Shown here: positions 1-64,000 of the stretch, piece after piece
How the letters are laid out: every line of letters starts with the position of its first letter
How positions within the stretch are numbered: position 1 is the first letter of the stretch
Program-made: the position numbers and the translations under genes
The notes under the pieces: model-generated
Databases searched by the model: none
Seen by the model: the letters and a program-made list of their open reading frames with translations, nothing else
What the model was told of the DNA's origin: nothing
Virus record (IMG/VR): IMGVR_UViG_3300019757_000164
Location: 60,855-124,854 of that record
Strand: one strand, 5' to 3'
DNA from: a virus
DNA length: 64,000 nt

Positions 1-88
1 CTGAGCTTTCCATTGGTATTACTGGCTTTGACTGCATATTTAACCCTTCGATGTTTCTTATTCTTTATATACTATTATTAGTATTAAA

Positions 89-658
89 CTAACTCTTATT
101 ATCTTTATCTAATACTTCCTGTCTATGGTCAAATATAATTTGTGTATCATTCAATAAGTTTTGTCCATTAAAAGCATAGTATGGATTGAATAATATATTT
201 CTATCTCTACGATTAGAAGTCCTATATATAATATTATTATCCTCTAATTCCTTTAGAGATTTGGTCAAACTATCCCTATTTAATCCGCTCAATTTCATAA
301 GGTCTTTATTAGTTGGCGGCTTACCTTTATATAATACTACATTCTGGGACTTCGTAAGAAGACACAGAAAGGTGAATAGCAAGGATTTTGCTTTATAAGA
401 TAATTGAATTAACCCACTACTCTTGACTTGGTACAATTTTGTGAATCGGTGTTTGCTATTCCACTTATTATTGTACATTTCTTTCTTGGCTTGTATTTGT
501 TCTGTAGATAACAGATCATAATATTCTTCTGCTAACTTCATATAAGATAACACATCATCTATATTAGAAACAAGTTCGCCTGTTTCAATATGGAAAATAT
601 GTTTGTTTTCTATGAAGTACTCATGAAACGTCTGTTTCGTTATCCTGTTCTCTGTCAT
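89..658 (-). CDS. RepL-like winged-helix protein
   Basis: FTKLY...HTH (NKDLMKLSGLNRDSLTKSLKELEDNNII)...NPYYAFNG pattern typical of Firmicutes RepL-like proteins. Confidence 0.6.
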   Translation of the reverse strand: MTENRITKQTFHEYFIENKHIFHIETGELVSNIDDVLSYMKLAEEYYDLLSTEQIQAKKEMYNNKWNSKHRFTKLYQVKSSGLIQLSYKAKSLLFTFLCLLTKSQNVVLYKGKPPTNKDLMKLSGLNRDSLTKSLKELEDNNIIYRTSNRRDRNILFNPYYAFNGQNLLNDTQIIFDHRQEVLDKDNKS

Positions 659-839
659 TATTAATAACCTCTTTTCTATGTTGTTTAAGATATGTTTGTA
701 ATGCTATGTTGTTTTCAAAGATAAATACGGTTCTCTCTTTGTTTATGTTGTTAGGTTCTATATCTATCACTCTGAAGCCCTGTCTGATTAATTCTCTGGC
801 TATCCTATATGATATAATCCTTTTCTTTTTAATAGTCAT
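621..839 (-). CDS. small phage protein (DUF5659-like)
   Basis: SYRIARELIRQGFRVIDIEPN...RTVFIFEN; SD-like GAAAGGAA upstream. Confidence 0.55.
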   Translation of the reverse strand: MTIKKKRIISYRIARELIRQGFRVIDIEPNNINKERTVFIFENNIALQTYLKQHRKEVINNDREQDNETDVS

Positions 840-1155
840 TTTATTTCCTTTCTTATATAATAGTAATTGACGTAACTATATCTAATAGACTATGTTTGGT
901 TTTCATGTTAATATATTTAGTTGTCATTTATATGTTGTCCCCCTTTCTGATGTAGCGTAGACATAGTACGTTCAACTTAATAATACCATATTTAAATAGT
1001 TATTGTCAAACATTTTACCATTCTAAATATTTATAGCTAGTATAGAATTTATTTATGGTTGTTTTAAATTAATTAGTAAATTATGCTTGACATTATTCTA
1101 TAAATAGTATATCATTATAAATGTAAAGAGGAACTAACTATTAAAGGAGATTATT

Positions 1156-1353
1156 ATGAAGAAAATTATTAATAAAGACGGAACTATCACATTAAATTTA
1201 ACTTCAAAAGAATTGGAAATGTTGGATATTGGATTAGGTAGCATGATTGGTGATTTAGCTTATACTATTGATAGTCCGTATACTGAAGATTGTATTGCAG
1301 AAGATGCGGAGAAAGAAATGAATGATTATATCAAATTAAGAGAACAATTATAA
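1156..1353 (+). CDS. hypothetical protein
   Basis: ORF with AAAGGAGA SD, downstream of a TTGACA promoter near 1088. Confidence 0.75.
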   Translation: MKKIINKDGTITLNLTSKELEMLDIGLGSMIGDLAYTIDSPYTEDCIAEDAEKEMNDYIKLREQL

Positions 1354-1382
1354 GAAGTTAATAAAATACAAAAGGAGTAGAT

Positions 1383-1604
1383 ATGAATAAATGGTATGTA
1401 CAAGTTACAGAAATCAAACATCAGAATAGATGGGCTAAATGTATTATAGATTCAAATAATTCTATTGTACTAGAGATAGAATTTATGGATATAAAAATAG
1501 CAAATAGTATTGTTAATACTCACAATGATTCTGTAGAACTTTCTTATGAGATAGGAATGAAGGAAGGCGTTAAAATAACAAAAGAAGTTTATGGAGATAA
1601 ATAA
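1383..1604 (+). CDS. hypothetical protein
   Basis: ORF with AAAGGAG SD. Confidence 0.75.
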   Translation: MNKWYVQVTEIKHQNRWAKCIIDSNNSIVLEIEFMDIKIANSIVNTHNDSVELSYEIGMKEGVKITKEVYGDK

Positions 1605-1708
1605 ATATTTTTTAAAAAAGTTTTGAAAAAGTGTTGACATTAATATCATAGTATAGTATACTTAAGATAGTTAAAGGATAGCACTTAAAAAATGACTTGG
1701 AGGTCAAT

Positions 1709-1981
1709 ATGAAAAAGTATAATGATGAATATGGATTTATTAACACAGAAGTATCAGAAGATTACAGAATTATTGCAAGTATGATGCTAGAAGAAGAATA
1801 TAATACATACATGAGTAAATGGGGCTATTTACCTAAGAGATATAGACTTGTAGTAGATAATGGCTGTGGATTAGCTTACACTGATAAATTTGAAACAATC
1901 GAAGAATTAAGAAAAGCAGTTAATAGGATTCAATTCATAACAGATGAAGAAAAAGAATTTTTGCTAAGATTAGAAGCCTAA
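1709..1981 (+). CDS. hypothetical protein
   Basis: GGAGG SD before ATG 1709; promoter near 1634; terminator follows. Confidence 0.75.
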   Translation: MKKYNDEYGFINTEVSEDYRIIASMMLEEEYNTYMSKWGYLPKRYRLVVDNGCGLAYTDKFETIEELRKAVNRIQFITDEEKEFLLRLEA

Positions 1982-1998
1982 CAGCTTCTTTTTTTTTA
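1971..1998 (+). terminator. intrinsic terminator
   Basis: AGAAGC-loop-GCTTCT followed by a long T run. Confidence 0.75.
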
Positions 1999-2512
1999 TT
2001 GTCTATTATACCTTTTGATTGATTCGTATGAGTAGTTATATAATATCTGATGTATTAGTACTAGATATGATTATATGAGCTTACAGGGCTATATGATGGG
2101 ATTAGGGTAAAGAACTTTATAAAAGTTTATATAAAAAAAGACTATTTAACGATAGTCTCTAATTGATCTAATATAGTTATAGTATCTGGATTGAATGAAG
2201 ATATTATTTCTTTCTCATGACTAAAGTCTAGCAAAGTATCTATGTATTCGTCTAATAATTCATAACCCATTGACTCGTACATCTCACCCTCTAACAATGA
2301 GTATCTATCCATATATAGTAATATAGATTGTGTTTATGATTATATTATATATTAAGTTAGGTGTAATGTAAAGGATAAGTTTATATAATTTTATTTTAAA
2401 TAAGTGTTGACATGGATATAATGAGTGTGATACAATAAGGTGATAGGTAAATTTGATAAACAGAAAGTGTTAAATGAAAAAAAAACAATGGATTTAAAGA
2501 AGGGAGTCACAC

Positions 2513-3184
2513 ATGAAGAGAGTACCACAGAACACAGATACATACAGAACTATAAATAAAGTATACAAGAGTCTAAAAGTAAATCAGGAAATTAAAAACT
2601 ATAAAGAGTTTTGCAAGTTATTAGGTTTGAGTCCATCAAGTGGAAATAGTAGAAATGGACATATAAGAACCTTTAACTATTTCTTTGAATATGAAAGAAA
2701 AGGACATGGCTATATAATAACAAAGATATATGACAAACCAATAGAGTACAATAGATACCATAAATCAGAGTATAAAAATGAAAGATATTGTTATGGTGAT
2801 ATAAATGATTACCTCGACACAAAAGGTATATATGCACTAATAAACAAAAGTGATATATACATAGGCAAAAGCTTTGATCTATATACTAGACTCTCTAATC
2901 ACCTAGGAGAACACAGTAGTATACCTTATACTAGAGATATGCTTATTAACGGCGGAATGTGTTATGTATTATTTGATTTGGGTATTGATGATGATTATCT
3001 GTTAAAAGAATGTGAGTCAATAGTAATAAACCATTATATAGATAATACCAATTTAAATGTAGTCAATAAAAGAAAGAACGTCAATAATAAGAAACAATCA
3101 TTGAATAGATATATTACAGTATCCACAGAGGATTATGAGTTAGCTGTGAGTATACTGAAAGGTAATAATATAGAAGTACTGTAA
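2513..3184 (+). CDS. GIY-YIG nuclease with N-terminal domain shared with the next gene
   Basis: GIYALINKSDIYIGKS...R...H...E...N motifs. Confidence 0.8.
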   Translation: MKRVPQNTDTYRTINKVYKSLKVNQEIKNYKEFCKLLGLSPSSGNSRNGHIRTFNYFFEYERKGHGYIITKIYDKPIEYNRYHKSEYKNERYCYGDINDYLDTKGIYALINKSDIYIGKSFDLYTRLSNHLGEHSSIPYTRDMLINGGMCYVLFDLGIDDDYLLKECESIVINHYIDNTNLNVVNKRKNVNNKKQSLNRYITVSTEDYELAVSILKGNNIEVL

Positions 3185-3385
3185 ACTGCAAAGGAATAGA
3201 ATGCAAATTTGTATTTAAATGAAAACTTGAACAATAAAAAGGCAATAATATAAATATAGTTATATCATCTTTTATGTTCAACTTTTAGAAAGGAGTTATA
3301 TAATAATTTTTAGGTACTTTAATTTGCTTATAAGTAATATTATATATAAGCAAAAAAAGGTACGCGAAATTGAAAGGAGAATGAT

Positions 3386-4612
3386 ATGGATAATTATAAA
3401 AACTTAAAAGATACATACACGCGACTACAAGAGGGTCAAATATTCAAGAATTATAGGTCGCTGTGTGAATTCCTTAACCAGCCAGTAAAGACAGGTAGTA
3501 AGAATAAGAAGTACCAAATAGAAGAGTTTAATAGGTATTTTGAGTTTGACAAAGCTGGCAAAGGGCATTCGTTAATTATTACAACAGTATATGATGAACC
3601 ATTAGCTAAGATTAGCAAAGGAATGTATAGTAGTTTAATATCAAAACTTATAGTAGATACAATTGTTGAAGAATTGGATCAAGGTAATCATGAGTTATTG
3701 TTATCTAATAATCAACTATTTAATATGCTAAGTATGATTAATGAAAAATATATGTATTATAAGAATGAAGAAAATCACGACCAACTGATAGAGATACTAA
3801 ATGTTAAGCAACAAGATATAGATCACTTTTATTCCGTTACTAGCTTTAGGTTTCAAAGTATGGTAGAATCAGCGTTAAATCATCTTAAGAATGAATTGTT
3901 TTTATTCTATACTAAACCTATGGTTATGATTATTAATATTGGTGGAAATAGAACACAAATGCAGGTAGCCAATGAAGATGAGATACAATATATAACCAAG
4001 ATAAGAAAGAAAGTATTAGAAGAAATGGGATATAGTAATATTAATCATTTCAGAAATAACAAGAAGGATAAGTTTATATATCATAGTAAAGTGCATGAAG
4101 AATTGAATGGTAATATAGAAGAGTTAAAGAATAAGAAATCATGTAACTATAATGGTATAGAGTTTGCATATCAAGTGTATAAGATTATATTTATAGATAG
4201 TATTGAGAAGAAACAACAACAGATCAATCAATACTTAGAAGATAACTCTATAGAAGTTAGACAAGCATTGAATGACCTGATTGTATCTAATACAAATAGT
4301 CAGTATGAGAAAAGATATGATAAGAGTAAACAAGAGATAGGTATATATAACAATACTGTGTTAGCACATCTACATGATTATGAAGATTGGAAAGCATTGC
4401 ATACATACAATCAGCTTAAATTTAAAGCAGGTAACACGTACGTTAATCATGGTAGTAGATTAATAGATTACACTATTAAAACTGATATGGAAGGATACAA
4501 AGAGGAGAAAGGTGTATTAGAAGATAAGGAACACAAAGAACAAACAGAATACCAACAGGAGATTAATAAGAAGATAGATGAAACATTAGGAGTATTGGAT
4601 AAGTTATATTAG
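3386..4612 (+). CDS. phage protein with KNY..LC..L N-terminal domain (putative DNA-binding)
   Basis: 408-aa ORF with GAAAGGAGA SD; first ~75 aa align by eye with the N-terminus of 2513..3184. Confidence 0.75.
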   Translation: MDNYKNLKDTYTRLQEGQIFKNYRSLCEFLNQPVKTGSKNKKYQIEEFNRYFEFDKAGKGHSLIITTVYDEPLAKISKGMYSSLISKLIVDTIVEELDQGNHELLLSNNQLFNMLSMINEKYMYYKNEENHDQLIEILNVKQQDIDHFYSVTSFRFQSMVESALNHLKNELFLFYTKPMVMIINIGGNRTQMQVANEDEIQYITKIRKKVLEEMGYSNINHFRNNKKDKFIYHSKVHEELNGNIEELKNKKSCNYNGIEFAYQVYKIIFIDSIEKKQQQINQYLEDNSIEVRQALNDLIVSNTNSQYEKRYDKSKQEIGIYNNTVLAHLHDYEDWKALHTYNQLKFKAGNTYVNHGSRLIDYTIKTDMEGYKEEKGVLEDKEHKEQTEYQQEINKKIDETLGVLDKLY

Positions 4613-4725
4613 AGAGTATTAACTCTCTTTTCTTCTATCTATATGTAGTTATGAATACTATGTGTGATGGTTATGTATAATGTGTGTTAGTAAATAAGCA
4701 AAAGAAAAGACTATCTAATGACAGT

Positions 4726-4911
4726 CTATAGTTTTGGTATATAATCACCCAATAGATGATATAATGATTTGCATGAATCGGTTAATTCATTGTTGTAATA
4801 ACATTCCCATTCATTAGTATCTTTATTGTATATGATCTTAAATGAGTCTGTATTGAATGATATATCTTTCTTATTGATTAGTTTACCATTGATAGTAATA
4901 TAGTTATTCAT
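4726..4911 (-). CDS. hypothetical protein
   Basis: AAGGAGG SD on minus strand. Confidence 0.65.
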   Translation of the reverse strand: MNNYITINGKLINKKDISFNTDSFKIIYNKDTNEWECYYNNELTDSCKSLYHLLGDYIPKL

Positions 4912-5159
4912 GATTAAACCTCCTTAAATTCCATATTCAATATATCCAACCTTGTCATACCATCCATACTCATTGGATGCCATAATCGTGTGTTATTATT
5001 GAGTACCCACAAGTTGTTATCTATAATTCTATATGATTTTCCATCTTGTTCACATAAGTACGTTGTTTCCTTCTTAAGCTTTGTTATATTCATCTTCTCC
5101 TCCTTATATAATAGTATTGATTTATATTAATAGTATATCATATGTAGATTAGATTGCAA

Positions 5160-5430
5160 TAGGTAATTGTAAAGTATAATAGTATACATTATAGTGTATT
5201 GTATAGTGGTATAATTGTATAGGTGTATGATTGTATACAAAAATACAATATTGTCCATGTCCTGAAAGTTCTCCATGTTCTGTAGCGAGTAAATTTATGA
5301 AATAATAATTATTCTGTAATATCTATAAAATTGTAATCATTACAAATAATAGCCAATAATAAGCAAATATGACCATATTTAAGCCAATAATCAGTAATAA
5401 TCAGCATAAATCATCAGATCATCAATGTAG
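5160..5430. repeat. degenerate short repeats (TGTAT/GTATA cluster and ~10-bp AGCCAATAAT-like units) in an ORF-free region
   Basis: visible directly at 5160-5250 and 5340-5425. Confidence 0.55.
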
Positions 5431-5437
5431 CTAAAAT

Positions 5438-5461
5438 AAGAATATAGTAATTCCAATGGTT
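5438..5461 (-). repeat. 24-bp element, inverted copy of 20180-20203
   Basis: reverse complement AACCATTGGAATTACTATATTCTT vs AACCATTGCAATTGCTATATTCTT, 22/24 identical. Confidence 0.8.
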
Positions 5462-5933
5462 AAAGGTCAATGTATGCATAATTATATATTATACACACAA
5501 TGTACTGTAACACTGATTACTACTAGAATAGGTATAAGAAGAGTATAAAGAAGTGAGTGTTTGCAATGGGTAGGGGGTCTTTTGAGATATTTGATACCTT
5601 TGTTTTTCAGAAATCTCCATGTGTTGGTACAATTCTCTCCATTAAATGGATTGCACTTTACGACAGTGTGTTTTCGTAAAATAGTTAACTATATTGTATT
5701 TTCAACTGTTTAGTATTATACCGGGGGTTACTTTTAATATAAAACCATATATTCATTATACATATAACCCCATTCTCGAATAAACCAAGTAAATATCAAC
5801 GAATATCAGTTTTAAGCAGAGAAATATGAAGCGTATAACGCATATGCGGGTATAAATACACTTATCCATATTAAACTATACTTAGGCATAAAAAATCCCC
5901 AGAGTAAGCTTATTTACTACTCTGAGGTTAAAT

Positions 5934-7604
5934 TTAGTACTTATTTAATTTTTTATATAATCCTTTGTAATTATCCTTAAGATCTTCCGGAAATATGTAT
6001 AATGTATCATAATGAGATAGGGTTTTGTAATCTTCCATCTTTTTATCAGTTCTTTTAACATATTCTTTGACTCTTAAGCTTTTAATATTATTTTGATTAT
6101 ACATACCAAAGTATTCTATCAGTATAGGCTTGCCATCCGTAATAACATACCAATCAGGTTGGTGACCACATGATTTTATTCGAGTCCTATTATCACCATT
6201 ATTGTATATTAGATTGCTTCCAAAATTATCTTTTAATATCTCATGGACTGTCTGTTCTTCCATGCTGTCAAACTCATCTCTGCTCCACCATATATTAAAA
6301 TCAGAGTGATCAAATATATTTGGGTAACATTCATCCACCCAATAAAATAATTCATTTTTATAATAATTACTTAAAACAGTACTCATAGTATTGCTTATAA
6401 GCTTAATGTTTTTCTTGGTGAGATATAATGGCAATCTGTCAAATTTACTGTAACTTAAATCTTTTTCTATTAAATATTTCAATGCCACAACTCTATTTTC
6501 TTTATTCTTCCAATAATTCACAGAGGATATATTAAACTTATACGCAGGATATTTAAATTTAGTTAACATCATAGCACTATATAAAGAATCAGACTGTAGT
6601 TTCTTATTTGACAATTTAGACTCCTTCAGTATCTCATAATAATCAATATCATATACATCATTCTTATCAATTTTCATTTCATCTATATACAACCAGAACG
6701 CATCTCTAATCTCATCATCAGTCATATCTATAGAGCTAGCCCTAACACCATTATGCATCCACGGGGCTACTTTCAAATCATCACGTATAGACATTAGTAT
6801 ATCCTTGCCATTATTAAACATACTGTATGTAGTATTTTTAGGCATCATATTATCTCTGAGGAATTTGGAAATGCCACTTACTGAATAATCATCAATCAAG
6901 CAGATTTTATGGCAATTGATCAAGTACTTTAGCTCATATTCTTTGTTTGCTAATTGTTTTATATATCTATATTTAACACTGAAGTCTACTAGATCCATTT
7001 TTAAATAATCCATATATGCATCTTCTCCAAACCATGTGGTTATCTTATCACCTACAGGGTTGCAAGTTTTAAAGTGCTTATCTTGGCATTTTCTGCATAT
7101 ATTTCCTTTGTTGTAATAAAACTCCTTAGTGTTAGGATAATATTTTTTGCAATTAATACATAATTTGTACTCAAATTCAACATTTAAATTATCGATGCAC
7201 TTTCTTTCAAATTCTGTGTAATTCTCTCTATTTACGTCATTAACAATAATTTCCTTTTCAGATGTATGATTATTATATCCAACCATATCACACAACTTGT
7301 TATATTCTATCCTCTGTTCCTTATTTAATCTTCCAATCTTAACATTTGATAACCAAAGTTTAAACCCATCTATATTCAAGCAACTAGCTTGTTGTGGGTA
7401 ATTCTGATCCGCGTAATACAATTCAATCTTCTTTAGATACTCGCCATAACTCTTAGTTAACTTAGACCCAGTTAATTTAATTCTCCCCAATACCTTTTGA
7501 TTGATATAGCTCATGGGATACCATTCAACATCCATATCGTCAGTATAAACTGGTATCCTAATCCAATCTCCATTTTCTTTTGTTATTTCTTTGTACTCTT
7601 GCAT
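5934..7604 (-). CDS. Zn-finger / DUF4046-like protein with C-terminal PD-(D/E)xK-type nuclease
   Basis: CxxC pairs; NYWKNKENRVVALKYLIE; C-terminal S.EE...PDW...IEYFGMY...IFPEDL. Confidence 0.65.
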   Translation of the reverse strand: MQEYKEITKENGDWIRIPVYTDDMDVEWYPMSYINQKVLGRIKLTGSKLTKSYGEYLKKIELYYADQNYPQQASCLNIDGFKLWLSNVKIGRLNKEQRIEYNKLCDMVGYNNHTSEKEIIVNDVNRENYTEFERKCIDNLNVEFEYKLCINCKKYYPNTKEFYYNKGNICRKCQDKHFKTCNPVGDKITTWFGEDAYMDYLKMDLVDFSVKYRYIKQLANKEYELKYLINCHKICLIDDYSVSGISKFLRDNMMPKNTTYSMFNNGKDILMSIRDDLKVAPWMHNGVRASSIDMTDDEIRDAFWLYIDEMKIDKNDVYDIDYYEILKESKLSNKKLQSDSLYSAMMLTKFKYPAYKFNISSVNYWKNKENRVVALKYLIEKDLSYSKFDRLPLYLTKKNIKLISNTMSTVLSNYYKNELFYWVDECYPNIFDHSDFNIWWSRDEFDSMEEQTVHEILKDNFGSNLIYNNGDNRTRIKSCGHQPDWYVITDGKPILIEYFGMYNQNNIKSLRVKEYVKRTDKKMEDYKTLSHYDTLYIFPEDLKDNYKGLYKKLNKY

Positions 7605-7664
7605 AAATCTCCTTTCATAATTATATATAGCTCTCCTATCTATAGTATACCACCGTTAAAAAGT

Positions 7665-7774
7665 AAAGTCAACACTTTATTTAAAGTTTTTTATTTCTAT
7701 ATTTTTAATAAATACACTTGCAAAGCCAAAACAATTATGTTATTATTAAGTGAACAGCTTTAGAAAAGCTTGCA
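7665..7774. promoter_or_regulatory. divergent sigmaA promoter cassette, copy 1
   Basis: TTGACT on minus strand; TTGCAA-17-TATTAT on plus strand; AGCTTTAGAAAAGCTTGCA leader. Confidence 0.65.
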
Positions 7775-7796
7775 AATTAGATTAAGGAGGAATAAA

Positions 7797-8084
7797 ATGT
7801 CAACAAAACTAAAGCAATTAAGAAAAGATGTAAGATATATACAGGGTAATTATGGAGAGATTTATGATTATTGTGGAGGATGGTGCAATAACGAAAGGTT
7901 TGATTGGCTGTTATTTAGAGATAATTCAGACAGTGCAGTAGAATATCTATTAGAGTCATTGATAGATTTATACTTTACAAAAGGTTATGTTTCAAGCACC
8001 GGGTTTACAGTTTTGTTTAATGAAGGAGACAAGAAAGATAAAATACTAATAAAAATAGCAGATAGATATGGATACGAGATATAA
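7797..8084 (+). CDS. hypothetical protein
   Basis: AAGGAGG SD before ATG 7797. Confidence 0.75.
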   Translation: MSTKLKQLRKDVRYIQGNYGEIYDYCGGWCNNERFDWLLFRDNSDSAVEYLLESLIDLYFTKGYVSSTGFTVLFNEGDKKDKILIKIADRYGYEI

Positions 8085-8098
8085 TTAAGGAGGAAATA

Positions 8099-8569
8099 AT
8101 GAATTACAAATTGTATATGAGGTATAGATTAGTAGATTTAAGCAAAGTTAGTGTAGCATCTATCGTAAGTATATTATTACACAATAAACACCAGATAGAT
8201 CTATTTTATGAGATGCTTCCAACAAAAGAAGAGGCTATATGCTCAATGATTAGAGAGTATGTTATATCGGATCGTGAGTCAATCAAGCTAATATCTGAAT
8301 TCGAGTCAGATTTTAATATTAATAAAGGTGACACATACGATGGTAAAGAAATAAATGAGATAAAAGTAAATAAAGATGGTAAATCTGTAAATTTATATTG
8401 GGATTCGGGGCATACTGAAGTAATAAATCCAGATAGTGACGACATTGAACGAATCATTGATGAAGTTGAAAAGAATAGATATAAACCCAATTTTACTGTC
8501 GAAACACATAGACTTTTTAAAAAAGAAAAGAAATCATTGATTAAAAAGGTATTAGATAAAGTAAAGTAA
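8099..8569 (+). CDS. hypothetical protein
   Basis: AAGGAGG SD, operon spacing. Confidence 0.75.
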   Translation: MNYKLYMRYRLVDLSKVSVASIVSILLHNKHQIDLFYEMLPTKEEAICSMIREYVISDRESIKLISEFESDFNINKGDTYDGKEINEIKVNKDGKSVNLYWDSGHTEVINPDSDDIERIIDEVEKNRYKPNFTVETHRLFKKEKKSLIKKVLDKVK

Positions 8570-8581
8570 AAGGAGGATTAA

Positions 8582-9082
8582 ATGAACTTAGAAGAAATTA
8601 AATTTAGAGCAAAGGTAAAATGGAATGGTAATCACAGATTTGCTGGAGATTGGATTTACGGGAACCTTATTAAGATCCCAGTATACAAAAAATATAATAG
8701 CCAAAGACTTGTTGGTGATATTTATAATCATAAAACAATCGTAGACAAGTGGGTATGGGCTATTCAAGAGCATTGTCCAAATAATGGATTAAAGTATAGA
8801 TATGAACCTATAGAGATTGATCCAGATACTATTGGTCAATTTACCGGAAGATATAGTGAAAAAGGAAAAGAAATATATCACGGTGATATTTTGGATGGAA
8901 GTACAGTTGGTATATTTGGTAAATCCAACGGTACTAGATATCAGGTAAAATACAACAGATCATGTTTTAAATTGGTTGCACATTATAGGAACGGAAATAA
9001 ATCTAACATAAACGGAAGTGGAGATGTGTTTGATGTAATAAAGCCAACTATTGTAGGAAATATATATGAAAAAGTAGACTAG
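8582..9082 (+). CDS. YopX family protein
   Basis: EIKFRAK...WIYGNL...IDPDTIGQFTG...GKEIYHGDIL...IVGNIYE. Confidence 0.88.
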   Translation: MNLEEIKFRAKVKWNGNHRFAGDWIYGNLIKIPVYKKYNSQRLVGDIYNHKTIVDKWVWAIQEHCPNNGLKYRYEPIEIDPDTIGQFTGRYSEKGKEIYHGDILDGSTVGIFGKSNGTRYQVKYNRSCFKLVAHYRNGNKSNINGSGDVFDVIKPTIVGNIYEKVD

Positions 9083-9150
9083 TTAATTCTAGTCTTTTTT
9101 CTTTGTAAATTTTCTAAAGTTAAAAAAACTGCCGTTAAGCAGTCTTAATA

Positions 9151-9558
9151 TTAAATCATATTATTCTTAACATCTTTAATCAATCCATCAAATCTATCAA
9201 TAGCATTTGTTTTCCCAACATTTAACTCGTTAATAGCTAATTCACACTGTTTATTATATTTCTCAATACATTCTTCCATGTTGTCATAAATATTCACGCA
9301 TCCGCCAGTTCTGTATCTGTAGCCAGTATTATCAAATGGTGCTATGATCTTATTAGATACTTTGCCGGTTTTAGTAAATGGTCTAAAATGTGTTTCAGAA
9401 TAATATACCGTTTTGTTTTTAGGTAATTCTGAATTATCTACCACCATCACCTTAGTTGGCTTTACGTGCCTAATTGGTTTGTTATTGATATCTATGAATC
9501 TATAATCGCAAATATACACCACCTGTCCTGCTTTCAATAAATTGTTTGCTAATTCCAT
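9151..9558 (-). CDS. hypothetical protein
   Basis: AAGGAGG SD; 135-aa ORF. Confidence 0.75.
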   Translation of the reverse strand: MELANNLLKAGQVVYICDYRFIDINNKPIRHVKPTKVMVVDNSELPKNKTVYYSETHFRPFTKTGKVSNKIIAPFDNTGYRYRTGGCVNIYDNMEECIEKYNKQCELAINELNVGKTNAIDRFDGLIKDVKNNMI

Positions 9559-9570
9559 ATCAATTCCTCC

Positions 9571-9726
9571 TTATACATCCTCAACTTCAACATCTATCAT
9601 ATGTTGTAATTCATCAACTAATTCATACAGCCCTTTTATGTGTTCGTACACTTGTAGAGTAGTTTCTGGATTAATATTATCTATTAGTTCTACTATCTTA
9701 TTTTTAATTGCATATTTTAAAAGCAT
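9571..9726 (-). CDS. small hypothetical protein (51 aa)
   Basis: AAGGAGG SD; fills the gap between co-oriented genes (MLLKYAIKNKIVEL...). Confidence 0.6.
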   Translation of the reverse strand: MLLKYAIKNKIVELIDNINPETTLQVYEHIKGLYELVDELQHMIDVEVEDV

Positions 9727-9735
9727 ATTTCCTCC

Positions 9736-10365
9736 TTATTTAATCCCATATTTAATCTTATCCTCTTCTAAGAATCCAGTATCTTTAATTGTCATAGCTG
9801 AAACCATCATAGCACTATCTATCAATCCTAATTCCCACTCCAGACTCACTCTAGATCTTTGCTTTAGTTTAATCTCATCATAATTACTCAAATAGAACTC
9901 AATTGCAGTATCTCCAAATTTAACTCCCATAGCTTCCCAATCGCATATCATCTGTTTAATATACTTAACTGGCATCTCAAGATTTCTTTCACTCCAATAG
10001 TTCCAGTGGTGTTTATTATTATCTTTGTGATGTTGCCAAGCTCTATCAAAATTTTCTCTTAGGCGATTATGTTCTTCTTTGATAAAATCAAAACCACCAT
10101 TTAAACCCAATGCTTCTACTAGATGTTTATACCTAGATCCAGATAGTTCAACTATTTCAGAATCTGTTTTGTTTTTTATTTTAACTCCAAACGGAGAATT
10201 AAACCATTCAGCATACGTCTTGAATTCTTTTGGGTTAAACTTGCTCAAGTCATGCATAAGTGCGTGCAAATACATTTTTTTATGCCAACAAACCTTAAAT
10301 ACATTCTTCTTGTGCTCCAATACATACTTTAAATATTCTTTATAATAATTCATATCTTTTTCCAA
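9736..10365 (-). CDS. DUF5662-like HD-type metal-dependent hydrolase
   Basis: HK..V...HDLSKF...AWQHH...NKHHWNYW...MP..YI..MICDW. Confidence 0.75.
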   Translation of the reverse strand: MEKDMNYYKEYLKYVLEHKKNVFKVCWHKKMYLHALMHDLSKFNPKEFKTYAEWFNSPFGVKIKNKTDSEIVELSGSRYKHLVEALGLNGGFDFIKEEHNRLRENFDRAWQHHKDNNKHHWNYWSERNLEMPVKYIKQMICDWEAMGVKFGDTAIEFYLSNYDEIKLKQRSRVSLEWELGLIDSAMMVSAMTIKDTGFLEEDKIKYGIK

Positions 10366-10413
10366 ATTATTCGTCCTCCTTAAAAATTAATATCTCATAT
10401 TAGGTTCATCAGT

Positions 10414-10614
10414 TTAATCTAACTTAACACTATTCTTATCAAATCTAGTTATTTCTTGATTGTAGCACTTGTATGTACATCCGACAATAGCACCGTATTG
10501 ATCATTATTAAGTTTATCATATTCCACTACAACCTCATCGTAATACTTATCAAGAAACCCTTCAATAGTCGAGTCTTGGACATTTGATTTAATTTCGTTT
10601 ACTAAAACTTTCAT
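10414..10614 (-). CDS. hypothetical protein
   Basis: AAGGAGG SD; ATGA overlap with upstream gene. Confidence 0.7.
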   Translation of the reverse strand: MKVLVNEIKSNVQDSTIEGFLDKYYDEVVVEYDKLNNDQYGAIVGCTYKCYNQEITRFDKNSVKLD

Positions 10615-11012
10615 ATTTCCTCCTTAATTTTAAATACTCTGTTTTTAACCCACTCTAACTCAACACTACTAAGTCTTAATTCACCTAGATTAATAAATGC
10701 TTCGTGTGATATGTCTACGCAATCATCTAAACTCATCTTAGTCAAATGAGATACTTTTAATAATTCAACAGCATCATCTACTATTTTTATAAGTGACTGT
10801 GTTCTTCCTTTAAAATATTCCTCATATTCTTCTTGTGTACAATTAGACCTATTTAAGTCTATTTCATCATACCATTCTCCAATTTCTACTTCCTGAGTAT
10901 TAAATAATTTATAAAATACCCAATCTTTAGAGTCTAACAAATTCTCTAGTTCTTGATACGGATTATCACTTTCATGACTATAATAATATATCGTTGCTCT
11001 AGCTAATTTCAT
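10611..11012 (-). CDS. hypothetical protein
   Basis: GAGGAGG SD after minus-strand promoter. Confidence 0.75.
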   Translation of the reverse strand: MKLARATIYYYSHESDNPYQELENLLDSKDWVFYKLFNTQEVEIGEWYDEIDLNRSNCTQEEYEEYFKGRTQSLIKIVDDAVELLKVSHLTKMSLDDCVDISHEAFINLGELRLSSVELEWVKNRVFKIKEEI

Positions 11013-11073
11013 ATTTTCCCTCCTCTTCTTGTCTACATTAACCTTTCACTTTATTATACAAGTTTATCTAATC

Positions 11074-11187
11074 AAAGTCAACACTTTTTATAAACTTTTT
11101 TATTTTTATTTTTTATACTTTATGCTTGCATATACTAATTAATTATGTTATTATTAAGTATATAGGATAGCTTTAGAAAGGCTTGCA
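11074..11187. promoter_or_regulatory. divergent sigmaA promoter cassette, copy 2
   Basis: same AAAGTCAACACTTT, AATTATGTTATTATTAAGT and AGCTTTAGAAAGGCTTGCA blocks as 7665-7774. Confidence 0.65.
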
Positions 11188-11205
11188 GAGTATAAAGGAG
11201 GTAAT

Positions 11206-11580
11206 ATGAGATTAAAAGTTTACGAGATTAAGAAAGAATATCAATTAGAATCAGAAAAAGTTAAAGAGTGGTTTGTAGCTCAAACTAAATATCAAGATAA
11301 TTGGTGGAACACAAAATTGGTAGTTGCAAATTCAAAAGATGATGCACTGTCAATCTACAAAGAAAGATATAAAATTTCATCAATTGGTGAATTATTTAGT
11401 GATGGATATTATTTTAGAGAAGTATACTCAAGAAAGAAAGCATATGTCATAGATGTTGATTTAAAAGTAAAAGAAGTTAATTATTCTATTGATGTACTCA
11501 AAGAGAGATTGCAAGCTGATGACTTTATGAAGTATTTTATAGCAAGAAATATTGAGTATACAGAGTTATTTGGAAAATAA
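11206..11580 (+). CDS. hypothetical protein
   Basis: AAAGGAGG SD. Confidence 0.75.
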   Translation: MRLKVYEIKKEYQLESEKVKEWFVAQTKYQDNWWNTKLVVANSKDDALSIYKERYKISSIGELFSDGYYFREVYSRKKAYVIDVDLKVKEVNYSIDVLKERLQADDFMKYFIARNIEYTELFGK

Positions 11581-11764
11581 GGAGGTATAAATGCAAAAAA
11601 TGGAAATAATAAAATCATTGGTAGAAGATGACTTTTATAAACAAATAAAAACTATTGTAGAGAATGAGAAAAAAGATATAATATCAATTTCTCATTGTAT
11701 ATCGATTTTTAATAATATCGGTGTGACATATTACAATGCGATTATAATTTATAAGGAGATATAA

Positions 11765-11944
11765 ATGAAGAGAGTAGTGGTAACTAAGTTTTTTAATAGT
11801 TTCAGAGATACAATTGGATTAACAGGCGTGATAACCATAGTAGATGAAAAGGAATTGATTAAGCTTGACACTTATCCAAACAGTGGTTATTTTCGGATAA
11901 GCCCAGACTGCTATGAAATAATAGAGATTAAGGATGCAATATGA
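11765..11944 (+). pseudogene. small ORF interrupted by a +1 shift in a T6 run
   Basis: AAGGAGA SD and ATG 11765; removing one T at 11789-11794 gives MKRVVVTKFLIVSEIQLD...EIKDAI ending in an ATGA overlap with 11941. Confidence 0.45.
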
Positions 11945-12213
11945 ATAGAGAAATAGACTATGCAAATATATGTAAGTATGATAAAAAATATTATTCACAT
12001 GGAATAAAATTAGAATCACCCTGTAGAATTGATATTATGTCTGAGGAAAGCATGACGAATTTTAAGTTTTGGACTGGTAGCATAGATAAAATATTTGATA
12101 TATCAATAGAAGAACCACTCCCAACCGCTAAAAATCGTGGAGTGATGTATGTAGTATTTTTAGATAAACACAAATTAAAAGATAGTGAAAATACTCAATG
12201 GATACAAATTTAA
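11941..12213 (+). CDS. hypothetical protein
   Basis: 90-aa ORF followed by terminator AACTGG-loop-CCAGTT TTTT. Confidence 0.7.
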   Translation: MNREIDYANICKYDKKYYSHGIKLESPCRIDIMSEESMTNFKFWTGSIDKIFDISIEEPLPTAKNRGVMYVVFLDKHKLKDSENTQWIQI

Positions 12214-12412
12214 CTGGTTAACGCCAGTTTTTTTATTGCAACAATTACATTTTCTATAACATTACAAATGTTAAGGCAAATCTAAAGTATCAGGCTATAT
12301 TAAACGAACCATTAAAGCGGGTACTTATAAATTTATGGTACTAATCTATAATGTGCATATTTTACACATATTAATATGCAGTTAAATAAAAAAGAGTGAA
12401 ATTAATCACTCA

Positions 12413-13516
12413 TTACTCTACATATTCAACTTTGACTTCCATACATTCTCCACTTCCATCCAAGAAATTAACCCACAATTCTTCAAATTGACCTTTATAT
12501 ACTCTATCCATGTTGCACTCATAGTTTCTAATCAAGTATTTCTTTAATTCTTCAACGGTATCAAATGTCTTGCTATCAACAATTAAGTCCTCATTCCACC
12601 CATTATCATCAACAATTGATAGTCTGAAGCCCGGAGATTTAAATCCGCATAGGTCATATAGCATTTTACAATTTTGATCATCTAAATTATTCATCAATAA
12701 TTCTTTGATGCATTTTATATTGTCACTGTTTCTTTCGCCAAATTTTATCAAATCATCTTTGTCATAGTCATTTAATTGTTCAAGCAATTCTGTAATCAAA
12801 TCAAACATTCTATTTTTTAGTAAGAAAATAATAGTCTGCTCTGAAGTATAGTCGCTGTACAATTTAATAAACCCTTTTTCATACGCTTCTCTATAGTATT
12901 TCGTCTTGTACTCATCAACTTTATAGGTAGAACTAGATTCATACCCTTTATCTTTTGAGTGTTGAATTATATCACAAAATACAGGTCTGTCATCAATGTA
13001 GTTTTCTATAACGTATTCCATGAATTCATTTCTCATGGCAACATAATTCTCATTCCCATAGCATAAGTCTAAGAATTTGTTTAGAATATAGTCTTTTACT
13101 ATTCGATCTTTTTTGAGTGATTTCATTAAAGATTCTTCATTGTAAAATATCTGATCAACATTAAAAGAGTATAGTTCATATTTATCTCTTCCGTAATTTT
13201 GCCAAGCTTTGTGCATACATACGGGATCGATTTTTAATACATACTCATAATCAAAATCAATCTTGCCTTTTCTTGTGAAATCACTTACAGTCTCTTTGCT
13301 GGCATATAGATTAACCTCATCTCCACTATTAAGTTTCTGATGTAAATTATTTGCAGTTTCTATATATTCCTTGTACTGCTTTCTACTTTTTACCGATTCT
13401 TTGTCTTTTTTACCTTTAATCTCATCTAACCCGTCTTGATTTCTCTTTCCATTTCCAACAGTCAGATATAAAAATTTCTTTGGTATATCCTTGTCTAATC
13501 TTGGTTTAATATTCAT
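12413..13516 (-). CDS. hypothetical protein
   Basis: 367-aa ORF with AAGGAGG SD and its own minus-strand promoter. Confidence 0.8.
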   Translation of the reverse strand: MNIKPRLDKDIPKKFLYLTVGNGKRNQDGLDEIKGKKDKESVKSRKQYKEYIETANNLHQKLNSGDEVNLYASKETVSDFTRKGKIDFDYEYVLKIDPVCMHKAWQNYGRDKYELYSFNVDQIFYNEESLMKSLKKDRIVKDYILNKFLDLCYGNENYVAMRNEFMEYVIENYIDDRPVFCDIIQHSKDKGYESSSTYKVDEYKTKYYREAYEKGFIKLYSDYTSEQTIIFLLKNRMFDLITELLEQLNDYDKDDLIKFGERNSDNIKCIKELLMNNLDDQNCKMLYDLCGFKSPGFRLSIVDDNGWNEDLIVDSKTFDTVEELKKYLIRNYECNMDRVYKGQFEELWVNFLDGSGECMEVKVEYVE

Positions 13517-13624
13517 TTCTCCTCCTTATTATCTAGTTAACTTCCATTTATTTTAGTATAACATAGTATAAATAACATTGCAATAGTTTTGTGTAGCTAT
13601 TTTAAAAAAACTCCAATTAAGGAG

Positions 13625-13963
13625 TTAAATAATTATTCCGCTATCTTTGATATGCATATTGATTTTCTCTTCTCTTAAGTACATCCTATATTCTTTTCTG
13701 AATTCATTAACAATTACGTGTATGCTGGAATGATCTGAAAAACTATTTTTTGCTTCGTATATCATCAACCTTTGGGATTCAGAAATTGCATATAGTCTAG
13801 GTCTAATTCTAGTCACTTCTCCGAACATTCCGTATCCATCCTCTTTAAATAATTCAAGATAGTAAGTATTCTCATCAATTTTTACCGTAATGCATATATT
13901 TTTAAATTTTTCATTCTCTTTTATTTTGTTTTTTCTTATTATTTCTTTTATTTTGTTAAACAT
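13625..13963 (-). CDS. hypothetical protein
   Basis: AAGGAGG SD. Confidence 0.7.
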   Translation of the reverse strand: MFNKIKEIIRKNKIKENEKFKNICITVKIDENTYYLELFKEDGYGMFGEVTRIRPRLYAISESQRLMIYEAKNSFSDHSSIHVIVNEFRKEYRMYLREEKINMHIKDSGIII

Positions 13964-13972
13964 AAATCCTCC

Positions 13973-14290
13973 TTAAATATAATACACCATTAATATAGTT
14001 ACTAGATGTAATATCTGATCTAAATATAAATCTCTAGTCAGTGCATATGTTTTATCTTCTATTTGGCATTTCATTTTATCAATAATCATGTGTGTGATTA
14101 CCAGATATAACACGGCAATAATACCTAATTCAATACCTATCACATAGAATCCAATAGCCACAGCCAATGTCCATAATGCAGAATGAACGAATAGTATAAA
14201 TGAATTACCGCCTTTATTCGTAGCCAAGAAATCATTTTGTAGCACATAGTCTCCCACTAGATGACTAGCAATTAATATTAAAATATCCAC
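13973..14290 (-). CDS. DUF3307 family membrane protein
   Basis: HLVGDYVLQ...K...H...THMIIDKMK...DQILH. Confidence 0.85.
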   Translation of the reverse strand: MDILILIASHLVGDYVLQNDFLATNKGGNSFILFVHSALWTLAVAIGFYVIGIELGIIAVLYLVITHMIIDKMKCQIEDKTYALTRDLYLDQILHLVTILMVYYI

Positions 14291-14299
14291 AGTGCCTCC

Positions 14300-14497
14300 T
14301 TAAATAATTTCACTTTTATATCCGAGCTGATTTAACAATTCAAATATAAATTCTTTGCCACTATGTTCAAAATTGAACTTTCTTTCATAATCTTTAATAT
14401 CATTTACCCATATTTCATCATCTTCTATACAAATATTGAATCTATTTGACCACTTTTTAACTTGTCTTAACCATTTAACTTCATCTTTAGTCATCAT
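14300..14497 (-). CDS. hypothetical protein
   Basis: AAGGAGG SD in a tightly packed operon. Confidence 0.7.
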   Translation of the reverse strand: MMTKDEVKWLRQVKKWSNRFNICIEDDEIWVNDIKDYERKFNFEHSGKEFIFELLNQLGYKSEII

Positions 14498-14771
14498 TTT
14501 CCTCCTTATTTAATTTAGCAATTTCTTTGCTAATATCTCTTACCGATTTGGTTGTACTTTCTAATCCAATTAATGCACTGTTTATAATATCTCCTGTTTT
14601 TGATAACGCTCTAGCATCAGGAATGTCTCCAAGTCTTGCAGTAGCAATTTTTACATTCATTATTATTAATTCTAATCTTTTTAATTCTTCAAAAGCTTTG
14701 GTAGATCCGTCGAATAATTGTTTTGTTAATTCATCAATTCTATTGTTCAATATTTTCCTCCTGTTCTTCAA
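14487..14771 (-). CDS. hypothetical coiled-coil protein (start uncertain)
   Basis: ORF in packed operon; CAGGAGG SD suggests a start near 14750. Confidence 0.6.
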   Translation of the reverse strand: MKNRRKILNNRIDELTKQLFDGSTKAFEELKRLELIIMNVKIATARLGDIPDARALSKTGDIINSALIGLESTTKSVRDISKEIAKLNKEENDD

Positions 14772-14979
14772 TCCATTCAGCTACCGAATTCATTATAGTT
14801 TGTTTTGTATATCCTTGACTTATTAGCGAATTAATTAAAAACTCAATCTGACAATTCACTGAATTAAAAGTACAAATACAATCTTTTTCCATTTTGTGTC
14901 TTTCTGGAACACCTTCGCAATCAGTTGTAAATACTTCGTAAGATAAATTAATGATATTTGGCTCATATTTACTATTCAT
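14740..14979 (-). CDS. hypothetical protein
   Basis: overlaps neighbours in operon. Confidence 0.6.
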   Translation of the reverse strand: MNSKYEPNIINLSYEVFTTDCEGVPERHKMEKDCICTFNSVNCQIEFLINSLISQGYTKQTIMNSVAEWIEEQEENIEQ

Positions 14980-15394
14980 GATTGACTCTATATCTACTAT
15001 TTAGTGTATCAGTTTCATAATCATGATCTGATTTTACTTGTTTCATTCTTCTTTTTAAATTTTTATATAATTTATTATATTCCTTGATAATGGATATCAC
15101 TTCCAATTCAACACTTTTTGGCTTAGAGTGAATGAATTGCCACTCATTAAATGATGTATCACACTCAAATACTAAAATTTCATCAATAAAAATATTAATC
15201 TCAGAATCGTCTATTTCTACACTTATACCATATTTTAAGTTTGAATCATATAAATTACTATATAATTTCTTGTAACTATTGAATTTATCGTTTTCCATAG
15301 TGTAACTTGTTTGTATTTTATCTAGTAATACGCCTATTTTACAAGTATTCCTACACATTTTTAAAATTCTGCAATAATCATACCATTTAACCAT
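14972..15394 (-). CDS. hypothetical protein
   Basis: AAAGGAG SD. Confidence 0.7.
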   Translation of the reverse strand: MVKWYDYCRILKMCRNTCKIGVLLDKIQTSYTMENDKFNSYKKLYSNLYDSNLKYGISVEIDDSEINIFIDEILVFECDTSFNEWQFIHSKPKSVELEVISIIKEYNKLYKNLKRRMKQVKSDHDYETDTLNSRYRVNHE

Positions 15395-15710
15395 GTTTAC
15401 TCCTTTCTTTATACTTATCTGACTTCATAAACTCCTCTACTTCTTGGAAATATTTGTAATTTTCACTATCTAGATTATTTTTAACCCATACTTTCTTTAA
15501 TTTTATTATGTGATCTTGTATATTGTCATCAAAATAGCCTTGTAAATTAATATACTTGTCACATTTAATACAACTATCTCTCCAATCTTCTATAGAATAG
15601 CTATTTTGTTCATGTAATACAATTTCGTCATCATGATTTCTTAATGAACAGTTGTCATGTTGGCAATGAAAGCATGATATATTTAGACAACGCTGTCTTT
15701 TTCTTGCCAT
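15387..15710 (-). CDS. Cys-rich hypothetical protein
   Basis: start at MARKRQRC just after the previous stop avoids a long overlap; C-x4-CxxC-x4-C pattern. Confidence 0.65.
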   Translation of the reverse strand: MARKRQRCLNISCFHCQHDNCSLRNHDDEIVLHEQNSYSIEDWRDSCIKCDKYINLQGYFDDNIQDHIIKLKKVWVKNNLDSENYKYFQEVEEFMKSDKYKERSKHG

Positions 15711-15711
15711 A

Positions 15712-16110
15712 TTAACAACCCCATTCCATTCCATAGCCACAAATTCTATTGAAATCGTCATGTTTACTATTCTTATCTCGATATCTTTCTGATATAATTG
15801 ATAAGAAATTATTGTATGTATACTTTTTACCATATTCATCAATAATAATATAAACATCATTATTTGTAACATTATATAAACTGATGAAATCATCAATATA
15901 TTCATTGGCAAATAACACAGGCTTCCAACCACTCCTCATTTCTGCCATAAGATATGAATAATCACATTTTAAGTTGTCGGTCAAGAACTGCATTAATTCG
16001 TCAATATATTCCTTTTTAAAAGATAATTCAGTCAATAAGCAATGTACTCTTGATAATTCTACGTTCATTTTTTCAAAATCTTCCTTTTTATAAATATAAT
16101 AACTCGTCAT
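15712..16110 (-). CDS. hypothetical protein
   Basis: GAAAGGAGA SD; first gene after minus-strand TTGACA promoter. Confidence 0.75.
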   Translation of the reverse strand: MTSYYIYKKEDFEKMNVELSRVHCLLTELSFKKEYIDELMQFLTDNLKCDYSYLMAEMRSGWKPVLFANEYIDDFISLYNVTNNDVYIIIDEYGKKYTYNNFLSIISERYRDKNSKHDDFNRICGYGMEWGC

Positions 16111-16208
16111 TTAAATCTCCTTTCGATAAGTTTCGTCCTATACCTATATAATACTATAATAGAAAGCACTTGTCAACATTAAAATCTATATTTTTTAATT
16201 ATTTTTCC

Positions 16209-16237
16209 TTGACATTGGTGTTTTATGGTGTTACAAT
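16209..16237 (+). promoter_or_regulatory. sigmaA-type promoter for the operon leading to the RNA polymerase gene
   Basis: TTGACA-17 bp-TACAAT with TG extension. Confidence 0.7.
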
Positions 16238-16358
16238 TATATTAAGTTTGGAAACACAAAAATAAAATATGAAAAAAGTTAAATATTTCACAAATAATGC
16301 TTGTAATGAGTTATCTAGTGTGGTATACTAAAGTTAGAAGAATACGAGAGGAGGAAAT

Positions 16359-16640
16359 ATGGACAGAAATCGAATTAGAGGGATTGTGAGACATCAAGAA
16401 AGAACTTATATTCCGGAAGAATATAGACTACTATATAATAAAGGTAGCATTAAGAAAATGTTCGAAGGAAGAAGTGATAGAGATAAATATGTTTTTATAC
16501 AGATGTTGGAATCATTGGATGATATTGACAAGAAAATGATTACTTTAGGAGAATTGCAAGAGTTAGCTGAAGAATATATGGCTGATGAAATGGTAAGTTT
16601 GATTGAAAAGTTAAGTAAACATAAACGAGAATATGAATAG
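16359..16640 (+). CDS. hypothetical protein
   Basis: GAGGAGG SD. Confidence 0.75.
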   Translation: MDRNRIRGIVRHQERTYIPEEYRLLYNKGSIKKMFEGRSDRDKYVFIQMLESLDDIDKKMITLGELQELAEEYMADEMVSLIEKLSKHKREYE

Positions 16641-16648
16641 GAGGGAAT

Positions 16649-17125
16649 ATGAAGAAATATGTCGGACAATACAGAGTAGACATAGAGAGAGATATTATTA
16701 CAGGAGATCACTTAATTAATGGTCAAACATTTTTAAGAGTACCAAAAGCTATGAAGGAAAATGGCGGAAAGATATATAGATATAATGAAAATATATTGGT
16801 AGCATACGTACCAAATAAGACAACTGGCGCAAGATTGTATGCAAAGTCAATTGAAAAAGTGCACTTATATAAAATAGTAGAATATGATGACGGTATGGAT
16901 TTATATTTTAAAGAAGAGTACATACGTGAGATGGCTAAAATTATGATGGTTTCAACCAATGGATCAAACATTCCTCCGGAGAGTATAAAGAATCATCCTA
17001 GAAGAAAAGAGATTAGAGAGCAAAGAAAAGCTAATATGAGTGAAGAACAGTTGGAGATTATGAGGAATCGTGGGTTAAGGTTGTTCCAGAATATTTCAAA
17101 CTCTAGTGAAAATAGCTCTGTGTAA
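16649..17125 (+). CDS. hypothetical phage protein
   Basis: AGGAGG SD; 158 aa. Confidence 0.75.
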   Translation: MKKYVGQYRVDIERDIITGDHLINGQTFLRVPKAMKENGGKIYRYNENILVAYVPNKTTGARLYAKSIEKVHLYKIVEYDDGMDLYFKEEYIREMAKIMMVSTNGSNIPPESIKNHPRRKEIREQRKANMSEEQLEIMRNRGLRLFQNISNSSENSSV

Positions 17126-17213
17126 GCTAGAATAAAAGATAATGTAAATTTGGTATTATCATACCTATAAGACGTAAATACGAATGTAGTAGACAGTAAA
17201 GGAGAATAAATAG

Positions 17214-17372
17214 ATGGGCGATAAAAGAAATATGACTAAATGGACAAGAACACCGAATGAGGAAGAATGGACGGGATACAAAAGCAGAGTGATTATTTGT
17301 CCTAAATGTGGAAGGATTCCAGAAAGTAGAGGCGGAAAATGCTTGAATTGCGGAAGTAAAGTAGAGGAGTAG
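17214..17372 (+). CDS. small zinc-ribbon protein (52 aa)
   Basis: AAAGGAG SD; CPKC...CLNC. Confidence 0.55.
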   Translation: MGDKRNMTKWTRTPNEEEWTGYKSRVIICPKCGRIPESRGGKCLNCGSKVEE

Positions 17373-17473
17373 GGATGAGTGAGAGAGGGATGTATCACAA
17401 AGACTATATACATTTACCAGAAGAAGAGAAGCAATCTAAAATGGAACATTTTCGAGATTAGGAGGTAGATAAT

Positions 17474-20104
17474 TTGGCGTTAAATAAACAAATACATCTA
17501 TATGGTGTTGGGACAGACTATTTTTATAATAAAAAAGAAGAAAAGATAAATATCAAATTAAACAAACTTAGAATAACAAAAAAATATTGGGTTGAAAAAA
17601 TAATAATCATAAAAAATCTAAGCAAAAGAGCGAGGGCTAAATTATCAGAAGAAGATATTGAAAATATCGAATTAAATAATGAAATATACCGGGCTAGAGT
17701 TTCTGAATTAAATCAAATTATAAAGATTTATAAAAATAAATTAATAAACAAGCTTGATAATAATAAAAAAAGAAGAAAAATGAATACAAAAAAAATCAAA
17801 AAAAGCGATATTATATCATCTTTTGATTCAACTACTACCAGAGTAACAGGATGTGAAATAGGCGAAGTAACAGAAGACATTATAGTGATACAAACATACT
17901 ATTTTCAAATAGCGGAATCAATATGGGAAAGAGGGTTTACTTGGAATGGCGAAGAATACATCGCATATACCGCATCCGCTGGTCAGATTAGGCTTAAAAA
18001 ATTTGTAGCCATTAAAAAAAGTGTTTATGACAAACATAAATTAACATTAACGTGTGGATTAACAGAGGATATAATAAATGAAAGAGGCGGAGTTAATACT
18101 AATAAATACTTAGCATACTTGGCTTTAAACAATAGTGCAACTGATGTATGGGAAGATTTTAATATTGATAACGCTATAGTAGTTGATGACTTTGAGACTA
18201 ATGTAAAAGGATTAGTCGATTTCATAGATTATGAAACGTATAAGATAGAATCAAAAAAAGAAATGAAAATACCGATACCACATACCGACGGCATAGGAAT
18301 TTACTTATCTGATAAAAATAGAATGGTAAGACTTCCTTGGATTAAGGGTTTGATGACTCCGTTTCCGTACATAAGATTTATAAATAAATTCTTAAAACAA
18401 TATCCCAATGCAAGATACGTTAAAGACATATATGGCAAGGAGTATGACATAATAGAAGACGGAATCACTGCAATATTTACCAAGTCTCAATTCAAAATGT
18501 GGAAATATTATGACAGTTGGGATCAATACAAGGAGAATTACAAGTTATATAATTGTCATGCATCTTATTGCAACGAGGAGGTTAAAAATCCACCGACTGC
18601 TAAAATAAATTATCAAATGCTACAAACACTTACGGATGTAAATGATTCTGAGATAGACTCAATGGTAGAGCCGACTGTAAAGAAAATTACTAATATGGGT
18701 GAAGATGTTGGTGTAATGTTAAAGGTTTTAAAATCCGATAATAATTATCACAGAAAAAATAGTTATCAAGAAGCTTTAAATTTATACCCAGAATTACTGC
18801 AAGATCCTCATAGCAGAGAAGTTTTAAAGGCTATTAAAAAAAGCCTAGTAAAAGATGCAAGAGGAGGAAAATTATATATAGACGGGAAGTACACTTTTAT
18901 TTGTCCGGATATATATGCATTTGCAGAATGGCTATTTTTAGATATAGAACATCCGAATGGATTATTAAGTGGAAATCAAGTTAGTTGTAAATTGTATAAA
19001 AGAGCAAAAAAATTAGATGTACTTAGAAGCCCATCTTTATATAGGGAACACTTCATAGGTGAAAATACTTTTAATACAGAAATAAACAAATGGCTACCAA
19101 CCAATGCTATATATATGAGTTCTCATTGTTTGGCTAGCTTATTGCTCATGTATGACGTTGATGGAGATCAAAGCCTAGTTTGTGCAGAACCAACTATAAC
19201 AAAAGTTGCTGAGAGAAATATGGTTGATATAGTTCCATTGTATTATAATATGAAAAAAGCACCATCTCAACAGTTAAACAATAAAACAATATACGAAGGA
19301 TTATCATTAGCTTATAGGAATACAAGCATAGGTCTATATAGCAATAATATAACGAAAGTATGGAATAGTGATGATCCTAACTTGGATGTAGTAAAACTAT
19401 TGTGCTTAGAAAGTAACTTTTCAATAGATTCCGCAAAAACATTATTTTTCATAGAAAGACCTGAGAATGAGAATAATTTAATATCGAGATACACGAAGTC
19501 TAAAGTGCCACACTTCTTCATGTATGCAAAGGATAAACCCGAATCGAATGTTGAGCCAATAAATACAGATAGTATAATGGGCAAAATAGAGGGAAAGATA
19601 CCATCGGATAGGCTTACTTTCAAAAGAAACAATCTACCAACATTTGATTATACGATGCTTATGAAAAACAAGGGTATAAAGTTGGATGATGAAATAACCC
19701 AAGTATATAAAGAACTAAATATAAAAGTTGGACATTATTCTAATAGAAGTTCAGATGATGACAATAGCCATATGTATTACATATATAATGAGGTAAGAGA
19801 TACATTATTGGATATGAGAGATGACAAACATGAGGTCGTTGACGTATTGGTAGCGTATACCTTTGGTAATAAAGCAAAATACAAGAATACACTATGGTCA
19901 TGCTTTGGAGATATAATCTTACAAAATTTAAAGGTGAATATGATCAAAAAAGGATTAGATAAAACAATATGTTGTAACAGGTGTGGCGAAAGAGTTGTAA
20001 AAAAAGCACATAATCAATTATATTGCGATCGTTGTAAAGAAAAAATACAACTGGAACTTCAGAGAAAAAGCATGAATAAGCATAGAAAATCACTAATTTT
20101 GTGA
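17474..20104 (+). CDS. yonO: YonO-like single-subunit DNA-dependent RNA polymerase
   Basis: 876 aa; TASAGQIR, HTDG.G, RLPWIKG, RSP and catalytic DxDGD (YDVDGDQS); C-terminal Zn ribbon; lies before the late operon as in SPbeta. Confidence 0.9.
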   Translation: MALNKQIHLYGVGTDYFYNKKEEKINIKLNKLRITKKYWVEKIIIIKNLSKRARAKLSEEDIENIELNNEIYRARVSELNQIIKIYKNKLINKLDNNKKRRKMNTKKIKKSDIISSFDSTTTRVTGCEIGEVTEDIIVIQTYYFQIAESIWERGFTWNGEEYIAYTASAGQIRLKKFVAIKKSVYDKHKLTLTCGLTEDIINERGGVNTNKYLAYLALNNSATDVWEDFNIDNAIVVDDFETNVKGLVDFIDYETYKIESKKEMKIPIPHTDGIGIYLSDKNRMVRLPWIKGLMTPFPYIRFINKFLKQYPNARYVKDIYGKEYDIIEDGITAIFTKSQFKMWKYYDSWDQYKENYKLYNCHASYCNEEVKNPPTAKINYQMLQTLTDVNDSEIDSMVEPTVKKITNMGEDVGVMLKVLKSDNNYHRKNSYQEALNLYPELLQDPHSREVLKAIKKSLVKDARGGKLYIDGKYTFICPDIYAFAEWLFLDIEHPNGLLSGNQVSCKLYKRAKKLDVLRSPSLYREHFIGENTFNTEINKWLPTNAIYMSSHCLASLLLMYDVDGDQSLVCAEPTITKVAERNMVDIVPLYYNMKKAPSQQLNNKTIYEGLSLAYRNTSIGLYSNNITKVWNSDDPNLDVVKLLCLESNFSIDSAKTLFFIERPENENNLISRYTKSKVPHFFMYAKDKPESNVEPINTDSIMGKIEGKIPSDRLTFKRNNLPTFDYTMLMKNKGIKLDDEITQVYKELNIKVGHYSNRSSDDDNSHMYYIYNEVRDTLLDMRDDKHEVVDVLVAYTFGNKAKYKNTLWSCFGDIILQNLKVNMIKKGLDKTICCNRCGERVVKKAHNQLYCDRCKEKIQLELQRKSMNKHRKSLIL

Positions 20105-20179
20105 AGTAGCTATGGAACGTAGTATTTTCAACGCTTTCATCAGTTTTATGGTTCTTGTATAAAACTACTTAACCCTTAC

Positions 20180-20203
20180 AACCATTGCAATTGCTATATT
20201 CTT
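20180..20203 (+). promoter_or_regulatory. 24-bp element between RNAP gene and late operon (candidate late promoter/operator)
   Basis: 22/24 match to inverted copy at 5438-5461; function inferred from position only. Confidence 0.45.
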
Positions 20204-20358
20204 CAATAGTGTAAACCTTTAGTAAAAAAAGATAAATGCCGATAAGGAATAACACAAGATATACAAAGTGAATTGTAAGTTCCCACAAGATATAGAAATG
20301 GGGCTGAGAATGCCCCTCTCTATAAATACAACTATTTCCATAAGAGGGAGATGATGAT

Positions 20359-20676
20359 ATGTTTAATCTACAATGTAATAACTGTTTATTTGAATGCAAA
20401 AATAAGTATAATGGTGAATGTCCATATTGCGAGCACAAAGTAGATGAAATTGAGTTACAAGATATAAACTATCAAATTAAAAGATTAAATGTAGACCTTT
20501 ACAAGTTCTGCAAGAGAAATAATCTGAAATATAAAATACTAAAAGAAATGCTAAAAGGTCGTAGAGAATGGAATTATAAATATCTATATAAGATTAATAA
20601 TCGCTTAAACGAGGATGATTGGATTATAGAACATTTAAATAAGTACCCAAATGGAATTAGACCGGAGGCAGTATAG
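20359..20676 (+). CDS. Zn-ribbon plus XRE-like HTH protein
   Basis: CNNC...CPYC followed by LYKFCKRNNLKYKILKEMLKG. Confidence 0.6.
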   Translation: MFNLQCNNCLFECKNKYNGECPYCEHKVDEIELQDINYQIKRLNVDLYKFCKRNNLKYKILKEMLKGRREWNYKYLYKINNRLNEDDWIIEHLNKYPNGIRPEAV

Positions 20677-20700
20677 CTACATATTCTTAGGAGAGGAGAA

Positions 20701-22158
20701 TTGATGGGCAAAAGTAATATAAATATAAAATATAAATGCTTGGGAGCCGGTTCTGGTAATGTAACTGGATCGGCTCACTTGTTAGAAATAAAAGTAAACA
20801 ATAAATTGACTAGTATATTGTTAGATATGGGAGCAATTCAAGACGGCAAATTTTCAACAAAGCAATTGTTCGATATGAATAGGTGCGATTCAGATATGTC
20901 TGAAATTGATCATATTATTGCTTCACATGGGCACCTTGACCATATAATGAACTTGTGTCAAGTACAAAGATTGGATTTTGATGGAAATATTTATATGACA
21001 GATATGACATTGAAGTTGTGTGAGCATATAACAGAAGATGGAATTAAGATACATGATAAAACTGTCGAGTATTTGAGTAAATCTGTTAAAAAAGGAAATA
21101 TAACTCCGTATATGAATATGAGAAGTAGAGATTATTTCTTATCAAGAGTTAGAGCTTACGGCTATGAAAAATGGATAGTTATAAATGACAATATAAAATT
21201 TAAATTTATGGCATCTGGTCATATTAGTGGGAGTTCTATGATTTATTTAGAAGTACAAGATGGATATGAAAAGCAGACAATATTATATACTGGTGACACA
21301 TCATGCAATAGAGAAATTCCATTTACAATGAAGCCATCAATCAAAGGTATGAAAATTAATCATTTAATAACTGAATCAACCTACTCTCATGTACATATAG
21401 AACAAAGAACAGAAGATGTAATTGTAGAAGATTTGCATAGACTAATAAAATCTACTTGTATAGAGAAGAAAGGCGATTTACTAATTCCTTCTTTTGCAAT
21501 GGCGAGAAGCACGAATCTGGCTTACTACTTAAAGAAAACCTATGAGAAATATCCAGAGCTAAATCCTATTCAGATTTATATGGCTAGTCCGCTAATGAAT
21601 AAGTGTCACAACACACTCGGTTCAGACAGTGATTTCTATGACGAAAAGTGGAAAGATGAAATGGATTTATTTGAGTGGGGTAAGATATCACAATTATCCG
21701 AATTTAAAGATGTTATGGCAGTATCTAGAAGAAGTGAACCTAAAGTATGGATTTCCAGTTCGGGAATGGCTGATAAAGGCATCAATTCTTACTTAGTTTC
21801 TGAGATAGTCAAGTCTAGAAAGAATACTATTGTATTTGTTGGATATTGTGCAGAAGGAACTACAGGTAGGAAGTTAATTGAAGGCAAACAGAAAACGATT
21901 ACTTCTAATATAGATGGTGAAAAGAAAACTGTAGCCATTAGAGCGAGAGTTGAAAATCTAACTGGTATGTCAAGTCATGCAAGTGGTAAAGAAATCGTTG
22001 AAACACTAGAGACCGCTGAAAAGAAAAAGTTAAAAACAGTAATAGCTGTACACGGTGATAAAGATAGAACAGAATCAATGTGTGAGCTATTTCAAAATAA
22101 ATACAAGCAAAATTTAAATACATATGCTCCAAGGATTGGACAGAGTATAAAATTATAG
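20701..22158 (+). CDS. metallo-beta-lactamase beta-CASP family nuclease
   Basis: SHGHLDH, GHISGS, YTGD, ESTY, SSHA, VHG motifs. Confidence 0.9.
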   Translation: MMGKSNINIKYKCLGAGSGNVTGSAHLLEIKVNNKLTSILLDMGAIQDGKFSTKQLFDMNRCDSDMSEIDHIIASHGHLDHIMNLCQVQRLDFDGNIYMTDMTLKLCEHITEDGIKIHDKTVEYLSKSVKKGNITPYMNMRSRDYFLSRVRAYGYEKWIVINDNIKFKFMASGHISGSSMIYLEVQDGYEKQTILYTGDTSCNREIPFTMKPSIKGMKINHLITESTYSHVHIEQRTEDVIVEDLHRLIKSTCIEKKGDLLIPSFAMARSTNLAYYLKKTYEKYPELNPIQIYMASPLMNKCHNTLGSDSDFYDEKWKDEMDLFEWGKISQLSEFKDVMAVSRRSEPKVWISSSGMADKGINSYLVSEIVKSRKNTIVFVGYCAEGTTGRKLIEGKQKTITSNIDGEKKTVAIRARVENLTGMSSHASGKEIVETLETAEKKKLKTVIAVHGDKDRTESMCELFQNKYKQNLNTYAPRIGQSIKL

Positions 22159-22189
22159 GATGTAACATAATATTGAAGGGAGAGCAATA

Positions 22190-23485
22190 TTGAGTAATTT
22201 GGATACAAAGAAAAAGCCTAATGAGTCCTACGAGGATTACTGTGATAGAATGTATAGGATGCAAGGAGCACTTGGTCATACAAATGATGTAATGGGCTAT
22301 ATAATCAATCAGAACGTTGATGAAAAAGAAGTTAAAGACGAATCTGCTCACAGAAAATCAGCAAGGATAAGGATTAAAGCATTTGACAGAGGATATGAAG
22401 AAGGTTTAAAATGTGTTAGAGATGATTATAGTGTAAGAGGACTAGATTCTCTTATTCCAAAAACTCATCTTGAAAAAATGCAAGAAATGGTTGGAGAATA
22501 TGGGATCAAGAAAAGAGATATGCAACTAGAAAGATTGGAATTGGCTAGGCTTTATAGGGAAGTTACTCCGGTTTTATTATTTGCAGAACAATACTCTTTA
22601 GTTATAAAAGAGAACCTTGAATTTGTCATACCAGAAGAATTATTCGACATTCCTTACGAAGAAATTGTAGGAGAATCTGTTATTAAAGGTTGTCCAGCGG
22701 ACTGGCATACTGGTGTATTAATTGATGAAGAATATAATTACCATAATCATAAGAAAGCTGAAGAGAAAATAGATTATTATGCGGATAAATTGATGGAATA
22801 TGCTAAAATGTTTAACGCTAAGATGATTGATATTACACACCTTGGTGATATCATAGAACATTTCGACATGAGAAATCAACAAAAGTGGAATTGTGAGTTT
22901 GCTACAGACAAGCAATTGGTTGAAGGTGAAAACCTTACGTGGAGACTTGTAATCAGACTTATGAAAAACGGATTTAAAGTTAGACTAGGTGGAATATATG
23001 GAAACCATGATCGGATCACTGGATCTAAACATGATGCGGTAGAAAACAACACTGCAATGTATGTTATTATTCAAAATATGAAGAATAGTGTAACTAGAGG
23101 AATAGAGCTATACGGAAAAGAACTTCATTTATTAGAATTTGCTGACCAACCGGAAGATTACGAGCATCAAGTTGATGAAATCTATGGAAATAGAATCAGA
23201 TATCAACATGGTCACAACGATGCTAAGAATGATGAGAGAAAAATTGAGAAGTACAACGGAGTCGATGATGACTCTTATGATATTTTAGTATTTGGTCACT
23301 TACATCACGGTAGAGTAATTCATAAGAATAGAAATGAAATGGAAATCTATGGAGGAACGCTCCAAGGCTCAAATTCATATGGTAAAAATAAGGTTAAATC
23401 AACAGCAGATGCATCTCAGTTAATAATTGTATTTAGAGATAACGGTGATGTATTGCCATTTGAAGTAAATCTACAACATATTTAG
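22190..23485 (+). CDS. calcineurin-like metallophosphoesterase
   Basis: DWH, GDIIE, GNHDR, HGH, GHLHH. Confidence 0.88.
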   Translation: MSNLDTKKKPNESYEDYCDRMYRMQGALGHTNDVMGYIINQNVDEKEVKDESAHRKSARIRIKAFDRGYEEGLKCVRDDYSVRGLDSLIPKTHLEKMQEMVGEYGIKKRDMQLERLELARLYREVTPVLLFAEQYSLVIKENLEFVIPEELFDIPYEEIVGESVIKGCPADWHTGVLIDEEYNYHNHKKAEEKIDYYADKLMEYAKMFNAKMIDITHLGDIIEHFDMRNQQKWNCEFATDKQLVEGENLTWRLVIRLMKNGFKVRLGGIYGNHDRITGSKHDAVENNTAMYVIIQNMKNSVTRGIELYGKELHLLEFADQPEDYEHQVDEIYGNRIRYQHGHNDAKNDERKIEKYNGVDDDSYDILVFGHLHHGRVIHKNRNEMEIYGGTLQGSNSYGKNKVKSTADASQLIIVFRDNGDVLPFEVNLQHI

Positions 23486-23506
23486 ACACAAGAAGGGAGA
23501 GACACT

Positions 23507-24118
23507 ATGAATAATTTTACTAGAAATACTGGGACATTGGATATCAATGAGCTTGTGTCACAATTGAAAGAATCGGCTAATCCGGTTATGTATCAATACT
23601 TTAAAAATTTAGATGAGGGAAATCTGTTAATTAGTGGTGAAATTGATGATTTAACTATTGAATACTTCATTATGCCATTAATGCAATTGGATGCTGATCC
23701 TAATGTAGAAGAAATTACTATCTACTTGAATTCACCGGGCGGTTCTATCTTTACGGGAATGACCCTATGTGAGGCTATTGAGAGATTAAAAACTCCTACA
23801 AAGGTAGTATTACTCTCATATGCTTATTCAATGGGAGGATATATCTTAATGTCTGGATTCAGTAATCCTAATGTTAAGAGGGTGTGTTATCCATTTAGTA
23901 CAGGCTTAATTCATCAAGGTAGTACTAGATTAGGTGGAAATAGTAATGACGTAGAAGATACATATGAGTTTTATAAGAAATACAATGAGAAAATGAATCA
24001 ATATATTTTAGACCATAGCAATATTCCAAGCGATGTATTGGATAAGCACAAAAGATTCGAGTGGTATTTAACTGCTGATGAAATGCTTGAGTATGGTTTA
24101 GTAGATGAGATTATTTAA
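23507..24118 (+). CDS. clpP: ClpP-family protease subunit
   Basis: LNSPGGS, AYSMG (catalytic Ser), IHQ (His), WYLTADE..EYGLVDEI. Confidence 0.9.
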   Translation: MNNFTRNTGTLDINELVSQLKESANPVMYQYFKNLDEGNLLISGEIDDLTIEYFIMPLMQLDADPNVEEITIYLNSPGGSIFTGMTLCEAIERLKTPTKVVLLSYAYSMGGYILMSGFSNPNVKRVCYPFSTGLIHQGSTRLGGNSNDVEDTYEFYKKYNEKMNQYILDHSNIPSDVLDKHKRFEWYLTADEMLEYGLVDEII

Positions 24119-24148
24119 ACGGGTAGGGATTAATTTCCCTACTTTATT

Positions 24149-24249
24149 TATATTTTAGAACAAGTCTATCACGGACAATATGGAGAGCTTAATATCGACC
24201 TCTCCCTCGATTTAGCTTTCTTAGTGTGATAGGCTTATTTTAGGATATA
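24149..24249 (+). ncRNA. candidate structured small RNA (24-bp stem, 53-nt structured loop)
   Basis: 24149-24172 pairs with 24226-24249 at 23/24 positions including several G-U pairs. Confidence 0.5.
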
Positions 24250-24253
24250 AATT

Positions 24254-24326
24254 AATGTGGGATAGGGAGTGCAACCTGATAAAGTTAGACCATCCATCTA
24301 ACTTTCCCACATTTTATACAATGGAT
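24254..24326 (+). promoter_or_regulatory. three-way-junction/pseudoknot leader of HNH gene
   Basis: AATGTGGGA/TCCCACATT closing stem, two inner hairpins, loop ATCCA complementary to TGGAT downstream. Confidence 0.55.
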
Positions 24327-24346
24327 ATAATATCGGGAGGTATTTA

Positions 24347-25240
24347 ATGTTAGTTAGTAAAACAGTAGAAACAAAGTGGAATAGCAGAAATAAGAAAAAA
24401 TTTGTTGAACTTGGATATGAATATACCAAGATGGGAGATATCTTTTATACATCAATCGAAGATACATCAAAAACAAATAAAAATTACATAAAATATAAAT
24501 GTGATTTTTGCGGAGAAATAAACAGTAAAATGTTCGGAGAATATCTACAGCAAAGGAAGATAACTCCTATGGATTGTTGTAATGATATTGACTGCAAAAA
24601 TAAAAAACTTGAAATGTCAGTGTTAAAAAAATATGGAGAAACTAACATAAGTAAGACTGATTATTTTAAAGAAGCATATAAAGCCAAGATGAATCAAAAT
24701 TATGGAGTGGATAACTATTTTGAGTTGCTAGACCATACAGGATCTAATAATCACGAATGGAAAGATACCAATTACACCTGCACAAATTGTGGAAAAGTGG
24801 AGCACAGAAAAGAGAGTCATATAAATAAGAATGGGAATAATTTTTGTTCTATGGAGTGTAAGGCTGAATTCTATACAGGAGAAAAAGTCGAGGATTATAA
24901 ATATCCACGAAGCACGAAACTATACAGGGAGTGGAAGGATTCTGTACACAAAAAATACCATAATAAATGTTTCATCTGTGGTTCACAAATAGATATCAGG
25001 GCACATCATTTAGAAGGGATGTCTATAAATTCTAGTCTGGCATTTTCTGTGAATAACGGAATTACGCTATGTGACAATCACCATAATCCATCAGAAAAGG
25101 GGTCTTTTCATAATTTATATGGAACATACAAAAATACAAAAGAACAATTTATAGAATATTGCGGAAAATACCATAGTATAAACTACGAAGAAAAGATTAA
25201 GAAGTTAAAACTAGAAGGGAGAGAATATGGCAACAGCTAA
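24347..25240 (+). CDS. free-standing HNH endonuclease with Zn fingers
   Basis: CFICG...RAHH...NGITLC..HH...FH..YG; paralogous to 39449..40654. Confidence 0.85.
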   Translation: MLVSKTVETKWNSRNKKKFVELGYEYTKMGDIFYTSIEDTSKTNKNYIKYKCDFCGEINSKMFGEYLQQRKITPMDCCNDIDCKNKKLEMSVLKKYGETNISKTDYFKEAYKAKMNQNYGVDNYFELLDHTGSNNHEWKDTNYTCTNCGKVEHRKESHINKNGNNFCSMECKAEFYTGEKVEDYKYPRSTKLYREWKDSVHKKYHNKCFICGSQIDIRAHHLEGMSINSSLAFSVNNGITLCDNHHNPSEKGSFHNLYGTYKNTKEQFIEYCGKYHSINYEEKIKKLKLEGREYGNS

Positions 25241-26462
25241 AGAAAAACAAGCAGACAAACAAATAGCAGAAGCTTTAGATTTTCTTTCTGAGCAAGGCTA
25301 TAATATACCAAAACGAGGTAGAAAAACTGCCACAGATATTAAAAGAGAAATAAAAGCATCAAAAGCTACACTCGAAAAATATAATTACAAAGTACAAGGT
25401 GAGAATGAATACACTTGTACAGACTGTGGTAAATCGCTTAGTATTAAAGAAAACAATTTTTATATGTCACAATCAAGAATGTATAGTGGAGTGGGTCTAA
25501 TCTCAGTATGTAAGAAGTGTCTAGAGAGATATTTTAATGACTATATGATAGTTAACAATGGAGACGTAAAGTTATCATTCTATATGTTGTGCAGAGAGGT
25601 TAATGCCGTATTTGCACTATCTGCTGTAGACATGGCTATTAGTAGTAAAAACTCTACATTCAAAACATACTTTCAAAAGATAAATAGCTTGAAGCAATAC
25701 CAAGGCATGAGTTTTAAAGATAGCGATCCATTTGACTCAACCACTGCTGAAGTAAAAGAACAGAGAGAGGTTGAATCTGGAAAGCTAAAATTAAGCAAAG
25801 AAGAGAGACAGGCTAAAAAAGAGGTAGTTGAAGCAATAGGAAGAGATCCTTTTGTTGATTTGCCAGTTTCTGATCAAAAACTATTGTATCCAGAACTTCT
25901 AGAGCATATAGATGAGGATGTTCAAGAGAATCCATTTTTGGTTAGCCAGATAGTACAAGTTGTTTTAAATAACAATACTATATCCAAGCTAAATCAAATG
26001 TTGTCAAGGTTAGCAACAGATGTAACAGAGGCACATAAAAATGACGATAAAATTAGAAATTTGATAAACAACATAAAGAATTTATCAAGCGCTACAACTT
26101 CAATAGCAAAAGAAAATGGAATCGCAAAAAAGGGTGGAGAAGGAAAGAAGCGGTCTACTTTGACGGGTATGATGTTATACTACAGAGACTTAGATTTAGA
26201 CGAGATAGAAGTAGATTATTATGATCAAGTTGGCTCAATCGGCATGGAAAGAGTGCAAAAGATGTCGATGAAAGCTATATTTGACCAAGGGTTATTTAAT
26301 GATAATGATTTGCAAGAAATGTTAAGTCATAGTAGAAAGTTAGTTGAATCACTTGAAAAAGAAAAAAATAAATTAGAAGAAGAAAACAGGAAACTAAAAG
26401 TTATCCTAACAAATAATAAGATAGACTATAAGGTTGGTGATGTTGATGCATCCACAAGCTAA
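25227..26462 (+). CDS. putative terminase small subunit / Zn-finger protein
   Basis: CTDC...CKKC; immediately upstream of and overlapping terL. Confidence 0.6.
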   Translation: MATAKEKQADKQIAEALDFLSEQGYNIPKRGRKTATDIKREIKASKATLEKYNYKVQGENEYTCTDCGKSLSIKENNFYMSQSRMYSGVGLISVCKKCLERYFNDYMIVNNGDVKLSFYMLCREVNAVFALSAVDMAISSKNSTFKTYFQKINSLKQYQGMSFKDSDPFDSTTAEVKEQREVESGKLKLSKEERQAKKEVVEAIGRDPFVDLPVSDQKLLYPELLEHIDEDVQENPFLVSQIVQVVLNNNTISKLNQMLSRLATDVTEAHKNDDKIRNLINNIKNLSSATTSIAKENGIAKKGGEGKKRSTLTGMMLYYRDLDLDEIEVDYYDQVGSIGMERVQKMSMKAIFDQGLFNDNDLQEMLSHSRKLVESLEKEKNKLEEENRKLKVILTNNKIDYKVGDVDASTS

Positions 26463-28290
26463 TAAATTTGTAAACCAATCATCAAAAAAGAAAGTTTTTC
26501 TAACAGAAAGAAAAAGAATAGTATACAAAGGCAATGCAAAGTTCATAAAGTTTCTCAGAAGAAATCCTGTAATAGCGTGTGAGTTGTTGCTAGGTATTAG
26601 ATTAATGGATTCACAGAAATTAATTTTGCAAAAAACTTGGAACACGAAATACAATGTATGGGCGTGTACTCGTAACTTTGGGAAAAGTTTCCTATTGGAT
26701 GTTATAGCAATGCTCAAAATGTTGTTGTATCCAAACCTTTCTATATACTTGGTTTCAAGTAAAGGTAATCAGGCAATTGAGAGCTTCCTCAAGTTGGAAG
26801 ATATTGCCAAACAAAGAATAGAATCAATACCTTCTTTGAAGGATATTTTTATGACAGAGGTTGTATCGTCATCGAATTCTGATGGATTTGTACATGATAA
26901 GGGATCACATAAGGTAGGTCTTATTAACAATTCAACTATTTATACATTAAACTCAGTTCCAGATAACGTCAGGGGTAAAAGAAGCCAACTTGTCCTCATT
27001 GATGAGGCGGGGTTTACGGACGAAGAACTGATAAACGTTGTAATTCCATTTATATCACAAAAGACTGACTTCAAATTATCAACAGAAGAAAGCTTTGACC
27101 AAGAGTTACTCAGAAAACAAGTTCCATCTCAAATAATATTTTCTTCATCAGCATCGGAAGTTGATCATAAGTTTGCAAGAACCTACAAGGAGTATGCAAT
27201 AAAGATGATAGCAGGAGATAGCAATTATGCTGTATTTGATATACCATGTGATGTACCATTAGCGCCTATGGTTGATAGCAAGCCAGCACCGCCACTACTT
27301 GAACAAGGTGAAATAGACGATATGCTTAAAATGAACTATGATAAAGCCATGCGCGAGTACTTCAATAAATTTCAAAAATCAGGCGGAATAGAACAAATGA
27401 TAAAACTTAGTCAAGTAAGAAAGGCTGAGAAGTTTGTTAGACCAATGTTATTCTCAAACTCAAAAGGGGAACGGTTCATAATTGCAATGGATTCTGCACT
27501 ACAAAGTGATAATTCAATCATAATGGTTATGCAAATTCTTTATGATGAAATGAGAGGGTATTACGGAAGAATAGTTAACTGTATCAATTTGAATGACACG
27601 GAGAAAAAAGGTAATATACAATTAAACTCAGAAGTACAGATGAAGAGACTAAAACAAACGATACTAGATTATAATATAGATGAAAAAGACTATGAAAAAA
27701 TTGATCGTCTAATGGTTGATATTGGTCACGCTGGTATGCAGGTTTTCTTAGACTTGATGCTTGCTGACTGGTATGATGATGATGGAATAAAACATAAGGG
27801 ATTTATTGACTCCACTCATCCAAGATGGGAAACTGAGAAAAGAAATCATCCTAATGCGTGGGATAACGTCGATGCAGTTAGTCCATCTAAATATAAAAGG
27901 AGTATGTGTGAAGACTTATTTGAGCTAATGAGAATGAATTTGATTGAGTTTCCTCAAGAATATGATCACAAAGGTCATATATTTGATGAGATAGATGGCG
28001 AAGTTAAAAGAATAGAGCTAACACAAGAAGAAGAACTTGCTTTGGCGAATATAGATATACTAAAAACAGAAATGACATCAATTCATAAACTAGGAACTAG
28101 AGATAACCCTAAATATGAATTGCCGAAAAATAAAGTTAGACGTATACACGATGATAGATTCTACTGTCTCATAATGTTGGCTAAGAGATTGGCTGAAATA
28201 AGAAGAAAAGATGAATTATCAAAATCAAGATCAAAGAAAAAATTCAACATAAACAACGCACAATCATGTGTTACATCGATATCACTCTAA
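26446..28290 (+). CDS. terL: terminase large subunit
   Basis: Walker A TRNFGKS, RGKR, Walker B VLIDEAG, nuclease IAMD and HDDRFY; start chosen from GGTGA SD spacing. Confidence 0.92.
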   Translation: MHPQANKFVNQSSKKKVFLTERKRIVYKGNAKFIKFLRRNPVIACELLLGIRLMDSQKLILQKTWNTKYNVWACTRNFGKSFLLDVIAMLKMLLYPNLSIYLVSSKGNQAIESFLKLEDIAKQRIESIPSLKDIFMTEVVSSSNSDGFVHDKGSHKVGLINNSTIYTLNSVPDNVRGKRSQLVLIDEAGFTDEELINVVIPFISQKTDFKLSTEESFDQELLRKQVPSQIIFSSSASEVDHKFARTYKEYAIKMIAGDSNYAVFDIPCDVPLAPMVDSKPAPPLLEQGEIDDMLKMNYDKAMREYFNKFQKSGGIEQMIKLSQVRKAEKFVRPMLFSNSKGERFIIAMDSALQSDNSIIMVMQILYDEMRGYYGRIVNCINLNDTEKKGNIQLNSEVQMKRLKQTILDYNIDEKDYEKIDRLMVDIGHAGMQVFLDLMLADWYDDDGIKHKGFIDSTHPRWETEKRNHPNAWDNVDAVSPSKYKRSMCEDLFELMRMNLIEFPQEYDHKGHIFDEIDGEVKRIELTQEEELALANIDILKTEMTSIHKLGTRDNPKYELPKNKVRRIHDDRFYCLIMLAKRLAEIRRKDELSKSRSKKKFNINNAQSCVTSISL

Positions 28291-28305
28291 AGAAAGGAGG
28301 TAGAA

Positions 28306-29982
28306 ATGACAAAGAAGACTACGGTAAATGAGAATGAAGAATTCATTGTTGAAGTTGTTGATGAAGGAGAATCTGATGAAGCTTTAGTTGTAACAAGTAC
28401 GAAAGACTTTACACAAGATCTGCTAAAGAAAGCAATGTCATCTTATGCTGGAAGCGAGAAAACATATTCTCAACAAGTAGATGAACGAGCTTTTATGAAG
28501 ACATCTTTAACTGAAGCCAAGATAGAAGAACTCGCGTTTTTACCACAGGACAATATCGAAAAAGTCCAGCAAATTAATAGTTATATTGACCTTTATCTAA
28601 ACAAAGATGATATCATAGGTAGGGTATATGAAATCATAGAAGCAAATACAAATGCAGATTTCCAGCTATCCTATCCAAAAGTAGAAGGTAGAAATAAAGA
28701 AATAAAACTAAAGAAAGTAAAAGATATAATAGATGAATTCAACAAGCAAATTGAGTTGGAAGAATTAATCATAGAGACTATACCATATGCATATGCAAAC
28801 GGAAATAGAATGTTATATCTAAGAAAAACAAAATACGGTACATATCAAGTAGATAGATATCCACTAGGAATGGTTCAGTATTCATCTTATAAGGTAAATA
28901 ATGAACCAGTTGTAGTATTTAGTTTGCCAGATTTGCTAGGTAGGATGACCGGACAAACATTAATTAGTCCATTTTCAACGAATTCACTAACGACTTTCGA
29001 TCTTAGAATGTTTCCTGATATGGAAGATGAAATAAGAGAAAATTTTTCAACTGAAATTTATAGAGCTTATCTGGAAAGAAAGCCAACAGTTACATTAAAC
29101 ACTGACTTAACCGCTGTAATAAGAACAAACAATCGCGGAAAAAGATATGGAGTGTCTCCAATTTTCAAAGCATTAAATCCAGCACTTAAACTAGAAGTAC
29201 AAGAGAAAAGTGATACAATGGACTCAAAAGCTAGAGGAAAGAAGATTATATTCCAGAGAATATCAGATAAATTATTAGGAGAAAATGGTGAAGATATAGA
29301 TTTATCTCCATCTATATATTCTCACAATGAATTTGTTAAAGCTTGGAAGGGTGAGATTGTAGTTTACACAGGAGCACCTTGGGTTGAAGATGTAAAATAT
29401 GTTGAGCCAAAACAATCGTCAGAGCATTCAAATGCACTTAATTATTATAGAAGTAAAGTTCTGTCTGCATTAGGAATAACTTTCTTAAATGGAGATTCAA
29501 AAACTGGTACAGCTACAGCTCAAATGTCACTTAATGAACTAATGAAAGAAATTGATAAGATAGCAAAACAATTATCAAACAATATAAATAAGTGGTATAA
29601 ATATATTCTGAATGAAGCTGGGTTGCCAATTGAATATGCGCCTACAATCGAGGTTCTCGACTCTGAAATCATGAACTTGAGTATTAGGATGCAACTTGCA
29701 GATAGTTTATTTAATAAATACGGTGCATCATATAGATCTACGTATGAATTAATGGGCATGGATTATGAATCAGAGAAAGAAAAAAGAGAATCTGAGAACG
29801 AAGAAAACTTAGATAAGGAAGTATTCTACGCTAGACAAACAGCATTTACTTTCTCTGCAAAAGGCGAGGAAGATTATGTGTATGAAGGTAATGATGGTAC
29901 GGATAATAAAGATAAACAGTCGAAAACCCCTCAGCAACAAACAAATGATGAAATTAGAAAAGAAGGTGAGACAGATGTTTAA
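28306..29982 (+). CDS. portal protein
   Basis: 558 aa directly after terL; YGVSPIFKAL portal-like motif. Confidence 0.8.
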   Translation: MTKKTTVNENEEFIVEVVDEGESDEALVVTSTKDFTQDLLKKAMSSYAGSEKTYSQQVDERAFMKTSLTEAKIEELAFLPQDNIEKVQQINSYIDLYLNKDDIIGRVYEIIEANTNADFQLSYPKVEGRNKEIKLKKVKDIIDEFNKQIELEELIIETIPYAYANGNRMLYLRKTKYGTYQVDRYPLGMVQYSSYKVNNEPVVVFSLPDLLGRMTGQTLISPFSTNSLTTFDLRMFPDMEDEIRENFSTEIYRAYLERKPTVTLNTDLTAVIRTNNRGKRYGVSPIFKALNPALKLEVQEKSDTMDSKARGKKIIFQRISDKLLGENGEDIDLSPSIYSHNEFVKAWKGEIVVYTGAPWVEDVKYVEPKQSSEHSNALNYYRSKVLSALGITFLNGDSKTGTATAQMSLNELMKEIDKIAKQLSNNINKWYKYILNEAGLPIEYAPTIEVLDSEIMNLSIRMQLADSLFNKYGASYRSTYELMGMDYESEKEKRESENEENLDKEVFYARQTAFTFSAKGEEDYVYEGNDGTDNKDKQSKTPQQQTNDEIRKEGETDV

Positions 29983-30142
29983 ATTATTAGCAGAAAATAA
30001 AAACTCATATTCTTACTTGGTAGTAATAGAAGGAGTTAAATACACTATAGAAGTTTCAAATAATGGTAAACTTTTAGATATATCGCCATATGTTATAAAA
30101 ATGGAAGTATCTAGCAACAACAGAAGAATGGAATTTGGATAG
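29975..30142 (+). CDS. small hypothetical protein
   Basis: GAAGGTGA SD before ATG 29975. Confidence 0.55.
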   Translation: MFKLLAENKNSYSYLVVIEGVKYTIEVSNNGKLLDISPYVIKMEVSSNNRRMEFG

Positions 30143-30150
30143 GAGGCAAT

Positions 30151-31842
30151 ATGAAAGACAATAATATTATAGTAGCCTCTGGCAATAATGTAGAAGTATC
30201 ACAGTCTGAAGATGGTTTATGTCTATATGTGACAGCTAATATGGGATTTCTAAATAACTATAACTTAAATGGAGTAATGTTGACAAACTCAGAAAAAGCA
30301 GATGAGTCTGTAAGAACTCTTATTAACAGACCAATAAAAGGAAAATTAAGAAAAGATTTTTTTGGAAATGAGAGATTTGGAAGCCATGAAGCATATGAAG
30401 ACGAAGAAGGAAGATTGAGGTTCAACACTGAAACGATTGGAACTCACTATAATGCTTTTATACAGGATGTGGAAGTTCAGTTGTTGCATGGAAGCAGAGA
30501 AAAGGCAATTTTGCCATGTATGTTTGGTCAAGCAATTATTTGGATTGATGAATATCCTTCCTATGCAGAAGCTATAGTAAAATTATATTCAGAAGGAAGG
30601 CTTGGAACAAGCTGGGAATTATTTGGCAATGACTTTACTGATGATGGAGGACTAGCTGAATCTTTAGGAATTGATAATCCAAGATCTTATTCTTCATGGA
30701 CTATGACGGCAAATACAATAATTGGGGTTCAACCAGCATATGGGGAGAATAGCAGAATAATTCATACATCTCAAGATGAAGATGCAAATAGAATATTATC
30801 CGAGGCACTTGAAAAAGACTTTTCACAAACTACAAGAAAAGAAGATTATGGTACTGGAAACTCAATAGAGATTGATAGATCCGTAGATTCTGCAAGCAAC
30901 TCTTCTTGGGGTGACGTTAATAAAACTGATCTAAGGAATAAAGCATTAAAAGCAAAAAATTATAAATCTTTAGTGGATTTTATTTATTTAGATGTAGAAG
31001 AAAGCTGGGAAGATGCACCTAGTCAAAAATTATCTTATCCAGTAGGTCAAATAATTGGAGATAGAGCTGTATATAATATCAATGGAATACAATCAGCATT
31101 GGCATTTTTAAGAAATCCAAATACTGAAAATAATCCAGAGGTAAATAGAAAATTAAGAAAACTTTATGAAAAGTTTGACTTGGATACAAAAAACTTTAAC
31201 TCAACCCATCATAACGATGATGAGGATGATTATAAAAACAATAGTGATAACCAATCTCAGAATCAAACTAGCGAATCTGAGAGTAATGGAAGGAGCACAG
31301 ACATGGAAGAAAGATTAAAGCAACTAGAACTTGATCTTGCTGAGGCTAACCAGAAGCTTAAAGAATATGAAGAAGCTGGTAAGGATGCTGAGATCGCACA
31401 ATTAAAAGAAGAGATGGAAACTCTTAAAACTGAGAAATCAGATGCAGAGGAAAAATTAGTTAAAGCTACTGAAAGTTTAGAAACTCTAACTTCTCAAGTT
31501 GAAGAATTAAAGCCTTACAAAGAGAAAATTGAAGTTATTGAAGCTGAAAAAGCTGAGACTGAAAAACAGGTTAAAATTGCTGAGTTGACAGAAATGGTGA
31601 CTAAGGGCGATTATGTAACAAAAGAAGAATTAGAAACAAGCGAAGAGTTGAAAACTATGATTTCAGAATGCAATGAAGATGCTTTAAAAGTATTCAGAGC
31701 AGAAAGAATCTTAGAAAAGCTTGACGCAGAAGAAAAGAAGGATGTTGAAACTTCACAATCTAAAGAGAAAAATACTAGAAAAGACTTCTCAGAAGATACA
31801 AAAGTTTCAAAAGATGCTATGACTGATTTTTTAAATTTATAG
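30151..31842 (+). CDS. prohead protease-scaffold fusion
   Basis: N-terminal N.NGV...GSH...TSWE...PAYG protease-like region; acidic coiled-coil C-terminus; between portal and capsid. Confidence 0.75.
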   Translation: MKDNNIIVASGNNVEVSQSEDGLCLYVTANMGFLNNYNLNGVMLTNSEKADESVRTLINRPIKGKLRKDFFGNERFGSHEAYEDEEGRLRFNTETIGTHYNAFIQDVEVQLLHGSREKAILPCMFGQAIIWIDEYPSYAEAIVKLYSEGRLGTSWELFGNDFTDDGGLAESLGIDNPRSYSSWTMTANTIIGVQPAYGENSRIIHTSQDEDANRILSEALEKDFSQTTRKEDYGTGNSIEIDRSVDSASNSSWGDVNKTDLRNKALKAKNYKSLVDFIYLDVEESWEDAPSQKLSYPVGQIIGDRAVYNINGIQSALAFLRNPNTENNPEVNRKLRKLYEKFDLDTKNFNSTHHNDDEDDYKNNSDNQSQNQTSESESNGRSTDMEERLKQLELDLAEANQKLKEYEEAGKDAEIAQLKEEMETLKTEKSDAEEKLVKATESLETLTSQVEELKPYKEKIEVIEAEKAETEKQVKIAELTEMVTKGDYVTKEELETSEELKTMISECNEDALKVFRAERILEKLDAEEKKDVETSQSKEKNTRKDFSEDTKVSKDAMTDFLNL

Positions 31843-31854
31843 GAGGAATAAGAT

Positions 31855-32316
31855 ATGTATAGAAGATTACAATCAAACTTTGGAAAAACAAAGAACGCAA
31901 TGTTTACTGCTGGTGAAGCAATGGTTAAAGGTATGTTGGTAGTAAAAGATTACTCTGACAGTACTGTAAACTTACCAGCATCTGCAACAGCAGTTAATGT
32001 ATTTATCGTAGATTTCGATCCAGAATACACTGGATTATTGTCAGTAGAGAACAATGTATCAGATTACGATGCTAGATTAAATGATATCGCATTAGGCGAC
32101 AGAGTTACTTTAGAACTTTTACAAGTTGGCGAAAAATATGGTACTGATCAATTTATCGCTACTGGTATCGCAGTAGGTGACCCATTAGAAGTAGGCACTG
32201 ATGGTAAATTAGCAAAACATACAGGTACTTCACCATTTGTTGCAACTGATATTGCATATGATGATGCAGGAAATACTTTATTAGTATTTGAAATCACTGA
32301 AACGCCATTTGCGTAA
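31855..32316 (+). CDS. capsid decoration/cement-like protein
   Basis: 153 aa, small-residue rich, directly upstream of the major capsid gene. Confidence 0.6.
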   Translation: MYRRLQSNFGKTKNAMFTAGEAMVKGMLVVKDYSDSTVNLPASATAVNVFIVDFDPEYTGLLSVENNVSDYDARLNDIALGDRVTLELLQVGEKYGTDQFIATGIAVGDPLEVGTDGKLAKHTGTSPFVATDIAYDDAGNTLLVFEITETPFA

Positions 32317-32344
32317 TAAATATAGAATATAGGAGGAAGTATAT

Positions 32345-33346
32345 ATGTTTGAATTATCAGAAGTTATGAAAAAAGACGGAAGAATGCTTGAGTGGGCGCA
32401 AAAGGTTAACGCAAGCGAAAAAGGTAAGAGAGTTACATTTTCAGAAGAAGATACACAAATTTCAGAAGCAGTTGACGTATGGGCAAAAGAAATTGGTGAA
32501 GGTAAGAGATCATCAAGAGAATTATCTGCTTATTTACAAAAAGTAATCCAGCCGGAAGTTTATGATGCTCCAATGGATTTATTAAATATGTTCTTTATGG
32601 AAAATCCATCTATTGGTGAATTTGACGACTGGACTATCGATAAAGCTCCAAAGAATACATTACAAGCTTACGAATCAGCTAAAAATGGTAATGTAGATAA
32701 GTCTTATGTTGACTTTGAGAAAATCGTTCCAGTTACTAAGCATTTACAAATTGAAACTGAATTAAAGATGATGGACTTAAGAAAAGGTGGATTTAAGTCA
32801 GTTGCTTTAATGACTGAATGGGCTATTAATGAGTTTAGAAATAGAATGTTTTTCTATATGTTTGATACAATAGACGCTACAATCACTGGCGCAGATCAAA
32901 CAGCTACAGCATCTGGCGCACCTGACAAAACAACTATGGACAAGATGGCTAAATATGTTAGATCTGAATTAGTTTCTGGTACTCCAATGACTTTGTCTAA
33001 CTCTGACAGAGCGTTTGAGATTAGTGAATTACCGGGTGCGACTTTACTTTCAGACCCTATGAGAGATGAAATTAATACTACTGGTATTTTAGCTACTTAT
33101 AGACAATTAAAGATTAACGAAATTGCGGCTTCTAGAGAAACTGGTAATGGCGATAAATTAATCAATCCAGACAGAGTTTATGGTATCGCTGGTCAAATCG
33201 GCGAGAGAGCACTCAAGGGTCAATTGAGAGTTTTATCTGCTGAAGATATCAACAACGAAGTTATTGAACTTAAGTTTACTGGATTTGAGTTTACTTATGC
33301 GATCACTTATCCAGAAAAAGTTTTTAAATTAACAATTACTGCATAA
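32345..33346 (+). CDS. major capsid protein
   Basis: 333 aa, strongly biased codons, position after scaffold/decoration genes, followed by a terminator. Confidence 0.8.
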   Translation: MFELSEVMKKDGRMLEWAQKVNASEKGKRVTFSEEDTQISEAVDVWAKEIGEGKRSSRELSAYLQKVIQPEVYDAPMDLLNMFFMENPSIGEFDDWTIDKAPKNTLQAYESAKNGNVDKSYVDFEKIVPVTKHLQIETELKMMDLRKGGFKSVALMTEWAINEFRNRMFFYMFDTIDATITGADQTATASGAPDKTTMDKMAKYVRSELVSGTPMTLSNSDRAFEISELPGATLLSDPMRDEINTTGILATYRQLKINEIAASRETGNGDKLINPDRVYGIAGQIGERALKGQLRVLSAEDINNEVIELKFTGFEFTYAITYPEKVFKLTITA

Positions 33347-33354
33347 AAAGTAAT

Positions 33355-33381
33355 GGACTGTCTTTTGGCAGTCCTTATTTT
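33355..33381 (+). terminator. intrinsic terminator after capsid gene
   Basis: GGACTGTC-TTTT-GGCAGTCC then TTATTTT. Confidence 0.7.
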
Positions 33382-33405
33382 CCAAATTAGAAGGGAGAGA
33401 AAAGT

Positions 33406-34062
33406 ATGAAAGAAAAATATATCGTAAATAATTTTTATAATTTTATCAGTTTACCAACAGAGGACATTAAAAAGCCTTTATATATTGATGCAGGAAATTT
33501 GAATTCTCTGGAGCCTAGATTTAAGAAATTGACTTTAGATGAAATTAGATATATCAATTTAATGTCTGATGTTTTTAAAACAGGAAGATTGGAATTCTTA
33601 AGAGATGATGAAGAAGAGTTGTTTGAAGAACTTGGTATTGAAAAAGAAGAAGGAACATTTTTCTATGCTGAAGACGTACTAGATACAGTAAAACATCCAA
33701 CTAAAGAAAAACTAGAAAAAGTTGTCAAAATTAACAGCTTAAATACAATTGATTTATTCAGAGGTATTGTTATTTCGTTCAGAAATTTAGGAAATGAAGA
33801 CGTTTCAAATAGAGTGCTTACTGTTGTTAACAAGAGAAGAGATGAAGTTTACGCTAATCCGGGGAAAGAGACTACAATTTCTATTAAGAAAACAAGTGCT
33901 GAAGTAGAAATAGAAACAAGAGAAAAAGCTATGGAAGAAGCTATGGCAAGTGCTTTAGCAGATATGCAAGCAAAACTCAAGAAAGATTACGATAAAAAGC
34001 TTAAGAAAGAATTAGATAAAATTAAAAAAGAAGCTAAAAAAGAGGAAGATAGTAATAAATAA
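33406..34062 (+). CDS. head-associated phage protein
   Basis: position after capsid gene; GAAGGGAGAG SD-like motif. Confidence 0.65.
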   Translation: MKEKYIVNNFYNFISLPTEDIKKPLYIDAGNLNSLEPRFKKLTLDEIRYINLMSDVFKTGRLEFLRDDEEELFEELGIEKEEGTFFYAEDVLDTVKHPTKEKLEKVVKINSLNTIDLFRGIVISFRNLGNEDVSNRVLTVVNKRRDEVYANPGKETTISIKKTSAEVEIETREKAMEEAMASALADMQAKLKKDYDKKLKKELDKIKKEAKKEEDSNK

Positions 34063-34092
34063 TAAAAACATACATTAAGGGGGTGTGTTCTA

Positions 34093-35244
34093 GTGAATAA
34101 AAGTAATAAAAAAAGAACACATCATGAATTCCTTGATGAGTTGAGAATTAAAAATAAATATGCGTATGATAATTTAGTATTTGTTGAAGAGTACATTAAT
34201 TGCAAACAAAAGATTACAGCAAGAAGTAGGTATGGATTAGTCTGGGTTTATCCGGGACATCTCCTAAAAGGTGCTGTATGGACGAATAATTCAGCTTTAG
34301 ATAAAACCAGCTATTTTATAGAAAAATTAAAGTATGTAAATCCTAGAATTTCAGAATCAATAATAAGATTCAACAGTGAATATATTTCAGGATATAAGAA
34401 TATTCGATTCGAAACAAAATATGGTGAATGTGCTATTTCTCCAAACAGACTACTAAATCTTAAAGATGAAATTGGCATAAAAAGTGCAGTTGACAAAACC
34501 GACTACTTCATGCGCGAGTTAAGAGATATTAATAAGAGTTGTTTTGACAGGATATTATATTTGACAAGTGAGTATGAAGGTGCATTGAAAAAGATAAAAT
34601 TCATGACTAATCACGGAGAGTGTGCAATGTCTCCCGACTCCATGAAATCAAAAAAAGCTATGCCAACATTTGAGTCAGCACTCAATAAGACACAGTACTT
34701 AATATCAGAGGCTAGGGAAATTCATGGCGACTTATATGATTACAGTATGTTTGAATACACAGGCAGTAGTCACACACTTTATCCAATAATATGTAAAGAA
34801 CATGAAGTATTTCATCAAGACTTTGCTAGTCATAAACAAGGATTTGGGTGCAAAAAGTGTTCAGATGCTAAAAAAGATGGGTTTTATTCTGTGTATCGTG
34901 CGAACAAAAATGAGAAAGAATATAAAGCCATGAAATCGGGGGTATATATTCTTGAGATGGCAGATGAAAATGAAAAATTTTACAAGATAGGGTTGTCAAA
35001 AAACGTAAATAAAAGAAGATCTCAAATAGAAAAAAGAAGTAATTACTCTGTTACATTGTTATGGTCATTAGACTGCAATTTATATGATGCAATAATGATA
35101 GAGAATAAGTTACATGATATAAATAAAGAATTCAAGTACAACCCAAATACTTATTTTGAAGGATATACGGAAAGTTTTTTAAAATTATCAAAAGAGACGA
35201 TATTAAAGATGAGAGGAGGGATACTAGATGAACACAACGTTTGA
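34093..35244 (+). CDS. homing-endonuclease-like protein: three internal repeats, DUF723-like Zn module, GIY-YIG/T5orf172-type C-terminus
   Basis: repeats A.DKT.Y...E/K; HGDLYDYS...CKEH...GCKKC; GVYIL...FYKIGLS....KRR...IE..LH...GYTESF. Confidence 0.75.
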   Translation: MNKSNKKRTHHEFLDELRIKNKYAYDNLVFVEEYINCKQKITARSRYGLVWVYPGHLLKGAVWTNNSALDKTSYFIEKLKYVNPRISESIIRFNSEYISGYKNIRFETKYGECAISPNRLLNLKDEIGIKSAVDKTDYFMRELRDINKSCFDRILYLTSEYEGALKKIKFMTNHGECAMSPDSMKSKKAMPTFESALNKTQYLISEAREIHGDLYDYSMFEYTGSSHTLYPIICKEHEVFHQDFASHKQGFGCKKCSDAKKDGFYSVYRANKNEKEYKAMKSGVYILEMADENEKFYKIGLSKNVNKRRSQIEKRSNYSVTLLWSLDCNLYDAIMIENKLHDINKEFKYNPNTYFEGYTESFLKLSKETILKMRGGILDEHNV

Positions 35245-35708
35245 TGAAGTATATAATATTTTCTTCTTGAAGATTGTGGAGAATCCCTGACTTCTTCGGG
35301 TATACAAACGTACCTGATGCAGAAGTCCTAGAATTAATGGAGACTAACGCATTTAACTATATGATAGAATCAATTTCTATGATAGAAACTTATGCAGAAC
35401 CTGAAGTGGACTTTAACGATTACAACACAACAACAGATGAATTTAATTTTGAATTAACGAAAAAAGAAATACAGATGCTTACGAATCTTATGGTTCAACA
35501 ACATCTATATAGAGATATTATGAAGCTTAAGATATACAATTCTTACTTTACCACGCAGGAAGTTCGGATATTTTCTCCGGCAAATGATAGAAAGACATTT
35601 GTTGATATGTTTAGAGATATTGAGGATAGAAATATAAAAGAGATAAAATCATATAATTCAAGAGACAGACTGACAGGTTCACTCAAATCATATAGTGGGG
35701 TGGTATAA
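35228..35708 (+). CDS. head-tail adaptor, frameshifted (+1) at CCC-TGA 35285-35290
   Basis: GAGGAGG SD before ATG 35228 (MNTTFDEVYNIFFLKIVENP); continues in the +1 frame as DFFGYTNV...; joined product 159 aa. Confidence 0.7.
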
Positions 35709-37000
35709 TGGTAGATTTAACATTATATCGAAAACTGGCTGGAACTTACCAAGTAGGTAGTTCCCAAGAAAATGCAATTAATCAATTTGTATATCAATCT
35801 GATAAAATATGGGATGAAACATTGAGTACATATCATTTGTTAGCTCTATCTAAACGTGGTGATGATGTTGAGATAACAAACCGATCAAACGTATCAGTGC
35901 CTGACAGAGCAGTCTTTAATTATAATAAAGAATACAGCAGAAGTACAATGTTAGAAGGTCAAGAGAGATGTTTCTTAGAAAAAGATTCAGTTGAAGTTGG
36001 ATACTATGTAAAAAGAGTAAGAACTGATGAGACTTATCTTATAGAGACATTAACTGAGGACAAGTTTTTATTTGAAGATGCGTTTGTAAGAAAATGTAAT
36101 ACAAAATTAAATTTCATAGACAATCAAGGTTCAATAAGAACTTATCCATGTGTATATAGAATATCATCTAGAACAGAAAAAGATACGACAGAAAATAAGT
36201 ATATAGAAGTAACAACAGGTGATGCATATATAGAAGTTCAATACAATGATTTCACATCTGAGCTGACTAATCAAGATGGAACTAGATTTATATTGAGCAA
36301 GGATGAATGTTATACTTTAAAAAATGCATATAATCAGTTTGTAAACGGTTTAGTCTATATTAAACTTGAACAATCTGAGATTAACTTTGACACTGATAAG
36401 TATGTTGATTTAGGTGACGGAACTTTTGGATGGATTGCTGATTATGAAAACAGAGATGTATTTACTATTACAATTGATCAATCTGATAGTGAAATAGTTA
36501 CTGGAAACACATTACAATTAACTGCACAAGTTTTAAAGAATGACCAAGTTGTAGAAGAAGATATAACGTGGACTAGTGATAATGAAACGGTGGCTACAGT
36601 TGATTCGACTGGATTACTCACAACTATTACTGATGGTGTTGTTAATATAACAGCTTCACTTACAGACAATTCAGGTGTAAATGATAGTGTACAGATAACA
36701 GCTACAACAAGTGTGGTTGAAAATTATTCTATTCAATTTAATCCAGACACAGAAGATATTTTACTAAGTTCAATTTTAGAAGTCAATACAAAATTATTAA
36801 ATAATGGCGTTGATACAACAGATACATTTACTTATAGTATAGTTGGAGGTACTGCGCAAATTTCCGACTATGAGTTTATTGTAGTGGATGGGAATAATTT
36901 TACTTTGACAAATAATAATTTTGGTGGAACAGTGATAGTGAGATGTGTAAGTGGCGTTCATACGATTGATAAAACATATACATTAAAGTATTTTTACTAG
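35708..37000 (+). CDS. head-tail/neck protein with bacterial Ig-like (Big_2) domain
   Basis: GNTLQLTA...ITWTSDNETVATVDSTGLLT...G.VNITAS. Confidence 0.8.
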   Translation: MVDLTLYRKLAGTYQVGSSQENAINQFVYQSDKIWDETLSTYHLLALSKRGDDVEITNRSNVSVPDRAVFNYNKEYSRSTMLEGQERCFLEKDSVEVGYYVKRVRTDETYLIETLTEDKFLFEDAFVRKCNTKLNFIDNQGSIRTYPCVYRISSRTEKDTTENKYIEVTTGDAYIEVQYNDFTSELTNQDGTRFILSKDECYTLKNAYNQFVNGLVYIKLEQSEINFDTDKYVDLGDGTFGWIADYENRDVFTITIDQSDSEIVTGNTLQLTAQVLKNDQVVEEDITWTSDNETVATVDSTGLLTTITDGVVNITASLTDNSGVNDSVQITATTSVVENYSIQFNPDTEDILLSSILEVNTKLLNNGVDTTDTFTYSIVGGTAQISDYEFIVVDGNNFTLTNNNFGGTVIVRCVSGVHTIDKTYTLKYFY

Positions 37001-37012
37001 GAGGTGATTGTT

Positions 37013-37504
37013 ATTGCTAATGTATTCGAATTAATTGATAAAAATATCGATGATATCTTTAAATTTATCTTACAGAACGATGATATAAAAAGATTATTGG
37101 GAAACAATTTAAAAACAGCATTAACAGATGAAGTTCCTACTAAAGATTGGATTAATGACTATTTGTTTGATACTCCAAGAGTACCAGATACTACTAGCCA
37201 AGTCAAATCTTTCATTATGATAGAAATGGATGAAGTGGGCAAGTCTGGCGCGAACAACACATACCAGTTTGATGCGAAAATTACATTGGATGTTATATGC
37301 CATGAAGATGTTACTAGATTAACAAATGGTAGAAGAATATATAAACTACTTGGACTAATTAATGATGAAATGGCTAGAATTGATACGCCAAGCATAAAAG
37401 GCAAGTTCACTTATAACCGATGTAGAAAGATGGTATATTCAAATGAATTTCAAGGCTACAGGTTGAGTTATGTGGTAACTAATAAAGCTCAGAATTGCGG
37501 TTAA
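37013..37504 (+). CDS. tail terminator/completion-like protein
   Basis: position before tail tube; GTG at 37004 lies inside the SD GGAGGTGA, so ATT 37013 is the probable start. Confidence 0.6.
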   Translation: MANVFELIDKNIDDIFKFILQNDDIKRLLGNNLKTALTDEVPTKDWINDYLFDTPRVPDTTSQVKSFIMIEMDEVGKSGANNTYQFDAKITLDVICHEDVTRLTNGRRIYKLLGLINDEMARIDTPSIKGKFTYNRCRKMVYSNEFQGYRLSYVVTNKAQNCG

Positions 37505-37505
37505 T

Positions 37506-38249
37506 ATGGGATATGCTAAAATAGATGATGGAATGAGATTGAAAATACTAAGATCTAAACCAATATTCATAGATGAAGCAATAACATTGAAGCAGTACAC
37601 TATAAACCAAATCTTAGATGATGAGAAACTTTCTAAGTATAATTCATATGTCGCCATGATTATAAATAGCCCATATGACAACAGAGTTGCTCTCTATTCT
37701 TCAAATATGATATACAGTGACATAAGTCATTGGAATATGTTCTTGAGTTTTCTTTTTTCAGAAGAGACAAGAGAAGATATTATGAATGGAATGAGACTAC
37801 TGTTCGACATGGACTTGGAAGATATGTTGGTAAATAGAAGAGGTGACTTAATAGAATTGGTATGTCCGATAACAGGGTATGTTTTTGATGAATTTAAATT
37901 TATTAATTGTATATCAATTTATAGAGAGATACAAGGGTTACAATCTGACGAACCAAGCTTCGCAAATAAGTCTGCAATTATGTATGAACTAAAAAGAGAA
38001 GTTAGAAGACAAAAGAAAAAAAGAAACATATCAAATGTAACATTAAATAGTATGATTGAGGGTTTGGCATTTGGTAATTCAAATCTAACATTAGATGAAG
38101 TATTTGGTTTGACGATGTATCAATTAAATAGAGCGATATATCGTATAGATAAAAGTAAAAAATATTCCAGTGTGATGACAGGTATATACACTGGAAATGT
38201 AAAAGCTGACGATGTTAACTTTTCAAAAGTTAGTTGGTTTAGCAAATAG
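37506..38249 (+). CDS. tail-module phage protein
   Basis: 247 aa between tail completion and tail tube genes; GIYTGNV C-terminal motif. Confidence 0.65.
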   Translation: MGYAKIDDGMRLKILRSKPIFIDEAITLKQYTINQILDDEKLSKYNSYVAMIINSPYDNRVALYSSNMIYSDISHWNMFLSFLFSEETREDIMNGMRLLFDMDLEDMLVNRRGDLIELVCPITGYVFDEFKFINCISIYREIQGLQSDEPSFANKSAIMYELKREVRRQKKKRNISNVTLNSMIEGLAFGNSNLTLDEVFGLTMYQLNRAIYRIDKSKKYSSVMTGIYTGNVKADDVNFSKVSWFSK

Positions 38250-38267
38250 AATAAGGAGGAATATATT

Positions 38268-39071
38268 ATGGCAAGTCCTAAAAGTTTTTCTATGCAAGGC
38301 GCATTAGATGTGGATATTTTTAATCTAGAAACAGATTTAATTGAAGCGTCATTGGAGGATTGCTTGACTACAACTATTAATGTAGAAGCAACAAAAGTAT
38401 ATACACTTGGCAAGGGTGGAGCATATTTGGCGGGTTTTAGCCACTCACGTAGAATTCCAGTAACACTACAACATGGTTATCCAACATCTGAAATTCTTTC
38501 AATTCAGTCTGGGCAAGACATTGCGATCGGTGTCAATAACGAAGTTGTAAAGAAAGATATTGTAGTTGTAAATTCAGACGCAAGCGAAACGACATTCACA
38601 GCACTTGGAACAGCAGGAGAAGAAATTGGAGTTATTTATACTCTTAATTCTGACGGTTCTTTTGGGGAGAAATTTACACAGGCTGGCACTGCTGGTGCAG
38701 GAACTTTTTCTTATACAGTGGGAACGAAAGCACTGGCTTTTGAGGCATCTGCAATATCCGACGGTACTCAAATTGTTATGTTCTACAAATACACTACTGA
38801 TGCAACAGCACAAACAATTAAGTTTGATTCAGATATTTTTGCCGGTGATAAGAAGGTTGTAATGACCGGATTAGCAGTAGATAACTGTTCTGGAAAGCAA
38901 TACAAAGCTCAATTAATATTCAGAAAAATGTCCATTATGGATGGTTTTACTTATACGCTGGAAGAAACTGGAGATCCAGTAGTACAGGACATGAATATGG
39001 AGGCTCTTGCTCCATGTGGCACTAATACCATGATGGAATGGGTAATCTTTGATGAAGATTTAGCTACATAA
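38268..39071 (+). CDS. major tail tube protein
   Basis: 267 aa, Thr/Gly/Ala-rich, strong SD, position in tail module. Confidence 0.75.
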   Translation: MASPKSFSMQGALDVDIFNLETDLIEASLEDCLTTTINVEATKVYTLGKGGAYLAGFSHSRRIPVTLQHGYPTSEILSIQSGQDIAIGVNNEVVKKDIVVVNSDASETTFTALGTAGEEIGVIYTLNSDGSFGEKFTQAGTAGAGTFSYTVGTKALAFEASAISDGTQIVMFYKYTTDATAQTIKFDSDIFAGDKKVVMTGLAVDNCSGKQYKAQLIFRKMSIMDGFTYTLEETGDPVVQDMNMEALAPCGTNTMMEWVIFDEDLAT

Positions 39072-39084
39072 GTAGGTGGTTTAT

Positions 39085-39297
39085 ATGAAAGTTAAATACA
39101 GAGGCTCTTTAAGCACAGGTGAAGTAGTTGATATTATCAAATTTGACGGATTAATTGCCAAGTGTACAGATGCAATTGACAGACATATCGATGATTTTAA
39201 TACCATCTTTTACTCAGGACAACAGTTCAAGAAAGACATTTTAAAAGCCGAAGTTGAAGCTGTAGAGAAGAAGTCATCGGTTAAAAAAACAAAATGA
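39085..39297 (+). CDS. small hypothetical protein
   Basis: AGGTGG SD before ATG 39085. Confidence 0.6.
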   Translation: MKVKYRGSLSTGEVVDIIKFDGLIAKCTDAIDRHIDDFNTIFYSGQQFKKDILKAEVEAVEKKSSVKKTK

Positions 39298-39317
39298 TGT
39301 TGATTGCAAAAATGTAG

Positions 39318-39346
39318 TTGACATTTTATTGATAGCATGATAAACT
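39318..39346 (+). promoter_or_regulatory. sigmaA-type promoter for HNH gene
   Basis: TTGACA-17 bp-TAAACT with TG extension. Confidence 0.65.
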
Positions 39347-39351
39347 AAATA

Positions 39352-39441
39352 TAAAGACTATTGAGGAGTCATGACCTCTGAAGTGCATAGTGGATAACCT
39401 TTTATATTCACTATGTGTCTTTAATATATTTAAAAAGGAGG
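39352..39441 (+). promoter_or_regulatory. three-way-junction/pseudoknot leader of HNH gene
   Basis: TAAAGAC/GTCTTTA stem, GAGG-AGTCATGA-CCTC and a 12-bp hairpin; loop CCTTTT complementary to AAAAGG overlapping the SD. Confidence 0.6.
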
Positions 39442-39448
39442 ATATTAG

Positions 39449-40654
39449 ATGCTAATTTCAAAAACAATGAATGTGGTAATAAGCAATAGAACGATGAGTT
39501 ATTTTGATAATTTAGGGTATGAAATTCCTAAAAAAATAGGGGCACGAGGATATCCTGTATTTGTAAAAGGATCAGAAATTGAAATAGATATTAAACACGC
39601 TCTAGAAAATTCAAAAGAGCTAGTTAAAGTGCAGTGTGATTATTGTGGAAAAATTAAAGATGAAAAATATTGCAATTATGCAAACAGTGTAAAAACACTG
39701 AACAAGTATGCGTGTTCTGATTGTAAAGGATTAAAAATCAAAGAATTAAATAAAAAAACAGTATCTGAGTACATTGGGTATTTCAAAAATGAAGGATATT
39801 CATGTATAAGCAATGAGCAAGATATAGTTGATAGAAAGAAGTATAAGTTTAAATTATCATGCTCCAACAATCATATATGGGAAGTAACTTACGATTCTTT
39901 TCGAGGATGCAAGAATGGATGTCCAGAATGTGCTGGAATAATTAAAAAATGGACTTATAAAATGGCGTGTGATTATTTGATTAATAAAGGGTCAAAGATG
40001 ATTAGTGGCGAAAAAGAATTCACAGATGCTAAAAATTCAGTGATAAAATATAGATGTTCCTGTGGTAATATAGACGAGAAAAGGTTCTCTGCATTTTATG
40101 AAACACCTTCGTGTAGTAGTTGTCAAAAAAGAAATAAATATAGTCAAAAAGAGGTTGACGAATTATTTAGGTCTATGAATTGGCAATTACTTTCAATATA
40201 TAAAAATAACAACACGCCTATGGACTATATATGTGAAAGAGGTCACAAACAAAATATAACATTATCAAATCTATTAAAGGGAGTAAGGTGTAGAAAGTGC
40301 TATAATGAAGATAATTCCGGAGAGAATCACCATAATTGGAACCACAACAAGAAGAAAGAAGACAGACTTGATGATAGGAAATATCACGAATATAATGTGT
40401 GGAGAAAAGAAGTGTTTGAAAGAGACAATTATGAGTGTCAAATTTGTGGTGATAAAAAAGGTGGAAATTTAAATGCTCATCATAAAGATGGATACAATTG
40501 GTGCAAAGAAAGAAGGACTGATGTATCAAACGCAGTAACAATGTGTAATATATGCCATACTGAATTCCATTCCAAGTATGGCTACGGAGATAACACCGAA
40601 CAACAACTTATAGAATGGATACAACTCAGACAACTTAACGTGCAAAATACGTAA
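39449..40654 (+). CDS. free-standing HNH endonuclease with multiple Zn-ribbon repeats
   Basis: WRKEVFERDNYECQICG...LNAHH...NAVTMCNICHTEFH..YG. Confidence 0.88.
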   Translation: MLISKTMNVVISNRTMSYFDNLGYEIPKKIGARGYPVFVKGSEIEIDIKHALENSKELVKVQCDYCGKIKDEKYCNYANSVKTLNKYACSDCKGLKIKELNKKTVSEYIGYFKNEGYSCISNEQDIVDRKKYKFKLSCSNNHIWEVTYDSFRGCKNGCPECAGIIKKWTYKMACDYLINKGSKMISGEKEFTDAKNSVIKYRCSCGNIDEKRFSAFYETPSCSSCQKRNKYSQKEVDELFRSMNWQLLSIYKNNNTPMDYICERGHKQNITLSNLLKGVRCRKCYNEDNSGENHHNWNHNKKKEDRLDDRKYHEYNVWRKEVFERDNYECQICGDKKGGNLNAHHKDGYNWCKERRTDVSNAVTMCNICHTEFHSKYGYGDNTEQQLIEWIQLRQLNVQNT

Positions 40655-40812
40655 TTGTATGTTAAACAAAACTAAACAATATGGAGGATTGATACAGAAG
40701 AGATAGTAATAATAACACTATTGCAATTTGTGTTAGTCCTCTTTTTTTTACATAATAAATCTATTATTGTGTATAAATAAGACGATCAATTAATAGAAGG
40801 GACGTGGATTAA

Positions 40813-41145
40813 ATGGCTACATCAAGAGCACCGAGTAATATTTCGTTTACAACAACAAGTACGGATTATGATTTATTACAAGACACAGAGGTAAAAGATG
40901 TATTTAAAGCATTATATAATTGGGATGAAGACAGATATCAACTTGAAGTATCAAAAGGATTCGAGAGTATGAAGTTCGACATTTTCGTGAGTGGAACAGA
41001 AGTCAAAATAAATGACGCTACACGATATGAATCGTTGATTGGAGACACGGTATATACTACTGAAGACTTCAATAGGACTAAATACAAGAGTATTAAAATT
41101 AAGGATACTGGAATATCAGGAATCTTTAGTTTTAATAGATTGTAG
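40813..41145 (+). CDS. hypothetical (virion-like) protein
   Basis: GAAGGGA SD; Thr/Ser-rich. Confidence 0.7.
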   Translation: MATSRAPSNISFTTTSTDYDLLQDTEVKDVFKALYNWDEDRYQLEVSKGFESMKFDIFVSGTEVKINDATRYESLIGDTVYTTEDFNRTKYKSIKIKDTGISGIFSFNRL

Positions 41146-41153
41146 GTGCTATT

Positions 41154-42059
41154 ATGGCAGGAGTAGGAATAGGAACTGTAATAGCATTGATAAACAATAC
41201 GACAATAGACACAGACCAGCTAAACACAAAGAATTCTCCAATTGCAGGATATTTTTTGTCAAACGATGGAACTGAATTAGAGTGGTCTCCAATAACAGGA
41301 GGATTAAATTATAAAGGTAATTGGGATTCACTAACAAATTCACCTACAATAGCCTCTGGAGTTGGCATATCTGGTGACTTTTATAAAGTATCTGTTCCTT
41401 CAAGCGGAGTAACAGTGATTGATGGCGAAAGTGTTTGGGAGATAGACGACCAAGTGCTGTTTAATGGCACAGTGTGGCAAAGAATACCAGCAACAAGTAT
41501 AGACAATACTCCAATTGAATTAACTGGGAGTCAAACGCTTACTCAGCTTGACACCGTTTACCTAATAAATGCAACAGTAGCTGATGCTGTAATAACTATA
41601 CCAGATGCAGTCTTGCAAAACGGCGGGAAAGAGATTCAAATAATAAAAAATTCTGGAGATTTTAATGTCTTAATATCTACAACAACCCCTCAGTTTATTG
41701 GAAATTTAACAGCCCAGACTATATCTCAGAACGGAAAGGGTTTTACAGCAATATCTAGGGGGAGTGATAATTCCTGGACAATTAATCAAGATAGCAGAAC
41801 ATCTAACTCTGTCAAGAATATAACCACAAACTACACTGTAACCTCAAATGATTCGATATTACTAGTAAATGGAGCAGTAGAAATAACTTTACCATCTACA
41901 ATTTACAGTGGTTTCAAATTAATTGTAAAAAATACTGCAAATAATACGATAACTATGTCTTCATCTGTTCTGATTGATGACGAGTTAAGTAAAACAATAT
42001 CCAATTTATATGATTCATATGAATTTTTATTTGATGGGAATCAGTGGTGGATAATATAG
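41154..42059 (+). CDS. fibre/decoration-like structural protein
   Basis: GGLNYKGNWD..TN.P...G..GDFYKV...NGTVWQRI and ITLP...FDGNQW repeats typical of tail fibre modules. Confidence 0.65.
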   Translation: MAGVGIGTVIALINNTTIDTDQLNTKNSPIAGYFLSNDGTELEWSPITGGLNYKGNWDSLTNSPTIASGVGISGDFYKVSVPSSGVTVIDGESVWEIDDQVLFNGTVWQRIPATSIDNTPIELTGSQTLTQLDTVYLINATVADAVITIPDAVLQNGGKEIQIIKNSGDFNVLISTTTPQFIGNLTAQTISQNGKGFTAISRGSDNSWTINQDSRTSNSVKNITTNYTVTSNDSILLVNGAVEITLPSTIYSGFKLIVKNTANNTITMSSSVLIDDELSKTISNLYDSYEFLFDGNQWWII

Positions 42060-42070
42060 GAGGTGATTAA

Positions 42071-43333
42071 ATGAGTTACAAAGGAAAGACCATAGACGGA
42101 ATAATTAATATAGAATCAATAAGAAGCAACAATGAAAATGTAAAAATAGATATAACAGACCTTGGTGATGATAAAGGAATCTCTGTTACTGGAGGTCAAT
42201 TTGGCGTTGGTAGCCCACAAGAAGGACAAGAAAGCGTCTTTGGTGGAGGAGATAGTTATCCTGTCCCTATAGCATTTCACTACAACATCGTTAATGAAGT
42301 CGGTTCTGTGATAACTGGAGCGAATGATATAACGAGTATTCTTAAATCAGATACAGGTTCAAGCGTTGGGTTATTTGAAACTAATCTACAAGGAGAGGTA
42401 CTTTTAATTGGTTCTGACCAACCATCGTTGGGTGCAAAGATTAAATACTCTTCTCTCGGAATTCTTGAACCTAATAACGTGATTGGGCAGTACTTAAATA
42501 CTTCTGGAGTGTGGGAAGAGCTAAGTTATATGATAACAGAATCTACCTACCCTTACACTAGAAGCACTTGGGAGTTAGCGTCATATATATCTGAACAAAT
42601 TAGATTTGGAATTGGTATATTAAACCCAACATTGAATACTTCTAAAAGAATTTTGAATATAAATGGAGTAAATATAGATAAATATTGGACTAGATTAATA
42701 CTTCTTACCCCAATAACGCAAACACCAATAGTTGAACAGATAAAAATTCACCCAAGTAGGTCTGAGGCAAATTCGGATGGTACGTTTGAGTTATTCGGAC
42801 TCTCTAGGGGCATCAAAGATATTATAACTGAGGGCTTTGCAAACAACCTATCCGACCCTTCTAATGAAAACGTAATATATTTCACTGGAGGAATAAACGG
42901 AGGAGGTTCAAAGCTTATAGATAATGAGTTCTCTAATAATACCAGAGATAGTAGAATAATAATAATTAAAATAGATGGAGACATAGACACATCATGCCCA
43001 ATAGCTGTATCTATACCTTGGTATGTAAAAGGAATTCAGACTGGAGATGTTAGATGGGATGTCGAATACACTCAAATAACAAAAAATTTTGTTTATGGTA
43101 CATTATCTGAACCAGATGGAACTCAAACAATTATAACGAACATAATAACACCTAGCAATGGAGAGAGACAAGTATTGCAATTCGAAGTCCCAATAAATAA
43201 AATAGACCCAGAGATAGGTGGGGTTGCGGTTGTGATAACAAGGGATGCAACCTTGCCAGAGGATACAGTTAATGCTAGTTGCGTATGGACTAGCAACAAC
43301 GCAAATGTTAGAGGTAGACGCTGGAAGATATAA
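42071..43333 (+). CDS. putative structural/receptor-binding protein
   Basis: 420 aa, beta-rich Gly/Ser/Ile composition, GGAGGTGA SD. Confidence 0.6.
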   Translation: MSYKGKTIDGIINIESIRSNNENVKIDITDLGDDKGISVTGGQFGVGSPQEGQESVFGGGDSYPVPIAFHYNIVNEVGSVITGANDITSILKSDTGSSVGLFETNLQGEVLLIGSDQPSLGAKIKYSSLGILEPNNVIGQYLNTSGVWEELSYMITESTYPYTRSTWELASYISEQIRFGIGILNPTLNTSKRILNINGVNIDKYWTRLILLTPITQTPIVEQIKIHPSRSEANSDGTFELFGLSRGIKDIITEGFANNLSDPSNENVIYFTGGINGGGSKLIDNEFSNNTRDSRIIIIKIDGDIDTSCPIAVSIPWYVKGIQTGDVRWDVEYTQITKNFVYGTLSEPDGTQTIITNIITPSNGERQVLQFEVPINKIDPEIGGVAVVITRDATLPEDTVNASCVWTSNNANVRGRRWKI

Positions 43334-43522
43334 ATTTAAAAGGAAGTGAAATAAATAGGTAGGGTTTGGTTTGAATATTCGGGTCAGACTTTACCATCAA
43401 CGATGTAATTAACTCTATGAGTTATTTATATATATACAACTAAATAATATGCGTCAGAAAAGACGTTAAAATCATTGTTCTTTGAAAACTGAATAATAAA
43501 TAAATTATTTTCTGATTTTCTA

Positions 43523-43551
43523 TTGACAATTTTCTTCTATTAATGTACTAT
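43523..43551 (+). promoter_or_regulatory. sigmaA-type promoter of the membrane/agr-like cassette
   Basis: TTGACA-17 bp-TACTAT. Confidence 0.75.
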
Positions 43552-43615
43552 AAAGACAAAGATGTAATAATACATCTTACATAAAAGTATATTTAATAAA
43601 GGAGGAGATTAAAAA

Positions 43616-43984
43616 ATGAGAGATGAAAGAAAAGAAGAGATTAAGAGAAGGGTGAATGGTCGTGCAACTAAGTCTGTGGTAATTTTATTGAGTTTAACTA
43701 TTGTATCTGTTTTATGTATGGTATTTTTAATTTATAAATTCATAGTAATGGATGTAATAGTTCCTGATATAACAATAAATACGACATTGATAGGAGTTAC
43801 ATTTATATTACTAATTATATCTTCTATAGCTATTTCGAACGCCAGAGATTTGGGAATCATAAAAGAAATTGTTATGGACAATAAAATCACTTTAGAAGAC
43901 ACTGTTTCTATGGAATCTATTGCAATGGATGAGATTATACAACTCAAAAATTTAGCAAGAGATATTAGAAATATGGTAGAATAG
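43616..43984 (+). CDS. two-TM membrane protein
   Basis: two hydrophobic segments, then a helical soluble tail. Confidence 0.75.
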   Translation: MRDERKEEIKRRVNGRATKSVVILLSLTIVSVLCMVFLIYKFIVMDVIVPDITINTTLIGVTFILLIISSIAISNARDLGIIKEIVMDNKITLEDTVSMESIAMDEIIQLKNLARDIRNMVE

Positions 43985-43994
43985 GTGGTGGAGT

Positions 43995-44447
43995 ATGAAT
44001 GAACTTTTGGTATTGAGATCCATCTTTAGCATCATTGAGATAATGTTATATACAATAGCAACTATTTTAATTTCTGGAGCTAGTAAAGATGATGTAATAA
44101 AAACTATATTCTTATCTATAATTATGGCTGTTGCGTTATCAACATTGGTTCCATTTATGGGAATAGTCGGATATGCACCGGCAATGGTCATCATGATGAG
44201 ATCGTATACGTTAATAAATATAAAGATAATAATCAAAAGTACAATATTTACCACTTCTATTATGTTGATATGCAATGTACTAGCTATATTATTTGCAAGT
44301 ATCATTAATCTGGATTTAAGAGTATTTAATCCATGTATAGCAACCCTTACTCTAGTATTATCTACAACCGGTTATTGCGCTTTAATAAAGGAGAAAACAA
44401 ATGCTTTTAGCTTGGGTTATTGGTCAAAAAGAAAAAAAAGAAACTAG
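43995..44447 (+). CDS. polytopic membrane protein (possible AgrC-like sensor domain without kinase)
   Basis: about five hydrophobic segments; sensor role inferred from context. Confidence 0.55.
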   Translation: MNELLVLRSIFSIIEIMLYTIATILISGASKDDVIKTIFLSIIMAVALSTLVPFMGIVGYAPAMVIMMRSYTLINIKIIIKSTIFTTSIMLICNVLAILFASIINLDLRVFNPCIATLTLVLSTTGYCALIKEKTNAFSLGYWSKRKKRN

Positions 44448-44481
44448 AGAAATTAGAAAAGAAAAAGCTAACAAAAAGTAA
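44401..44481 (+). CDS. 26-aa peptide MLLAWVIGQKEKKETREIRKEKANKK (candidate AgrD-like precursor)
   Basis: AAGGAG SD just upstream; its stop overlaps the next start (TAATG). Confidence 0.45.
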   Translation: MLLAWVIGQKEKKETREIRKEKANKK

Positions 44482-44939
44482 TGGATATATTCGAGAGCAT
44501 ATCAGGCTCTGTAACATTATTTCTTGTTAATCATAAAATAATAAGTGAAAAAAACGGAGGAACATTCGACTATATATTTGGTAGAGTGTTCTTCTTTATA
44601 ATAACTTTTACTTTATACATGGCTATGTGTATGGTATTTGTATCGCCATTAAATGCATTCGTTACTATTATGGCATTTAATCTATCGTACAACCTTGCCA
44701 ATAAAAATACTAGGTTTCATGCAATTAAAATGCAGAATTGTGCTCTGGTGAGCGGGTTATCAATATTGATAGCATTGCTTGCAAGTATGTCGTTGCAAAA
44801 TATTATTGTATTTAAGTTTAGTTTTATAATTTATAATTTAATAATATCTTTTATTATATCCAAATGTATTGTTTCTACTAAGGGACGGCTGATATTCAGA
44901 TGGATAGAAAACAAGATCCTTTTAACGGAGATTAAATGA
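44481..44939 (+). CDS. AgrB-like membrane peptidase
   Basis: amphipathic N-terminus, TM helices, and FHAIKMQNC giving the H-x6-C spacing of AgrB catalytic residues. Confidence 0.55.
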   Translation: MDIFESISGSVTLFLVNHKIISEKNGGTFDYIFGRVFFFIITFTLYMAMCMVFVSPLNAFVTIMAFNLSYNLANKNTRFHAIKMQNCALVSGLSILIALLASMSLQNIIVFKFSFIIYNLIISFIISKCIVSTKGRLIFRWIENKILLTEIK

Positions 44940-45044
44940 ATCTCCAAATTACATAATTTTTACAAAAAAAGTATTGACACCTAGGGAGAGTGTATGGTAT
45001 TATTTGTATATAAACAATGCGAATATATTATAGGAGGTGTAAAA

Positions 45045-45482
45045 TTGAAAGATAGGATGTGCAAACTTGAGAAAAATTTTGAGATGATTCAAAGGTTTGC
45101 TAATGAAAGAGGTATAGAGATAACGGAGGATAATATAATTCAGAGTCCGTATGGTGGTATAGGGTTGTCTATACTGCACAATGGGAAACAATGGATTATT
45201 GAAATGGATGAGTATAATGAAAAATATGTACTGAGCCATCTAAACATAGGCTCTAACAAAAAACGCAAGAATCATTACCACCAACATCTAGTTTCGAATT
45301 ATTATGATCTTATAATACAACATATTTATACACATCATAATAACAATGAAAGACGCATAACTAAAAAGAATATTAAAAGTATTCGTACTGAGAATGCTTT
45401 TGAAAAAGCAAAAAAGCAAAGAGAACGGAAAGAGAAACAAGAAGAGGAGGAACAGTCATCTAGACTAAGACTCATAAAATAA
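45045..45482 (+). CDS. hypothetical protein
   Basis: own TTGACA promoter near 44974; GGAGGTG SD before TTG 45045. Confidence 0.7.
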   Translation: MKDRMCKLEKNFEMIQRFANERGIEITEDNIIQSPYGGIGLSILHNGKQWIIEMDEYNEKYVLSHLNIGSNKKRKNHYHQHLVSNYYDLIIQHIYTHHNNNERRITKKNIKSIRTENAFEKAKKQRERKEKQEEEEQSSRLRLIK

Positions 45483-45543
45483 TTTAAAATAACACTTGCA
45501 ATTGATTTTGTACTGTGTTACAATAAACTTACAAGGAGGAGAT

Positions 45544-45651
45544 ATGGAAGATTTATTATACGATGCTCAACTAGTGAGTAGAGAAAGAGAAGCCAGAATT
45601 AATACTTTAGTTAAAAAATTAAATATATTAAGAGTTAAAAAGAAGAGATAA
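45544..45651 (+). CDS. 35-aa basic peptide
   Basis: AAGGAGG SD and upstream TTGCAA...TACAAT promoter. Confidence 0.5.
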   Translation: MEDLLYDAQLVSREREARINTLVKKLNILRVKKKR

Positions 45652-45662
45652 GCAATTACCAC

Positions 45663-45754
45663 GGTGTGGGCGGTAAAAAGAATCCATTTCATTCAACTCA
45701 TTGAGTTGGGGTTCGACCTCCTTTTACGATATCCTTTATCTAATCGCTCACACC
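45663..45754 (+). ncRNA. candidate structured RNA
   Basis: GGTGTGGGCG/CGCTCACACC closing stem; inner GAATCC/GGGTTC and CAACTC/GAGTTG helices. Confidence 0.45.
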
Positions 45755-45801
45755 AATTTGATATTTTGGAGGAAAATGAACATAAGAAGGGAGAGGAAAA
45801 T

Positions 45802-46125
45802 ATGGATTATACTCAATTAGAAAAAGAATTAGAAAACTATTATGAAACTAAAACATTTATAGTTTATCAAATCGGAGATTATAAATTGGCTATAACGGAT
45901 ATTCCTATTTATATTAATCTTAATGATTTTACTGACAGTATTATGTTAGATATATCACAAGAGATTATAGGAGATTTTATGATTATATATTGTGGAGATA
46001 TGACATCCGATCAAATTGTAAAATATGAAGAAATAGAAGATATTTTCATCTCCGAACCTCAAGATGAAGAAAATGGGTTGGACTTAAAACATGATGCTCG
46101 TTGTGGGAAATCAGCAATCCATTAA
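45802..46125 (+). CDS. hypothetical acidic protein
   Basis: GAAGGGAGAG motif before ATG 45802. Confidence 0.7.
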   Translation: MDYTQLEKELENYYETKTFIVYQIGDYKLAITDIPIYINLNDFTDSIMLDISQEIIGDFMIIYCGDMTSDQIVKYEEIEDIFISEPQDEENGLDLKHDARCGKSAIH

Positions 46126-46146
46126 AATAAGATAAGAGGTGAAAGT

Positions 46147-46455
46147 TTGAACAGAAAGGAATTTTACAAATATGAGAGAGAGTTAAAGATGGAATTATTG
46201 GATGAGAATATTATATTGCTAGATTCAATGGATAGCCATAAGTTTGCTGAAGTAGTATTTAATCATGAAGCTTACAAAGATGAGTTTGAGGATATTGTAC
46301 CCTACGATTCAGTAAAAGATTGCATTGTTAATTTTGTTGATTTTAGGCAAGACAAGTATTTAAAAATGCCATATAAAAGAAATTGCGTATCGATTCATGA
46401 ATTAGAAGATGATGAGTACTGTAAAATTAAAGTGGTATGTGGATACATAATATAA
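46147..46455 (+). CDS. hypothetical protein
   Basis: GAGGTGA SD; terminator-like hairpin follows near 46470-46493. Confidence 0.7.
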   Translation: MNRKEFYKYERELKMELLDENIILLDSMDSHKFAEVVFNHEAYKDEFEDIVPYDSVKDCIVNFVDFRQDKYLKMPYKRNCVSIHELEDDEYCKIKVVCGYII

Positions 46456-46529
46456 TTGAATAATTAATTAGGGGTGAAATATCCCCTAGTTTTAACATAA
46501 ATTTTAAAATAGAAGGGAGAGTGAATTAA

Positions 46530-46901
46530 ATGAAAAAGGTATTAGTAGTATTAATGATTATTGTATTAGTATTAGGGATTACAGGGTGTAGATATAGACC
46601 AGATAAAAATATTACAGACTATGATTTAAAAGTTGTTGATGTTGAGTGGGAACTTGATGGAGAATGGATTATAGTGTCTGGTTATATTGAGAATAATGAG
46701 AAGAGAAACTCAATGAAATATCTAACTGTAACCTCATATTTAATTGATAACCACGGTAATATTGTAGATGCTATAAAGGGGTACACATTTGATGAAACAG
46801 AATCTGGATGTGAATCTAAGTTTAGTACAATAGATCAAACCGATGCTAAAAAAGTAAGAGACGTATATGTACAAATAACTTATGCAGAAAAATTAGATTA
46901 G
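46530..46901 (+). CDS. FxLYD-domain lipoprotein
   Basis: signal peptide with lipobox ITGC; VSGYIEN...YLIDNHGNIVD. Confidence 0.75.
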   Translation: MKKVLVVLMIIVLVLGITGCRYRPDKNITDYDLKVVDVEWELDGEWIIVSGYIENNEKRNSMKYLTVTSYLIDNHGNIVDAIKGYTFDETESGCESKFSTIDQTDAKKVRDVYVQITYAEKLD

Positions 46902-46910
46902 GAGGATAGT

Positions 46911-47267
46911 GTGGTTGAGATGTTTAATGAGATTCTAGATAATATTAATATTAAATTTAATGAAAGTTTAGATGAATTAAAACTGAATAAAAATAAAAAG
47001 AAGATTACTAGATATTTTGACCAATATAATTCCCATATCGTATTAATTGAACATGATAAATATGATGAACTTAGTAAAATATTCATGGCTAATGAGAATG
47101 ATAAAATTAGCATGATTAGATTGTTTGATAATGAATTGATTAAAGGATATCGAATTCAAAGATACTCGGAATATTCTAGGATGTTGATTAAATTAAAAGA
47201 GAAAGAAAGTATGTCTGAGTTTATGAAAACATTTGATGATGTTCCAATTTGGAACAATGAATTTTAG
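46911..47267 (+). CDS. hypothetical protein
   Basis: AGGAGG SD. Confidence 0.7.
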   Translation: MVEMFNEILDNINIKFNESLDELKLNKNKKKITRYFDQYNSHIVLIEHDKYDELSKIFMANENDKISMIRLFDNELIKGYRIQRYSEYSRMLIKLKEKESMSEFMKTFDDVPIWNNEF

Positions 47268-47269
47268 TT

Positions 47270-47790
47270 AACACTGGGAAAGACTAGGCTTAAATAATAC
47301 TTGTAGGTGGGTAATTATAGAAACCTTCTGAGGCGATAAATCGTAGGGCTTGGCATAGAGTGTACAATCTATGGGCTATAAGAGTATCTAAGTGTGTAGT
47401 GTGGTAAACTACAAATTAAATTTAAATTGGGTAGCAGTGAATGTACGATAAGTTCTGAAGCTGTGAGCGTGCTAGGCTGAAAGCCTAGATGGTGAAAACA
47501 CTACGATAGAAATATCTAGGATTGTCCATAATCTGAAATGTAAAAACTCGTTTGTATTTGACTATTCTCCGAGGAGATAGTATAAGAGAGGATATGGAAC
47601 AGTGTGCGACGGTGGTTTCAATGGTGTATCGTTCTCGGACGCAACGATGAAATAAATCCACTATGGTTGATATATACCTAAATAAAACCTACTTGGTCTA
47701 GTCAACTAAGGTTCTCGAAGAAAGATTGTGTAGTCGTGTGACAAGCGTTCACTTGTAGATTACGAACAGCCTATGATATAATAGGCTAAT
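47270..47790 (+). ncRNA. candidate large structured ncRNA (~520 nt)
   Basis: no ORF of 60 aa or more; nested long-range helices 47282-47290/47695-47703 and 47303-47308/47687-47692; many local hairpins. Confidence 0.6.
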
Positions 47791-47795
47791 TACAT

Positions 47796-47914
47796 AGCAC
47801 AGGACGTACAGAGAATGTACCCTGAAGACAATACTGGATAGTGAAGTATTGGTTCCCATTTTATGGATATGCCATAGTAACTATAATGTGAGGTTAGAAT
47901 CCTCACCCTGTGCT
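47796..47914 (+). ncRNA. tRNA-like RNA (not a canonical tRNA)
   Basis: AGCACAGG/CCTGTGCT terminal stem stacked on GTGAGG-TTAGAAT-CCTCAC T-arm-like hairpin; three further hairpins; no CCA. Confidence 0.55.
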
Positions 47915-47944
47915 TTTATTTTAAAAACAAAGAAGGTGAGTTAA

Positions 47945-49106
47945 ATTAATACCGACAGAATAAATAAATACTTAAAGAAACATGGATTAGCGCCAATCGA
48001 TAGAATGGATACAGATGAAAACAATATGATTTATTGCTTAAATAAAGATGGGTACAAAGTCTGTGTTCGCAAGAACTCCATAGTGCAAAATAAGGTTCCA
48101 GAGCCATTTTCAGTAAATAATATTTTTACAATAGACAACATAAGAAAATTCATAGAAAACAAAGATAGCGAAATAGAATTGTTGAGCGATAAATATATAT
48201 CTTGTTCGTCCAAGTTAGTAGTTAGAAGTAAAATTAGTCTAAAAACAAGAGAAATGTCTTGGGATAAAATAAGGGATTATAAAACATTTGGAAATATTCA
48301 CAAAAAGAATGATGATAGCAACAGATTGAATAGAGTAGGAACAGCAGGCGATGGTGTAAGCACCCCGGAAAAAATGGTGAGAGAATTGCTTAACCAGTCT
48401 AATGTATGTTTTGAGCCGGAGAAAAAGTTTGAATGGTCAAACAACAAAAGATACGATATATACATCAAAAAAACCAACACGATAATCGAGATACATGGTA
48501 TGCAACACTATAAAAAAAATAATTGGTGGAGATCATTGGACGAAGAGCAAGAAAATGATGTTAATAAAAAGAACTTAGCAATTAAAAATGGGATAACTGA
48601 CTATATAGTTGTAGATTGTAGGTATAGTAGGCTTAATTTTCTCAAGAATTCATTTGAAACTTCGTTATACGATATATTGGATTATGAAAAAATAGATTAC
48701 AGAAGTGCTTATCTCAAATCGGTTCAATCCATGGTTGATGTAGCATCTGAGATGTGGAAACTTGGAAGTACTGTTAAAGTTATGTCAGAGGAATTGAACA
48801 TTTCAACTAGAACTGTATATAGATATTTGAAAATTGCTTCCGATGCTGGCATTATTGAATATTCGCCCAAAGAGTCTATTTCTAGGTCTAACAAAGGTAG
48901 TGGAGCAAACAGGATAAAAATAAGTATGCAGTCCGCCAATGGGGAAATATTGCACTTTAAATCAATTACTGAAGCAATATCAAAAAAAATTAGATAGCAA
49001 ACACCAAATATATCGTTCTTTTAGAAGTGGAGATAGGACGTTTAATGGTAATGTCTATCACAGATACATGGGAAGCGATTACATCAAACCCATAGCAGAC
49101 AAGTAA
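47945..49106 (+). CDS. PD-(D/E)xK (Vsr-like) homing-endonuclease-like protein with HTH and NUMOD1-like tail; +1 shift in A8 run at 48982-48989
   Basis: STPEK...RYDIYI...IIEIHGMQHY...ND..K; GAAGGTGA SD before in-frame ATT 47945; first frame stops at 48997, +1 frame adds 38 aa to TAA 49104-49106. Confidence 0.7.
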
Positions 49107-49134
49107 GGTTAGAGTCCTTACCCTGTGCTTTTAT
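49103..49134 (+). repeat. second copy of the 3' end of the tRNA-like RNA
   Basis: GTAAGGTTAGAGTCCTTACCCTGTGCTTTTAT vs GTGAGGTTAGAATCCTCACCCTGTGCTTTTAT at 47888-47919, with a compensatory G-C to A-T pair change. Confidence 0.85.
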
Positions 49135-49149
49135 ATAATAGGAGGTTAT

Positions 49150-49488
49150 ATGTTCGGAAGATGGCTATATAGTATCAAAATTAAATATTATAATTATAAA
49201 AATTATTTTTACAATTGCTATGCTCTTAGAAATACATTAAAGAATGAATTTATTACTGACCTTGATGATTTTCTATTATCCATTACAGACGAAGCGATGG
49301 ATAAAGCTTATGAATTATATGATGATGATTCTATAAGTATGAGTGCATTGGAAGATTTACAAATTGCTAGACATATGATTAAGGAATTGAAAAGTGTAAA
49401 ATATAATGCTAGTAAAGATCAATATATTGGCATGAGTAAGAGAACATTTGAGTTTATTGGTAGACATATGTATAGGTGGTGGAGTTAA
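49150..49488 (+). CDS. hypothetical protein
   Basis: AGGAGG SD. Confidence 0.7.
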   Translation: MFGRWLYSIKIKYYNYKNYFYNCYALRNTLKNEFITDLDDFLLSITDEAMDKAYELYDDDSISMSALEDLQIARHMIKELKSVKYNASKDQYIGMSKRTFEFIGRHMYRWWS

Positions 49489-49525
49489 ACTTTATAAAAG
49501 TTTACAAAATAGAAGGGAGAAAATT

Positions 49526-49825
49526 ATGAATACAGAAAAAATTATTGAATTTTTAGAGGAGTATGCTATTTTATTAGAAGAGATAGGGAAAGATGACAAA
49601 TCTCAAGAAGTTGAGGAGGTATTAAACAGCCTTGATGAAAGTGGAAATGTGTTATTAACACCATCGGAAGCTATCGAAACATACAGAGATGATTGCAAGC
49701 AAGTACTTACGGAATCAAAAGAGATGGTGAAAACATTCGATGATTATCCAGAAAAAGTGAAAGAAATATGGTTAAACGGAGTAGCATTCGCTTGTTCTTA
49801 CATAGAAGGACGAGAAGATTTTTAA
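49526..49825 (+). CDS. hypothetical acidic protein
   Basis: GAAGGGAGA motif before ATG 49526. Confidence 0.7.
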   Translation: MNTEKIIEFLEEYAILLEEIGKDDKSQEVEEVLNSLDESGNVLLTPSEAIETYRDDCKQVLTESKEMVKTFDDYPEKVKEIWLNGVAFACSYIEGREDF

Positions 49826-49879
49826 GCGATTTGTTTCGCTTACTTCTAAGGGTTTATCTGAGGATGAATCTTTAGGAGT

Positions 49880-49979
49880 GTGGAAATATAGCTTAATCCG
49901 ACGGGATTATTCCGAAGAGTAGGACATCTCACTACTCATTTTTCCACGTTAAATTGAGATGAATATATTAAGGAGATGT
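49880..49979 (+). promoter_or_regulatory. three-way-junction/pseudoknot leader of endonuclease gene
   Basis: GTGGAAA/TTTCCAC stem, TAATCC/GGATTA and GAGTAG/CTACTC hairpins; loop CATCTCA complementary to TGAGATG 49955-49961 and to GAGATGT at the SD. Confidence 0.6.
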
Positions 49980-49983
49980 TAGT

Positions 49984-50982
49984 ATGGGGAAAGTAGACAA
50001 GTACCATTATTACAATGATGAAAATTTAATTGACTTGCTATGGATGTTATTCTATAGGTTGGGTAAAGTTCCGTCAGGAAGGGACTGCAATTTAAAAAAT
50101 GGAACACCAAGCGAGCCTTACTTTAAAAAGAGATTTGGCAAGAGTTTTCCTGATATAATTAAATTATCAGGGCTAGACAAAGAGAAGACGTATTACCAAG
50201 AGATAGATACAAACGATGCCATAGAAGGGCTTAGAAGGTTTAGTTTAAGTTTAGGTAGATTTCCAAATTCAAACGACTTTAAACAACTCAAAAACAAGAA
50301 GCACAGATGTCCATCTAGTGTATATTTTATAGATCACTTTGGAAGTATAGATAACGCTTGTGACTTAACAGGATTAGATTTAAGCAAAAGCACAATGCTT
50401 GATAGATCGAATAAAATATCGAACTCTCTTTCATTTATAAAAGATTTTTTTGAATGTAATGGGAGAATCCCAACAGTTATTGAATATGATAAAAACAGGG
50501 AAAAGGGAAAGACTTACGCATACAGTAAGATAACATATAATACAAACAAGACATATTTAGAAGTTGTTAAGTTAGCAATAGGTAAGACATTTGAAAGAAA
50601 ATCTATAGCTGGGGGAGTATATCTGGATGATTTGGGGAATATATGTAACTCAAACTCGGAACTCACTATATCAAATTTCTTAATATCTAGAAGTGTAGAA
50701 TTTAGAAAAGAAGTTAGATATTCAGATATATTAACCAATAGACCTTTGGATAATAGAAGATGTGATTTTTATATAAATGATAATATAATAGTTGAATATT
50801 TTGGTATGTATAAGGCGATGAGTAACTATAGAATAACCAAAGACTATAACAAAAAGACAAAAAATAAAATAAATGATTTGTACAAGGATGGTCTTATAGA
50901 TAGATGCATATTTATATTCCCTTGGGATTTAAAAAACAGAAAACTAGAGGACGTATTTTCAAAAGTACTAAAGGAGGAATAG
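49984..50982 (+). CDS. homing-endonuclease-associated repeat protein with C-terminal PD-(D/E)xK-type nuclease
   Basis: three repeats LGKVPS/LGRFPN/NGRIPT; SNSE...RCDFYI...VEYFGMY...IFPWDL. Confidence 0.75.
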   Translation: MGKVDKYHYYNDENLIDLLWMLFYRLGKVPSGRDCNLKNGTPSEPYFKKRFGKSFPDIIKLSGLDKEKTYYQEIDTNDAIEGLRRFSLSLGRFPNSNDFKQLKNKKHRCPSSVYFIDHFGSIDNACDLTGLDLSKSTMLDRSNKISNSLSFIKDFFECNGRIPTVIEYDKNREKGKTYAYSKITYNTNKTYLEVVKLAIGKTFERKSIAGGVYLDDLGNICNSNSELTISNFLISRSVEFRKEVRYSDILTNRPLDNRRCDFYINDNIIVEYFGMYKAMSNYRITKDYNKKTKNKINDLYKDGLIDRCIFIFPWDLKNRKLEDVFSKVLKEE

Positions 50983-50983
50983 A

Positions 50984-51433
50984 ATGGGAAAATTTAAAAG
51001 AAAGAAAGTGAATTGTACTTTACATGAGGTAGATATTTATAATCTATCTCCAAATGAGTCAAAGGAGCTTAGGGAGTATTTGAGTAAGTTAAATGCTGAA
51101 CTGGTGGAAAGACTAGGACAAGAAGCTAAGAAGTGTATTGATGACGGAATTGAGTTGACAGACGATGTTCTTAGATATGCAAAGATGGATGCATTAGCAA
51201 CACAAGTCGAGAAATTGGAATCTAAGAAGAAAGAGTGGATTCTAAAGTTTACAAGTATCGATGAAATTGATGATGAAGATATCGCGGATCCAAATGATGA
51301 ACTAAAAGAAATAATTAGAAAAATTAATGAGGTTTGTATTAAGCCTGAGGTAGAAGCATTACAACCTGTATTTGACAGTATGTATGAGCAATTCACGAAG
51401 GAATTTAATAAAAAGTATGAAGTAGGTGTGTAG
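50984..51433 (+). CDS. putative tail assembly chaperone
   Basis: acidic helical 149 aa, two genes upstream of tape measure. Confidence 0.55.
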   Translation: MGKFKRKKVNCTLHEVDIYNLSPNESKELREYLSKLNAELVERLGQEAKKCIDDGIELTDDVLRYAKMDALATQVEKLESKKKEWILKFTSIDEIDDEDIADPNDELKEIIRKINEVCIKPEVEALQPVFDSMYEQFTKEFNKKYEVGV

Positions 51434-51434
51434 T

Positions 51435-51881
51435 ATGCCTACTTTTTCTAATATAGATGAATTATCTGCATATATAAAAGATACGGTTAAGAGTATAAAT
51501 AAAGAGAAAACTTCTGTAGAGTTAAAGAAAAAATACATGAAAGCAATAGATGATACAGTTTATAGAGTTCCTACCCAGTGGCAAACGGGTAGTTTTTTAA
51601 ATTCAGTAAACACCTCATCTAGAACGACGAAATATACATCTAGTGTAAAAGTTTTTATTGATGAAAAACTTATGACTTCTAGTTATCCATCTTTGGTAGA
51701 GGGGTATCCAGAAGATAATAGGAGTTCTATAGCATGGTGGATTGAAAACCCACATGGAGGTATATTCAACGTTCCCGGAAGAGGTTATTTTAAACTATTG
51801 ATGACGGAATACTTTTCACAGTCTAAATATAAGCAATTCATGATAAAAGAGTTAAGTAAACTTGGTATAAAAGCAAGGTAG
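51435..51881 (+). CDS. tail component (HK97 gp10-like)
   Basis: VYR.....TG.F.NS...WIE...GG....PGRGYF pattern; directly before tape measure. Confidence 0.55.
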   Translation: MPTFSNIDELSAYIKDTVKSINKEKTSVELKKKYMKAIDDTVYRVPTQWQTGSFLNSVNTSSRTTKYTSSVKVFIDEKLMTSSYPSLVEGYPEDNRSSIAWWIENPHGGIFNVPGRGYFKLLMTEYFSQSKYKQFMIKELSKLGIKAR

Positions 51882-51891
51882 GTGATGATAC

Positions 51892-54800
51892 GTGCCAGAT
51901 AATAGACTTACACTCGATGTATTTATAGATACTTCGAAAATAGATAAACAGCTACAGAGTGTAGTTAAGAAATCAAAAAAAGTTAAGTTGAATGTTGAGT
52001 CAAAAGGGTTAGATAACGCAAATAGTTCGTTAAAAACAATGGCTCAACACTTAATTGAAATTCCAAAAAAGATGGTTGGATGGATGCTTGCTGGAAATAT
52101 TATTTCAGCTTTCTTTAGTCAGATTAATTCAGGAATAGACACTATATTTGCATTAGACTCAGCGATGACCAACATAAACATGACTATGGAATTAACAAAT
52201 GATCAGCAACAAGAGATGGTCGAAGGTGCATTTGATACCGCACAGGCGTACAATTCAACAGCAGAAAGTGTACTACGTGTAACTCAGATTTTCTCGAATC
52301 TTTCAGAGACGGTTGATACACTTAATTCAAAAGTAGAAACAACAATAGCATTGGCTAACATTACACAGTCGAGTGCAGGAGATATGGCAGATGCAGTCCA
52401 AGGAATGGGTTAATGAATAGCCCCTTTATATAGCGATATATAAAAGAAAATCCGTTAAATTGCGGGAAAACCTTAATAGCTTAAAAGTACTAACCTATCA
52501 TGGCGACATAGACAGGGGCTGAATTAATTACTCAGGTATAGTAAAAAGTTTTTAAGATTAGGCAATCCGCAGGCAAGTCTCTCTTTGAGAGGAAGCTTCA
52601 ACGACTATAATACGGGTATCTTATTGAGATAATGGTATAGTCTACTCCCCTAATAAATATCGGGAAACCGAGGGTATTTCAAAGGTTCCAATTTGACATA
52701 GCATCCGAGAACATAGGTCATGTAAGTGATGTAATGGTAAGCATAGCAAGGACAACTGGTGTTGACCTGAGTAAATCGATACAATCAGTATCACAAGCAG
52801 TAAGTACAGCGGGTTAACAGTAGCCCCGATTAATAGTAATATTAATATGAAAATCATGTGAACTCATAAATATGAGGTGTATATTGTACATTTAGGATTC
52901 ATAGGAAATGATGAATAGACAATATGCTAACAGGGGAAGTCTCAGCGTGTAATGGCGGTGACAATCCTGTGCCAAGTTTAGAGTAAAAACTCTTTGAAGG
53001 TGCAACGACTAAAAGAACAACAGTTCAAGAGGTTTTAGGTGAAACTCCTAATTCCGTAGCGCATGGCAACCTAACAATAGGTTGAAGATATAGTCTAGTC
53101 CCTATTAAATATCTCGAAAGAGAGGGTATAAAAAACGTCAGTAGCATCGGATTCTGGATTCTCTCTAGAGGCGTTTGCTTCAACTGTACAAACTGTTCAA
53201 GAACAATCAAGACTAGCTGGTAAATTATTGCCCAATTATATAGTGATATATAATTAGAATCCGTTAAACTGCGGGAAACCCTTTAGAGCTTAAAAATACT
53301 AACCTATTATGGCGACATAAATAGGGGCTGAATTAATCACTCAGGTATAGTAAAAAGTTTTTAAGATTAGGCGATCCGCATCGAAACCTCTCATGGAGAG
53401 GGACGTTCAACGACTATAATACGGATATCTCATAGAGATAATGGTATAGTCTATTCCCTTAATAAATATCGGGAAACCGAGGGTGTCGTATATAATATTT
53501 AAATTATACTAAAAGAGTACAATAGCTAGTGGATTAGTAACCGTACTAAGCAGGATGAGTAGAGTCACCAGAGAAGGTGGAGATTCTGTTTCAAAATTAG
53601 ATGAAATGCTAAAACAACAAGGAATCAATCTAAGAGACTCAGATGGTGAATTCCGAAATAGATTTGAAGTGTTGCAAGAAATAGCACAAGCACAAGAAAA
53701 TTGGAGTAGCACAACTAGAGAAGCAATAGCATTTGAATTAGCGGGTTAATTTTGTAGCTCGTATATATGGTAACATATATCAAGAATTCGGTGAACCTAT
53801 AAATATAGGGTGTATATCAATAGATATGCTAACAGAGGAAGTCCAAACGTAAAGACGTGGGTAATTCTGTGCCAAGCTTGGAAAGAAATTTCCTCGAAGG
53901 TGCAACGACTAGAACATACGACCTAAGTTAAACAATATGGTTATGAAGTTCGTACATTTAAGGCGAAACTCCTTATCTGGAAGTGCCGAACATCCTAATA
54001 TTAAGTTAAGGATGAAGATATAGTCTAAACCCTAATTGTAAATAAGTGGAAACACTGGGTATATTTGACAAGACAAAAGAAAGTATTAAACGTCGTATTA
54101 CGGGAGATGGATACGATTTTAGAACGAACTGATGTAGCTATGGATTCTTACGGAACAACGTTGGAAGCTAATGCTATCTTCTCAGAAAGTTTGGCTGGTA
54201 AAACGGCAGATTTTAAAAATTCTATGGAAGAACTCTTCACAACAATAGTTTCAAGCGATGCAATAAAATCACTTGTTGACACAAGTACTGATTTTGCAGA
54301 TACATTGTTAGTAATTGAGGATGACTTTGGATTATTAAATACTGCACTCGCAATCACCATTCCACTATTCATAGCCCTCAAAGGGGAAATGGTTGCAACA
54401 AAAGCAGTGGGTTTAATGAATTTTATATACAAACTTGCAATATCAATAGATGGTCTAGGTGTATCGGCGGGGTTGGCTTCTGTTGGAATAAGCACATTGT
54501 CAGTAGCAATGGGTGGCATAGCAGGTGTTATCGCCGCAGTAGTAGCGGTACAAGCAACACTGTCAAGGCAACACAAAGAGTTAATACAAGACACAAAAAC
54601 TTTCAACAGCGAGTTAGATGAAAGTATAGCCCAATGGGGAAAGTTAAATGATGAGCAAAAAGAGAATATAAAGCTAAATGCAGAGTTAACTCTACAGAAG
54701 CTTATAAATGAATACACAGAAGCAAAAGAGAAGATTGACGAAGTAAATGAAGAAGTTGAACGACTCAGAGAAATAACAAAGCCGGGTAGCGGGGTTGACT

Positions 54801-56797
54801 ATACATCTAGATTAGTTGATAATTTAGAAGATGCTATAGAAAAACAGGCTGATTATAATCTGGTAATAGAGACATATGAAAAGTCTCAAAACTTAGCTAA
54901 TGGGTCTTTGGAAAAGTATCTCGATTCTCAAGAATCTCTAAACCAAAAAGTAGAAGATGGCACAGCATTACAAGCTTATTGGGAAGAAAAATTATATGGT
55001 TCAACAAAGGTAACAGAAGATCAAACTGAGGCTAATGAAAACCTAGAAGAATCAATGTCTAGCGTTGAGGATATAATAAAAGAAATAACTGAAGACTATG
55101 AATTCATGTCTGATGCAGGAAAAGCAGAAGCTAGAGCTAGAATACAGGCTGAAATCAATAAAACAAGAGCTACAAAAGAAGAGGTCTTAAAAAGGATAAC
55201 GGCATATGAGCAAGAATTTGAAGCTTTTAAGGCTAGTATTGTTTTATCAGAGGGTTTCTTATCGCCAGAACAATTCGACACTTTTAAAACCTATCAGAAT
55301 CTAATATCTGGTGCAAGAGACGAAGTTGAAGCACTAACAATTTCTGAGAATAAATATATAAAAGGTTTGGATGATTTAAATAACACATCAGACAAGACAA
55401 CTAAAGTATTGACTGAGCAAGAAAAGAAAATCAAAGCATTAACTGAATCTCTTAATTTATTACAAGCACAAGAAGATTACACTGAAACATTAGATGAGAA
55501 GAATTCATTACGTGAGCAACAAATTGGAATACTTGAAAAATTGCAAGAAGTAGTTGGTGAAGGTACACTAGAATGGTATCAATATGGTAATCAAATTAAA
55601 TCCGTTCAATCTGAGATAGATGGTCAACTCAATCAATCAATCGACGATTCAATCACTCTACTTGAGGAATTCAATGATAAACTTGAAAAGCAAGCTGATT
55701 TACTTGAAAATAGAGTTACTGATGCATTCAATGAACAACTTGAAGCACTAGAAGATGCATACGATAAAGATGCTGAAAAACTTGAAAACTCAATTGATAA
55801 AAAAGAGGAAGAATTAGATTTACTTCAAGAGAAACGTAAAGCTGAAGAAGAAGCAATAAAACAAGCTGAAAAACAAATTGAACTTGAAAAAGCTATGCAG
55901 AAACTTCAGAATATCAGTCAAGAGAAAAATGTAAGAGTATTCCGTGAAGGAGTAGGTTTTGTATTTGAAGCCGACCCAAGAGCACTTAAAGCTCAACAAG
56001 AAGAAATTTCCAGAATTGAAGAAGAAATTCGACAAGATGGAATTGACGCTGAAAAGGACGCCGAAGAGAAGAAATTACAAAATCAGATTGACAAACTAAA
56101 GAAGCAAGAAAATGAACTCAAGAAATCTTATGATAAGCAAGTTGATAAAGTCAAAGATGCAATGAGTGAAATGTCTGATATAACTGATTTAGAATTAGCT
56201 GATCAAAATGGCTACTGGGATGAATGGTTAAATAATAATAGTTCAGTATTGTCATCATTCCAAAATGAAATTGCAAATACAATCAGCAAAATTGAAGAAT
56301 TAAACAATCAACAGATATCAGCCAAAGCTAAGATTGAAGAGAAAAAAGAATCTAAATATAAAGATACAGGTGATCCAGATACAGTATTAGTCAAAAGAAA
56401 AAGTGATGGACAGGTAGCAGAATTACCTAGAAGTACTTATGAACATTTAAAGAATGACCCAGATATAGGTCACGATTATGAACGATTGAATACTGGCGGT
56501 AGAACTCTATCAGATGGACTAGCTATGCTTCATAAAGATGAAGTAGTATCAAATCCAGCACAGGTATCTAGATTGGTTAGCGCAGTAGGATTACCTAATG
56601 GAAGTGCTATGCAGAATGCTAAAACATTACACAGTTTTGCCAATATGCCTAAATTATCAAACATGGGTAGTAATGGCGGAGAAGTAATGAATTTTTATGG
56701 AGACCTGAAGTTTCCAAATGTTAAAAGTGAAAATGACGCTCAGTCATTCATGAGCGAAATACAAAATATGAAACGCTATAACAGAACTAGATCGTAA
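51892..56797 (+). CDS. tail tape measure protein, 5 exons (51892-52410, 52686-52814, 53138-53221, 53516-53746, 54068-56797), 1230 aa when spliced
   Basis: exons of 173, 43, 28, 77 and 909 codons join in frame: QGMG|FQFD...STAG|SVAS...RLAG|STIA...ELAG|TRQK, matching TP901-like tape measure core; TM segment and long coiled coil follow. Confidence 0.92.
52411..52685 (+). mobile_element. group I intron 1 (275 nt, ORF-less, type A with P5 extension)
   Basis: P1 GGGT/GCCC with U-G at splice site; AAATTGCGGGAAA (P), AATCCGCAG (Q), ACGACTA (R), GGTATAGTCT (S); P3 ATCCGT/ACGGGT; terminal G. Confidence 0.92.
52815..53137 (+). mobile_element. group I intron 2 (323 nt, ORF-less, type B, IA-like)
   Basis: P1 GGGT/GCCC; AACAGGGGAA/AATCCTGTGC; ACGACTA; GAAGATATAGTCT; extra helices between P7 and P3; terminal G. 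Confidence 0.92.
53222..53515 (+). mobile_element. group I intron 3 (294 nt, ORF-less, close paralog of intron 1)
   Basis: P1 GGT/GCC; core nearly identical to intron 1; P10 TATT/AGTA; terminal G. Confidence 0.92.
53747..54067 (+). mobile_element. group I intron 4 (321 nt, ORF-less, relative of intron 2)
   Basis: P1 CGGGT/GCTCG; P10 TTTTGT/ACAAGA; GAAGGTGCAACGACTA; GAAGATATAGTCT; terminal G. Confidence 0.92.
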
Positions 56798-56809
56798 GGA
56801 GGTGGGTGT

Positions 56810-58030
56810 ATGGCTGTTTATAATCCAATCCCCATTTCTCCTGTTTCTGGGGAAGGTGTGGATGCAACACAAATAATTAGATTTAATTGGAGTTTTATAT
56901 CTGATTCAAGTGAAACTCAGACATCGTATAGGGTTCAAATTTACCTAATTTCAGATACATCATCAGCAATACATGATAGTGGTGTAATTTCATCACAGAA
57001 CGAGTTCTATGACTTGACGGCTTTGATATTATTAAATGCAAATGATTATGTGTGGAAAGTTACGGTAGTTGGAAATGGTCAAGAAAGAACAAATGTAAGA
57101 TTTGCACTTTTTAAAACTTTGGCTACACCAACTGTAACAATAGATCCGATAGGTGCCGTTAGTCAGTTTAAAAACTTTACAGCTACTTATGTACAAGCAC
57201 AAGGTGTCAAAGTAAAGACATACCAATGGACATTATATAATGATATAGATGAAATATTAGAAGTTAGTCCAATCATATTGAGCGAGACAATTGAATACGA
57301 ATTCTCAGGGTTTGAGAATGGAGTAACATATAAAATAGACGTTCGTGTGGTTAACCAAAATAATGTTACAACAACATCAACACGAGAAAGTTTTACGGCT
57401 AGTTATACATTGCCAGAGGATTCTCCTAGTATAGAAGTGACATCTAGACCTGAGTATACATCAATTGAAGTAGACTACGCAAATATAATTAATTTAATAG
57501 GAGAAGTAATAGGCACATTCTCGTATGTAGATGGCAAATTTAATAAATCGCTCAGGTTAGACGACGCTTGCTTGAATGTAAATTTAATCACTAGACCTAT
57601 TCCACAGAATTTTACAATTACATTTTGGATAAAATTAGATAGTTCTCATGATGGTGATTTCTGGGTTCTAAAAAAGAATAATGAAATAAAATACAGAGTT
57701 GGATATGATTCAACTTTACAGAGATTCTACTATAGAAGAAATGGTAGAGAAGTATATAGTGACCCTATTTATGAACTACCAGATGATTATCTACTGGTAG
57801 GAATTTCTAGCGACACTTTATATATCCGTACTTTTCTACAGGATACGTGGGATGATATAGCAAGTTTAGAACAAGATACTGATTGGTATGAATTAATAGA
57901 TGATCAAGATATATGGTTAAGAGAAACAACTTGGAATGATTCACCAGATTGGTCATGGATAAAATTCGGTGAAGCATACGATACATGGACAGAGTTTATA
58001 GATAACAATTTTAAACTTGTTTTAAGATAA
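56810..58030 (+). CDS. distal tail/baseplate protein with FN3-like and LamG-like regions
   Basis: follows tape measure; FNW...YRVQI...DSG...YVWKV; GKFNKSL...FTITFWIK. Confidence 0.7.
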   Translation: MAVYNPIPISPVSGEGVDATQIIRFNWSFISDSSETQTSYRVQIYLISDTSSAIHDSGVISSQNEFYDLTALILLNANDYVWKVTVVGNGQERTNVRFALFKTLATPTVTIDPIGAVSQFKNFTATYVQAQGVKVKTYQWTLYNDIDEILEVSPIILSETIEYEFSGFENGVTYKIDVRVVNQNNVTTTSTRESFTASYTLPEDSPSIEVTSRPEYTSIEVDYANIINLIGEVIGTFSYVDGKFNKSLRLDDACLNVNLITRPIPQNFTITFWIKLDSSHDGDFWVLKKNNEIKYRVGYDSTLQRFYYRRNGREVYSDPIYELPDDYLLVGISSDTLYIRTFLQDTWDDIASLEQDTDWYELIDDQDIWLRETTWNDSPDWSWIKFGEAYDTWTEFIDNNFKLVLR

Positions 58031-58044
58031 GGAAGGAGGTATTA

Positions 58045-60435
58045 ATGTCAACACCAACTACAAATTATAATTTACCTAAACCACAGTTGACAGATGATAA
58101 ATCACAGACAATAGGCATTGATATACCAAATGCATTTACTATAATAGACAATCAAATGAGGGAAAATGAAGATAAAGGAAATGATAATGGGAGCAATTTT
58201 AGTGACCACATAGCTACTTCTAAAGTAGATGCCCATACAACAAATAATTCAAAGAACTTATCACAGAATACTGGCTCCAACTTAACACAAGCCTTGGATG
58301 GTATGAAGTCAAGAATTGATAGTCTTTCTGCTGGTTCTGGATTAGACCAAGAACTAGGTGTGTATAAATCGGCAGACAACACAAATACCAATGATTACGA
58401 AACAACTTTAACTGGAGTTACTTTGGTAGATGGCTTCAGATTAAATTTAGAAACTGCTAACCCAAACACTGGAGCTTCAACACTTAATTTAAATGGTGGT
58501 GGAGTAAAAGATATCATATGGCTAGGTGGAAATGTAGAATATGCATTAACGACTGGTATGATGGATGGTGTAAACGAACTTCAATGGGATACCGGTAGAG
58601 ACAAATGGAAGCTACTAACTAGAGATGGAGTTAAAACCTCAAATCTAATCACCCAACAACAACCAATCACCCAAGTAGGTGGTGACACATACAAAGACTT
58701 GGTAGTCGATGGGTTCAATGAAATTGTGGTTGATGGTCAATCGTGGGTTAATTTAGCTGATAACGGTGTTGATTATGTTAATCATGTTATTGCTGGTGCC
58801 GGAACAACTAAGGGTGCTGATGGTATACATTTAGTACAAGCTGGTGGCTCAGAATACGATAGATTGCCAATAGTATTATCAAACTCGAAGCAATACACGC
58901 TAATATATTTAGTTACTGACGATACGGGTTCGGCTACTTTAGCACTAACAGGCGATGGCACTGTAATAGATTCTGATATAGCATTAAATAAAAATAAAGG
59001 ATTAAGAAAACAATTATTTACAACGTCTGCAACAGTAACTGGAACATATTTAGAACTAAGAAAAACAAGCGGAGTTAGTGGTGACTATACAGACTACGAA
59101 ATACTTGCAATCCTAGAAGGAGACCAAACATTAGACACATCAATACAATCTGAATTAGATTTAGGCATCAACAACGTTAACGGTGATATGTCGGTTGTGG
59201 GTAAGAATAAGTTTGATAAGAATAGCGACGAGATTGTTTACGGAGAAAGAATAAGTCAAGGATCTTTATCAAACGTTGTTGACAAATCGCTATTTAGAAC
59301 AAAACAAAGAATACAGCCTAACAAAACGTATAAATTTAGTGGTTTTACACCGCCCGAATTCAGGTACAGACTAACAGACTTTAGTGGTGCGTACATACAA
59401 GGTAGTTTTAATTCTAGCGACGTTTTAACACCTAGTAACGCTTACTATATCGAATATTCTTCAAGCATATTGGACAAAGATACTTTACAACTTGAACTAG
59501 GCACAACAGCCACAGATTATAAAGCATACAATAAAACAACCATTTCATTGCCTGAAGATTTGAAATCATTACCTAATGACGTTGTAGATACTTACAATGT
59601 TAATACTGGTGAGGTTGTTAGGAATGCTTTTCCTATTGACAAGTCAGCTGAAGTATTTGATGGTACTGAAGCGTGGGGAAGTTATACAAACGGAAATGGT
59701 TCTAATTCGGACTTATCAAAGATTTCATTATCAGGTTTTGTAACTGATAACAATTTAATAGATGGACAAGGTTTAGGTATTGACGATTATGCAATTGGTT
59801 ATGATGGTCTTGGAACTTATAGGGCTGTTAGCGTGTCATCAGCATTATTAACCGAGAATGGAATATTAAACTTTAGTGGCGCATTATTGATTTATGTTCC
59901 TACAACCGAACTACCATCTGATGATTTAGCTGGATTCAAATCATATTTGGGAACTAACAATCTTAATTTGATTTGCCAACTAGATGAACCAATCCAAGAA
60001 CAACACGAATCTCAACAATTCCTGTTAACTAAAGGTGGAACTATCGAGCAAACAAGTGCTGTAGTAGGTGAAGTTGAGTATACGGTTAATCTGAATCAAC
60101 CAGCACAAGTGAACTCTAACAGTGAAGCTATCAGTAGATTAGGAAATGAAATTGACGCTGTAGCTGATTATATCGGAACAGTTAAACTTGACACAGGAAC
60201 TGCTGATAATATCGTTGTAGGGCTAGAATATGAACCACTGACTAATGATTTATTTACTATTGTTGTAGCTAATGCTAACACAGGGGCTTGCACAATTAAA
60301 ATCAATGAAAATGATGCAATTCCACTTGAAAAAATAGTCGCTGGAACAGAAACGGCTTTAACGGCTAGTGATTTAGTTGCAAATGAAATGTATATGGCTA
60401 GAAAAATAGCTGATAAAGTTTTGGTTAAATTATAG
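58045..60435 (+). CDS. tail fibre / receptor-binding protein
   Basis: MSTPTTNYNLPKP start; NTGASTLN and NTGACTIKIN repeats; GKNKFD...QLELGTTATDY.AY fibre motifs. Confidence 0.8.
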   Translation: MSTPTTNYNLPKPQLTDDKSQTIGIDIPNAFTIIDNQMRENEDKGNDNGSNFSDHIATSKVDAHTTNNSKNLSQNTGSNLTQALDGMKSRIDSLSAGSGLDQELGVYKSADNTNTNDYETTLTGVTLVDGFRLNLETANPNTGASTLNLNGGGVKDIIWLGGNVEYALTTGMMDGVNELQWDTGRDKWKLLTRDGVKTSNLITQQQPITQVGGDTYKDLVVDGFNEIVVDGQSWVNLADNGVDYVNHVIAGAGTTKGADGIHLVQAGGSEYDRLPIVLSNSKQYTLIYLVTDDTGSATLALTGDGTVIDSDIALNKNKGLRKQLFTTSATVTGTYLELRKTSGVSGDYTDYEILAILEGDQTLDTSIQSELDLGINNVNGDMSVVGKNKFDKNSDEIVYGERISQGSLSNVVDKSLFRTKQRIQPNKTYKFSGFTPPEFRYRLTDFSGAYIQGSFNSSDVLTPSNAYYIEYSSSILDKDTLQLELGTTATDYKAYNKTTISLPEDLKSLPNDVVDTYNVNTGEVVRNAFPIDKSAEVFDGTEAWGSYTNGNGSNSDLSKISLSGFVTDNNLIDGQGLGIDDYAIGYDGLGTYRAVSVSSALLTENGILNFSGALLIYVPTTELPSDDLAGFKSYLGTNNLNLICQLDEPIQEQHESQQFLLTKGGTIEQTSAVVGEVEYTVNLNQPAQVNSNSEAISRLGNEIDAVADYIGTVKLDTGTADNIVVGLEYEPLTNDLFTIVVANANTGACTIKINENDAIPLEKIVAGTETALTASDLVANEMYMARKIADKVLVKL

Positions 60436-60479
60436 GGGATTACTCTCCCCTTTTTACATAATAACACAAGGAGGTAGAA

Positions 60480-61373
60480 ATGTTAATAGGAGTAAACTCA
60501 TTTGTGGGAGCAAATTTGCTACAATCGGCAATACCTCCTACTGAATCGGATTTTGACTTTTTTGAAATGTGTGGGTCGTTTGATTTAGATGAATTGAATG
60601 GATTAAATACACTTCTTACTGAGACTGAAATATTCGATCTTGTAACAGAACAAGAGTTTGGAACCCTGACGATGTTCTTAGGTCATTTTGAAGATTCTTT
60701 AAATTTGGGAAACTTTCAACAAGGTGATTTACCAATAACACATTGGAATATATTACGTAGGGAAGTTGGAACAACAAGTTTTACATTGCTTGCAACATTG
60801 CCTAATACTGCTGTTACAAATTATTTAGATATAAGAGCACAATCAGGTCAAGAATATGAATATGCAGTTCAGTCAGTTAGCAATGGAATAAAAGGGCAGT
60901 TATTAATAAGTGAGGAGGTAAGTATGGATTTTTGGGGTTGGAGTTTAACATCACTAGATTATGATGCTGAAACAAGTACCGGAACACAGTACATATTTGA
61001 TGTTGAGATAAATAGTGATTCAATAAATTTAAATAGATCTAGAGCAGAGTTTGACAATTTCTCTAAATATAAGCAGATATCAAGAGGGAAACAAAGTTTT
61101 GATAGTGGTGGATTAACCACATTTCCACTTACTTGTAACAATGATAGTATAATAGAACCTAATAATGCAATATTAAATGAGTTGAAAAATTTTATTGAAA
61201 ATGGCGAAGAAAAGATATTAAAAAACGGAAGTGGTCAACAGTGGTTAGTAGATACTCATACGTTTAATTGGAAATATAGAGATCTATTGACAAATAACTT
61301 TACTGCAAATAAAAATGAACAACCTTACGATGTTAGCTTTGACTGGTTGGAAATAGGCGAGGTGATTGAGTAA
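60480..61373 (+). CDS. baseplate/tail protein with FN3-like domain
   Basis: WNILRRE.G...YLD.....GQEYEYAV; KILKNGSG..WLV; V.FDWLEIG. Confidence 0.7.
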   Translation: MLIGVNSFVGANLLQSAIPPTESDFDFFEMCGSFDLDELNGLNTLLTETEIFDLVTEQEFGTLTMFLGHFEDSLNLGNFQQGDLPITHWNILRREVGTTSFTLLATLPNTAVTNYLDIRAQSGQEYEYAVQSVSNGIKGQLLISEEVSMDFWGWSLTSLDYDAETSTGTQYIFDVEINSDSINLNRSRAEFDNFSKYKQISRGKQSFDSGGLTTFPLTCNNDSIIEPNNAILNELKNFIENGEEKILKNGSGQQWLVDTHTFNWKYRDLLTNNFTANKNEQPYDVSFDWLEIGEVIE

Positions 61374-62518
61374 TGGCTCAATTTGGAGATTATTTAGAAG
61401 ATATAAAAAAATCATTGATACAATATTATTTTAGAGTTACTTTGTTAGACAAGGATGAAAATGAAATAAGAGAACTTACGGATGACATTATAGATGGAAC
61501 TTTAAATATATCATTTCAAAATGGTTCAAGAAGAACTGCAAGTATAAAATTTGTTAACCTAGACAATAAATACACTTTGAGTCCTAATGATGACAAAATA
61601 TGGTTTGATAATAAATTTAAGATAGAAACCGGCATTATAAATGATGGAGTAGAAGTACTATTTCCACAAGGAATCTATGTAATAGGAGAACCTAATCTTT
61701 CTAATAACTACAACTCAGAATCAACGACTACTTTCGAACTGTATGATAAATTTTCATATTTAGATGGAACAATATCTGGAAAATTAGAAAATACAATATA
61801 TATTGAAAAAGGAAAAAATGTTGTAACAGTAATGGAAGAATTATTTCAAATAGCAGATGATGATAGCATACAAATAGCATATGATATAAAACCACTAATA
61901 CCAGAAGCTAATTCATTCACTGCTCCGTATAGTTTTTATGTCGATAAAGGTCAAACCTATTTTGATGCGATGAATGAGTTATGTGAAGCGATAGGGTACA
62001 CTGTTTATTTTGATGAAGAAGGATATCCCAGATTTGAAGCAATTATCAACCCAGAAAATGAACCTCCAGTTGTTACTTTTAAAGAAGATGATATTTTAAA
62101 GTCTAGCTTGAACAGTAGATATGAAGTAAACAAATTGAAGAATTCAATAAGAGTAGAGGGTATTACGTGGGATGATGGTATAACTCATGACGCAAACGCA
62201 GAGCAAACAACAGGCTCTGTTAGTATAAGCAGAATAGGAAGAAGGTCTGAGTTTATTGGAGATGATGTTATTTATAATGATACATTGGCACAACAACGAG
62301 CGAATTATGAATTAGATCAATCAACATCAATTAGTGAAACTTTAAATATATCATTCTTCCCAGTAGACAACCTAGATGTGGGAAGAGTTATACAAGTAAC
62401 AGATAGTAGAATTGGCATATCTGACGGTAGATTCCAAGTGAGACAAATTAATTTACCATTAAGAAAAAACACTCAAGCATCAATAGATGGTCAAAGAACT
62501 ATAGAGATAGGAGTTTGA
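61373..62518 (+). CDS. baseplate hub-like protein (DUF5048-like)
   Basis: GSRRTASI...FPQGIY...YDKF..LDG...YFDEEG...LDV..VI. Confidence 0.7.
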   Translation: MAQFGDYLEDIKKSLIQYYFRVTLLDKDENEIRELTDDIIDGTLNISFQNGSRRTASIKFVNLDNKYTLSPNDDKIWFDNKFKIETGIINDGVEVLFPQGIYVIGEPNLSNNYNSESTTTFELYDKFSYLDGTISGKLENTIYIEKGKNVVTVMEELFQIADDDSIQIAYDIKPLIPEANSFTAPYSFYVDKGQTYFDAMNELCEAIGYTVYFDEEGYPRFEAIINPENEPPVVTFKEDDILKSSLNSRYEVNKLKNSIRVEGITWDDGITHDANAEQTTGSVSISRIGRRSEFIGDDVIYNDTLAQQRANYELDQSTSISETLNISFFPVDNLDVGRVIQVTDSRIGISDGRFQVRQINLPLRKNTQASIDGQRTIEIGV

Positions 62519-62519
62519 T

Positions 62520-62798
62520 ATGGCAACTAATTTCAAACCATATGATGATTTTTATAATTTAATAGATGAACAAATCAAAGGAAAAATTAGAACAACAAAA
62601 CCACGACAATTCAAGCTGGCAACTGTAGTATCAATACAGACAAATACAGCAACTATTCTGTTTGATGGAGACACATCAAATGTGAGTGGAGTAAAAATTC
62701 AAAGTGGTTTGACAATAGCACCATCAGATAGAGTAAAGGTTCAGAATGTAAATATGTCATTACAATTGGAATCCTTTACGATTACAGATAAGTATTAA
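62520..62798 (+). CDS. small tail spike-like OB-fold protein
   Basis: ATVVSI....ATI.FDG...DRVKV, after hub gene. Confidence 0.55.
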   Translation: MATNFKPYDDFYNLIDEQIKGKIRTTKPRQFKLATVVSIQTNTATILFDGDTSNVSGVKIQSGLTIAPSDRVKVQNVNMSLQLESFTITDKY

Positions 62799-62815
62799 AT
62801 CGAAAGGAGGTTTAA

Positions 62816-64000
62816 ATGGCTTTACAAGTAAAAAGTGATATCCCTGAGGAGAGATATTGGGAAGCCAATAGATATGGGGAATTGATTATAAAGATAGGCA
62901 GAACTACAACTGGTGATTTCAATGAGACAAGTACTACTTCTGGTCAAGTGTACGCCGGAACAGGAGGAGAGCAGGAGTTATTACAACAACTCCAAGCAGT
63001 CCTAGAAGTAAATAATATAAGCGCCGATGACTGGAATCAATTACAAAGTGAAATTAATGCGTCTGTAGAAAATCAAATAGGAGAAGTAAAACAAGACGTA
63101 TTAGAAATTAAGGCTAGACTTGAGCAAGAAGATATTTTATCATTTGTAAATCAAACCGGATATGGTGCGTTTTATACATTTGATGATGATGAAGGGATCG
63201 ATACATTAGAAACTACAGCAACTATAAACACATCTGAAGAAGTTGTTTCGTTTAATGAACCGGGATTATACGAAGCAAAATCTGATGGTACCTTTTCTGG
63301 AACAAGAGAAATCAAACTTAAAGAATCGGCGCAAGAGCCAAGAGTAGGAGATAGGCTAGATAGCACTAATGCCATAGTATCGTTAACAGAAAATAGCACA
63401 ACGAATAGTAATTACAAATCAGTTCTACATTTTGATGGAATAGATGGGTCAACAGATTTCCCAGATGAAATAACAAGGGTGTGGTATCCAAGTGGAAGTG
63501 CACAAGTAAATACATCTGCAAAGAAGTTTGGAACGGGTAGCTTACTATTGGACGGAAGTTCTAGTTATATATATACTTTCTCGAACCCCGGAAATATAGG
63601 TGCAAATGATTTTACAATACACTTCTGGGTAAGACCAAATAATTTTGGGGTACAGCAAGCCGTTATGGGGAGATCTACTGTAAATACTGATGGTTGGAAT
63701 CTTAGATTTGAAGCATCAAATATTATAACAATGTACTACAGAGACACTGGCGCAAATGATAATAATATAAATGTAACAACGGCAATACCACAGGATAATC
63801 AATTTCATCATGTGGCAATCAGTAAGGAAGGAAATACAATAAGAACCTTTCTAGATGGAGTATTGGTAACAACCTATTCAGAAACCGACAACATTGATGA
63901 TGCCGATGTACCATTGTGTATAGGAAGAAGAAGAACATCAGACACCACTATCCCTAGCTTTGATGGATGGATAGATGATTTTGTGTTTGTAATCGGTGAA
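62816..64000 (+). CDS. LamG/concanavalin-like tail fibre protein (runs off window end)
   Basis: GAAAGGAGG SD, ATG 62816; LHFDG.DGST...KKFGTGSL..DG...DFTIHFWV...FHHVAI...FLDG...FDGWIDD. Confidence 0.85.
   Translation, partial: MALQVKSDIPEERYWEANRYGELIIKIGRTTTGDFNETSTTSGQVYAGTGGEQELLQQLQAVLEVNNISADDWNQLQSEINASVENQIGEVKQDVLEIKARLEQEDILSFVNQTGYGAFYTFDDDEGIDTLETTATINTSEEVVSFNEPGLYEAKSDGTFSGTREIKLKESAQEPRVGDRLDSTNAIVSLTENSTTNSNYKSVLHFDGIDGSTDFPDEITRVWYPSGSAQVNTSAKKFGTGSLLLDGSSSYIYTFSNPGNIGANDFTIHFWVRPNNFGVQQAVMGRSTVNTDGWNLRFEASNIITMYYRDTGANDNNINVTTAIPQDNQFHHVAISKEGNTIRTFLDGVLVTTYSETDNIDDADVPLCIGRRRTSDTTIPSFDGWIDDFVFVIGE

Follow-up and report, generated by a model that had tools for sequence, protein, structure and literature searches.

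Positions 51892..56797 of the window (the whole 64,000-nt stretch of DNA analyzed, corresponding to positions 60,855 to 124,854 of IMG/VR record IMGVR_UViG_3300019757_000164) hold a phage gene of five exons separated by four group I introns, all on the + strand. The source is an uncultured, low-G+C tailed phage of ~125 kb (record 124,854 bases) from microbial-mat metagenomes, and the record is classed as a provirus. The four introns occupy a stretch of 1657 nt together with the exons between them (52411–54067), and all four fall inside the gene's single conserved domain, PhageMin_Tail. Intron boundaries were set by reading frame and by alignment to homologs.

Exon 1 (51892..52410; 173 codons) has a GTG start with an upstream AGGTGA-type ribosome-binding site, and its last codon is GGT (glycine); it is recognized from an ORF (51892–52413), a tape measure match (phrog_4211 positions 549–685, E 6.8e-9), and an alignment to homologs that starts at residue 4. 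Intron 1 (52411..52685; 275 nt) begins with TAA and ends in G. Exon 2 (52686..52814; 129 nt, 43 codons), whose 5′ end lacks a start codon, is placed by the frame, by a match to PF10145 positions 67–107 (below cut-off when the exon is taken alone), and by homolog alignments that are free of gaps on either side. Intron 2 (52815..53137; 323 nt) likewise has TAA first and G last. Exon 3 (53138..53221; 84 nt, 28 codons) covers the 25 PF10145 positions (108–132) that separate the exon 2 match from the exon 4 match. Intron 3 (53222..53515; 294 nt) begins with AAA and ends in G; the exon frame runs into it for 11 codons before a stop, and its 3′ site is the sole in-frame site after a G downstream of the last stop. 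Exon 4 (53516..53746; 231 nt, 77 codons) is identified by PF10145 positions 133–201 (E 2.4e-4), by phrog_33360 (tape measure), and by alignment. Intron 4 (53747..54067; 321 nt), with TAA first and G last, contains no ORF longer than 38 aa; four in-frame 3′ sites are possible, of which only 54067 leaves no insertion relative to homologs. Exon 5 (54068..56797; 909 codons and a stop) corresponds to ORF 54065–56797, with matches to phrog_4211 positions 844–1025 and to phrog_1686, and its start equates to residues 329–352 of full-length tape measure proteins among the HMMER matches. In the list of ORFs of at least 25 aa, exon 3 is absent, exon 2 is represented solely by a 27-aa tail ORF, and exon 4 by one of 64 aa; a preliminary description of this DNA had pointed out that two internal exons are hidden in the ORF track. 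The same description called the introns ORF-less, which agrees with the absence of an endonuclease-sized ORF from all four in this list, the biggest + strand ORF within any intron being 38 aa.

Joined, the exons form 3693 nt, or 1230 codons and a stop, with no internal stops. The uninterrupted 1230-aa frame proposed earlier is thus restored by intron removal, and the intron and internal exon lengths on which that proposal was built yield an unbroken frame as well as gap-free alignment with uninterrupted homologs. By BLASTP, the joined product aligns with the intron-less homolog P0008 (1221 aa) in one segment (query 4–1192 to subject 3–1185, E 9e-143), and eleven homologs each align as a single segment that spans all four junctions. 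Alignment of intron-less homologs across the junctions had been set beforehand as a check on the intron reading: in windows of 21 residues, eight of nine such homologs are gap-free at each of junctions 1, 2, and 3, as is the ninth at junction 3. At junction 4, the sole gap columns reflect a four-residue insertion in one homolog, ~10 residues upstream. Around junction 3, 14 of the 21 residues are identical to those of P0008. Of the four glycines that precede introns, three (G224, G252, and G329 of P0008) show no variation among eight intron-less homologs. No intron-less allele of this same gene, which could corroborate the junctions at the DNA level, was found.

Identification of the interrupted gene as a tape measure gene, as first suggested in the preliminary description, is supported by its sequence matches. 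Exons 1, 4, and 5 have collinear matches to PHROG tape measure families, and ORFs downstream of the gene match tail-protein PHROG families. HMMER returned 295 matches at E ≤ 0.001, many of them to proteins of 1100–1500 aa. Exons 2 and 4 match Pfam PF10145 (PhageMin_Tail) collinearly along the profile; their respective scores of 14.3 and 21.5 bits, from scans of the single exons, are below the 33.2-bit cut-off. The same domain is present in four of five scanned intron-less homologs (62–73 bits vs. the cut-off of 33.2), at residues 125–327, which correspond precisely to the intron-bearing stretch.

The earlier proposal of four group I introns was examined using Infernal with the Rfam model RF00028, which gave four matches, all on the + strand, at 52401–52664 (85.0 bits), 52864–53114 (58.4 bits), 53212–53473 (61.3 bits), and 53737–54048 (56.4 bits), with E-values for the whole window of 1e-11 to 3e-20. 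All are above the gathering score of 50 bits, and each spans model positions 1–253, in keeping with the P/Q/R/S core assigned previously to every intron. There are no further RF00028 matches in the whole 124,854-base record. The P1 splice site with a U-G pair and the terminal G, also described before, were seen in all four introns: the last T of each 5′ exon faces a guide G within a helix of 6, 6, 5, and 8 pairs (introns 1–4), every 5′ exon terminates in T, and every intron terminates in G, at sites that the reading frame and the ungapped homolog alignments determine independently. The P1 letters of introns 1 and 2 are identical (GGGTTA with TAGCCC); intron 3 has GGTAA with TTGCC, a helix with just three exon pairs. 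Candidate P10 helices were found for introns 1 (3 pairs), 3 (4 pairs), and 4 (6 pairs), and none of at least three pairs for intron 2; many group I introns can do without P10. We count the short P1 of intron 3 and the lack of such a P10 in intron 2 against the splicing reading, as they bear on how efficient these two would be as ribozymes. At the R and S positions, all four introns have the complementary P7 strands ACGACTA and TATAGTCT, the predicted guanosine-binding helix. In the distal P9 hairpin (GAAA cap; columns 333–344), pairing is kept among the four introns despite changes on both sides. A consensus fold of the four introns based on a MAFFT alignment recovered only P2 and parts of P9 and is no test of the core, the two intron types being misaligned mid-way. 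From these sequence features, all four elements are predicted to be capable of self-splicing.

Taken as a whole, the locus is very probably a single tape measure gene with four ORF-less group I introns, spliced to encode a 1230-residue protein. The late transcript would fold into four ribozymes, each of which would bind free guanosine and cut immediately downstream of the exon T that faces the guide G in P1; exon joining would then follow the terminal G of each intron. The 1230-residue protein would be encoded by fully spliced RNA only, the internal exons having no start signals of their own. TAA had been reported at the start of three introns, which is correct for introns 1, 2, and 4. On unspliced RNA, a ribosome would accordingly halt at the first intron codon of these three, or after 11 codons in intron 3, and such an early stop may also keep the folding ribozyme free of ribosomes.

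It is possible, if rather unlikely, that exon skipping adds to this main explanation, by which some transcripts would be without exon 2, 3, or 4 (43, 28, and 77 codons), or combinations of these, through joining of the 5′ site of one intron to the 3′ site of a later one. Because the introns are all of phase 0 and the internal exons are multiples of three in length, every skipped form would be in frame. The shared P1 letters of introns 1 and 2 and the paralogy of introns 1/3 and 2/4 are consistent with skipping, and tandem group I introns elsewhere skip exons: extracts of one study report exon skipping for orf142, the tail tube gene of phage Twort, and for the SIOphi polymerase gene, for which more than 47% of transcripts skipped an exon (PMC11878797). 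Against this, the skippable exons are the most conserved part of the protein, invariant residues included, so that the shortened products would probably not work. An extension of this idea, which we regard as less likely still, is that skipping between the paralogous introns (1/3 and 2/4, with P1 of intron 1 equal to that of intron 2) serves as a switchboard for in-frame isoforms, with yield set by four guanosine-dependent reactions; if so, tail production, or even tail make-up, would track the physiological state of the host.

We give little credence to decay of a prophage gene, by which at least one intron would no longer splice and the tape measure gene would be dead in a defective provirus. 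The provirus classification of the record, the lack of a detectable P10 in intron 2, and the short P1 of intron 3 are compatible with decay, but the five exons are intact and in frame, conserved residues are kept over 1230 codons, the four ribozyme cores score above a curated cut-off across the full model, and CheckV completeness is 96%. In view of the same classification, it is nevertheless conceivable that the element is resting or defective, and that splicing is of no further consequence to it. A gene in pieces, in which five separately translated fragments assemble unspliced, as in phage genes split by homing endonucleases, is very improbable; a tape measure homolog at another locus (L001) is indeed split by a 1.2-kb insert with a 299-aa ORF and no detectable intron RNA, but here exons 2, 3, and 4 lack an initial start codon, the smallest fragment would have 28 codons, and each insert is a complete ribozyme. 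It is scarcely credible that an assembler stitched repeated intron copies into the gene: although one contig of sequencing run X14 links intron 3 back to intron 1 via 34 shared letters, and repeats can mislead assembly, the introns are not identical (87% and 77% within pairs), and Logan contigs from four other DNA runs (X13 to X16) bridge all exon/intron junctions independently and without differences (identity ≥ 99%), so the arrangement is no artifact of a single assembly. The locus is held by 16 listed sequencing runs, none of which is on record as RNA.

Returning to the reading of a spliced tape measure gene, the introns constitute two paralogous pairs, 1/3 and 2/4. Introns 1 and 3 are 87% identical, with 219 of 250 core columns identical (88%), 9 of 14 positions in the P1 part (64%), and 4 of 11 in the 3′ tail; for introns 2 and 4, mean column identity is 77%, flanks included. 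All four introns directly follow a GGT glycine codon which, together with their shared phase 0, we interpret as spread to look-alike sites. The introns would thus represent two old duplicate pairs, in which the cores stayed alike and the guide and 3′ tail became adapted to each site; spread inside the gene may have proceeded via reverse splicing or via an endonuclease provided in trans. We infer duplication and within-gene spread as the origin of the introns.

The locus is a clean and extreme case of the accumulation of group I introns in an essential phage gene, within its most conserved stretch. Standard gene callers render the gene as proteins of 173 and 910 aa, by which 148 residues of the sole conserved domain are lost, and a public protein collection lists the 910-aa piece as a separate protein. 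The two diverged duplicate pairs offer a natural series for the re-targeting of guides by ORF-less introns, and the combination of four tandem ribozymes with short in-frame exons is a good substrate for the study of exon skipping in bacteria.

Among known systems, Staphylococcus phage Twort orf142 reportedly has three group I introns, an observation attributed to Landthaler and Shub in 1999. As in the tape measure gene described here, several introns are crowded together in a single phage tail gene and separated by short exons; orf142 differs in that it has three introns rather than four, and, in the extracts of PMC11878797, is a tail tube gene. That study describes Bastillevirinae phage genes with two or three group I introns, for which splicing assays were carried out both in vitro and in vivo and alternative splicing was observed (Weglewska et al., 2025, extracts; PMC11878797). 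The Bastillevirinae introns are in genes for DNA polymerase, terminase, thymidylate synthase, and ribonucleotide reductase, and the term “tape measure” is absent from the text; according to the same extracts, their mean length is 802 nt and most of them bear ORFs, in contrast to the ORF-less introns of 275–323 nt here.

Among GenBank phages, intron 1 has its closest full-length relative in an annotated group I intron of Clostridium phage phiCD211 (LN681537.2, 28891–29156), with 71% identity over 96% of the length. It lies between CDSs annotated as “Minor tail protein” and “Tail tape measure protein”, and resembles intron 1 in following a GGT codon, starting with TAA, and residing in the tape measure gene of a phage of comparable size (~131 kb). 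Its position is approximately that of intron 3, and its host protein is barely alike (tblastn E 0.044). The phiCD211 intron has no match at the gathering score in Rfam release 15 or in a genome search, and the literature searched, in part as excerpts, yielded no text on it.

The preliminary description considered four introns in a tail gene to be unusual, which was overstated, as tape measure introns are in print (PMC2504315; PMC10448857, extracts of both; three introns by RT-PCR in the latter). In Bacillus cereus-group prophages, extracts of Tourasse and Kolsto (2008; PMC2504315) describe the tape measure introns TMP-IVS1, IVS2, and IVS3a/b, of which IVS1 and IVS2 are 80% identical overall and 90–92% identical in the core. 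These resemble the present case in that small introns without a working endonuclease gene reside in a tape measure gene for more than 1200 residues, and related introns occupy different sites of one gene, with the core better kept than P1 and the periphery (PMC2504315, extracts). In the same extracts, they have three sites in all and apparently no more than two introns per gene, compared to four within 1657 nt here. A tblastn search with exons 1 and 5 gave no match in 50,697 GenBank phage records, and the B. cereus-group tape measure proteins are therefore not close. The essential tape measure gene of Vibrio phage ICP1 has three introns, with splicing demonstrated by RNA-seq and RT-PCR, and tape measure genes are stated to be often interrupted (Barth et al., 2023, extracts; PMC10448857). 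ICP1 has four exons, and its middle intron usually carries an HNH endonuclease gene (PMC10448857, extracts), whereas the gene described here, known from sequence only, has five exons and four ORF-less introns. Tape measure introns, multi-intron phage genes, and site-adapted intron paralogs are thus all in print, and the locus represents no new class; its four introns are one above the largest number that we found in print.

The tape measure gene at 51892-56797 (+ strand) contains four complete group I ribozyme models with canonical splice-site anatomy, and their removal restores a frame homologous to that of intron-less proteins. A scan of the whole window with Rfam 15 at gathering thresholds returned exactly four matches, all to RF00028, all on the + strand, and each spanning the full model: 52401-52664 (intron 1; 85.0 bits), 52864-53114 (intron 2; 58.4 bits), 53212-53473 (intron 3; 61.3 bits), and 53737-54048 (intron 4; 56.4 bits), against a cut-off of 50 bits. 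These matches are beyond chance, since their E-values range from 1e-11 to 3e-20 for 64 kb searched on both strands. No other RF00028 match was found in the whole 124,854-base record, of which the window forms the final 64 kb and which is classed by IMG/VR as a provirus with an estimated completeness of 96%. The preliminary description, which had claimed four group I introns from the sequence alone, is borne out by this Infernal search.

The introns lie at 52411-52685 (275 nt), 52815-53137 (323 nt), 53222-53515 (294 nt), and 53747-54067 (321 nt), all on the + strand, and separate exons 1-5 of 519, 129, 84, 231, and 2730 nt. Exon 1 corresponds to the ORF 51892-52413, the stop codon of which (TAA) constitutes the first three bases of intron 1. 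For introns 1-3, boundaries were judged by a T before the intron, a G as the last intron base, and a continuous frame, and the sites first proposed remain. Two other in-frame 3' sites following a G were rejected for intron 1, as they would add 4 or 5 residues that are absent at that place in all nine aligned homologs; among four such sites for intron 4, 54067 is the only one that leaves no insertion relative to homologs. Frame and homolog alignment together uphold the originally described lengths of all four introns (275, 323, 294, and 321 nt) and of the internal exons (129, 84, and 231 nt), and the exons joined by script give 1230 codons and a single terminal stop, which is the 1230-aa frame that intron removal had been said to restore.

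Every exon that precedes an intron ends in a GGT codon, and all introns are therefore in phase 0; the lengths of all three internal exons are divisible by three. The P1 helix holds a T.G pair in each intron: GGGTTA pairs with TAGCCC in introns 1 and 2, GGTAA pairs with TTGCC in intron 3, and intron 4 has an 8-pair helix. With a terminal G in 4/4 introns, this agrees with the earlier reading of a P1 U-G splice site and a final G in each, and the three introns said to start with TAA are introns 1, 2, and 4. P10 candidates comprise 3, 0, 4, and 6 pairs in introns 1-4, respectively. All four introns have R and S elements with the complementary P7 strands, and the pairing of a GAAA-capped distal P9 hairpin is kept through double changes among the four introns (MAFFT columns 333-344). 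The introns are ORF-less, as first described, with no internal + strand ORF longer than 38 aa. In the Rfam alignment, introns 1 and 3 carry an insertion of ~75 nt in P5, and introns 2 and 4 carry one of 47 to 70 nt between P7 and P3'; the latter appears to sit where IA introns carry P7.1/P7.2, which we offer as a lead only. Because the two intron types are misaligned by MAFFT, a consensus fold of all four told nothing about the core.

The identity of the gene is indicated by tape measure profiles that match its separate exons. Exon 1 matches phrog_4211 (E 6.8e-9, profile positions 549-685), exon 4 matches phrog_33360, and exon 5 matches phrog_4211 (positions 844-1025) as well as phrog_1686; between the exon 1 and exon 5 matches to phrog_4211 lie 158 profile positions, compared with 148 residues in exons 2-4. 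Exons 2 and 4 match the Pfam family PF10145 (PhageMin_Tail) at positions 67-107 and 133-201, respectively, each alone below cut-off, and the 28 residues of exon 3 fit the 25-position gap between them. PF10145 covers residues 125-327 in 4/5 intron-less homologs scanned (62-73 bits), and its placement puts all four introns within the protein's single conserved domain. Of the four glycines preceding introns, three are invariant among eight intron-less homologs. Directly upstream of the gene, two ORFs overlapping by 8 nt (50984-51433, 149 aa; 51426-51881, 151 aa) occupy the usual place of tail assembly chaperones; neither has an above-threshold family match in PHROG or Pfam.

Failure of intron-less homologs to align across the junctions had been named as grounds for rejecting the introns; homologs align across all four, as judged from single BLASTP segments and near gap-free junction windows. 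With exon 5 as HMMER query against 1.84 billion representative proteins, 295 hits were obtained at E 0.001 or below, many of them 1100-1500 residues long, with the start of exon 5 at residues 329-352; exons 1-4 together contribute 321 residues, which fits this start. The joined product aligns by BLASTP with the homolog P0008 (1221 aa) in a single segment (query 4-1192, subject 3-1185, E 9e-143), and single segments across all four junctions were also obtained with nine others (P0007, P0012, P0004, P0003, P0034, P0002, P0006, P0011, and P0014). In a MAFFT alignment with nine homologs, the 21-residue windows at junctions 1, 2, and 3 are gap-free in 8/9, 8/9, and 9/9, respectively, and the sole gap columns in the junction 4 window stem from one homolog, in which four residues are inserted some ten positions upstream of the junction. 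The best identity within these windows is 14/21.

Clustered N-termini were tried as evidence that the same sites are split in many other tape measure genes, and this was dropped after inspection of the loci. A BLASTP segment was obtained for 148 homologs; in 55 of them a segment begins within the first 40 residues, and the N-termini of those 55 cluster near junctions 2, 3, and 4. The genomic context of two such proteins (four loci) showed uninterrupted genes at three loci and a split gene at one (L001), the insert of which has no Rfam match; the clustering is therefore not evidence for introns. At L001 (2803-4021, in a 349-kb IMG/VR record), a tape measure homolog is split into ORFs of 534 aa and 1152 aa by a 1.2-kb insert, the 299-aa ORF of which matches DUF4379, a treble-clef zinc finger (E 2.4e-8); no Rfam match was found in this insert even at E 1.

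A search for the locus (51892-54400) yielded 16 public runs with at least half of the sampled words, all of them microbial-mat metagenomes and none recorded as RNA. Eight of these may be the source of the window DNA, and contigs were examined from four of the others (X13-X16); these read through each exon/intron junction with no difference. Intron-less alleles had been suspected in runs with word shares of 0.53-0.89; the X13-X16 contigs, which are fragmented and of low depth, show no intron-skipping joint. One X14 contig (window 52530-53338) joins intron 3 back to intron 1 via 34 shared letters, most probably as a mis-join of the repeats, the alternative being a recombinant. A 123-nt contig of X13 (52354-52473) carries 11 changes around the exon 1/intron 1 border: one gives the P2 loop its intron 3 form, and the P1 loop has two. 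In a search for relatives with other intron content, no relative at all was found in IMG/VR with exon 5 as query, and none in JGI metagenomes with an alignment of exon 5 and P0009, a fragment 60% identical to its product. Likewise, tblastn of exons 5 and 1 against GenBank phages gave no match, and a word-index protein search returned the gene's own 910-aa product and nothing else.

Taken as a whole, the original observation is confirmed and its interpretation as group I introns is supported. From the sequence features, we infer that all four introns self-splice, each by two guanosine-initiated transesterifications of group I type. The 1230-residue protein would then arise only from fully spliced late mRNA, and the in-frame stops lying at the start of each intron or close to it would release ribosomes before the ribozyme is unfolded; in the T4 td intron, translation running into the intron impairs its splicing. 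Tail length is proportional to tape measure length. Exon skipping in frame, which would produce isoforms of the tape measure protein, or a throttling of tail production through splicing, seems very improbable.

Introns 1 and 3 are paralogs with a mean column identity of 87%, and 219/250 of their core columns are identical; outside the core, identity falls on 9/14 columns in the P1 part and 4/11 in the 3' tail. Introns 2 and 4 form a second, more diverged paralogous pair (77% mean column identity). That the introns come in duplicate pairs, share a GGT context, and have changed faster in P1 and the 3' tail than in the core suggests that they spread to similar sites of the same gene, their guides being re-targeted in the process. 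Such spread could have proceeded by reverse splicing, or by homing aided by an endonuclease made elsewhere. The structural module holds two homing-endonuclease-like ORFs. The ORF at 48005-48997 (330 aa) matches homing-endonuclease and HNH families (phrog_9084, E 3.9e-16; phrog_559, E 4.4e-14) and follows an ORF-free stretch of ~520 nt; this region (47268-49149), flanked by small tail-region ORFs, looks like an endonuclease-bearing insert. No Rfam match to intron RNA was found there at E up to 1, and for the ORF Pfam gave only weak HTH matches. The second, free-standing HNH-type endonuclease ORF (39449-40654, 401 aa) matches phrog_559 (E 1.6e-27), and its Pfam HNH score of 18.6 bits is under the cut-off of 21.4.

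Among GenBank phages, the closest full-length relative of intron 1 is an annotated intron of Clostridium phage phiCD211 (LN681537.2; 5985-6265 of locus L005), which is 71% identical and has clear R and S elements. It interrupts the tape measure gene of that phage, with the CDSs 'Minor tail protein' and 'Tail tape measure protein' on either side, and its position roughly corresponds to that of intron 3. This intron is unreported by Rfam 15 at gathering score, and an RF00028 search of the genome gave no candidate; the standard model therefore overlooks close relatives of the window introns. Immediately before the intron, a further stretch of ~285 nt that follows the 'Minor tail protein' CDS carries no annotation. 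In Enterocloster phage CB457P1 (OP172753.1, 96.6 kb), RF00028 matches occur at 8285-8616, 2755-3053, and 47745-48006, one of them over cut-off (93.6 bits); 57209-57293 resembles intron 2 and sits between hypothetical CDSs with gaps of ~430 and 620 nt, and none of the three matches falls there.

A scan of IMG/VR with a degenerate S-element motif listed 80 loci out of at least 110 matching stretches, a rough sample that favours one intron type. Of the 80 listed loci, 68 have a single copy of a relaxed S motif, 10 have two copies, 2 have three, and none has four; the window has four copies. Ten of the 12 listed loci with two or more S motifs have at most one RF00028 match at gathering score; known relatives, such as the phiCD211 intron, are missed by Rfam at that score. 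In one listed locus (L086, reverse strand), a gene recognisable as a tape measure homolog is interrupted twice, by ~270 and 340 nt, at about 2390-2660 and 3035-3370 of the reverse complement; the first interruption has the S-element motif, the second lies a few codons past the position of intron 4, and neither is reported by Rfam at gathering score. Another locus with group I S-element motifs (L016) contains a RAGATH-18 RNA match at 3512-3598 on the - strand (64.3 bits; cut-off 44.9).

Interrupted tape measure genes are a known phenomenon: a paper on Vibrio phage ICP1 (PMC10448857) reports three introns in its tape measure gene, with splicing shown by RT-PCR, and calls the gene frequently interrupted. 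The excerpted text of PMC11878797 describes up to three introns, with exon skipping, in polymerase and terminase genes of Bastillevirinae, and its reference list includes the three introns of Twort orf142. A limited search of the main texts of papers found no phage gene with four group I introns; four is therefore one more than the largest per-gene counts found in print by that search. In Bacillus cereus-group prophages, the excerpted account of Tourasse and Kolsto (2008; PMC2504315) places tape measure group I introns at three sites, with at most two per gene, and describes for TMP-IVS1/IVS2 the same pattern as here, with related introns at different sites of one gene and a core better conserved than P1. 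Among the documented cases found, no other phage gene has ORF-less group I introns packed so densely; the mechanism itself is not new.
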